Positions 1-64,000 of a stretch of DNA of 64,000 bases are shown piece after piece; within the stretch, counting starts at the first letter, position 1; each line of letters starts with the position of its first letter. The notes under the pieces are model-generated. The model worked only from the letters and a program-made list of their open reading frames with translations, had not been told where the DNA came from and did not search any database. Origin of the DNA: Eledone cirrhosa (Eukaryota); assembly GCA_964016885.1 (NCBI GenBank), contig OZ024743.1:266104001-266168000 (forward strand), given 5' to 3'. Position numbers and translations under genes: made by a program.

Positions 1-329
1 AATGCATTGTAGCCGAGTATAGACGGTGATAGATAGAAACAGAAAACAGACAGATAAAGACACAAGAATTGACTCCAGCACGTGTTGTACTTTCTCAATA
101 AACCAGAACAGCATGAAAGGGGAAGGCGAACTTTTGCGGGACGTGAACTCGAAGTGTAGATAAATGTAACAAATACTATAAGATATTGTACCTGAGTCAT
201 TAACGACGCTGCCATTTCACCTACTAAATATCATATCTTAAGAATTGTAAAAACAAAAAGAGAAGTTGTTTAACATTTCTCTTTAGGTAAAAGACACGAA
301 GATCACATAAGGTTTTCCTTTCGTTATAG

Positions 330-458
330 CTCAGCTGGATGAAGATGTAACTGAAAATGACCATAATCATAGTATCTACTATCGGAAAATAAAGGAATCA
401 GAATATTTCATCACTTCCATAGCTTGGCTACCAAATCTGGTGGTAGCTAACGCGGAAG
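330..458 (+). CDS. Candidate upstream coding exon (phase 1-1) of the CUB-domain gene
   Basis: ttttcctttcgttatAG acceptor, 129 nt open frame (xQLDEDVTENDHNHSIYYRKIKESEYFITSIAWLPNLVVANAE), AG|GTAAC donor; phase fits exon 20407; no recognisable domain. Confidence 0.3.
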
Positions 459-3400
459 GTAACCTCGAACTGTAAATATAGTCTTACTACTTCGGAAGAG
501 TAGATCCTATTAAAGTCAACCAGTGGTCAGGTGCAGCTTTTAAGCCGGATGATTAATTAGATCTAAGTAGGCTAAAGCAGAATTTGAATTCAGCAAGTAA
601 AAACATCGGAAAATATTGCGAGGCATCACAACGGACACTTGCTCAAACCATTTCCCCAGTCCACTACCCTAAAATGGTATGCTATTTATTAACATCTAAA
701 GATTGAAAGGTAAATTTTACCTCGGTTATATTTGAACACTGATTGCAGAAAATGCAGTAATTCATTTTGTTTGATGCTCTGAAGCTTCTGACAATTCGTA
801 GCTCAAATCGATTTTAACGGCGAATGGTCCAGTTGTTACATCATGAAATTAACGCGTGGGTGGTTGCACATTGCAGCGACACGGGTCCACTTAGCGAAAT
901 TCCCAGTAAACTTCAGCGTGACACAAGGTGACAAGGATGGTACTTTGATTTACAAGTTCAGTCTATCCGACGGGCTTACAAATAATTTCACGTACATTAC
1001 AGGGGTCACCCCAAGGCTTAGGTAAATGTCAATCATGAGATTTCACGCAGTGGACTCGAACTTAATTATGCTGCGTCCCCCACTCTCTAAAATATATTTG
1101 AAATGAATACTTAAGGAATTTATATATAAAAGCAGGCGCACAGGCACAGAATTGTGGCCCCTCTCAGACTTGATCAAATTTAAGCATTGAAGTAGGTTGT
1201 ACTTCTCTCTCTTCATTACTGGGGGATTCTCGATGAAATGAAATATTTCGCCCCAAAACATAAAATTATTGATTAATATTTCTCATATTATATTCTGGTT
1301 TGATAAATGTATGTAGCAATCCTTAGGAACCGGAAATCTTCTATTCAGTAATATTCCGATATATCTTGGGAACAAAGAGTAAACAAATTGGATAGAGTCC
1401 GCAGTGCTTAGATCAACACTTCCTTTGCTTCGACTATCTCGATGCCATGACATAAATGTTTTACAGCAGGGGGAGATATATTTGTGCAGTAAAATACAGC
1501 CGGGATACCCAATCAATTGCCACTTGTTCCACCAATTACTGATTTTAACCCGTCAGTTTTAGGAAAACTACCGTTGAAAAATGAAATACATTACCAATTA
1601 CTGATTCTTTAGATCTTCTCAAGTCAGTGTAGCAGATTTAAATTAGAAACGATCTTGGTATTGAAAAATCTTGGTATGATAAATCTTTGACCGCCTAAAT
1701 TTTTATTTGGAATGCGGGGACATGTAAAGAGAAAGAGAATGTGTGTTGCAACGAATACTGAAATTAATACCTCACAAGGTATCTTGAATTCTGATGTTTC
1801 TTGTAACTAATATAGAGTTATCATTTACATAATGTTGGGGCTTTTACTTAACCACTGATATCAGCCATGAGAGGGTTGAACTATTCTGAAAAGCATTTCA
1901 ACTGTGAGAACCTCATACTATTAGAGATATGTGCTGTTAGCAAATTCCATTTTTCATTTTTTTTTTTATTATAGGTGACAGGGTTCATTTGAGGGAGTTT
2001 GACTGCTATTTGTAGCATCTAGATCCACTGCGTAGGTTTAGATGAAATAGGTAAATTCATGACTGCAATGTTGAACTCCACACACCCAGCCGGGTCACAC
2101 AATAGTAATGCCCTCTCGAGGTGACATAGTAGTTTTCACTGGGCTAGAATCTTACAAGTAAAAGGATCCTCAATTATAATCGATTAAAGTGAATAAGCTA
2201 ACATAAATTTTTGTTCGAAGGAAAGGTAGGCCTTCCGACGAGGATCTTTTTCGAGGATAAAATACAAAATAAAAACCTATTGTGCATATTAATAGACTTT
2301 AGATATAATTAGAAATTTTGTATTTATATTTTTATACGTATTGGAATGTATTAATAAGTCTTTTGTAAACTTTCTGGGAAAATGGTTTCATAATTTTTTT
2401 CTACTTCATGAGTTACAACGCTCAACCATCTGGATAATTTAAGTAGCTATTTAAATAAATATTTTTACCAACAAAGAATAAAACAAGTCATGAGTTAAGA
2501 ATTTGTAATGGAATGAAGATAACTAAATACAACGTAATTAATATAAAATACGAGAAAATAACAGTAGAAAATGGTAAAAGAGAAAATTTAAAGGAGATTA
2601 AAGGAGCACACGCTTGTGTAAATGTTAGATAAGGGGATAGCTTATTCGCTAGATTACAAGATAAAGTTTAGGAAATTCAAATCAAGTTAAACACACAGCA
2701 ATGAGCTAGATGGTGTTTAGCACGAGATCAACATTATTGACTAGGCCTATAACGAAATGCATTTCAGCTGTGATAGTTCGGTGTTATTCCAATAATCCAT
2801 AAACACATTATCGAATGCGTACAATTTTTAAGTCATCAAGGTGTGATTTGAATGATATTTTCAGCTATGTTTATTAGGTTAAGGGGCAATTTAAACGCTC
2901 TTTTGACTGAAATATGGCAATGAGCCCATGAGCTGTCGACATATCCTTTAGCACCATACTACTTACAGGTACTTCGCTGTGAAATTTTCCGTCGCTGTCT
3001 GCAGTGAGAGCAATGCTGTGCAATGGCGGGGGGGGGGGGGGGGGTGAACCTATCAATTGGCGTTCCGAACAATTGCATGAATATTATCATAGTTTATCAT
3101 GTAACGATATACAATAGTGCACGTTTAACCGGCCATATATGACATTGCATTTCAAAGAATTTTTATTTGCTGTTTTAAAGATTGGAGTAACGGCCCTACC
3201 ATATAAATATTTTCCGCAAAAAAGAGACATTTTCCAATCACATTTGTAATATCATTGTTAGTAACACCAAAGAGGTGTATTGGAGGAGACGTTAGCATGT
3301 TGGATAGGATACATTATGGCAATCATTCCGGCTCGCTGCACTTTCATTTAATATCCCACCGTTGTCAATTTTGCTTTTGATCCTTTCCAGGTCGCTAAAA

Positions 3401-3618
3401 AAGTACCAGTCTGGTTCCAGGGGGGTTTCTAATTCTCACTAATTTTCCACTACTCTCCCTTTTCTTTTCTGGAAGAAATCTATTATGTTCAGATAGGGAA
3501 ATATATATATATACATATGCTGTGTCCGTTCTATTCGATAAAATTCGTCCCATAATTTTATATATATATATGTATCAAAATGAAAATCCGAAGGCAAGGT
3601 AAAAGTCCAATCATTTAA

Positions 3619-3692
3619 TCACGACACATGCTTCAATAAGAGATAGATCGGTTGTGAAGCCATGATCGATTATCACTGATCTCATCAGGTGA
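3619..3692 (-). ncRNA. Type I hammerhead ribozyme motif, degenerate (GAAG for GAAA)
   Basis: minus strand: tcac CTGATGA [47 nt stem II] GAAG catgtg TC gtga; stem I tcac/gtga; lies in a TA-flanked insert at about 3575-5298. Confidence 0.6.
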
Positions 3693-4207
3693 AAATGAAT
3701 TGTCTTCAAATTCTTGATATGAGGGAGAAAAATAACGATGTTCTCTCACAGAATTCATTTCCTCATGTGAAGACACACCAGTCAGAGACACGGCAACTAC
3801 TATTAACTTCAGTTGAGGTCATAAAAGTTGTCAGATTCCTATTGCTGCAAAAGACGCTGGACATCAATCAAATATGTAGGGATATAGTCGGTCACAGTTA
3901 ATGTGAGTGGGTGCACACGCACTCCACACCCACATACACCGGCTCGAGATCAAAGAAAAAAGTATATACATATATATACACACATCAACACAGTATCAAA
4001 CCTGTAGAATTATAGAAGGTCACAGTTAGTGTGGGTGGGTACACACACACCGAAGTGATGTCAGAGAAAAAAACAAATATAAGAAAACAAATATAAGAAT
4101 GTACGAACACAGCATTCACCGAAATTAGTTCACAAAACAACATATGCTGCATTGGTCAAATCTCAATTTGACGATGTAAATTGGAAATATTGGGTTAACC
4201 AACGGCC

Positions 4208-4228
4208 CACACACACAAACACAGACAC

Positions 4229-4309
<81 letters not shown>
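4208..4309. repeat. (CA)n microsatellite
   Basis: direct dinucleotide repeat. Confidence 0.95.
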
Positions 4310-4312
<3 letters not shown>

Positions 4313-5145
4313 AGTATGTTCAATTCAGTGTTCTGCTATACGCGTATAGATTGAATTGTAACATCCATATCTTCAAGTGTATGTTATGGTATATACACTT
4401 CCGAATCGTCCAAAAAAGGGTCTGTCTGGATATATACATATCTATGTGAAGATCAAGTAATCAGCTCATATCGAACTCAGTGTGTACCGCTGTCCCATTG
4501 AACATGCGAGTCACCAAATACGTGCTTGCAAGCAACCGCAATGTAGGCCAGCAAGGCGCTCCGTGTAGGATTGGGTATTGGGTAAATGCGTCAGTAAGTG
4601 CGATTTCTCGTCATATGGGCCAATGAGTCTTTAAGATAGTTGTTTGAGTGGTGGAGGTGTGTTATCCAACACAGAAGGTGAAATAAAAAAACACAGGATA
4701 ATAAAATCCAGAGGATGTGTGTAGGCCCATTAATGGTGTGTAAGTAGTATTGTTCAATCCGTAACAGTGAGACATCCATTGTTAGACGATCACGGATCAA
4801 AACCTAGTGTAGTGTTGAGTCGGTAGGAAGGTGACAGTCGTAATTATGGGAGATCAATGTCTAAAGGAAACGGTTACTGTGTGTAGAGTTATGCATAGAG
4901 AGCGCAATCAGTCCTAAGTGTGTAATACGACTAGCTATCTCCCAACTGACAGAACTCAATGGTTAGGGTATCTTAAAGTAAAGGTAGGTGCGCGTAATCG
5001 GTCTTGCCTGAGTGTGCAATCAATTACTAACTAGGTATTCTAAGTGTGTAATCAATCTAACTATTTACGAGCTAGGTATTCTAAAAAAGTGCACTCAGCT
5101 GTGAGAACTACGTGGAAACGGGCCGAGTATCGTTTGTAAGTGCGC

Positions 5146-5298
5146 AAACAATCATAGCCGTCTAACTACCTGAGTGTGTGACTGTCTGTTTATTGAGAGG
5201 TAACCTACCACTAACTCCTCCCTCTCTACTTTAGCCATAGAGTTCTCACAATAAACAGACAGTCACACACTCAGGTAGTTAGACGGCTAAGATTGTTT
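5146..5298. repeat. Inverted repeat, about 50 bp arms, abutting a (TA)n tract
   Basis: aaacaatcatagccgtctaactacctgagtgtgtgactgtctgtttattg ... caataaacagacagtcacacactcaggtagttagacggctaagattgttt. Confidence 0.85.
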
Positions 5299-5321
5299 AT
5301 ATATATATATACATATAATTA

Positions 5322-5450
5322 TGTTTCTGAAGACGCCGGTCGATCGAACAGGAATTTCGAGACTAGAAATAGGTAGTACCTGTCAATTACCATGCTAGTC
5401 GAACGTCGAGCTTGTACGATCAATCGACGCTCTGAGACGATCGTAAAACA
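5322..5450 (+). ncRNA. Type I hammerhead ribozyme motif with 100 nt stem II, degenerate (GAGA for GAAA)
   Basis: tgttt CTGAAGA cgccggtcgatcg...cgatcaatcgacgctct GAGA cgatcg TA aaaca; stem I tgttt/aaaca; palindromic cgatcg. Confidence 0.6.
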
Positions 5451-5688
5451 ATGAGCTCATTAACTACCTACCTCTGACCTCTGTTTTTTTTTCATTGTTC
5501 TAGTCACAAACACGTATGTGTAAATGACTCTGTAACCTTGGTAGTTCTCGTTCACGGAAACATTAAGCGGTGGTCACCTCCTACAAAAACTATTGCCCAC
5601 ACCGCCTAATCTCGCTGCAACCATCTTTCTAAGGACACATTGAGTTCTAACAGCGTTATCAGCCTCACCACAACCAGGTGGAATACGA

Positions 5689-5699
5689 TATATATATAC

Positions 5700-5764
<65 letters not shown>

Positions 5765-5838
5765 AACACACACACAAATATGTATATATAGTATGTGTGT
5801 GTGTGAGTGAGTGTGTACATCTATATCTACTTCTATAG

Positions 5839-5875
<37 letters not shown>

Positions 5876-6239
5876 GAGAGAGAGAGAGGGAGAGAGAGAG
5901 AGTTTATATATATATATATATATAAACTATCTATATATATATGTTATATTATATTATATTTTATTATGTTATATATATATTATATTATATATATATATTA
6001 TATTATATTATATTATATTATATTATATTATATTATATTATATTATATTATATATATATACATATATTATATTATATATATATATATTATATATATTATA
6101 TATATTATATTATATATATATTATATTATATATATAGATAGTTATAGATATATACATATAGATATAGCTATGGATGTAAATATTTAGATGTACACACTCA
6201 CGCACACACACACACGCACACGCACGCACGCACGCACGC

Positions 6240-6285
<46 letters not shown>

Positions 6286-6293
6286 ACACACAC

Positions 6294-6328
<35 letters not shown>
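5689..6328. repeat. Compound microsatellite block (TA)n/(GA)n/(TATTA)n/(CA)n
   Basis: direct simple repeats. Confidence 0.95.
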
Positions 6329-6329
<1 letters not shown>

Positions 6330-6649
6330 TGCCATATCCAAAGTAATTATTGATAACATATTGGTACATATATCAACGAAATGAAGTATGTAATGGTCGC
6401 AGACTACTGCGCTCGTCTGCAAAATCCGTTGAAGAATCATGCATAGAATAATGATTTTTGTATGTGTATATTTATGTGTGGGGGGGGGGGGGGTATGATT
6501 AATTGAATCGATCAGAATACATCCAGAGGATATATTTGAACGATTCTGAAAAGATGAAAGGCAAAAGTCGCCCTCGGCGGGATATGAATTCAAATTGCGG
6601 AAAAGGCAAAATTGAAAGTTGTAAGCCAATTAGTTCGGTATCTCTACGA

Positions 6650-6674
6650 TTGCTGCTGCTACTGCTGCTGCTGA

Positions 6675-6727
<53 letters not shown>

Positions 6728-6762
6728 TTGTTGCTGGAGCTGTTGCTCTTGTTGTTATTGCT
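6650..6762. repeat. (CTG)n/(CTA)n/(TTG)n trinucleotide repeat
   Basis: direct repeat; source of the poly-Leu and poly-Ser ORFs. Confidence 0.9.
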
Positions 6763-7069
6763 TCGGGTAAAACTACGACGGTTTAAATGCGAGTGTTCCA
6801 ATCGTACATTCAATGGAAATTAACATTGAAATTGCTGAGCATTTTACAGACAAGCGCACGTTTGGCTTAGTTCTCAGAGAGATTCAGCAAGACACACCCT
6901 GTTACATGGCCTGCTCCCTGTATTTCACGTACAACATATGTGTTGTATAGCTTAGTGGGTTGTATGTAACAAAGGAAAATAGAATGTTTTGCTCTAGGGC
7001 ACAACAAGCCGCCACTATTCGAACTCCTGATCGGCAGTACTCACCGGTATAACTGATAAGCCAGAGATT

Positions 7070-7600
7070 TCTGGAAATTCTCCATGATCTAGAACCGTTC
7101 TGATAGGTGACCGTTTACATTGTCAACTGAGCAGATGCCGCTGTGAAATTTAGCGGTGCAGACTGGACAGAAACTGCCTGCCTTGAAGACAGCCTCCACA
7201 TATCGATGGTCGACGCTATCGGAATCTTTGATTTGTAAAAATTCATCAGTCCTTACCCTCTCTGGGATGCATCGCCTGAGGTAGAGGTTATCATGTATGG
7301 ACCTCGAAGTGACTGCACATATTTGTTCCTGCACTCTACCAGACACTTGACGGTAAGCGCTAACCTCATTGCTAGCACCTTGACCAAACCGGGCGATTTG
7401 CTCCTCGTACAGCCGACCGGGACTTCAGGTATTTCGACTGAGGTTATCGGATTTTTGCAGCACTCCGTATCAGTCACCGAGAGTCGCGTATAGTCCTGCA
7501 AATTGCAGGCGATAAATCGCACACATCTGTTTGGAATCAACTGACCGGTGCCCGTCTCGGTCTGGTGAAGAATAGGGGATTATTTTCCATGCTGCGCCTC
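7070..7600 (-). mobile_element. Decayed Tx1/L1-like reverse transcriptase fragment
   Basis: peptides KSPGL, KVLAMRL, RSIHDNL, DSVDHRYVEAVFKA, VNGHLS parallel the RT at 49477-50071 (KSPGL, AFDRVDHQYMEAVLKA, VNG). Confidence 0.7.
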
Positions 7601-8519
7601 CGATAGTCGTGCCCATCGAATATCTTTCGTTTCTGTGTTTCCTAAGAAATGCACATTAGTTCTGACAATAACAGATTTGTGTTTCGCATTGGAAAAATGA
7701 TCCAGTTCTATTCTCACAACTTGTCAGTTGCAATCCGACCCCAAATCACATAATCTAATTTATCTACAAACGCCCATCTCTTTCTATTTGCCTACCTTTA
7801 ATTATTGAATAAATGTCATTGATTCCACATTAATTGCTCTCTTGACAGCAACTCTCCACCTGTTTTTGACGATATCCCTTCACAAATGTTCTTTAAATAA
7901 TGTACTAAACCGGTCACTGAAGAATAGCAACGCATTAAACTTCCAGTACCGCCGTCACAGTTTACGTGTTCTATCAATGTCAACCATGCAGAGCACGAAT
8001 TTGTGGACAACTTACGCTACCCATATCGGCTAAATTATTCAAAAACCTATCTAAATACGATGTAGATGACTCTATGCGAATAGTCTAGGTCCACAATGGC
8101 GCATTTGGGAAATCTATTTCCTAGCCTTCCGACATTTGGTGCTGTCTGATGAGCTACACTTAGGCAGTTCCACCAGGCGTTTGAAATACCGTTCCACTAA
8201 GGCACGCGGATAACAGTAAAAGGTGAAACTTTCCTAGAAAGTCTACCAGACACCAAATAAAATCCGGCCGTTCACCCACATTTGGAGCGTAGTCGGTCAA
8301 TAGTCTTAAAGCACTACTTCGCTATTACTCACATTCAGGACCATCAAATTACCGGTCGCATCTAGGAATAACTTCCACACATCGAAGTCCAGGCCTTTGC
8401 TAAATAAAATAGTTATTTTAATGTTTACACTAGGTTATATTTAAAATTACATATATGTGTACACAAACATACACACATACATACATAATACATGCATACA
8501 CACATACATACATACATAT

Positions 8520-9130
8520 ATGGTGGCTGCCAACTCGTTTTCGAGTACGGCCCCTACTTTTTATCCATGTAGGAGAACCACTACCAATGTGCTGAACGAG
8601 TGTGACTTTTTAGTCCAGCCAGCGACTTGAAAACTCTGGTACAAACACTACACTTGTGACAATTATTGACACATAGTGCTGGGCCCATGGTACCATGTGA
8701 CGACAAGTGCAGAGAGATCTCCAGATATGAAGCAATGCCTATGCCGCGAAGCTTTTATAGTGAGCAAAGGCACTACACAAAGCCAGTCCCACTCTCTTAA
8801 CCAAGATGATATTTACCAAAAAGAAGAACAAGTCAACATCATTGGATACCATCAGGGTTGCATGTGTTATATCAGAGTTTTCCTTCTCCTAGAATTCTCC
8901 CTTGACAAAGGCTAAGGGGTCATCTCTCCCGGTGATTTTGGATGGCCATTGACTCTTAAGAGCTCCTTTGCTCTTTGACAGGTTTTGTTTTTAGTCCTGC
9001 AGGATGTGCAAAGTCACCCTCATCACCAAGAAACCTTGGTGGGGTTGCCAGTTTAGTCGTCAACGACCCGACCATGAGACATGTTGTAATGGGATACATG
9101 TTACCAATAGCACCAACTGGTGACCTGACA
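8520..9130 (+). mobile_element. Non-coding interspersed repeat in (TACA)n, resembling an RTE-type LINE 5' UTR
   Basis: near-identical inverted copy at 12215-12633; relatives at 28805-28860, 29010-29125, 29295-29630; starts ggctgcc..ctcg....cgagta and contains ccttctcctag. The RTE resemblance is from memory, not a search. Confidence 0.55.
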
Positions 9131-9155
9131 TGAATACATACATACATACATACAT

Positions 9156-10206
9156 CTTGAGAAGCTAGGCTTCACAGGAATAGAACGAACACATCTAGTT
9201 AGGAAATTACAAGTTTAATCAATTATTGGAACAGTAAAATTATGTAAAACATTCCAAAAATTTTGCATCTAATAACTGCATATACACATGTACAGATACA
9301 AAGCATATACACATACACACATACAACTCAAAACATCCACATCCACACATACAATAACATCCATATCTACACATGCATGCATACATACATATCTACCTAG
9401 TTGATGCTGTGTAAATTCCAATGAGAGAGTATTGTGTCTATGTTAGAACCGACTCTCTCTCTATTGGTAAAACTTTGTGAAATTATAAAACCAGAAGAAC
9501 ATACATACATAAATACATACGCTGACAATAAAGACATTAAAAGTTACAGCAATGTGGAAGAGATATACATACATTATATGAAAATGTACTGGTGGAATGT
9601 TCTAATTAAAACACTAATAAAATGCACACCAGATTTAATGATATGGGACAGGGAAAAGAAGGTATGTACAGTAGAGGAAGTTAGCTGCCCATAAGATGCC
9701 AATATAATATTAAAGATCGTCGAAAAAGAGAATATCTATGCAGTACTAATGAGAAATCTCCAGATACTACACTCTGAATATACCTTCAGATTTTTTACCT
9801 GTGATTATTGGGGCACAGGGATATGTTAGTAACTGTCTCATTACAAATCTTGCGAAGCTAGGTTTCACAGAAATAGAATGAACACGACTAGTTAGGAAAT
9901 TACAAGTACAATCCATTAATGGAACAGTAAATATATGTAAAAACCTTCCACAATTCTGCATCTAATAACTGCATATTCACATGTATAGATACAATGCATA
10001 TGTACATGCACACACATAACTTAAAACATCCACATCCACATATACATTAACATCCATAACTGCACACATGTGCATACATGCAGGAATGCATACATATCTA
10101 CCTAGTTGATGTTGTTTAAATTCCAATGAGAAAGACTTGTAACTATGTTAGAAACCGACTCTCTCTCTCTATTGGTAAACATTTATAAAATTATAAAACC
10201 AGAACA
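9156..10206 (+). mobile_element. Two tandem 5'-truncated R4/Dong-like non-LTR retrotransposon 3' ends (restriction-like endonuclease)
   Basis: PDLMIWDREKKVCTVEEVSCP (PD..E motif), then PVIIGAQGYV...LAKLGF...VRKLQ; duplicated 3' UTR ending ttataaaaccagaa in (CATA)n at about 9499 and 10206. Confidence 0.75.
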
Positions 10207-10694
10207 TACATATGTACATATACACATTCATACATTCACATTTACACTCCCACATATATAGACCCGCACAGAGCTACATACTGATGCACATTAGTACAAT
10301 GTTGCATTTGTATATAATGAGGGAAAATAAAACCCGTCAATCAACTAACATTATGTTTGGAATTCAGCATGATTTGAGGTCCATCACCTCTTACTTATTT
10401 CTAACTATCGAAGTGAAATTACTGAACCCTGGATAACATGTGTATGCAACATAATTTTAACATTAAACTATATGTATATTACCATGTTTTTAACCCAGAG
10501 TGCAATAAAGGTTTCTCTGTTAATGTGCAGAGATATGTCTGCCAACATTTCAATATGTCGTTTTATGTTTAGCGTAACCGTAACTTGAGCCAACCCAAAG
10601 TTCGCAGATCACTATTAAAAGGGATGAATTGTAATATAGAAAATTAGATTAAAATCCTAATTATATTTTATTATTATATATATATATATATATA

Positions 10695-11555
10695 TTTCGT
10701 TTCTGAATTTGTTTAGCAAGATACTTTATCTGAAAACGTGTGTTGAAGCCGATATTGTTATACTTTGGCAGTGTCATGTTGCCAATAAGAAACACACGCA
10801 ACAGTTGCTTTCACTTCAATTTATTATAAATTAAATTTATAAATTTAGGAATTTATAAATTTCCAGTTGGTTGGTTGGTTTCACAACCAGACGAATGTTC
10901 ATATATTGTCAAAGTTCTTTCGTCAAACATTCTGTGACCTCATCAGTGACTGAAGATTCTTTTCTTTGTTTTTGTCCCTCTCCTTTGTTCTGTCCTTCAC
11001 CATCTTGTTTTTGTGTGTGTGTTGTGTGCTTAGTTTGCACATGTGTTACGTCCGGGTGTCTGTGTGTGTGTTTATATTTGTTTATTTATTTTTTTATTTA
11101 CATGTTACTGGGTGGTTGTTTGTTCTATGTGTGTGTGCGTTTTCATTTTGTCCAATTAAGGACAAAATGAAAACACAGACACACATAGATCAAACAACCA
11201 ACTAGTAACATATAAATAAACAAATAAATAAACAAATATAAACACACACACAGACACCCGGACGTAACACATGTGCAAACTAAGCACACAACACACACAC
11301 ACAAAAACAAGATGGCGAAGGACAGAACAAAGGAGAGGGACAAAAACAAAGAAAATAATCCCCAGTCACTGAAGAGTTCACAGAATGTGTGACGAAAGAA
11401 CTTTGGCAATATATGAACAATCGTCTAGTTGTGGAACCAACCAACTAACCGGAAATTTATAAATTCCTAAATTTTAAAATTTAATTTATAATAAATTGAA
11501 GTGAAAGCAACTGGTGCGTGTGTTTCTTATTGGCAACATGACCCTCCCAAAGTAT

Positions 11556-11563
<8 letters not shown>
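10695..11563. mobile_element. Fold-back element, family A copy 1 (about 400 bp arms), Penelope pLTR-like, in (TA)n
   Basis: arms 10752-11153 and 11160-11563 are reverse complements around aattaa; 57 bp unpaired tail on the left; second copy at 24402-24995. Confidence 0.9.
10908..10950 (-). ncRNA. Minimal type I hammerhead motif (mirror copy on + at 11365-11407)
   Basis: gtca CTGATGA ggtcacagaatgtttgac GAAA gaac TT tgac. Confidence 0.65.
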
Positions 11564-11630
<67 letters not shown>

Positions 11631-11648
11631 TGTGTGTGTGTGTGTGTG

Positions 11649-11709
11649 TATTATAAGAACAGATTGAAGTTTAAGCAAAGAATCGCTGCTTTCACCCTTA
11701 ACGGGATCT

Positions 11710-11712
<3 letters not shown>
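11649..11712 (+). repeat. About 65 bp microsatellite-embedded repeat
   Basis: cagattgaagtttaagcaaagaatcgctgctttcacccttaacgggatcttaa; inverted copy at 47479-47542. Confidence 0.8.
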
Positions 11713-11789
<77 letters not shown>

Positions 11790-12214
11790 ATAAAAGTATT
11801 CGCTTTTGCAGGGTATTTCACGATCTTGTAAAATGGCTGCGCATAACAAATGGGAAGAAAAAGCTATAAGATAGTTTTATTCAACGTGGTCGATGGAGTT
11901 ATGTAATACATGTATCTTCATGTAAGAAGATGTGTCACTGAGAATAGAATAGAAGTTCAAGGACTATTTCACGGAGTAATATAATATAAACATAATAACA
12001 GGAAAAACTATGCAACGTTTATAGTTGATATGTAATCTACTAGCTCACATTGCGTTGTTGAATTGCTCATCATTGGAGAGATTCCAAAGTTTTCGTAGGC
12101 GAATATATAACTGCTTTGAAACACGTGTTAGAGGTTCTATTGTCTAATAAATGTTTCTTCGAACTTCCATAAACGTTCCCTAGGTTTTCCTGATTTACTG
12201 ATTATATATGTATG

Positions 12215-12632
12215 TATCACCGGGAGAGATGACCCCTTAGTCTTTGTCAAGGCAGAATTCTAGGAGAACGAAAACTCTGATATAACACCTGCAACTCTGA
12301 TGGTATCCAATGATGTTGACTTGTTCTTCTTTTTGGTAAATATCATCTTGATTAAGAGAGTGGGACTGGCTTTGTGCAGTGCCTTTGCTCACTATAAAAG
12401 CTTCACGGCGCAGGCATTGCTTTGTATCTAGAGATCTCTCTGCACTTGTCGTCACATGGTACCATGGGCCCAGCACTATGTGTCAATAATTGTTACAAGT
12501 GTAGTGTTTGTACCAGAGATTTCAAGTTGCTGGCTGGACTAAAAAGCCACACTCGTTCAGCGCTTCGGTAGGTGTACTCCTACATGGATATAAAGTAGTG
12601 GCCGTACTCGAAAACGAGTTGGCAGCCACCCC

Positions 12633-12633
<1 letters not shown>
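12215..12633 (-). mobile_element. Second copy of the 8520-9130 repeat
   Basis: reverse complement match; gives the same spurious MLGPWYHVTTSAERS ORF. Confidence 0.8.
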
Positions 12634-12690
<57 letters not shown>

Positions 12691-12692
<2 letters not shown>

Positions 12693-12870
12693 CGAAGGAA
12701 ATGTGGTAAGGAACCAGGTGGACCATAACGCACCAAATTACTCAATACTTAGGGTAGTAGAGTGGGTAATAGGAACGAGTAGGACCCCGATGGCTGAGCT
12801 CAAGCCGTTTCGACGGCTAAGAATTAGCCGTCGAAACGGCTTGAGCTCAGCCGTCGGGGTCCTACTCGTT

Positions 12871-12875
<5 letters not shown>
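12691..12875. mobile_element. Small hairpin-plus-tail element, family F copy 1, in (TA)n; carries the 3' half of a hammerhead
   Basis: 52 bp arms 12769-12820 / 12824-12875; GAAAC ggc ttgagctca gcc GTC; other copies at 43513, 54412, 57918. Confidence 0.85.
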
Positions 12876-12947
<72 letters not shown>

Positions 12948-13176
12948 ATGTATTTTGTTCTCACTAGTCGATTCTTTCGTTGCTACAGATGACGCAGCTG
13001 AATTAGGGTCACTATCTTCAATTTGCAAACTCTTTAAACTGTATGTTATTACTCTGAGGTCTATACCTTGTGCAGTGCTTAGCTGCACTGCTGAAGGCAT
13101 TCGTTGGCTTATCTGCTGCTCGAACTTCGAATATGCTGTACTTTCATTTGTATATATATATATATATATATATACA

Positions 13177-13389
<213 letters not shown>

Positions 13390-13599
13390 GGGAGATTACA
13401 TGAATCAAAGTTCTGTTTAAATCATTGATTTGCTTACAATTGTTTCTTCCAAACCGAGGTTTGGAGTCTTCGGACCAATTATTCAGTGATTTTTAACATA
13501 CTTGACCTCCTTTTCAACACAAGAGACATATAGAAACATATGTATATATTGACCCACAGTTAACAAGGTTAATAATACACACAGTTAACAAGGTTAATA

Positions 13600-15891
13600 A
13601 TACTAACAAATTTGACTCCTTCGGCTTTAAAACATTTAGAAGCCCGCCTCATAACACGCTACTAAACTCCTTTGAAAATGACCTAATAAAACTAGTTAAG
13701 AATATTAAATACAAAAAGCACCGTAATAAAAACAACACCTTCTTAAACAAACTTACCACCTCTATTAATGATTTCAAAACTAGTAATAAAATTATTGTAC
13801 GTCCGGACAAAACTAATAACATATACAGCCTAGATTATAATACTTATAGAAAGTTTATATATAATGAACTACATAAATACTACAGGAAAACCACTATGAA
13901 AAACTTAGAAGATATTAATATGGAAGGCTATAATATAGTGTCCAAACTAGGACTCCAGAGACATACACAACGATATACCCCAAACTCCCCTAGATTCTCT
14001 CTAAAGGACCATAAGGAGCACTTCATTAGCAACCCCTCGATTAGACTTATCTGCCCTTCCAAGTCTGACATTGGCATTATCAGTAAGAAAATTTTAGATA
14101 AAATCATCCCACAGATTAAATACAAGATATACCTTAAACAATGGGGAAATGCAGGTGAAGTGATTGAATGGTTCAAAGATATCAAGGATAACAAGGATAA
14201 AAAAATTTATTCAATTTGATATCAATTCATACTACACCTCTATTTCCCCTATCCTATTAAATAAGGCACTTATCATGGCCATGGACAATAGTGACCTGAC
14301 TAGACCCCAGATTGATGTCATAATTGCGGCCCGTAAAACAGTAATCACCTTTGAAGACCAATTATGGACCCGCAAGATTATGCAAAACAACTTCGACATA
14401 ACCATGGGATCTAGTGACTCGGCGCAGGTCACTGATTTAGTCGACCTATATTTACTTAACAAAATCCATAAGGACCTTCCATACCTCAACGGTGGTTTGT
14501 ACCGCGATGATGCACTTCTACTTATAGATTATAAAAATTCAATATAGAAAGAACTAGAAAACTATTGTACAATACATTCAAAAACTATAACCTTAGTATT
14601 ACCATGGACAAAAACACTAAAAACGTTAACTTCCTGGACGCCACCCTCTATCTAGACTCAAAGATATATGCATCTTTCCACAAACGTAATGAAAATCTCA
14701 TTTACGTAGATACTAAGTCTAACCACCCTAGATCTATATTAAACTCTATCTCTAAGGGAGTATCTAATAGAATCTCTAATCTATCCTATGACGTAAACAT
14801 ATTTAGCAAAAACTCGCAATATTATAATCAGGCATTAGCTAGATCAGGCCATAATATAGAGATCGAGTTCCTACCTACAAAAACACATAGCTAAAACATT
14901 ATTTCGCACAACATGTCCATGAGGAAATTTAGTAATAGGAATAGCAACCACATACACACTAATACGGAGGATGCTAACAAAAGTAACCCACACCACAGAA
15001 ATTACCATAGTACCATAAAAAGAAACAATTCAGCAGACATAAAAAACAAAAAATAGAAGAACAAATAATACATTTTTCAACCCTCCTTTCAATCTAAACG
15101 TCTCTACCAACCTACCTAGGGCTTTCTTCTCACAACTAGATAAAACTTCCCATCCGGCCACAACTAGCATAGCCTTTTAAACAAAAATACTATTAAAATT
15201 TCCTACTCTACTACGCCTAACATAGCATACCACATAGCAATAAAAGAAAAATTAATTCTTACTTCCAGCAAACTAAATCACAACAGACGATAAACCTTCA
15301 AAATAACATTATAGCAACTAACCCTAATATCAATAGAAATAATAGTAATAGCACTAGAGTAAACAATAACGCTGGGAACGTCAACCCACATAACCATAAC
15401 CCTATAGCTACCATCCAGACTTCTACACAACATAATAACCGGCAGACTAACACCCAGAATAATTGTAACTGTAGATCAAATAGAACCTGCCCTTTAGATA
15501 AAAAATGCTTAACCAAGGATATCATATACTCATGCACAGTCATAACTAGCAACTCTTCTGAAACCTATATAGGCTCTACTTCAAACTGCTTCAAAACCAG
15601 ATACAATTCACACCTCCACTCTTTCAAAAAACACAGTCTAGCCAACTCCACTTCACTCTCTAGCTACATACACTATCTAAAAACTAAAAATAAACAATAT
15701 ACACTTAAATGGGAAGTGATAGGTAACGCGACATCGTACAAACCACCTAATAAATTTTGTAATCTCTGTCTACTAGAGACCCATACTATCATCTTCTCAA
15801 ACCATAACCTCCTTAATAAAAAATCAGAAGTGTTTGCGTCTTGCCAACACCGCTTCCGACACTCCTTCCAAAACTTTAAACCCAATATATA
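13600..15891 (+). pseudogene. Disrupted RT + GIY-YIG endonuclease ORF of the Penelope-like element (Naiad-like motif set)
   Basis: ORF pieces 13896-14219, 14164-14547, 14565-14894 and an ATG-less frame about 15300-15891; frameshifts and stops. Confidence 0.85.
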
Positions 15892-17388
15892 ACAATGTCA
15901 GACTTGAACCCGTCTCCACCTCTAGCAACAATCATCAGGGGCACACCTTACACCTCATCTCCACACCCATTAATCCACTTTAACGCAAATAGTGACATCC
16001 TCCTACTACCTTTTAGATATCCCCATGTACTTCTACTTTTGGTATATTGGCCTTCAATTACTTAGACTACATTACACCAATATATAATTAATGTAAACTT
16101 TAAGCACGGAATTGTTTGTGCTAACATTGTCCTGTGTATGTAGTGCCATCATTGGATAAATGGAAGATTAAGTAATTAATTTATTAACATAAAAGAACTA
16201 TATAATCTATATGCTGAGTGCAATGAATTATGTACAGGTGATGTATGAGTTATAAATACATGTATGACTTGATGGTCAGATTAGTGTCTTTGTAAGTGAG
16301 AATTGATCTCTGGACTAGCCTAGGGATATTTAACTTTGCCATGCAATCAGACATGCAATGACCCAGAGCTTACCAGGAGTCATATATAGAAGTGATTCTA
16401 ATAAGACCCTGCCAGGTTCTGCGGGTGGACTACACTTACAAAGATCATTGATTTGGAGATCTGACTGTTCATGTGGAATATTCGGTGGTGGCACTCTATG
16501 ATAGAAGGTAATCATCCTAATATGAACACCTTTAGTACTTCTTGATAGACTACACTGTAATTTATAGATAAGATACTTAACTTTAGAAATTGTTTATAAC
16601 CTTATATGATAGGAACACATTTGAGACACCATTAATGTACTTTAGGGTAATACATTTAGCTATAGAAATCAGCTAGTTACCTCCCCTTACGCATTAACTC
16701 CCCTTAATCACACACACACTTCCGGAATATAATACGATGTCAACTCTCACAACAAAAAAAAACCTGCTCTATAGAATCGAATTAAAGAACGACAAGCTGT
16801 GATGTTCTAGCATGGTTCACCAGGCACCCAATGTTGAATCATCGTGGATTGTGTAATGGACATGTAGTCTATAAATTGCGTTTCCTAGATTGTGAGAGTG
16901 GTGGTGTGTACGAGGACAGTGGTGCTATTTTGCTTCTCATTTGTAATATTTTTGATATTTTTGGTGTTTCTCTACACACGGGCTTCTATATCGTACAGGT
17001 GTGTGTGAATAATGCTTTACCAGTACAGCCCCAATGATGCTCTTGATTGCCTACTTTGACTGCTTGTTTTACATGTAACAATCTGCCGCACTATAATCTT
17101 GTATAAATAGGACACGCGTGCATGCCACACGTGTTACTGTTGCATACACTGGCTACTCCAAACTTTCCTCTTGCTTTATCTTAGTAAACTGCGCCAATGT
17201 TTAATTTTAATTTTAATTTTAATTTTAACTTTAATTTTGTCCTTTAATATGACTGTAATCTTTATATGTAAATTACCATGCTATATTATTATAATGGATG
17301 TCAACCCACTGTGGGTCAATATATACATATGTTTCTATATGTCTCTTGTGTTGAAAAGGAGGTCAAGTATGTTAAAAATCACTGAATA

Positions 17389-17441
17389 ATTTCTCCGAAG
17401 ACACCAAACCTCAGTTTGGAAAAAAACAATTGTAAGCAAAT
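17389..17441 (+). ncRNA. Degenerate hammerhead in pLTR (mirror on - at 13428-13480)
   Basis: CCGAAGA ctccaaac ctcg gtttgga aGAAA caattg TA agcaa (as read in the minus copy); both copies have CCGAAGA. Confidence 0.55.
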
Positions 17442-17641
17442 AAATGATTTAAACAGAACTTTGATTCATGTAATCTCTATATAACTGCTCTGTAAAACAA
17501 CTGATGTTGTTACATTGAGCTATTTATGTTACTGGTAATAAGATAGTAATAAATTACTGTCTTTCACTATTTAGGGTATAAAATATATCTAACTATAAAA
17601 GGTTTTAGTATATACATAACCATAAATAGTATCCTTAATAC

Positions 17642-17673
<32 letters not shown>

Positions 17674-17819
17674 TGTGTGTGTGCATGTATGTGTATGGGT
17701 GAGCCTGTGTATGTGCATGTGTGCGTGTGTGTGTGTGCTTGTTTACATATGTTCATACACGCTATAATTACATATAAATAAGCACACACACACACAAATA
17801 TATATATATATATATATAT

Positions 17820-18241
17820 GTAGAAGTTATATTTAATTTGTTGGGATACAACAAGAAAATATTTTTATAAATGATATAAAGCACTTAACAAATTTTTATC
17901 CTGGTGCTTCCAACCGACATGGTCGCATTCAGTAGAGGGTCGGACGCCATGCTTTCCAGCATAGTTACGTCCCTTTACGATCTGAGTTCAAATCCCGCCG
18001 AGGTTGACTTTGCCTTACGGGGTCGATAAAATACAGTACCAGTAATGCACTGGGTAATTGCTGGCCTTGTGCCTAAAGTAGAGACAATTATTTAAGAAGA
18101 TGGCAATATTTGTTTATAAAACTGATCTATATTATATTTTATCTGATAAAGGCGCACCATAATTTGCTTTGGTGTCCTTGAAATATGTATAATGAAATAA
18201 ATATGGTTTTATAAATATAGTTTCCATTTGTTAATATATTG

Positions 18242-18242
<1 letters not shown>
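17820..18242 (+). mobile_element. Penelope pLTR remnant (family of 54590-56690) interrupted by a SINE; degenerate HHR at 18135-18199
   Basis: 17820-17895 matches 54590-54665; 18110-18242 matches 56560-56690; ttttat CTGATAA ...GAAA tatgta TA. Confidence 0.75.
17920..18092 (+). mobile_element. tRNA-derived SINE
   Basis: B-box gagttcaaatcc, body gaggttgactttgcc...ggggtcgataaaa..agtaccag, tail ctggccttgtgcc..aaacaattatt shared with many copies. Confidence 0.85.
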
Positions 18243-18277
<35 letters not shown>

Positions 18278-18295
18278 CGTGTGTGTGTGTGTGTG

Positions 18296-18356
<61 letters not shown>

Positions 18357-18662
18357 TATATATATCTGGTTCTTGAATATTTAGTTTCCTTTAGGTACAA
18401 TACATTAAGTCAGTTTCAGGCTAATGTTGTGGTCTTTTACGTTTTCGTGGCTTTCTCTTTTTTAATATACTTCTATGTTTATATCCGGTAAAAGTCCTGC
18501 CATTGGCAAATTCCTTTATACGAAATAGTCTCATACAGAATTCCAATTCTAAGAACTTCAATGTAACAAGGGAATATTTATGTAGTTATGTTCCATTATA
18601 TAATTCTAAGCGTGTTCATGCATGCACGCGCGCGTGTGAGTGTATGTGGGTGCGTGTGTGTA

Positions 18663-18739
<77 letters not shown>

Positions 18740-20406
18740 TTGCACAATTATGTGTCGCACATGACCTGGGATTTCGTATACGAACTTTGTAAATACACAT
18801 ACATTCAGACATCTCTATACGTAGGTTGATTTTATATGATACACAATTATCATGTACCAACACCTTGGCATTTCTATTACTATTAGCGTGTAGTCGCCAC
18901 TCTAACTTATCAGATTATATATTTTTATATACAAATCTTATATTTCATTGATTGAGTAAGGAATGGCCGAGTATGCGCGCATACTCTTCGGCTGTGTTCG
19001 AAAACCAAATATATATATATCCAATGTATTCAAGCTCTTCACACTCCTGTTTGACCCACACAAATCTGTGCTTGGATTTGTCCATGCCAGAGGTGTTGCC
19101 GTACTCCCCACGCTGTACTTGGTTGCATGGTACCAGTAGCAGCCAGAAGCCTGGCCTGACCTCACAGAGGCATATATATATATATATAAATTATCCCGGT
19201 TTGAATCGGGGGTAACCATAGTAAGTAAGGTACTCAATACATAGCTGAGTATAAATATTTGATATAGAAATGGCTTGTATAGAACTAGAATGTTTCATTT
19301 GGGAGAAATCATCAGGAATCCCCCTTTGTTAAGGAAATTTCCCTCGTGGTCTTTCAGGGTAATGTGTGGGGTGCGACTTTACCATTAAGGGTTCAGTTCG
19401 GTCTCGGTTAAAGTCAACTCATTCACCTTTTTGTAAGTGGTCGTGATTGCATTTTTTACCAGCTTCTTATAGGTTGGTAAATCCACCTCATAATGTTTTA
19501 CCAAAAACGTATTATATTAAATCAGTATTAAAGTGAGAAATACATAAATGTACAATGCATTAAGCGTGTGCCTTGTAGTTAGACTGTTGGTATCATTTGA
19601 AGGTTTCAATTAATGAAAAGAAAAAGCAAGAAGTAAGAAGAAGTAAGAAAGTTAACCTCAGCCCAGGGACCTGATACGAATGTTTCAGCAGAATGCGTTC
19701 CTTTAAATGTACCCAAGAAACATTTTGCTGTGCTATAGTGAAGGACGGCTTAATTTCCTCAAAAAGAAAACGGAACAATCTTAACGGAGAGTTGTTAGTG
19801 TTTGACGCAGAAAGCTTTGTTGAAACCAACTAAGACCGAACTAAAGTAGCAATGTGGTTACGGAATTATATTCTTAAACATAAGGTCTCGATTCTGTATA
19901 ATAGAAGTCGGAATGAATAGTCAATGCCGCATATTCTCGTCGCAGTAAAATACACGATTTACTCGTCCCAGGTTATGACGAATTTATTGATTTGAGTTAA
20001 AAAGTTATTTCTTAAAAAGAAAGATTTCTTAAATTAACTGTTGGTATACAATACAGAAATTTGAATGATTTATCCTTTATCTAAGACAAAAATAGTATCT
20101 TGAGTAAAGGAAAAAGACTGTAACAGCAAACAAGATAGTCTGTGCATGGTTACATTATTTGTTAGAATTAGCAAGGAAACCACTTGAAAATCAAACCTCA
20201 ACGCGATAAAACATAAATAATAGCTGATAAATGTAGTCCTAACTACATTATCAGTGAATTAAAAAGAAAAGACGTCATGCATTCGGGTGAGAAGATTTTT
20301 ACAAAAGGTTTACTGGATCGGAGAGGACATGAAGTTCAACCGACGATGAACTGACCCAAAACGACAACAAAACAATTTTATATCATTCTTCTTTTTTTTC
20401 TTGCAG

Positions 20407-20497
20407 CGGACGAATGTATTGGCAGCACCCAGTTAACTGCTCAAAGAAACACCAAGAACTATCTCCATACGCCATCATTTCCAACTCCGTTCAAAAA
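20407..20497 (+). CDS. CUB-domain protein exon (start of CUB1): xDECIGSTQLTAQRNTKNYLHTPSFPTPFK
   Basis: polypyrimidine tract + ttgcAG acceptor, GTAAGT donor, 91 nt phase 1-2; C..L.A..HTPSFP matches a CUB N-terminus; in frame with next exon. Confidence 0.85.
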
Positions 20498-20542
20498 GTA
20501 AGTTTTTTTTTTAAAATATTATTTCATGCTGGCAATCATTAA

Positions 20543-20927
20543 TTGGCAGTTTCGGTAGAGGGTTGGACGCCATGCTTTGCAGCATAGAGTTGCACCCCTT
20601 TACGGGCTGAGTTCAAATCTCGCCTAGGTTAACTTTTCCTTGCATCCTTACGGGGTCTATAAAATAAAGCACCAATAATGCACTGGGATAATTGCTGGCC
20701 TTGTGCCAAAAATCGAATCAATTGTTTCGTGGATTGGCAGTATGGATTTCAGCATAGAGTTACGGCGCTTTACATTCTGAGTTCAAATACCGCCGAGGTT
20801 AGCTTTGCCTTTTATCCTTACAAGGTCGATAATTTCAAGCAGCAGTAATACACTGGAGATCGATTTAATCGATTTTATCCTTCCACTAAAATTGTTGGCC
20901 TTGTGCCTAAATCAGAAACCATTATTT
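20543..20927 (+). mobile_element. Two tandem tRNA-derived SINEs
   Basis: two units (20543-20727, 20729-20927), each with tggcag start, ctgagttcaaat B-box and ggccttgtgcc tail. Confidence 0.85.
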
Positions 20928-20971
20928 AATTCATCCTTGCTAAATAGTAGTAGTAGTAGTAGTAGTAGTAA

Positions 20972-21012
<41 letters not shown>

Positions 21013-21070
21013 ATTTTATGTTGCAATTTCTCTTTCAGTTTGTGAACGTGCTTGAGTGTGAATGCGTTTA

Positions 21071-21167
<97 letters not shown>

Positions 21168-21393
21168 GAAAATTAGAGTTAATAACTCTTATTGAAACCC
21201 TGTAATCATTAAGCTCCAAGTATAAAATACTGAGCATTATAATAATAATATATATGTAGTAAGAAACACAGTAAACCGTGTGTCTAATATTACAAGGGTT
21301 GAAAGACCACATTTGTTTGAAATATTTAACCATGAAGCAGACAGAATGATAAAATAAAATTATATTATACAAGCCGCCTCAATAACAATTATA

Positions 21394-21473
21394 TCTCTCG
21401 GACAGATTAGGGATAATCTGTTTCGCCCTGAGTGTGTTTGCAACAGATAATCATGGGCATCATCAGCGAGAGA
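21394..21473 (-). ncRNA. Canonical type I hammerhead ribozyme
   Basis: tctctcg CTGATGA tgccc...gggc GAAA cagatta tccc taatctg TC cgagaga: 7 bp stem I, 7 bp stem III, GUC cleavage triplet. Confidence 0.9.
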
Positions 21474-21893
21474 ATCTGATTAAATGCGACAAACACTATG
21501 TACCAACGTTCACACAGAAGATGAATTTATCACCTCGTGCGCCGCAAGTCAAAACTGGTATGAGTGTATTGGTTAGAAATAACAGTCCAACACACGCAAC
21601 TTAATAAGCTCACCTCATGAGGGAGCCGAAATATAAATGAATATATATATTATTATAATGCTCAGTATTTTATACTTGGAGCTTAATGATTACAGGGTTT
21701 CAATAAGAGTTATTAACTCTAATTTTCATTTATATTTCGGCTCCCCCATGAGGTGAGCTTATTAAGTTGCGTGTGTTGGACTGTTGTTTCTAACTAATAC
21801 ACTCATACCAGTTTTGACTTGCGGCGCACGAGGTGATAAATTCATCTTTCTGTGTGAACGTTGGTACATAGTGTTTGTCGCATTTAATCAGAT

Positions 21894-21973
21894 TCTCTCG
21901 CTGATGATGCCCATGATTATCTGTTGCAAACACACTCAGGGCGAAACAGTTTATCCCTAATCTGTCCGAGAGA
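21894..21973 (+). ncRNA. Canonical type I hammerhead ribozyme, sense to the host intron
   Basis: tctctcg CTGATGA tgccc...gggc GAAA cagttta tccc taatctg TC cgagaga; predicted cleavage after 21966. Confidence 0.9.
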
Positions 21974-22119
21974 TATAATTGTTATTGAGGCGGTTTGTAT
22001 AATATAATTTTATTTTATCATTCTGTCTGCTTCATGGTTAAATATTTCAAACAAATTTGGTCTTTCAACCCTTGTAATATTAGACACACGGTTTACTGTG
22101 TTTCTTACTACATATATAT

Positions 22120-22156
<37 letters not shown>

Positions 22157-22792
22157 TCGCCCTCTCTGTGGACGTGCATAAAAGTGCTTGAACATACGTT
22201 CGTGTTATCTTTTATAAGATACCGTATTGTGTATTGGTTATCAGTTCATATAATGTAACCCGAATAACTACATTCATTTTTGTGTTTGCGTGTATATGTC
22301 TTCACATAGCATCAGCTTATATTGGTCAGTAGTTGATTATGCTACTTAAACAATAATGTATTTCATATATTTTAACTCAGTTCTATTTTCCCCTGGGAAA
22401 CGATGATATGTGTTATTGACTATACCAATTCAAAAATAATAACTACTCAATATAATTCTATCAAGAAAACAGGACATATCAATCATTTTCCATTTAGTAT
22501 TATCGTGTAGTTTCAGTTATTTTGCATTTCCTGAGTTCAATTACTGCCGACGACTCATTTGTCAAATATTGATCTAGGAAAGTGCATGATGTCGTCAACT
22601 TTCCCAAAACACCCGCCTCAAATAAAATCATTTCGTGATTATGTCTCTCTTCGGGCTGAAAGGGCTTTATACTACCCTATACAATTGGTCCCGTTTGGTG
22701 TCAATATAATTCTTTGGAAAAGATAAAGAGCGGAAATTAATGGGAGTAGAAGAAGATAAAGGAGGAAGAGAAGGGGAAATATATAAGAAAAA

Positions 22793-22927
22793 TAATTGTT
22801 TCTGCTATTGGCACAAGGCCAGCGTTTGTCGCAGTGCATTACTGGTACTTTATTTGATCGATCCCGTAAGGATGAAAGGCAAAGTTAACCTCGGGGGTAT
22901 TTGAACTCAGACCACAAAGGCCCGTAA
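22793..22927 (-). mobile_element. tRNA-derived SINE (partial)
   Basis: reverse complement of SINE body (ggcacaaggccagc...actggtactttatt...ggatgaaaggcaaagttaacctc...tttgaactcag). Confidence 0.8.
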
Positions 22928-23536
22928 TGAAAAGAAAAAAACAAACAGAGGAGGAAGAAACCAAAAATGATAAAAACGAGACGATATAATCGAAAAGCGG
23001 GAGCAGGATAAACGTAAGAAGTAGAGGTGGTGGAGCTAGAGGTAGGAGAAGTAATGCAATCATACCCAACTTAACAAGGATTATATCTATATCAAATATA
23101 ACACACATCATCCAAAGTGGTTTGGCTGAATTATATAAATGGCTAACAAGAATCCCTACCCACTAGACATCAATTTCCTAACTAATGACATTGTGTACAG
23201 ATGCGTTAATGTGACTAACAGTTCCGAGAAGGCTGACTTTGTAATGGTCTCTAACACATTCAAAACCAGGTGGTAGAGTACACACACTCATTCCGATAAC
23301 AAGAAAATCGAAATATCCTATGCCATCCACGCGTGGGACTCCAGGATGAAATATATACACGTCATACTGAGCAGGGAGATACGAGGAGATGCAAGGTGGG
23401 GTAAACCATTTGTTTTAAGTATCTCTGAATGTAAGGAAAACTTTTTGCTGAGGTCAATATGATGGACTAAATTAAAGGAGTATCCCTGCGCGGACGCAAT
23501 CTATATATCTATATTATATATGTATACACACACACG

Positions 23537-23615
<79 letters not shown>

Positions 23616-24108
23616 TATATATATATATATATATATATACATACATATGTATATATATGCATACATACATGCATACATACATACATACATACATACATAC
23701 ATACATACATACATGCATACATACATACATACATACATACATACATACATAGACACGAAGAGACTTATTACTAAAGAAATCGGGTTGTTCAGAAATGGTG
23801 CTAAAAATATTATTCGGATTATTTATCAGCTCAGCAAACAGAAAATAAAATTGATAAATTCGTCCTATGGGGATAGAAGCAGTTCTCAAATATGAAACAG
23901 TACCACAGGGAATTTTTTCTGAATTATATATGTGTGTAAAGGTTCATATGCAAACATCTACATATTTACAAGAGCATTAACATATATTAAACCACATATT
24001 TGTATATGTTGGAAATATCTGAAAAGGATTTCACAAACATGTATCCATTCACAATAACACCAATGCGCACGCGCACACACATAGACATATATATGCATAT
24101 ATATATAA

Positions 24109-24186
<78 letters not shown>

Positions 24187-24203
24187 ATATATATATATAT
24201 ATA

Positions 24204-24244
<41 letters not shown>

Positions 24245-24360
24245 ATATATATATATATATATGTGTGTGTATATATATATATATATATGTGTGTGTGCGT
24301 GTGTGTGTGCGTGTCTGTGTGTGTGTGTGTGCATATATATATATATGTGTGTGTGTGCGT

Positions 24361-24401
<41 letters not shown>

Positions 24402-24402
<1 letters not shown>

Positions 24403-24995
24403 TTCATTTCTGAATTTGTTTAGCAAGATTCTTTATCTGAAAACGTGTGTTGAAACCGATATGTTTATACTTTGGGAGGGTCATGTTACCAATAGAAACA
24501 CACGCACCATGCTTTCACTTCAATTTATTATAATAAATTTATAAATTTAGGAATTTATAAATTTCCGGTTGGTTGGTTGGTTGGTTGGTTGGTTCGAACA
24601 ACCAAATGGTTGTTTATATATTGTCAAAGTTCTTTCGTCACACATTCTGTGACCTCTTCAGTGACTGGGGATTCTTTTCTTTGTTTTTGTTTTTTGTGCC
24701 TCTCCTTTTTTTCTGTCCTACGCCATCTTGTTTATTAAAAAACAAGATGGCGTAGGACAGAACAAAGGGGAGACACAAAAAACAAAGAAAATAATCCCCA
24801 GTCACTGAAGAGATCACATAATGTATGACGAAAGAACTTTGACAATATATAAACAACCTTCTGATTGTGGAACCAACCAACCAACCGGAAATTTATAAAT
24901 TCCTAAATTTATAAATTTATTATAATAAATTGAAGTGAAAGCTTCTGGTGCGTGTGTTTCTTATTGGCAACATGACCCTCCCAAAGTATAACAAT
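24402..24995. mobile_element. Fold-back element, family A copy 2 (about 270 bp arms) with minimal HHRs at 24623-24665 (-) and 24801-24843 (+)
   Basis: same two outer ends as 10695-11563 but the axis is at about 24736 (catcttgttt-attaa-aaacaagatg). Confidence 0.9.
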
Positions 24996-25190
24996 ATATA
25001 TATATATATATATATATAATAGAATAGAAAAGAAAAACGAACACAGATATATACATATATGTGTTCAAATCGTAAGGGACCAGATGCGCTAAGGTGAAAA
25101 GAATACTAACTATAGACAATTGGGTTTGATTTTCTCAATTTAAGAAAAAATCAAGAAAATAAATACAAGCCGGAATTGTGGTAACTACCA

Positions 25191-25268
25191 ATCACCCAGA
25201 CAACTTGGTGTTGTTTCGCAATGTTAATTGTGAATAGAAATACCAATTCAAGCTCGTTAGTGGGTGAT
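25191..25268 (-). ncRNA. Type I hammerhead motif with one core substitution
   Basis: atcaccca CTAACGA gc...gc GAAA caac accaa gttg TC tgggtgat; 8 bp stem I; in TA-flanked insert about 25018-25320. Confidence 0.7.
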
Positions 25269-25413
25269 GAATTAGTATCCTAGACACTTCTAAGAATATT
25301 AAGCAAATGAATAGTGTGCTATATATAAAATAATAGCGCACATGGCATCCTAGAGTGTCTTACAAACTTACACAACTTACTCAATATATACCTTTGATAT
25401 ATATATATACCTT

Positions 25414-25471
<58 letters not shown>

Positions 25472-25546
25472 TATATATATATGTATAAATATGTATGCAT
25501 ATATATTAGAGACATAGATAAATAAGTAGATTGGTAGAGAGAGGGG

Positions 25547-26645
<1,099 letters not shown>

Positions 26646-26656
26646 TATATATATAC

Positions 26657-26730
<74 letters not shown>

Positions 26731-26737
26731 TATATAC

Positions 26738-26800
<63 letters not shown>

Positions 26801-27300
26801 AATAAAGATTCAGCGAGAATTGCATTTCGGCGGGCAGGAAGAGCGAAGCGAAACGCAAAAATCAGGAATGATACTGGCAAAGTGATCAATAGTTAAAAAC
26901 TAGAGCTAAACAATGTGTTAAGAACCCATATAAAACTGAAAAGGTGGCCAAGAAGGCATTAACCACCCAAGACAAAAACCAAATCAAGCTAAACAGGTGA
27001 AAACAAAATAAATGATAAAAAATAAATGATGACCAAACCTGCACTCCCGGAATTGCTGTTAAAATCCGATGTAGAGTTTCTGTGACACCTAAATCAAAAT
27101 ACAGTCTACGTAAAATATAAGCTTTGCGTATAATGACCGAACAAGGAATATCACGTTATCAACAGGTATTTCGCTCTGTACCAAATAAGTGAATGACACG
27201 GTGGTAAGTTAAACCACGTTTGGAAATCACAAGGGGAATAACCCCAGATTTTGGCAAAGTAATTCAGTAAGTGTAAATCATATATATATATATATATATA

Positions 27301-28605
<1,305 letters not shown>

Positions 28606-29684
28606 CTATCAGTCATTGGAATACTACAATATTTAGATATTTAATCGAATAAATTATTGTATATTGAGCTATATAAATAGCTGACATGACGTCTGCCTGA
28701 TTTAAAGTCTTCGTTTTCAACAAACCAGATTCTCTCATATGTTTATTATTTTGGTACACACATACCTACATACACACACACGTACATACATACATATATG
28801 ATGATGATGGCTGCCCCTCGTTATCGAGTATGGCCATTGAATGACATACCATTATTAATAATCATTAATCAATTCTATCGATAAAATAAAGTACCAGTAA
28901 TGCACTGGTGAATTGCTTGCCTTGTGCCAAAAGTAGAAACAATTAATCAATTCTATATTGCAATGCCTGTGCATTAATATATTTTTTAAAGGGAGGAAAG
29001 ATTAACATCAACGAAGGGCGGAAGAACTCATAAGATTCAACGACCACCCAAAAGTGTGTAAATATGTATATACACATAGGAAACTGGGATAACTCCGATA
29101 TAAAACCTGTGGCTCAGTAGTTACATACATACCTACATACACACACACACACACGTACATACATACATACATACATACATACATACATACATACATACAT
29201 ACATACATACATACATACATACATACACACACACACACGTACAAACATACATACATAAATACCTACATACAGACACACACGCGTACATACATACATGATG
29301 GCTGCCCCCTTGTTATCGAGTATGGATATACCATTATTAATAATTATTAATTATTAAACGTGCAATGCCTGTGCGTGAAGATAATTTTTAAAGTGAGGAA
29401 AGACTGTGCATTGAGCCAATCCCACTCTCTGAACTACAGTAGCTATAACCTGAAAAGAAGAAAAGATCAACAGCATCGGTAACTACTGAGCCGCAGTTTT
29501 ATATCGGAGTTATCCCAGTTTCTTTAGTTGCCTTCTCCTAGAAGAATGCCCTGACAAAAGCTAGGGGGAGTCCTCCACTCCAAGTGGGTTAACCGCGCGA
29601 TCGGGTGGCCAGCCCGATAATTTCTATGTCCCCGCGCATATCCTTACACATGCACCCATATACATATACATATACATACATACA

Positions 29685-29718
<34 letters not shown>

Positions 29719-29824
29719 CATACATACATACATACATACATACACACACACGTACATACATACATACATACATACATAAATACATACATACATACATACA
29801 TACATACATACATACATACACACA

Positions 29825-31320
29825 CACTGTCCCCACAAAAAAAGACACTCACTTGGCAAAAAACTACCGACCCATTGCATGCCAGAACTTAATGTATACA
29901 TTGTACACAGTCTTTCTGAACGTATTTCTCCAAGGTCACCGAGACAACAATATTATCATCCCATATGAGCCAGCAGCTGAACAATTAATTATCAAAACCG
30001 TTAAAGTCTCCGACACCGTTATGAGAGCCATAGAGAACCTTTCGACTTCTTGGGCTATTATTCTAAAGTTAAATACAGAGAAGACGGACTCTATTTTCAC
30101 TGATACAATAAAAAATCGTAGAGGTCTATTTCAAGGAGACAGTCGCTCTGTTATTATTTATACGGTGGATTGGCAGTATCACTAGAGGGTCGGACGTCAT
30201 GCTTTGCAGCAAAGAGTTACTCCTATTTATGGTCTGAGTTCAAATCCCGCCGAGGTTAACTTTGCTTTTCATCCTTACGGGGTCGATAAAATAAAATACC
30301 AGTAATGCACTGGGGTAATTGCTGGCCTTGTGCCAAAAGTAGAAACAATTATTTATATGGTCATCCCACCGAGGTTAACTTTCCCTTTCATCCTTACGGG
30401 GTCGGTAAAATAAAGTACAAGTCACGCACTGGGGTCGATTTAATCGACTTTCGCCTCCTCCCAAATTGCTGGCCTTGTGCCTATATCAGAAACCATTATT
30501 TATACCGTCATTACACCGTTGTCCTTTTTGCTCAAGAAATATTAAGGATACATAATTTGTTCACACGAGCACAGAAATAGGAACCTCACCTATAGCTCTT
30601 TGCGGGTGTCCTATAACTCTATATCAAGAACATAAATGGGATAACGAAAAACCATGTCCTAGATCCGAACGTATCAAAACATACAGAAAGGGATTTGGCC
30701 AGGGTAAATGATCATATATGTTTAAAAGCGGGGAAAAACTAAAACTCAATCTAGCAACATTTTTATAAACAATAGCCATATAATTTCAAGGATATCTGGT
30801 GATGACTGCTATTGATACTTATGGGTAGATATGAACATTTAATACGTAAACAGCGAATATAAAACCCAAATAAGAAAAATATTGTCTTTCTTCTGAACTT
30901 TCTGCTCACAATAAATCAGTGGCCCGCAATCTGTTCGCTGTACCCGTCACGATACTAACACGTATAATACTTGATTAGACGCTAGATGAAATCCAAGCCA
31001 TTGAGGTTACCACCTGAAAAATCTAAACATAACCTGCAATTTCTATATCAACAGTGACATAGACCACCTCTTCCTGAAACATAAACATAGCGGCAGAGGA
31101 CTAACATGAATCCAGACAGCATTAGAGCGTCGCATCATATTCCTCAGACAACATCTACGGACTACCAAACGTAGGGGTTCATATATTCAACAAGTCTGTC
31201 TACGAGACAAATAGAATCAAGCGGGGGAAGGAGTTATTTGAGATAAACTCCCTGTATGATAACCAAAAATGTATACCCAGAGAAATTGCACTGCAATGAC
31301 TTAATGAATCCAGGGATGAA
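29825..31320 (+). mobile_element. Decayed R4/Dong-like RT fragment after (TACA)n, interrupted by SINEs
   Basis: AKNYRPIACQNLMYTLYT, RRGLFQGDSRS, and after the SINE TPLSFLL; right boundary approximate. Confidence 0.7.
30165..30500 (+). mobile_element. SINE dimer inserted in the RT fragment
   Basis: full unit 30165-30355 plus 5'-truncated unit; attatttatac on both sides (possible TSD). Confidence 0.85.
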
Positions 31321-31496
31321 AAACGTCATATATATATATAGAATAACATAATAAGTTGACGGGACTAACATAAGTTTCACTGCTAGTACCGGATGCATCT
31401 AAGCGTACTCAATAGGTAATGTTGTGTAAAATTCCAGAGTAGACATAACGTTATTTACTTCAATACAACACACGTAAATGGGTACCTCAAACTATA

Positions 31497-31606
31497 CCCG
31501 TACTCGAGTTTCGGCCACACTTAATGCAGCGATAGATCGCACCGCATCCACTGCCTGCAGTATTATTCAATAACGCACAATCGGCACATGTGACTTCATC
31601 AGCAGG
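31497..31606 (-). ncRNA. Type I hammerhead ribozyme with 83 nt stem II
   Basis: cctg CTGATGA agtcacat...gtgtggcc GAAA ctcgag TA cggg. Confidence 0.78.
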
Positions 31607-32223
31607 TTTCGCCAATAACCAATCAATCGATAGAATTCGATTCCAGTCCGTATCAATGACAGTGAATGTGACAGGCAACACAGTAGTACATTAGCAACTG
31701 ACATCCCTACGTGTCATCACATTGCCGTCAATCAATTGGCTACAGTTCAGACCTTCATGTGACGATAGGAGAAGAAATTCAAATTCTTCAGCTCCCACCA
31801 TAAACACTCTACAACGTATCTCAAACACAAATTAACAAATGAGTGCAAAAATCGGTTATTAGATAAAATCAGTCTATATTTGGGTGTGTGCGTATAAATA
31901 AATATATGTGGTTGTTTAAATGTGCATGTACAAGTGAGTATAGAGAGAGCGTGCGTGTGTGTGTGTGTGTGTGTGTCTGTAAGTGTTTCTTTTTTGCTTG
32001 TCTGTGTCAATAAAAGGTAATTGCTGGAGCGATCACTTTTTATAAATTTTATACACACCAGTCTCTATATAGCTAATTGGAAAACACACTGCAAACAACT
32101 GATATTATCCTCACAACTACAAAATGAAACTCCCGTATGTACGAATGTGTATATGCATTCACACACACGCATGTGTATAATTATATGCACACACATACAC
32201 ACAGACACACATACACCCACACA

Positions 32224-32268
<45 letters not shown>

Positions 32269-33504
32269 CAAACAATGTTGAACGTTGAAATCGTCCACGG
32301 TACGGATTACTCGTAACCTCTCCTTGGATAACCTTAAAAGATACCTCGTTTACTCTGATATATATATATATATGCATTCATTTCATATACACTCATATAT
32401 ATGAATATGAACGTATGTATACTACATATATAGGTGTATATGTCAATTGTGTTCTCACATAGATTTGAAGAGTGTGATATATCAGGTTTAATACGTATGC
32501 TTTTATTGCTCAATCGCATAACCTTAATGAGAAATAGAGTAAAAGTTCCATCACAGTATTAGAAACCAGATTCTCAGTTTACGCTCATTACGAGATTTAT
32601 ATAATATCTTATTTATGTAATTTTATTGGTGATGATTCGTTTGACTGCTGACAGAGTTTTCATATAATGCGTGACACCAATAGCGCATGATTTCTGTTAA
32701 CGCGTGAAGAAAGTTCCGCGAAAATTCTCGATAGCAAATCATCTACATGACTAAAGCTCCGAGGTTAAAGATTTCAAGCTAACGAATTCTTACCAATAAT
32801 CAACTGTCCAGTTTAGTTTTCATAAGATAAATGTTGTTCAGGTAGTGACTTTTCTTTATGGATCGTTTAGCCATATTAATGAACTAACCACCTATGTAAG
32901 TGTCTTCAAACAATGCCGTCATAGTAGCTTAGTTATCAATGATAAGAAGCGTAAGACATCGATTGATATATATTGGTCCCATACAATTGGGAAATACTTG
33001 TAGCGAAGGTTATGTGTTTGATGTCAAGCATATCTTGTGAAACAAAAGTAGTTTTCCCACTACTATACACTGTTAATCATTCTTCAACATGCTTCACGTC
33101 ATTATTATATCTGGGGATATTTCTATTCAGGATTAACGTTTCGCATCAATGAAATCGTTAATTCAAATCTATTTCTCATTTACTGAATGACAACTAGAAT
33201 AATACAGATTTCCACGTACATTTGTTACACAAAGAGTCACATTTTATATGCTAGAAAGAAATATAATTGCTTGAATTGATTCTAATAAAACTAGGTCTAT
33301 GAGTTTGCAGAACAGCCAAATATCATGCATCTCTAGCTAGTTGGTCACGGTCGTGATTTTCTATATGTTTACGTTATGTCAGGTAGATAGGTTCCTGATC
33401 AGTGCTAACCCTGATGGAATTCGAATACAGAATTTGATTATATTTAGCCTAGAAAAAATCTGTGCCCATGACTTTCTACAACGCAAAGAAACGAATCAAA
33501 TATA

Positions 33505-34005
33505 TAATTGTTTCTACTTTTGCCACAAGGCCAGCAATTATCCAGTACATTACTGGTACTTTATTTTATCGACCCCATATGATGACAGGCAAAGTTAACC
33601 TCGGCGGGATTTGAACTCACATCGTAAAGGGACGTAACTCTTTTCTGCAAACCATGGCGTCCGACCCTCTACCGATACTGCCAATCCACCACCAGAATCA
33701 AACATATAATGATTGTAGAATTAACTTCTTAACCGTTCAGTCATATTGCGTCTACAACTACTAGCTTAACATTTTATAACCAAGATGAACAATGTAGATA
33801 ATATGCCCAAGGCTGAAATAGTTTTCATCCTATTTCGTCAGAATCACTGCTGAATTGCGGTTCAATAAAAATAGTATAATTATCCACTGATAATTGTTTC
33901 TACTTTAGGCACAAGGCCAGCAATTACTCAGTGCATTACTGGTACTTTATTTTATCGACCCCGTAAGGATGAAAGGCAAAGTCAACCTCGGCGGGATTTG
34001 AACTG
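33505..34005 (-). mobile_element. Two tRNA-derived SINE copies (33505-33691, 33890-34005)
   Basis: reverse complement of the SINE consensus seen at 30165. Confidence 0.85.
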
Positions 34006-34919
34006 ATAATGCCAGGTTGTTGGTGTATTTACTATAGTTGATTATGTTTATGCTGCCGTTGTAGATGTTTTGTTATTATAATTGTTGTTGTTGTTGTAAT
34101 TGTAAATTTCATTGAGGTTGATGTTGCTTAATATGTCAACCGCGATGTAACAAACCTAAGATCAAAGGCTTTTGAGACATGTTAATCTCATATTTTTTGT
34201 AAACAATGTATCTAGATGTATATTATACAACGTGCCTGCCTGTTTTTAGTAGAGAGTAGGATTTTATAGGAGTGAGATGTCTTATAGATTAAGTATGTGT
34301 TAAGTGTTGGTTAATGCTGGTTGATGAAGAATAGTGGCAATGCAAATTCTACCACAGCCTCAATTTGATCAAGACCTTGCGAATAGAATTTGAAAGAGGG
34401 GAAATCTGTGGGAGAACATCGGATATAAATACATATATATCAGTGGTATATATTGATGAATGATGTGAATAGCGGAGAATAAATCTGAAAAACCGTTGAT
34501 TGTTGCCCAATAGGTCGTGATATTTGTTTTGTTTCGAGTTACAAACACACCCTTGACACTTTCGTCATCAAGAATGAAATGTAAAAGCGACTATTTCGTT
34601 ATAAATCAACAACGGTACTGTTAACAATCTACTATATAAAATGTATACTGTAATTAAATAAAATAACAAGTAAACGTGTAATGCCTCTATGCAGGCATGT
34701 GAATGTGTGAGCCCTGTTTTTATGCACGTTTATATCTGTGTCTATGTCTGTGTAGGGGTGTATCAGTGTGTGTGTGTGTGTGTGTATGTGTGTGTGTGTG
34801 TGTGTCTGTATGTTTGTTTGTGTCTGGGTTTGTGTGTATGTGTGACTTCGCATGTATATGTCTTCTTTTTCCTAAGTGATGACGTTCAGTTTAATATAAA
34901 CTAATTTCGTATTTTCTAG

Positions 34920-35053
34920 AAATCCTTTGAAAGCCAGCCACTGCGCCTGGGTCATAGCTTCAGATGGCCCCGATGTTGTGAAATTATCAATCATTTATTC
35001 AAAACTATCGAAGAAAGAAGACTGTAGTGAGGAAAGCATATCTGTATATGATG
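34920..35053 (+). CDS. CUB-domain protein exon (middle of CUB1): KNPLKASHCAWVIASDGPDVVKLSIIYSKLSKKEDCSEESISVYD
   Basis: ttttctAG acceptor, G|GTAAGT donor, 134 nt phase 2-1; C.W.I, V.L, C....I.VYDG CUB motifs. Confidence 0.9.
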
Positions 35054-35303
35054 GTAAGTCATCGATTTATTCGAAGAAAAAACTTACCACTTACTTTTGG
35101 AAATATTTGAACTTAAAGGGTTTCGCCATTAAAATACTTTTTTCATATTATCATGCCTAGAATATGAACTGTCGACAATATGTTTTATCAGTAATTACAT
35201 CGAGCAAGAACCATCTTGAAATGGGATCAAATGATCCCATTCTGTCTGTCTATCTTCTGTCTGTTTATCTATCTATCTATCTACACACACAGACATACAT
35301 ATA

Positions 35304-35363
<60 letters not shown>

Positions 35364-35605
35364 CACTTTATTTCATGTTGTTCCAGTACATCTAGTTGTA
35401 GAAATGAGTAGCGACGTCTCTGGTGCCAAGCTGTACCGACCTTCCCCTTTCGTTTGGACCACGTCGGTTTGCACGGAGACAGATGACTGCTATGCATGGG
35501 TGATTGCTGGTCTTCCGCAAACAACTTCTGCATCGAAGGGCTACTTTCTAGATACAAATCCCATGGTCATTCATGACCGAAGGGGGTCTTCAACTTTTAA
35601 CCTTT

Positions 35606-35654
<49 letters not shown>

Positions 35655-35661
<7 letters not shown>

Positions 35662-36227
35662 CGTAAAATAAGAACATTTTTTAAAAAAATGTTTAAAGAA
35701 TTAACTTACTTACTTAAATTTTCACTCCAACTAATTAGTTTCTACAATGGGATAAAGACAATTACGTAATGAACTGTTGAGAATTTCATTGCGTCATCAG
35801 GGAGGTCTATTCTCAGCCAAGTTTCCAGGCAATGCGCGGACACTGGGGACTCATATAAAAATAATAATAATTCGGTAAATGGAACAGCTATCGAGGACTG
35901 GATTCCAGGCACTGAAAATTCTCACTGCCACTGGTCAAATGGCCGATTCTAAAGAATCAATCACGTGACACTGAGGCTAGTCAGTAGGAATGGGATGGTA
36001 AGATAACAGACGCCTACTAACACCCCAAAAAAAATTTAGTAGTGGTTTTGGCAGGTTTGCTCGACAAATCAGTGATTTGGAGATAAATATAGATAATTTA
36101 ATATATCTACTAACATAAGCGCACAGATGTACGCTAATGCCAGCAAATACACAGGTTATGTCATAGTACCTAGGTGGTTCAATGCAGGAGAATGCAGAAC
36201 AATAATATAAAAGACGTAAAATAAGAA
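35655..36227 (-). mobile_element. Retrozyme-like non-coding unit, 553 nt period, about 20 bp terminal redundancy
   Basis: taaaagacgtaaaataagaa at 35655 and 36208; intact HHR inside; TA tracts both sides. Confidence 0.75.
35725..35804 (-). ncRNA. Type I hammerhead ribozyme, palindromic 8 nt stem III
   Basis: ctcc CTGATGA cgcaatg...cattgta GAAA ctaattag TT ggag. Confidence 0.8.
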
Positions 36228-36980
36228 AATATATATATTTATGACAAAATCACGTTGGATAAGTTATGCCAAGAATGCTCAAACTCAATGTATTTCTACA
36301 ATAAAGAAATACCACGAAGAGATTAATCTATCGTGTAACCCATAGGGTAAATGAACCCAGGAATTGATGAGGAATTTAAGACAATTTTATTCGTCTTACG
36401 CGTATCAAAGCAACTAAAATGCGAAAATATGGCTACTTGTACATATTCCATTAAGCTGCATTCCTCTATATAAAATTAAACCCACATATTAAGACTCGAG
36501 CATAAAAGAAACACATATATTATCACATATTTTCTACAAATCATTTGTTTCTTCAGACACATTTAAAATTATATATAAATTGTAGCGAATCACCTAAGAA
36601 AAAAAAAACCTGAGTATCACAGAATCATAATGATAACTTTAAGACATCATATGGAGCCTTTAAATTAAAGGCTGCTAAGCATACGAATAAAGATAAACTA
36701 TTGGCAAATTCATTAATATATATTACATTACGATGAAGAGAGACTCGCATATATATATATGTGTGTGTGTAGTGGTTCACAACTGGATAGAACTGGTTAT
36801 TCCGTTTAGTTAACAATGAAGTGTTAGTAGGAAAAACACTATACGTTAGGCAACTCATCCAACGTTGATGTTGAATCCTGTTTTCAGTGTAGGAGCGGAG
36901 TTAAATATTTGTTTGGTGAACACTACTGGAGGCCGAACTCTTGTTTTAATCAAACATATATATATATATTATTACTATAA

Positions 36981-37063
<83 letters not shown>

Positions 37064-37336
37064 AATCTGAGTTTTTCAAGTATTAATGATAATATTCGAT
37101 TCGTTTGCCATTATGCAAACGTTCTCTTTTTTAAAGCCATGTCACTAGAATGTGCTCCTCATTCATGCTCTTGTGTTGGCATGTAAACAGAACTGCAGAC
37201 ACTAATGTTTATGGGTATCACTCTTCATCAGTGAAGTTCACTGTTCACCTGCCAACTCTCGGCTCTGGTGAAAATATATATTTTCTAAAAACTCAGATTC
37301 ATTTATTGTATTCAGCCATGTAGAGCGATAATTTCT

Positions 37337-37393
<57 letters not shown>

Positions 37394-37400
<7 letters not shown>

Positions 37401-39021
37401 AATGAATAATAACAGGTAGACATCATAAAAAGGTAATATATTCCGTGTGCTTACAAATGTTTCCACGGTGGTACTACAGCCTAGTTATGCTATGTGCAAA
37501 TTTACAAGTATTTGCAGAACTCAAATATCCAATGCTGTGACCACTGTATCCTCAGAGCAGAATGGTAAAATGTACAATGTAAATACCCTTAAGTGGGGTT
37601 GTTGGGGAAGATAGAGTAGAAAAGGAAGAGAGAAAAGTAGGGGAGAGGGAGAGAGAGAGAGAAAGATATGCAGGGGTTGGAGAAGTAGGAGAGAGTGGTT
37701 TGTAGATATCTTAATCAAAATGTTATGGTAGGGGTTTTATTATACTGGTTCCTTTTGGAGAGATGCGTTGATAGTTAAGATCGGAATTATTTATTGCCCC
37801 AGAGGTCAGGTTCATAGATGTGGAGAGGGAGGTAGGCCAAAGGCGAGAGAGAGAGAGTGTAATGGATGTAGAGAGAGAGGTAGAGAGGGGACAGACGAAA
37901 TTTCTGTGGTGAGTGAACTTTGGGTTTGTAGTAGTAATCTGTGAATTGTACTGAGTTACCATTTATAGTGATAAGCAGTGTATTGTCTTGTAGTGTGGGG
38001 GAAGAGAAGGTGGTTAGCTAGAAAGTGATGTTATAGTTACGGGTTCGAATGTTAAGTTATTTTATAGTGAGAGAATTTAACTTTTAGTTTGTGGTTGCAG
38101 TATAATGATCGTTCAATTCTATCGTTAAGTAGTTTGTTTTTGGATTTTAATATGTAAAAGAGTTCAAGGTTACATAACCTGCAGTACTTCAATCCACTCC
38201 GATATGCACTTGCGCTGGAAAGTATATCCCATTTTAAGGTGAACTGTTGGTTGTGTTCACGGAGTTGCCAGGTCTTGTTGGCAAGCGTGGTCACAAAAGG
38301 TGATTAGGATGTTTGATTGAGAATCGATGACGGTATCAGCGAGATTTAAACGAGGGGGTGGTAGATCCGATATAATACCATTTCTGGTCGTTCGATTCAA
38401 CCGTGCATTGGTAAACAATGTTGGACTTTAGGCATTCATTCTCCAATGGACATCTTTCAGGTAGATGGCAGTTACAAGACTACTACTACAAACCCAAAGT
38501 TCACTCACTACATAAACTTCGTCTGTCCCCTCTCTACCTCTCTCCCTACATCCATTACACTCTCTCTGGCCTTTGGCGTACCTCCCTCTCCACATCTATG
38601 AACCTGCCCTCTGGGGCAATAAATAATTCCGACCTTAACTATCAACGCATCTCTCCAAAAGTAACCAGTATAATAAAACCCCTACCATAACATTTTGATT
38701 AAGATATCTACAAACCACTCTCTCCTACTTCTCCAACCCCTGCATATCTTTCTCTCTCTCTCCTTCTCCCCTACTTTTTTCTCTCTTCCTTTTCTACTCT
38801 ATCTTCCCCAACAACCCCACTTAAGGGTATTTACATTGTATATTTTACCATTCTGCTCTGAGGATACAGTGGTCACAGCATTGGATATTTGAGTTCTGCA
38901 AATACTTGCAAAATTTGCACATAGCATAACTAGGCTGTAGTACCACCGTGGAAACATTTGTAAGCACACGGAATAAATTACCTTTTTATGATGTCTACCT
39001 GTTATTATTCATTCTTTATAT
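37394..39021 (-). mobile_element. Penelope-like 3' fragment (GIY-YIG) between about 545 bp inverted pLTRs
   Basis: arms 37394-37940 / 38477-39021; centre on minus CHLPERCPLENECLKSNIVYQC..YYIGST..LKWDIL..YCRLCNLE..LLNDR..CNH. Confidence 0.9.
38854..38966 (+). ncRNA. Type I hammerhead with 86 nt stem II (mirror on - at 37448-37559)
   Basis: tgct CTGAGGA tacagtggt...accaccgtg GAAA catttg TA agca. Confidence 0.72.
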
Positions 39022-39158
39022 ACACTCCGGAATACAGAAGGATCAGGAACTAAGTTTCTTCAACAATTCTTCCATAACTCGTAGAGTAACCTCTCACCGT
39101 ACGTCAACCATATCCAGTGTAGTAATTAACCATTACTACATCTTGGGTAATCCTATAC

Positions 39159-39241
<83 letters not shown>

Positions 39242-39339
39242 CCGGTTAAATAAGCTATCAGGAACAAGTAATAAATATTAATTGCAGGAATGTTTTACGA
39301 GGAAGGTTAAAATCACTGTCTTGAGATTTATTATCCTTA

Positions 39340-39545
39340 ATAATATTTAAAATAGGCACAAGGCCAGCAATTTTTTTGAAGGTTGAAAGCCATTTAAATT
39401 GACACATTTACCCTGTCTAGTACTATATTTTATTTACCTCGGAAGAAGGAAATGGGGTGTTGACATCGGTGGGATTTGAGCTCAGAAAGTAAAGATATGT
39501 AACCCCTTAGTCACATGTTCCGACGATATTGCCAACCTGCCGGGC
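39340..39545 (-). mobile_element. Old diverged SINE copy
   Basis: aggcacaaggccagcaattt...gggatttgagctcagaa...gatattgccaa. Confidence 0.65.
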
Positions 39546-40508
39546 TATCATCAATATTAACAATCATTTTCTCCAATTGTTTTTACTTGTTTAAGAAATT
39601 GAAATAATGGAATGAAACTACCATTTGACTTTTATACAATCTAATGAGGGATTTTCATATATCCACATACAATATACACATCCCCATCGAATTGCACATT
39701 ACCTTCTTAGAAATAGGGATATATTGATTAATGCAATCTAGGATGTACATTGCCTAAAATATAAAACCACTGTCTTGTCATGTGTTTAAAATATTTGATC
39801 ATAATTCTCCCTCAAACCTGCTGACCCTGGGTTAAACAACGACTGGCGATTGTACTTTAGACAGTCCAATTAGAGAATTTGCGTGTTCGTTACACCTAAA
39901 ATTCGATACATCTTCTAAATATACCATTCAAATATCACTCAAATCTTTCCACATCTTCATAAAAAGAACACATTCGATAATGTCATCCCTGGGTTCTTTT
40001 CAAACAGAAAAAAACAAAACAAAAAACAAAACAAACAAAAATTCGGAATAATCACGAATGGAATGCTTTTCGTCATTGGTCTACTCTATCAGTAATTATG
40101 TCTGTTAAACAACAACAAAAACATCAATAGCAGCTGCAACTAAACAACGCGTTAGTTGTGCTAGATTCCATATACAAACATAACTTCAATGCTTAAAATA
40201 ATAGACAGTCATTTAAATAAATTTAATTTTCATTGTTTTGTTTTGAGTAAACTAACATAATTCTTTTCAGTTTCAATATAATTTGTAACGTGAAAACATT
40301 GAGAAATTTCTGTTAAATGACGCACATCAAACAAGTGATGTTTCCGTACGTAGCTTACATTTAAGATGTCACTAGACATTGGAAAATAAACATATAAATA
40401 GAAAGAACAATAATTGATAGATCACGAACATATGTTAATAAGAATATACAAATCATTAATGCTTGTCTTCAGTTATAAAAAACGAACATTTCTGTTTTAT
40501 ATCTATAG

Positions 40509-40658
40509 GTGATTCAGTACCAAACCGCTACCTGGGAATGTCCTGTGGAGATGCAAAACCCTCATACACATCAACTGGAAAAAAACTGATGGTTATATTC
40601 TCTTCAAATAGTCCAAACGGAAGTCATGGGTTTTTAGGATCCTATTATTCTGTTCCAA
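40509..40658 (+). CDS. CUB-domain protein exon (end of CUB1): GDSVPNRYLGMSCGDAKPSYTSTGKKLMVIFSSNSPNGSHGFLGSYYSVP
   Basis: atctatAG acceptor, GTAAGT donor, 150 nt phase 1-1; LG..CG, S.G..L.V.F.S, GF...Y CUB motifs. Confidence 0.92.
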
Positions 40659-42651
40659 GTAAGTTTCTAAGGAATTCTATCTATCTACGCTGATTTCAAT
40701 TATTAATACTTATTAATTGCATACATCGGTGACTATTATTCCACACTAATTTTATACACTGGGAAAAATTGAATTACATACATTCATTTATTACTGATTA
40801 GACAGGGAGACAAATGTACCACCCAAGAACATTTGCAGAGTTTTTGAGAACTGTGTTAGCGGACTGAAAGTATTTGGTCTGAATGCTTGCAAAACAAAGA
40901 ACTCCGATGAATGCACCTAAGAACCAGGTGGTAGTTAAACCGGCCGACAGAGAAAATACACTGAACAATTTCCAGAAGGCAAAGAGAAAGGCCGATTCTA
41001 CAAATTTTCCGTCCTAAACTGGTACTTTATTAAATCGACACTGGAATGTAAGCTACGTACGGCGTGGAACCAAATATTGCTACTGAAGTGATAAATCATC
41101 ATACGATTGACACAGGAAAGGAATGCATTGGTGCATTACTATAAATCAAGCAGGGTTAATGTCATTAACACTGAGACTGAGTTGTGCCACTAAATATACA
41201 ATGCAACAAGGATTCACTCTTGCTACCAAATGCACATGATTCTACGATTTAGTTGCACCTCCCAGTAAAATTAACTTTGGTGTATATTTGTGCTACCATG
41301 TATGCATGACAGTGGTTCAGTTTTACCAAGAAGTATACACGACAGGATTATTTGTACCGCCAAATATCTCTTACCCTGGAGTTAAGATAGGCCTCCACTT
41401 ATCCATGATATTTGGGTTACTTGCTCTTGCATTTGTGCGTGACTCTCTCGTTCGTTTGTACTGGCAAATATGCAAGTTATGTTCAATATTGCTACAAAGT
41501 ATGCTGACACCAGGATGTACATGACAGCACACAAATCACATAAATTAATATGTATACAAATAGAGATACTCTTAAACAAACCAATATATGCCAAGTTGCC
41601 TATGCCATCACGCGTACAATATACACCTGTTCACGCATGAGAATTTATTCATATATATTCAGATTTAAATGCGTTCATGAATTACTGAAAGACAAAGTAG
41701 AACTGAACATTTAAAAATTCTAAATACAAGCATAATTCTTCACATAATTTGTATTTGCATTAATTCAGTAAATGGTTACTCAGCTCTAATATGTTATACA
41801 AAATGGGATATTAAATAGAATTCCATTATGATATAATGAAGAATATATTTCACCAATTCACCTCTTTACACTTTCCCTATAACAATACTCATGTTAAATA
41901 TTTAATCCGTATATATTAGTTTAATATCTGTTTCACTAGTCTTGAGTGAATATTTATTTAGAAGGTGCTTAAATTTCTACATTAGAAATCCTTATTATAA
42001 TAATGCGAAAATAAGATTACATATGTAGCCTAAACTATTTGCCTGAACTTATACCATGAATTAACTGATAACTTACATCCACGTTTACATTAGCAAGCTC
42101 GTTTAAAGGATGAAAGACAAGAGCTAAATTATATATACTAGCAGAAAAATCAAGCATCGGGTGGTTTTCTGCTAGCATGTATAGTGTCCATATTTATATT
42201 ATATGCAAATATATATGTATGTAGATATATGTCAAATAAAATCGTAATTCACAATATGCACAGAAATTTAAAAAAGACGATATTATATATAAACTGCATT
42301 ACGGTGAAATGTAATGAAACCTTATATAATGATGCAAATATATGGATGTTTATATAAGCGATGTAATAAGTGTTATAATATAACAGACACTAAACGGAAG
42401 TGGAGACATTTGAACATTTTAAAAGAAGTGAATCTTAAAATAATTATATATAAGAATATTTATTAGGTTTAATCAATAGCTACGAAATTTACTAGATTAT
42501 GTAATATTCATTCATTATTTATTCAAAGTAATCTAACTTATTTTACTAACGGGATAAAAACATATATTCGGGACGCAGTCCCGCAATCTTCAATTTATTA
42601 CAGTAATGATATATATATATGTGTGGTGTGTGTTTGTGTGTGTGGATGTGT

Positions 42652-42730
<79 letters not shown>

Positions 42731-42844
42731 TGTGTGTGTGTGAATATGTGTGTTTGTGTGTGTGTGGTGTGCGTCGGGTTTATGTGTGTGTAATTGTGCG
42801 TTTGTGTGTCTGTGAGTAAGTGTGTGCCTGTGCGTGTAACTATA

Positions 42845-43205
42845 TGTTAAAAGATTGTTATAGCTGAGAGTTCGTCCGTTCTTAATTAAGTTCTGCATGT
42901 TTCTTCAGAAGAGATTCTGAAGAATCTTATGATATATAAGACAGTACAGTGATTTGTAGTCAACCTATTTTTTTCTCTATTCTGTCTTCTGTCCTTAAGT
43001 TGCGGGCTGTTAGTATTGCACACGTGCTTTCTGTTCAGACTAGGACTATCTTCTATTACGTGTGAGGCCTCCATAATTTGTCTGAGTGTTGAATTAGTTT
43101 TATGTATGGATAGGATCTTCACTTCTGTGTTATATATTGAGCCCCGGTATTCTAGTTTAGCATGTTCGTGTAGCATGAATTGCTCTTACTTACCCTTGTC
43201 CTAGT
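42845..43205 (-). mobile_element. Penelope-like GIY-YIG C-terminal fragment
   Basis: LHEHAKLE..EVKILSI..RQIMEASHVIEDSPSLNRK followed by a decayed HHR-like hairpin (cttcagaa/ttctgaa GAAA catg). Confidence 0.65.
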
Positions 43206-43248
43206 CATTTGATACGCACACACACACACACACACACACGCGCACGCA

Positions 43249-43283
<35 letters not shown>

Positions 43284-43415
43284 TTACATATATATATATA
43301 TATACACACATATATATATATATAAAGGAAAAGAAATCGAACATTTCTTTTCCTTATAATTTCTTTCGCGTAGGACATCTGTTTTTAATTAAAAAAAAAT
43401 AATTTTCTATATTTT

Positions 43416-43485
<70 letters not shown>

Positions 43486-43512
43486 TATATGTATATATGT
43501 GTGTGTGTGTGT

Positions 43513-43682
43513 ATAGGAACATGTTCAAGACCCCGACGGCAGAGCTCAAGCCGTTTCAACGACTATTTCTGGAGCTCTGCTGTGGGGTTCTTGAACATTT
43601 TCCTATTACCCACTCTACTGCGCTAAGTATTGTTTAGTCTGCCGCGTTATGGTCCACCTCGTTCCATACTACACTTCCTCCG

Positions 43683-43684
<2 letters not shown>
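43513..43684. mobile_element. Family F hairpin-plus-tail element copy 2
   Basis: ataggaacatgttcaagacccc...ggggttcttgaacattttcctat + tail tacccactctact...tatggtccacct. Confidence 0.8.
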
Positions 43685-43765
<81 letters not shown>

Positions 43766-44244
43766 TATACATGTAAGGAATATATATAATTGCCACGGCT
43801 GGAGTACATGTGTTTATGTGACTTGTCATGAGGTTTTGGGCTTGTGGTAAAAGAAAAACTGGTATAATCAATGGAGAAAGTTTTACTGGGTTTACGACTT
43901 GATATACATGCAGTCTTACCACGATTGAAAAACGGAAATTTTACTTTGGAATGTAGTCTAAGATACCTCTTAAAAGCCGCTATACTCACAGCAGGGATGT
44001 GTTTAGTTGTAGGTTATCTGAATCGGGGTTTGACTAGGGGCTAAATACTACTGATATAGTTTTGGTTACTTTGTTTACCAACAAAGTCTCTTGTACCTTT
44101 AGTCTTGTTTTCATGCTATATAAGAGGACAATTATATCAATTCGGTCGACCCTTTATCTTTTTTCTGAGAAAAGCAGCATTGTGCGGGATCGTCCACGTC
44201 CCTCTCCTACTACAAGAGAAAGATAGTCAGATAGAGAAAGAGAG

Positions 44245-44285
<41 letters not shown>

Positions 44286-47200
44286 AGAGAAAAAAAAGAG
44301 AGAGAGAGGAGAGAGAGAGGGGAGAGAGAGAGAGAATGGGGGATTGTGAGAGAGAGATTGTGAGTCATAAAGGCACTAGAAAGAGAGAAAACAGTTCATC
44401 ATTCGATTGAATTTTATTCATAAACACCAGAAGGAAAGCAAAGTTTAACTTGTGGGGATTTCAAATCAGAACTCCTGATCAATTACTCAGGTAAATAATC
44501 TTGCTCGCTATATAGAGTGTGCTATTCCTACGATTCGTTCAACTTGCTGTGTAGCCGATTCTATGAAAATGAGAGAAACAGAAAGAGAGAAAGAGAGAGG
44601 GAGAGGTGCCATCACCAAGAAGATAGTAAATTGCGTTGAGCGATTTAAAAAAATAAAATAACTTTTTCACTCTGGTAATTGAATTGAATAATTGGAATCA
44701 TGTTAGAGAAAATATTGATTTCTATATTTATTGATTATTGTTTTTTTTTTTTTTGCCCCTTAAAGTGCACTCTTAACACCTAATCGATCAATTTGTTTGA
44801 AAAATTAGACTTTATTTCCTGCTAAATATATCACTCTGTAATGCATGAATTAAGGCGTCTTGCTATTTTAATTCTTTCTAGCTTCTTCATATTTTTTCAC
44901 CAATTTTCTTTAATCTTTTCCGTGTTCCCTCACTATCTGCCTCCACCACTTAGCTCTTCAGCACACAATTGCTTTTAATTTACATTATCATTTGTGTTAG
45001 CACAAACAAGTAATACATTTAATAGCTCTTCATTGAGAAAGTAGATTTTCAAAATTGTTTGCGCCAAACACAATCCATTGAATTATTTATTTTCTTCCAT
45101 TGAATTCTGAGTACAAATTCAACCAAAATCAAGTTAATTAGGAATTCCTGAATTCGTACTATTTCAAATACTTTACGCTAATTTTGAAGTTTCAAGCTTC
45201 CTTTGCGTTTTTGATTTAAGCATTTTTTTTTTCAATAAAGAACTACCTACGTCCACGGACCTCGCAAGTAAGAGGACTAATTTATATTATTTGTAAATGA
45301 AGAGATCTTTCTATACTTATGCTAAAGTCCATCCTCCCTCGATTAATAAGGTGGTGACGGCAGAAGTATTAGAGAGCCACATACAATTCCATATGATGTT
45401 GATTACGGCTCATTGAGTTCCGAGGTCATTCCATCATCGGATGAAATCTCATGCCGCATTTGGTACGGAGCATGCCATTTTTAGTTTAAATCTTACTTTG
45501 ATCGACTGGGATGGTATATTTAGTCGGTCACCGAGTACAAAATACCCTACCTATCACTTACGTATATTTAGAAGAGTCGGTTTTGAGGTAAGTATTGGAA
45601 GTAGACTTCAAATTACAAGATACTTCAATTTCCCCTTTCCACTTGTGAAAGCCCATGATCATGATTCTTCCATTACTCCTTACTAATCGGTAAATGTTTT
45701 AAGTAAGTAGAATAAGTACCTTTTGCAACATACTACAATTTATTCTTCGTCTTGCTGCAAACTAAATGAAGAAAAGGTTTGTTCTTTACACAGAAACCTT
45801 GACATTTTATATGTTCGTATACTTGAATACACTGTTGCAAGCAAATGCAGCATTGAGAAAGAGTTATGATATGTAAGCCAGGCACAAAACGCAAAATATA
45901 TAATACAAATACAAATATAAATACAGATCTAGTGATAAGTATATTTGAAAGTGTATTTGTGACTAAAAAATATATAAGTAGAAGAAAAACTGAAGCTGAC
46001 TTGTTAACATGTACGTTTTAGATACAATATGTTCTTTACATGTAAGGCGTCGATAAATTAAATTTAGAGGGACCCTGCTTTAGGAAACTGGGATTATAAT
46101 TAGAAGAATATATAAGTTTATGATGGCATGACTATTTTTAAAGAGATCGCTATATCAACAAATAGTTATGGGTTTGATGGGAGTACGTGGCATTTTGTTG
46201 AAGTAGCTTTGAAATATTTGTGACAATACAGTTTGTATATTAGAATGCAACATTGTACTTTGCTAGAAGAAGCATATCGAAGAGCAATACTAGTGTGCGA
46301 TTTAGCATAGCCCCTGATGGACCCAAGCCTTGTGAGTGAAAACTGATTTGACGGAAACAATTTGGAAGCTGTCGAATGAACTCTACCTGAACGCTCACAA
46401 CCTTGGAATTACTTAAGGGTACACAAGTATGGAATTATCAGTTATATGCGCGTTAACTCCTTGAGCAGTCCGTTCCGTTGATCGAAAAACTAGTACATTC
46501 GTTATCAAAAGTGAAGTAGGTTCATTCCACAGTTTTATACATTGTTATTAAAACTATACAACGTATTCTTCCCTTTGCCAACCACCACCGATCTGTCTAG
46601 ATTAAAAATTATCTCTTCAGCCGTTGTCCCGTTGTCCAAATAAGTAGAGTTGATGCTGATGTCGATTTTATTGTTAGCGTTGTTGATACCAATGTTGCTG
46701 CTATCATTATCTTTACTGCTATAGTTACTGTCGTCGTTGTTTTTGTTGCTTTTGATATTTTTGCTGTTGTTCTCGTCGTCCTTGTTATTGAGTCAGTATT
46801 AAATACAAACAATCTGCTGTTGAGACCAACACTAGAGAACTGCAGACACTTGACAATAGCTACTCTTCACTAAATGCAAACAGTTCTACTCTGATCATAA
46901 ATGCATGCAGAATTTATTGAAACTAAAGAGTAATATAAACTGTACAATATAAATGGTAACAAGGAAATGAAAACGAAAATGGAGAAAATGAAGACAACGA
47001 AAACAGAAAAAAGAAATTTGGCGACGAAAAAGGCAAAGGGAAAGAGAGCGACAGTCTCTAAGCCCCATTCTGAGTTATATGTTTCAACTTCGACCAACGG
47101 ACAAAATACCGAAGTCATTGCCGTTGAGAATGGACAGCGGTACCTGCTACAACCGTCTTCCGAGTTCTCGCGGCTCCTTTCTTATGAGGGTTGATGTCTT

Positions 47201-47539
47201 CCCTATTTTACGGAGGAAAACTGCAGTTCGAGATGTCGACGGCGACCGACATAAAAATGAAATGATTTATACAGATTGCATTGATCACGTAAGAGGTGAA
47301 ATGAATTATAGAGACGATTATAAAGAGGAAATAACTAGTCATTCATAAATGCTGCAGAATAAATCCTGTTCTAATGTGGCAGCTTTATGTTTATTCTTCA
47401 GAATATGAATACAAACAACGTACACACACAGAGTCAGTGATGCATATATATATATGTATGTGTTACACCTCTATTCTTTTAAGATCCCGTTAAGGGTGAA
47501 AGCAGCGATTCTTTGCTTAAACTTTAATCTGTTATTTTA

Positions 47540-47603
<64 letters not shown>

Positions 47604-47647
47604 GCATTATATATATATATATATATATATATGCATTATATATGCAT

Positions 47648-47729
<82 letters not shown>

Positions 47730-47763
47730 GTGTGTGTGTATATATACACACACATCTATATGC

Positions 47764-47892
<129 letters not shown>

Positions 47893-47916
47893 GATAGATG
47901 GATAGATAGATATCTT

Positions 47917-50900
47917 TCTTTATTTGCCACAGGGGCGCACAAAAATGGGACATTACAAGATGTGATGGCGAGGGTTTTAGATAAAACTTTAACAATGATA
48001 AATAACCATAAACTATATAAAAATAAAACAATTGAAATCGCCCCATTCACCCATCTTTCAGCGAATTTAATGGGATTTAACACCTCTCTATCCACTCTTA
48101 CCTTCCTTTTTGAGTGGTACTTAAACAAGGGGATGAGTTGTTGTCAGTAGAGAAAGGTGTTTGCCCTCAGTCCTTTTAACCTCGTCCACCATATTACTTC
48201 TTTCGCCATAGCCACCAGAGAGAGGAAAACCGCCTCTCCTTCATTCATAAATGAAGGCGGCGGGGTGATCTTCACGTTGTACTCGGCTGACAACTGGATG
48301 CGTCCCACGCGTGACAGTAGCTTTTCGACATAATTCCAGAGGTCGACACCCTGGGCACTGAACAATTGCGTGCAGAATGGTTTCGATGTCCTGCTCACAT
48401 CTTGGACAGGTCCTTTTGGCAGGATCTCTGCCAAGGCGTCTGTGCCTGTAGATTTTATCTCGAACTGGTACAGATCCTCGGTAGCACTGCCAGGCCAGAG
48501 ACTTATGGAAGTTACCCATAGGCCCTGGACGGAAAGTCCTCCCGAACAGACTGGTCAGTTCCGCCTCCTCGATGCCTAGAGTTTCCTCGAGAACGTCATC
48601 GCACTTATCCTCCACTAATCGCCTATAGAATGTCGAAGTCGAATCTCCGCTGATTGCCGTTTCCGCTTGGTAGAGGGCTGTGAACGCCTGAAGGCACTCG
48701 AGGTGCCAGGCACCCATTTTCGGTCTTCGCTTGACCCAGGACTGCAGCTCTGTTAGTGAGACGAGTTGTGGAAGAGCTCGTCTCACATACGACAGCCACA
48801 CCGGTTCGCCGGTCAGGAATACCTGGAGATGCGTAGCCTCAGCACGTGTTTGAGCATCATCAGACACGGTATGCCCAGCACTCCGTTAGAAGGGTGTTGA
48901 CAGCAGATGGAGCCGGTTTCTTTCAGAGGAACTTGAAGAGTAGGCGTTCCATTTTGGTGATGTATTCGCGGGGACAAGGCACGACTGTCAAGCGGTAGTA
49001 GATGACGGACGTTATGTAAGTGTTCGCCACCTCTGCTTGACCTTTCAAGGAGAGTTTGCACTTCGCTGTGACCTCGTTCCAATTATTGTCCACCTGGATA
49101 TCTGGCCCAAACCAGACCCCGAAGAATTTCACGAGTCCTTCGGTCCAGCGTCCAACGACACTGTCGGAATGCATGGGTTTCCCACTCCATGTGCCGAGCT
49201 GCAAACCGACAGACTTGTCTGGGTTTAGACTTGCTCCTGTCAACGTTTCGTATTCCTGTAATAGGTTGCCGATTACCTCGATGTCGCGGTTTTCGACACT
49301 ATTACGGTTACGTCATCGGCATAGGCCGACGCTGCTTTTCGCGGTCCTGGTTCGTCCGGGATGCCCTGGAACAGCTCCAACTACCGCAGTAATAGCTCGA
49401 GAGGCAGTACATACAGAATGGAGAAGAGAGGGCATCCCCGTCGGATGGAACGCATGATTTGGAATGACTCCGACTGTTAGCCATTCACCTTGACTGCCGA
49501 GCAGATGCTGGTGTGCATGGCAGCGATCCAGCCTCTGAAGACGGGAGCGAAGCAGGCCGCCTTCAGAACCGCTTCCATGTATTGATGGTCGACCCTATCA
49601 AATGCCTTAGACTGATCTAAGTTGATCAGAGCCACACCGAAGCCAGGTTTACACCACATCCTCTATATGATGTATCGCATGAGGTGGAGGTTGTCGCGTA
49701 TGGACTTGGTCGGCATTGCACACGTTTGCGCTTCCCCTACCAGGTTCTTGACGACAAGCGCCAGCCTCGCTGCTAACACTTTGGCCAAAATCTTTAACTC
49801 TGTGTTGAGTTATGGGCCTGAAATTGCTTATCTCATCCCCATTGTTCTCATCTTTCCTGATCAGCGTTACTATGCCTCTAGCTCCAGAACTTGGTAACCT
49901 CCCGTTCTGTTTCCAGTTGTAGTAGACCGCTTCGAGCACGCCAGAGAACACGTCTGGCATGCCTATGTAAAACTCATAGGGTAGACCACCCAAACCGGGT
50001 GATTTGCGTTTCCTGCAGCGGCCTAAGGACTCTTCTATTTCGCCCGCTGTGATCGGCTTTTCACAGCTCACTGCATCCGTGGTAGGCCGTCGAGTTAGGA
50101 ACTGAAGTCCATTACCTTGCTCGACGTACCGCTTTGCCCGAACAGTTGTACAAAGTGCTACAGGAAGGCCGTGTACATCTGCTTGTATTCAAGTAGAATG
50201 CATCCATCTTTGTCTTGCAAGACCGAATCGTGGATTTGTTGCCACTTCTCGCCTCTGCCACTCGGACCCAGATAACAGCTTTAGCTCCCTCGTTCTTAGA
50301 GCACGTTTTCTACTTCTGACAATACAACGTTCGTGTTTCACGTTGAAGAACTGATCTAGTGCCGTTCTCGCCGCTAGCACGTCAGCTGTACTGCCATTCC
50401 TAAGTGCCTCTTCTACTTTAGCTACCAGTTCATTTTAAGTTTTGTTTTCTTCTAAAGCTACTTCCTAGCTAAATGCTATCGATTCTATTCTAAAAGCTCT
50501 CTTGAGAGAGCTCCACCACCTGTCGTTGATGATGGTCCCCGACAACTGGCTCTTAACTAAGGTGCTAATCCGTTTACTGTAGGCCTTATGCGCGGGGAAC
50601 GACATGTTTAGCTTCCAGTATCCGGGTTCCTGTCTATGTGTTCTATCATGGTTGACTATGCAGGTGACTAATGTGTGGTCTGAATAGGAAAGCATGTGCA
50701 TTTGAGGACAGCTTCATGTTTCCTTATCATTCTGTCTAATTAGAAATCTATCTAAATACAATCTATAAGGCCATTCCATCTCCTCTATATCACAAGCTCC
50801 TACGTAGTCCCAACGTGCGTCTAAGATGTCTTCCCAGTCCCCCGCTAACTCTAAGGAGCGAGACGTTCCCAAGAAGGGCTCAAGACGCTTGAAGAACTCT

Positions 50901-53300
50901 GGTCGCGATGTCTCAGTCGGGGCATATACGGCCACCAGTCTGAAAGCTGCACGTTCACTACCATTCACGTCCCGGCCCACCAGGCTGCTCTCCGCCTCCA
51001 AGTGAATCGTGTGTACTTTGAGATCCAGATTATTTCGAAACAGAACAGCAACTCCCCCTTCACCCCTTGGCTGACTGTGAGATGCGTAGATCACAAAATC
51101 ATCGAACATGGGGGTTAGCTGCTGCTTGTCGTGAATCCTGGACTCGGTAATGGCTATCACATCTATGCAATGTGACGTGAGGTCATTTAAAAACTGGCCC
51201 TGTAATCAGGGAATGTCCAGGCCACGTACATTCAAACATCCAACTTGTATAGTCGCCTTGTTGGTGAAGAAGAGTTAGGGTTGTTCGATCTCCATGCCCA
51301 GATTGCGGGTGTTTTGGGAGGGAGGGAACCCTTTCACCAGGATACGGTTAGGGTTTTTTGGCAAGGGGGCACACAGCATGTGCGAAATTCCCTTTTAATG
51401 TTTCATGTTGTAGGGTTGTTACCCTCATCAGTTTGGGGGTGGGTCGTTGGTGGGGAAGGTTTTCCCTTCCGTTTTGGATAGTAGGGTCATTTCGGACAGT
51501 TACTACCAGTTCTTTGTTGTTTTTATGTATGTGTAATGTGTTTTGTTTTTTTATGTGTACTGTTTCTGTTTATACTTTTCTTTTTGTGGTTGGGGTTTGT
51601 GATTGTGGTGGTGTGGGTGTTTGTTTTGTTGGTGAAGTGTTTGGTTGTATTGGTGGTGATTGTGTTGTTAGTGTACTTGTCGTTTGTGGCGGTGTGTTTG
51701 TGGTGGGGTTGGCTGTGTGCCTGTTTTCTGTAGATGATTTTGCTTTCGTATTTTTTTGTCTCTTTATTGTTTTTTTGATTTTGGGGATTCCTCTCCATCT
51801 TCACTTGGAGTTGTAGGGGTTCCCGTGTCTGAGACTTCTGAATCAGGGGTAGATGGGAGGGGTATGTTGTGTGGTGGAGTGTTTGTGCAGGTGTTTGTGG
51901 AAGTATTTGACAGGGAGAGAGGAGGCAAGGGAAGGTTTTTCAGTGGGATGTTGCGTGTATAGTTGTCTCTGGTCTATGGTGGTGTGGGAGTGGATGTTGC
52001 AAGTTTTTGTGTTGTATTAGGTTTGGTGTGTAGATGTTGGTAGTAGGACCTTGTTTTCCTTGGTATGTTTAAGAGAGGACAAAAGGCCTTTAAGCGTGTG
52101 GTTTTCCCACACTTATGGCACAGGGCTTTTCGCCTCCACTAAAATGGTGATAACATCTTCGAGGATGATTTTGTTTGGGATTTGTTCTGCTCTCTCTGGC
52201 TTCATTTGTACCAGAACCTCAATGCAGGTTCAAAACCAGTTATTCCGGTCTGTCCTGTCTACAGATAGGAGGGTGTCCTCACCCTCCTTCAGGATGCAGC
52301 GTAGGATCAACCATATGTTGAACTCTGCTGGGATCCTGGTTATTTTTATTTTGTAGAATCTTCTTCCCATATATCTGGGAAAGATGTGTTGACCCGTTTT
52401 TATTGGGCACTGAATGTTTTTGAGCTAGAGTTTCGCTCTTAAAGTGCACTGACACAGATCCATACTGTTTAGCTCTTTGTAGATATACCACGTCTGGTAT
52501 GATGTCTTTTAATGCAGCTTCGATAGTGTTGTTGGAAGTATTACGGGTTTTTTCGTAGTAATGTCAACTGTTCTGTAGATCAGATTCTTTTTTTGTGTCA
52601 TCTCTCTTATTTGTAGGGGTATGTGTATGTGTGGGGTTACTCCCTCAAACGTCACATAGTTGGAAGGTTCTTCCAAATATTGGGACTTTTGTGAAATGTC
52701 CATTGGGCAATATTTAAAATCCGGTTGCTTAGCAACGGTGGCTGCAAATGAAATGTTGTTATTGTTGTTGTTGGTGGTGATGATGGTCTCATTCGTTGTG
52801 TTGTCGCTGATTTTTTTTTTGGTATTGTTGTTGTTGCTGTCTCATTTATTGTTTTGTTGTTGCTTGTGGTGGTGTTAGTATTTGCTACACATTCTTCCTT
52901 CTGTGTGTGGATACATATGACGTTTGTGACATCAGGCGTGTCCAGTTGCTTACGAGCAACTGAAGCTTGTTCCTCTTCTAAATATTGAGGCGATAATGTT
53001 GGCATTCCGTGGTTCTTGTCTGCTACTATCTGGTGGTCAAGTAGGCGTTGTTTTCCCTTCCCATTTTCTTGTATTGACAAGGAAGAAAGTGCCTTTGCTT
53101 CGACCATTTTTTAAAATTGAAGTGCTTTGCAAAAATGTTTTTTCGAAAATATGTTCGATGGTTTTCCGTGAGGGGCAAGATATTTCGGGAGACTGACCAG
53201 ATCAAAATTTGACCTGTCAGTCCCTCTACAAATTGATATAAAAATAAAAGTTCACAATGACGAATTTCTGAAGAAATTTAAACCAAACTTACCGAGTTAG
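47917..53300 (-). mobile_element. Near full-length decayed Tx1/L1-clade LINE (ORF1, APE endonuclease, RT, zinc finger)
   Basis: APE: CLNVRGL, IAITES, GGVAVL, VAVYAP, LAGDW, LDRFL, SDH, GYWKLN; RT: KSPGLGGLPYEFY, NFRPI, LDQSKAFDRVDH, GASLNPDKS, KFFGVWFG; CPRC..ETILHAIVQCP; AATAAA then (TATC)/(TC) repeats at the 3' end. Confidence 0.92.
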
Positions 53301-53319
53301 TTTATCACTTGTGTCCATT

Positions 53320-53472
<153 letters not shown>

Positions 53473-54411
53473 TACGCGAATCTTCCTCAAATCATCCTTC
53501 TACTAGATATCCCCCAAGCAGAACTTTGATCAAAGCCTTTTTATTTCCAACCCATAATCATCGTGTATTTTTTCTAGTTTAGTGCATCTGAGGCTACATT
53601 ATCCAACATGTTTCTTTTTGTAATATGGTATGTTGTGATTTGAGGTATGATGATATGCTTGCCATTATAAGTTGTGTATCTACAAGCAGACTCTGTTGTT
53701 ACTTCATATTTATAGTGTGTGAATCAATGGTTGACAGATGGAGTTTCATAAAGATGTACTGGTAGATATTAAGAATATGAAGTATTTATCTATCTCATGA
53801 TAAATTATAGCATGGTATGATCAGTTTGATAGAGTCATAGAAATAATAAAAAACATATATATTGTTATATTATGATATAAAGTATCAAGGAAAATACTTG
53901 ATTCTATATATTAAACTAACATAGATAAATATCTATTTACAGCGTGTAATATGTTTTTATCTCACATAATATTATAATATAATTCTGTGCCATATAATGG
54001 AAATGATACAGGATTTTGCTGAGTGATAGTAGTGCAAAGTCAATAAAAGACGAGCTTTTCACATCGCCATTTCTAGTTATAAAATATATAGCATTTTTAC
54101 GGAGCAATGCGCTGCACTAAATGCCTGTGATATAAAACTTAGCTAACTAGCAGAACTAGAAGAAATGTGTTAACCAATAAAATATGAAAGAAACAAAAAA
54201 AAAAAAAATGTACGTCTAATGTGCGGTTATATGTTCGGTCTTTGATGATTTAAATGGCCTCTTAAAAACTAATTTCGGCTACATAATTTGATCGACATTG
54301 GAGCATGTAAAGAAATAGGTATAATAAGATTCAGCAAAGAGAAGAGCTAATCGTCCGGTCGTGCATACACGCCTGTGTATTTGTGGTTAGGTGGTGCAAG
54401 TGAGGTGTTAT

Positions 54412-54546
54412 AAACGAAGTGTTGTAAGGAACCAGATTGACATTAACGCACCAGAGTACTCGTTACTTAGGGTAGTTTATTGGGTAATAGGAAAAGAGTG
54501 AGGACCACGACGGCTGAGCTCCGGCCGTTGGGGTCTTGAATCTTTT

Positions 54547-54551
<5 letters not shown>
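54412..54551. mobile_element. Family F hairpin-plus-tail element copy 3
   Basis: tail matches 12691-12768; short hairpin ataggaaaag...cttttcctat ending in (TA)n. Confidence 0.75.
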
Positions 54552-56806
<2,255 letters not shown>

Positions 56807-57034
56807 GGAGTGAGTGCAAATCTATGTGTATGTGTGTGTCTTTGGTTTAGTTTACAGATTTTTTTAATTATTATTCAGTGTTCCATTAGATAGTCTATGA
56901 AGACTATCGTGAAATGGCAAGGTACGTCAGTTTAGGGAACAAACATACAAAATACCTTGCTTTAGAATGTGCCATATATTTCTTTCTATACGCATATCTG
57001 ACTGAAGTTTGCAAATTAAAATTGATTTTTGCAG

Positions 57035-57125
57035 ATACTAATTCACCCAGCCAAGATCGATTGGTGGCCGTTTCATCAGCAATCGGTTATATACACCCAC
57101 CAAATTTCCCACAGCCTTATCAGAG
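57035..57125 (+). CDS. CUB-domain protein exon (start of CUB2): NTNSPSQDRLVAVSSAIGYIHPPNFPQPYQ
   Basis: tttttgcAG acceptor, AG|GTGAGT donor, 91 nt phase 1-2 like exon 20407; GYIHPPNFPQPY matches G.I.SPNYP..Y. Confidence 0.88.
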
Positions 57126-57917
57126 GTGAGTAAACTTACTTCCGTATTTGATGTTTATTTTGTTTATTCTCCCCAATAATCTTGACTGTATGGAGAATAG
57201 GATTGACTGTATTTGCTTTCTTCGTATTCTTACTCCATTTTAAGCTACCTTAAATAGCAGCTACACAGCCAATCCTATTCTCCATATATTTTATCATGTT
57301 TTTGCTGTAACCAGTCTTCTCTCTCCTTCTGCCTACTTATTTCGTTACTATCTACTCTCACCTCTCTTTCTTCCTCTCCCTTTCTCTCTCTCACTTTCAC
57401 TCATCCTCTCTACCAGTCTTTTCTCTCCTTCTACCTATCTATTTCGTTACTATCTATTCTTACCGCACTTTCTTCCTCTCCCTTTCTCCCTCTCACTTTC
57501 ACTGACCCCCTCTCTGCTTGCCACCTCATTGTTTCCCTCGCCTGACTTACAACTGCTGAGGTCAACTGCTGAGGTCAGACGTGTGTCCTTTCTCTCGCCC
57601 ACACAGTCTTGAACTTAACTTCTCTCATCGTGCGGTCTTGGATTTCCTTACCTTAAGTTGCTCGCACATTGCTCGGTTTGTTGCTTTTTTTCGCTGTTAT
57701 CTCTTTTCTTCTCTTTTCCCTTCTGTTTTCGTTCCCTCCCACCTCGTTTTCCCAGTAACTTACCCAGTTATTGACGCTTTGGGTGATAGATATCTTGTCT
57801 TTAAAGCGTAGAAATATCCGAGACACCAGTAGACAACTGATGAGGACAAGTCGCCACCCGTTCTTGCTTTCTTATTATTCTCACTCCATTTGAAGCTCTA
57901 TATGTATATATATAGAT

Positions 57918-58103
57918 ATAGGAACAAGTATGACCCCGATGGCAGAGCTCAAGCCGTTTCGACGGCTATTTCTGGACGGCTATTTCAGTTCAGAAATAGC
58001 CGTCGAAACAGTTTGACCTCTGCCGCCGGGGTCATACATTTTCCTATTAACCACTGTACTACCCTAAATATTGAGTACTCTGGTGCCTTATGGTCCATCT
58101 GGT
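57918..58103. mobile_element. Family F hairpin-plus-tail element copy 4
   Basis: ataggaacaagtatgacccc...gacggctatttct / agaaatagccgtcGAAAC...ggggtcatacattttcctat + tail. Confidence 0.8.
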
Positions 58104-58109
58104 ATATAT

Positions 58110-58183
<74 letters not shown>

Positions 58184-58187
<4 letters not shown>

Positions 58188-58401
58188 ATGATATCTGAAA
58201 AAGCACGGCAACAATTGTTGAATTTCAAAGAAAAATGTATTCATACAATAGGGAGGAGACGTGCGAAGACTGCTAGTAGAAAAGGCCGCATAAAACTACG
58301 AGTTTCCTGATCTCAATTAAGACAAGTACCATCTCCAGTTCTGTACAGGCGTACACTTAGAGGGGTCCATTCACTCGGGCCATGCTTGCCTCTTTAACAT
58401 A
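58184..58401 (+). repeat. 218 bp direct repeat, left copy (right copy 60796-61013), flanking a Penelope-like element
   Basis: aaaca[t/g]gatatctgaaa...gcctctttaacata, about 14 differences by eye. Confidence 0.9.
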
Positions 58402-60782
58402 CCTCGTCACCTCCGCCTTCTTCAAACCCACCGACTCCCACTACTACCTCGACTTCACCCCCCACCCCACCCCCACACACAAACACACACAACACTCTAT
58501 TCCCTACACCCAACGCCGGCTCTTCAGCCGAGATGCTGACTTCGAGTCCCAGGCCCTTTCCCTAGTCAGTCATTTCATCCAGAGAGATAGCCCCCTCCCT
58601 CCCTCGTCCACATTCCCTCACTCGCGCCCGCGCTGTCCACCGCTCCACCGTCCTCACCCCACGCCACCGCACACCCAACCACCGTCTCCCCTTCCCCCTC
58701 ACTTACCACCCCTCCACCGCACCATCCCCCCACTTCCGACGCCTCCAGTCCGACCCATCCACCTCCCACGTCTTCCCATCCCACCCGTCCCCTCCTTCGA
58801 ACGCGCACGCAATCTCCGCAACCTTCTCGTCCGCAGATCCCTAACCCCCAACCCACGCTCTTCTCCCCCTCCGGTTCCCTTCCCCGCTCCAGGCCTATTT
58901 GCCACACCTGCCCTCACATCACCAACACCACAACCGTCCCAACGGCCACTCTCTCTGTCCTGCACGCCTTCCGTGGCACCTCCTCCAACCCAGTCTATGG
59001 ACTTCGCTCCTCGGAGTGCACGCAACCTACGTCGGACAGACTGGACGTCGCCTGGCGGACCGTTTCACTGAACACCTCCGGGATATTCGTCTTAGCTAGA
59101 GTTCCCCCATCGCCCCCCACTTTGGCTCCCCAGGACATTCCTCTCACCAACTCACTGTCTGTGGCCTACTCCAATGCCACTTAACACCCGCCACCCGCCC
59201 CGGTGGTCGAACAACGCACCATCTTAACCCTACAGACCCACACACCCCCGGCCTGAACTCCCCACCCCTATTCCTTTAGCCTTCGACCGCTCTGTTTTCC
59301 CCCCCACACACACACTTCCCCCACTAACACCACTAACACACTTCTCCTTCTCACCGCCCCACCCCCTTGGCCCATACCACAACTAACAATACTAACACCC
59401 CACTGACCCCTCTCCCCCAACTAACAATACTCACATCCCAACCCTCCCCTATCACGCACACATCCGATTGTACGTATATACACACACTCACACTATCCAC
59501 ACAGCCTACTTCCACCACTAACCCTCACCCATACATCCACTCCCACCACCCCACAACTAATATCACTAACATCCCCCCGACGTCACGCACCTTCACACAC
59601 ACACCCACCCACACCTACATACACCACCCACTCCACACACTCAACCACCTCTAACCCCCACTTACACACTCGCATCCACCCTTTCCCCACTACCAGTATA
59701 CTAACACCCACTAACACCCCCTTCATCACACACACACTCATCCAAACACGCACACACACACCAGTACACTCCGTCCCCGACATCTTTTCTCTCACTCTCC
59801 CTCTCCCCGCTCGACATACACCCCTTCTCACATACACACATACCACTAACACCTCTACCCCCACGTGACCCCCACACCCTTCACACCTACCCATCCTCTC
59901 CCCCGTCCACCGCACCTCCACAGACACAGACACACAGTCCTCACCATACACTGACCATTTCTCCACCTGTCATTCTACTCTACTGCTATCACTTCACCCT
60001 CCCTTGACCTTCTGATCACTTCCTGTTGCGCGCGCACCCCACCTCTCTCCACTTCCGACCACCACAACTTATGGATTTCACCCCACCGGTCATCGTTCCA
60101 GCTATCCACTCCGCAACATAAAAAATATCCAACATCTCCTCGTACACTCCACGGAACTACTTTAGGAACTTACCCACGAACATACACACACTTTTTTTTC
60201 GAACCACGCCACCCACATCCACACCACGTATAAACACCAACACACACGGCCCACCCCCACATATACACACTCAGCCTCCGGAATCTACACCCCCCCCCCC
60301 GCTGAACCCTCCCCATCCCCACGCACGCACACAAGACCTACACCCCACCCCACGCACAAACATTTTCCTGAACATGGAACCTCGTTCTATTCACATACAC
60401 ACGCACACACACACACGTACACCTACACACATAAACAAACACCACCTTCAGCCCTTCTCACTCGGACATCCCGCCTCCCATTCTCTACTCCACCTGCCAC
60501 CACCCCTACACGCCCCACACCCTTCCACCACTTGTTTACCTTTATATTTATTTTTATTTTTATTTATACCTCTTCCACCGTTTTTTCTCTCCCCTCCCTT
60601 TTTTTCTAAATGTCTCTCCACCACTCCCCCACACACACCCTCGGAACTCTCTTCCTACCCACTTTTCTCCTGATGAAGGGCTTATGCCCGAAACGCCCCC
60701 CCCCCCCCACTCTCAAGAGCGTGAATCTAATAAACTTTTATTTTTACTGCCTCTCTGTTTTTGTTCCCGTCCAAGTTTTCAC
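58402..60782 (+). mobile_element. C-rich Penelope-like element (Poseidon-like), 5'-truncated: RT thumb + GIY-YIG + CA-rich 3' UTR
   Basis: FFKPTDSHYYLDF, SIPYTQ, FERARNLRNLLV, YVGQTGRRLADRFTEHLRDIR; HHR-like CTGATGA agggcttatgccc GAAAC at 60670-60694; AATAAA near the end. Confidence 0.88.
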
Positions 60783-61680
60783 TATATATATATATAAACA
60801 GGATATCTGAAAGAGCACGGCAACAATTGTTGAAGTTCAAAGAAAACTTTATTTATACAATAGGGAGGAGACGTGCGAAGACTGCTAGTAGAAAAGGCCG
60901 CATAAAACTACGAGTTTCCTGATCTCAATTAAGACAAGTACCATCTCCAGTTCTGTACGGGTGCACACTCAGAGGGGATCCATTCTTCGGGCAATGCTTG
61001 CCTCTTTAACATAACTTTGAAAGAACTGCTTAGAAATCAGCACTCTCCTCTCTATCCGTTCTTTTCAAGGAAGACGGCACAATTGACTCAGTTGATAGCC
61101 CGATCAATGCCACATGTAACAGTAGGTTTTCGACGAAATAAACGTTACAAAATTTTCAAAAATTAGAGTTAAAACTTCACGTTCGTATCACCAATGTATG
61201 ACAAAAAGAACAAGCCAAGACAATTCTCGAAAACATTATGTAGACATCATATATCTATGTGTGTAAGTACACATTTATGAAGGCACGTATGTCTTGAAGC
61301 TTTAATATATCCTATAAATATATAGCGACCGATTTCAAACTGAAATTAGAAAGGTGTTTAACTTGAACAATTACTTGTCTTGTCAATCCACTGAACAGAC
61401 AGAAGACATTTAGTGGAATGTAAACATACATTCAGCAATAATCACGTAGAAAAATAATTTAGTACATTAAAAAAGTACAATAAAGAAATTATTTGACTTC
61501 AAAACAAACCTCTCAAATTCATACTCTCTCTCTCTAACCCCCTTCCATCTCTCTCTCTCTGTCTGTATCATTCTCCCCCTCTCTCTATATATATAAATAT
61601 GTGTTTGTATGTATGTGTATATGTGTGTGTATGCACGTACACGCAACCACATAAATATTATATAGATACATACGTACCTG

Positions 61681-61730
<50 letters not shown>

Positions 61731-62212
61731 TCTCTCTCTCTCTCTAGCAAACATCACGGACGCTCTATCTCAAAATTATTTTTGAAAAGCATTAGAAATG
61801 CGCAACCGGCAAAACTAAAAACCAAAACTCAATACTAACCATACTATTACTAATTCTCACTTATTCCTAATTAAACTATTTTTCACTATGAACAATTTGT
61901 CAGCATTTTCTATTCCGTTTACCAATATATATATATATATATATATATGTGTGTAATTTTCTCTCTTGTTCCAATCCCACCGAGGAAACATGAACAAATT
62001 ATTTTCTAAACATCGATATCTTCCGCCCTCCTTATAAATTAATATTTTTTTTACCAAATTGCTAAATATCTAACGATCTATTCATCTCTCTCTTCTTCAC
62101 TTGTTGTTACACACTCACTTTTACATGTCTATAGATGTACAGCTATGCAATCATGCGTTTACACATACCTACGTAAACCTATGCGGATTGTGTGTACATA
62201 GAATACGCACTT

Positions 62213-62250
<38 letters not shown>

Positions 62251-62345
62251 TATATATATATATATATATACGTATATATGTGTGTATTTATATATATACA
62301 TATATTTATGAATAGACACATTATACATACATACACACACACACC

Positions 62346-62406
<61 letters not shown>

Positions 62407-62414
<8 letters not shown>

Positions 62415-62750
62415 AGATCAAAAGATGGTTAAAGGAGTTCCATGTATTTTATTATGCGCATTTCAAAAACAAACATCATCATGCAATAATATTTGTGTTT
62501 TCATCAGATAAAACAGGAGAACATGATATGAAGGCTAAAAAACACTTGTGCATAGTGCAGTTTTAAATCAACATATCAACATATGTTGATTTAAAACTGC
62601 ACTATGCACAAGTGTTTTTTAGCCTTCATATCATGTTCTCCTGTTTTATCTGATGAAAACACAAATATTATTGCATGATGATGTTTGTTTTTGAAATGCG
62701 CATAATAAAATACATGGAACTCCTTTAACCATCTTTTGATCTTATATTAT
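62407..62750. mobile_element. Perfect palindrome (170 bp arms, caac spacer) made of an HHR-bearing pLTR-like end
   Basis: 62407-62576 is the exact reverse complement of 62581-62750; (TA)n on the left. Confidence 0.92.
62644..62710 (+). ncRNA. Type I hammerhead ribozyme (mirror on - at 62447-62513)
   Basis: ttttat CTGATGA aaac...tttt GAAA tgcgca TA ataaaa. Confidence 0.8.
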
Positions 62751-62833
62751 GTATACTCCAGTCCTACAAACTGTAGAGTGCTTCTTATCCGATATCTGCA
62801 TTGCTTTATTGTACTACAATAGAACTCACCTCC

Positions 62834-62917
<84 letters not shown>

Positions 62918-63651
62918 TACAAACATATACATGCATACACACTTGTCTACGTAAGTACATATTACATATATACGTTCACACATGCATGCATATATACATG
63001 GATACATACAATCTGAAATACCTATGTATGCAATCATCACACTTCTTCCAATCATAGGCCGTCTAACGAACCTCCAAAACGACGGTATTCCTGTTTCTTC
63101 TGTCCTTGACAGTTCCCTTTAAATGTTTAATACTTTGATGATCAATAACAGATATATGGATTTATCTAAGGCATTTGTCAAAGTAGCCCAATGCCTATAG
63201 CTCTTATTGTATTTCGTTTAAAGTATCACCGTATCTGATTGAAATAGTTTTAGTTTCCAATCCTCAAACATATGGATCACTCACCGCAGAATATGATGGA
63301 TGACCATTTTATGTATGTATGGATTGATTAATTTATATGTGAAAATATATCCACTTACCACAATCCGCTTAATCATATTGAACAAGAGTCTACGCAACAC
63401 GACTTCACCCCGATTGAGAGATTGCGAAACGAAGATCTTAACAACACTGTCATGTGTACATGTATGACTGCATGTAGATATATATACTTATATATGAAGG
63501 GGATCCAGCCGTAATAACTAAGCCAGAACAGCTCTGTATGAGCAAGACACGGCCATCTGATCTGGCTAGTCTCACAACGGGTCAACTCATCTAAAGCATG
63601 TTAACGTGTATAAATGGACGTGAAACGGTGATGATGATGATGATGATGATG

Positions 63652-63684
<33 letters not shown>

Positions 63685-64000
63685 TATATATATGATGATG
63701 ATATCATACTCATACTCTCCCACCCACACTAACTTTCGGCAGACTGCCACTGACGGGATGGCTGCAGTAAGCTATATATTACACGCCTGAATAGGTCATT
63801 GTTTGGTTGAGAGGAGGAACTGCCTAGGCGAATTTCGTTGAACTCTGCGGTAGCTAATGGTCAACTTACTTCGGACCTGCGCCTGCGCAGACCGGTGGGG
63901 GTGGATTGGTACTCACAAGCGACGGATGACGGATCCATGAGGACACACTTCGTCCGTTCCTATATCGATTCAATGTGGATTGCCTCGGAAACATAACCTT

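Follow-up and report, generated by a model that had tools for sequence, protein, structure and literature searches.

The window, a 64-kb stretch of DNA, holds two 471-nt non-coding units lying head to head, with (TA)n on either side. Read in hammerhead sense, each unit, which we call V, is made up of segment A (V1-88) and segment B (V89-471). The features at the locus are as follows.

21097..21159, no strand: (TA)n microsatellite, left half of the target site
21160..21247, minus strand: 88-nt tail, segment A (V1-88), the left arm's end at the second fixed 3' end (family-wide, 100 of 218 outward ends in 133 insertions)
21248..21641, minus strand: left arm, V78-471, 5'-truncated
21394..21473, minus strand: intact type I hammerhead motif, predicted cleavage after 21401
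21642..21647, no strand: head-to-head junction of two 5'-truncated arms, TA-rich microhomology
21648..22119, plus strand: right arm, one whole unit (V1-471), tail-less, at the first fixed 3' end (family-wide, 102 of 218 outward ends)
21894..21973, plus strand: type I hammerhead motif in which one stem III pair is broken (at 21950); cleavage predicted after 21966
22120..22153, no strand: TAT repeat and then (TA)n, right half of the target site

The right copy (21648-22119, plus strand) reads V1-471, and the left copy runs on the minus strand from 21641 down to 21160 as V78-471 and then V1-88. An earlier note on this DNA had described the two copies as reading A-B and B-A, with both junctions present, and this arrangement was confirmed (98.5% identity between right and left copies). 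It had also reported a terminal redundancy of 10 nt; the repeat, at 21160 and 21631, is exact and has a period of 471, but it is 11 nt long. The longest ATG ORF in the tandem unit is 64 amino acids, in agreement with the note's view that there is no credible ORF, and the GC content of the unit is 35%. The locus is best explained as a single head-to-head insertion of a 471-nt hammerhead-motif repeat into a (TA)n run. Target-site duplications are unreadable for insertions of this family (family V), the sites being (TA)n. Because each strand carries one sense hammerhead, no monomer circle would come from the locus itself: two consecutive same-strand hammerhead units are absent from 21160-22119 taken alone, the locus would be an end product rather than a source, and its transcript is predicted to be a long hairpin. 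Two more long inverted repeat pairs lie in the window (37392-39022 and 8469-12684, 96% and 91%), and their repeats recur in other loci.

Both copies carry a 7-bp stem I, CUGAUGA, one extra U, a 4-bp stem II, GAAA, stem III and GUC. The left hammerhead folds at −23.9 kcal/mol (z = −2.6) and the right one at −19.6 kcal/mol (z = −1.0). The claim of a full hammerhead in each copy thus stands as regards the motif, the 7-bp stem I and the GUC site; it fails for stem III of the right copy, where an A-to-T change at 21950 disrupts one pair. Rfam gave zero matches at the gathering score in the 64-kb window and no hammerhead family at E ≤ 5 over 21100-22200, and the hammerhead call is therefore based on motif and fold. 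The miRNA matches that Rfam returned reflect the inverted repeat, lie far below the gathering score and were discarded. Across family V, the type I core (CUGANGA ... GAAA ... UH) is present with stems I, II and III, and 93.8% of stem cells are paired in 38 distinct sequences. The family V hammerhead has one extra nucleotide after A9, and hammerheads tolerate one extra nucleotide at this point.

The genome holding the locus measures 3.0 Gb. A search with the whole unit yielded 1819 first-look candidates, of which 40 were scored, a 25-mer from the 3' end had 321 exact matches (control, 0), and a 15-mer from the core had 634 (control, 19). From the first 100 places of the core 15-mer matches, 70 loci were fetched, of which 7 belong to another family, W, and we therefore take several hundred hammerhead-bearing units of family V as a lower bound. 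Copies are about 70% to 99% identical to V and form several subfamilies, with unit lengths of 457-472 nt; most are dispersed monomers and head-to-head pairs. The unit and the B-A junction are also present in contigs (kind unrecorded) from three runs of one sample. Many copies have gaps of 80-1140 nt at the B-A junction (L010, L024, L025, L076, L080, L100 and others), which are probably (TA)n growth or secondary insertions at this TA-rich junction.

Next, we looked at how the copies end. Collapsing the sampled loci gave 133 insertions, in samples that favour long or hammerhead-containing copies, with 218 outward-facing ends: 102 at V471, 100 at V88 and 16 elsewhere. The family has two fixed 3' ends, V471 and V88, 88 nt apart, and the 5' ends of the arms are scattered. 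Two outward ends were present in 85 insertions and were native on both sides in 72, and 71 of these 72 combined one V471 end with one V88 end, a pattern that we call the one-tail rule. In 62 further insertions (excluding duplicates of the first set, three segmental copies of L299 and 7 W loci), the rule held for 22 of 23 double-ended ones, giving 93 of 95 double-ended insertions with one end of each kind when the sets were combined. (TA)3 or more lies within 20 nt of 188 of the 202 native 3' ends. Both arm types share AT-rich positions at which their 5' stops cluster (V1, 345-350, 414-425 and about 70-97). Arm lengths within one insertion are unrelated. We rejected fold-back copying of one arm from the other, the tail-less arm being longer in 38 of 71 pairs and shorter in 31.

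Family V therefore has the marks of Penelope-like insertion: fixed 3' ends, an optional tail at a single end, 5' truncation and an inverted 5' copy. In the available text of two papers (PMC8557442, PMC3846280), Penelope-like elements are described as 5'-truncated, with partial tandems, an inverted 5' copy and a tail confined to one end, and, as judged from the sequences of its copies, the insertion pattern of family V is Penelope-like in all these respects. The two fixed 3' ends and the one-tail rule lead us to read the B-A copy as the tail-bearing arm and the A-B copy as the tail-less arm; the 11-nt redundancy is the 5'-truncation point of the left arm, in an AT-rich stretch. The earlier note had proposed instead that reverse transcription began at varied points of TA microhomology, which is contradicted by the family-wide recurrence of the V471 and V88 ends and by the one-tail rule. 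The survey of genomic copies that it called for did reveal tandem arrays, but the points of permutation are not free, since there are two fixed 3' ends.

Arms extended beyond V1 in 56 of 192 cases and always into V471 of another unit. Two or three complete same-strand hammerheads were found in 13 of the 133 insertions, and arrays reach 3.8, 5.4 and 7.2 units. Adjoining units abut directly: between hammerheads there is neither an LTR nor a PBS/PPT-type internal or coding region. Family V is thus, as expected of a non-LTR retrozyme, a short non-coding repeat arranged head to tail, in which consecutive units can each have a hammerhead. The longest arrays appear, from their repeat structure, to show post-insertion growth at the DNA level. 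The array of 7.2 units (L251, C2:364754928-364758215) contains six identical 457-nt units, which reflect either recent expansion or an assembly artefact, and L252 has a repeat pattern of two units. On sequence grounds L251 is the best candidate source locus for the predicted circles.

We also considered whether the unit might be the pLTR of a coding Penelope-like element represented solely by 5'-truncated copies, a reading that draws on the Penelope-like architecture of the ends, on the more than 10,000 GIY-YIG candidates in the genome and on the partial sampling of the family. Arms longer than one unit always enter another unit, however, and 48 one-directional insertions have no sequence in common next to their 5' ends; their upstream flanks show 9 pairwise matches near the junction at differing truncation points. 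A piece of Penelope-like ORF lay upstream in sense within 1.2 kb in 0 of 133 insertions; the 5 of 133 with such a piece within 1.2 kb all had it beyond the 3' side. V had no blastn match in 30 + 20 GIY-YIG loci, and the RT + GIY-YIG endonuclease ORF of an autonomous Penelope-like element was not found with family V in the 133 insertions. As what lies upstream of the unit is always more unit and never an ORF, V is a complete non-autonomous element and not the pLTR of a coding element; we regard the pLTR reading as very improbable. The earlier note had named a mere pLTR as the outcome that would undo its proposal, and the tandem copies and the lack of an attached ORF in the sample speak for the proposal: its non-coding, tandem-forming, hammerhead-bearing element of the retrozyme kind is what we find.

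We then asked whether the hammerhead is constrained. The test used 52 of the 53 insertions picked solely by V249-263, and the 29 constrained columns lie in the 3' half. Variants at a frequency of at least 15% occurred in 1 of these 29 unselected hammerhead columns versus 129 of 364 columns elsewhere (Fisher test, P value = 9 × 10−5), and a rank test of column variability was borderline (P value = 0.052), both statistics coming from alignment columns that share ancestry and are not independent. Columns V391-450 are about as conserved as those of the hammerhead. The sole hammerhead variant at or above 15% changes U-A to U-G and keeps the pair. Stem changes are one-sided (U-A to U-G in 14 of 38, C-G to U-G in 5 of 38), and two-sided covariation in the stems did not exceed the shuffle control in the 38 distinct sequences. 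Loop III (V306-309) is free to vary, with the forward form in 98 and the reverse complement in 58 of 165 segments; in one tandem copy (L127), both states occur within one array. These results are good but not conclusive evidence that the hammerhead is under selection. They bear on a further alternative, in which V is a satellite or foldback DNA element spread at the DNA level and the hammerhead is a chance or dead motif. The inverted arms, the enlargement of some arrays by DNA recombination and the absence of an Rfam match would fit such an element, but retrotransposition is signalled by 3' ends that are fixed while the 5' ends vary and by the one-tail rule; in addition, arm lengths are unrelated and the hammerhead motif is constrained, and we give this alternative hardly any credence, slightly less than the pLTR reading.

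Among the coding Penelope-like loci compared (50 GIY-YIG loci and family P1), no autonomous partner of V was identified. P1 is a young coding Penelope-like family with an 887-aa frame containing RVT_1 and GIY-YIG between pLTRs (L358-L398; L390:2748-5408), and its 150 scored matches show 97-100% protein identity. It has a (TA)n target and a tail of about 40 nt, in which its start codon likely lies. Of its 6 double-ended copies in view, 5 obey the one-tail rule, and the sole hammerhead-like stretch of P1 has a deviant core, UUGAUGG. The resemblance of P1 to V around the first 3' end was not above shuffles (7 and 22 of 100), with few families sampled, and the ATG in the tail of this V subfamily is absent in others; end similarity does not single out P1 as the partner. 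Family W (loci L262, L279, L289, L290, L294, L303, L320 and L328-L357) is a second non-coding head-to-tail unit, about 841 nt long, with 2687 first-look candidates and ends of the form TTATTAT(TA)n. Its hammerhead-like motif is of the dimer type, with a stem II of about 80 nt, a minimal stem III and a palindromic loop. Unlike V, the 30 best copies of W have no inverted arms and a tail in one only. W was rejected as a coding parent of V, being a non-coding tandem unit that is not homologous above shuffles (score 112 vs 109 ± 8); the ORF seen in L320 carries a 3' end of its own. Elsewhere in the window, an inverted pair of minimal hammerheads with palindromic loop III (62453 and 62704) represents another Penelope-like end family, also seen in L106, L117 and L005, and a weak hammerhead-like motif at 11364-11407 is similar to one in L103. 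Several coding Penelope-like families occur in loci L101-L120; these have a CX4CxxC linker, look Neptune-like by eye and contain frames up to 1096 aa.

What template would give rise to these insertions? If the template were a cleaved linear monomer, no arm could extend past V319; yet 141 of 192 arms cross this predicted cleavage site, so the RNA copied was either a circle or a multimer left uncleaved. The 5' ends of the 192 arms did not accumulate significantly at the site (6 at V318-323, equalled by 7% of all 6-nt windows). Read-through fell to 18 of 56 in the second lap from 141 of 192 in the first (7 of 27 versus 81 of 113 in the least biased subset), a drop that finite linear templates explain as well as strand displacement does. 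Units or arms within one insertion have a median divergence of 2.7% versus 6-8%, the loop III state is the same in all 27 arm pairs and in 19 of 20 tandem pairs, and private variants are shared within an insertion at 1.55 (units) and 0.66 (arms) per kb versus 0.03, 20-50 times the sharing of close unrelated copies. This similarity fits a single template, and also later gene conversion. A stop after one lap was rejected as proof of a circle, since both arm types stop at common AT-rich positions, and partial tandems and tails do not prove one either, because coding Penelope-like elements make them too. When six natural monomers were folded as circles, z ranged from −1.4 to −4.7 (25 shuffles each), and stems I and II were mostly unformed in 3 of the 6 predicted circles.

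These data leave two forms of the same non-autonomous Penelope-like element to be weighed. In one, a linear multimer transcript that is partly uncleaved serves as the template, the sole role of the hammerhead is to trim the 5' end from read-through RNA, and circles are absent or a by-product. The main substrate of an anole element is uncleaved RNA (PMC11167929), and the extra stops in the second lap, the sequestration of the hammerhead predicted in 3 of 6 monomers and the regrowth of arrays at the DNA level (the six identical units of L251, the two-unit pattern of L252) agree with a linear multimer. The head-to-tail insertions of non-autonomous Chlamys elements, in a group where canonical hammerheads are described in only two subclades (PMC8557442), also weigh against the circle. 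Against the linear multimer, every unit of a linear template would be cut by a fast monomeric hammerhead, which is nevertheless conserved across subfamilies, and 5' ends do not pile up at the cleavage site. We judge the linear multimer, with circles absent or incidental, a real but lesser possibility. Since linear templates would not survive a fast monomeric hammerhead, a cycle that includes cleavage and then ligation accounts more easily for the conservation of the motif, and the sequences incline us somewhat toward an RNA circle as the template.

In the cycle that we propose, rare copies with at least two same-strand hammerheads would be transcribed and would self-cleave into 471-nt monomers, which a host ligase may close into circles. 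A Penelope-like RT/GIY-YIG protein would cut both strands of a (TA)n site, priming at V471 on one target strand and at V88 on the other. Both cDNAs would stop early or exceed one lap and would be joined head to head at AT-rich microhomology; multi-lap products could renew source copies, and some arrays may enlarge later via unequal crossing over. It is very probable that family V is a non-LTR retrozyme, and the odds tilt modestly in favour of the whole mechanism with a circle as template and a borrowed Penelope-like reverse transcriptase. For the full reading, in which a Penelope-like RT copies a ribozyme-made 471-nt circle, primes on both strands of one (TA)n cut at two fixed sites 88 nt apart in a single template and continues beyond one lap, we estimate a probability of roughly 0.45.

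We compared family V with known systems as described in the available text of the papers cited. Animal non-LTR retrozymes are known from mussel, coral and axolotl, with circular RNAs in mussel, and Penelope-like elements were put forward as strong candidates for mobilising them (Cervera and de la Pena 2020, PMC7229834). Family V resembles them in its short non-coding tandem unit with a GC content under 45%, canonical type I hammerhead, predicted self-paired circle and co-occurrence with Penelope-like elements. It differs in unit length (457-472 nt versus about 170-400 nt), in occurring mostly as dispersed monomers and head-to-head pairs, in having a long stem III of 8 pairs and an additional U or A following CUGAUGA, and in its explicit Penelope insertion signature, its circle being predicted only. 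Li, Clavereau and Pollet (2026, 10.64898/2026.07.22.740005) described retrozymes as non-autonomous Penelope-like sequences and saw cleavage in 1 of 9 dimers assayed. Our conclusion on origin and mobilisation is like theirs, V falls within their 51-972 bp, and the family has the two consecutive units with complete hammerheads that they use as a criterion. Their case is built on vertebrate co-occurrence and pLTR homology with a model of local tandem amplification, whereas ours rests on the insertion architecture of dispersed copies, with no homologous pLTR found.

The Penelope-like tail corresponds to the sequence separating two internal RT start sites, and the target site is cut on both strands, each of which is then extended; the anole PAc element uses uncleaved RNA, and its hammerhead is dispensable in vitro (PMC11167929). 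Family V shares with EN+ Penelope-like elements (PMC8557442, PMC3846280, PMC11167929) 5' truncation, partial tandems, the inverted 5' copy, the single-end tail, two RT start sites, AT-rich or (TA)n targets and a hammerhead upstream of the ends, but it has no ORF, its tail is 88 nt long (shorter in one subfamily) versus 30-40 nt, and its hammerhead is of the monomeric type where theirs are minimal. Non-autonomous Chlamys elements such as MRC1 insert head-to-tail, and canonical hammerheads are described in only two Chlamys subclades (PMC8557442). These elements are likewise non-autonomous Penelope-like units with multicopy head-to-tail insertions, but the MRC1 type is known from green algae, resembles its autonomous partner at the 3' end and has no canonical hammerhead reported in the text available.

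Family V thus probably adds a new member to the animal non-LTR retrozymes, which are known from mussel and have been linked to Penelope-like elements. The earlier note had proposed an undescribed cephalopod retrozyme; the family is apparently new, but the class has been described already, a mollusc (mussel) included (PMC7229834). The literature searched held no report of a cephalopod retrozyme, although paper supplements, Repbase or Dfam may list the family, and the main text of a 2026 octopus repeat annotation (PMC13282606) contains neither "ribozyme" nor "retrozyme". In the available accounts, the step from retrozyme circle to genome is still a hypothesis, to which PMC7229834 contributed the candidate and the 2026 preprint co-occurrence and pLTR homology. 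The insertion record described here links the class to Penelope machinery more directly than those papers do: nearly every double-ended copy of family V bears the Penelope insertion signature and the hammerhead is constrained, whereas the one Penelope-like enzyme that has been purified could do without its hammerhead. One genome offers young copies, a pair of mapped RT start sites and coding families that are also young, which makes the question of circle or linear multimer testable in vitro. If a Penelope-like RT does copy a ribozyme-made circle, family V would be direct evidence for the final, so far hypothetical, step by which animal retrozymes complete their cycle, and would also offer a ready substrate for reconstituting that step.
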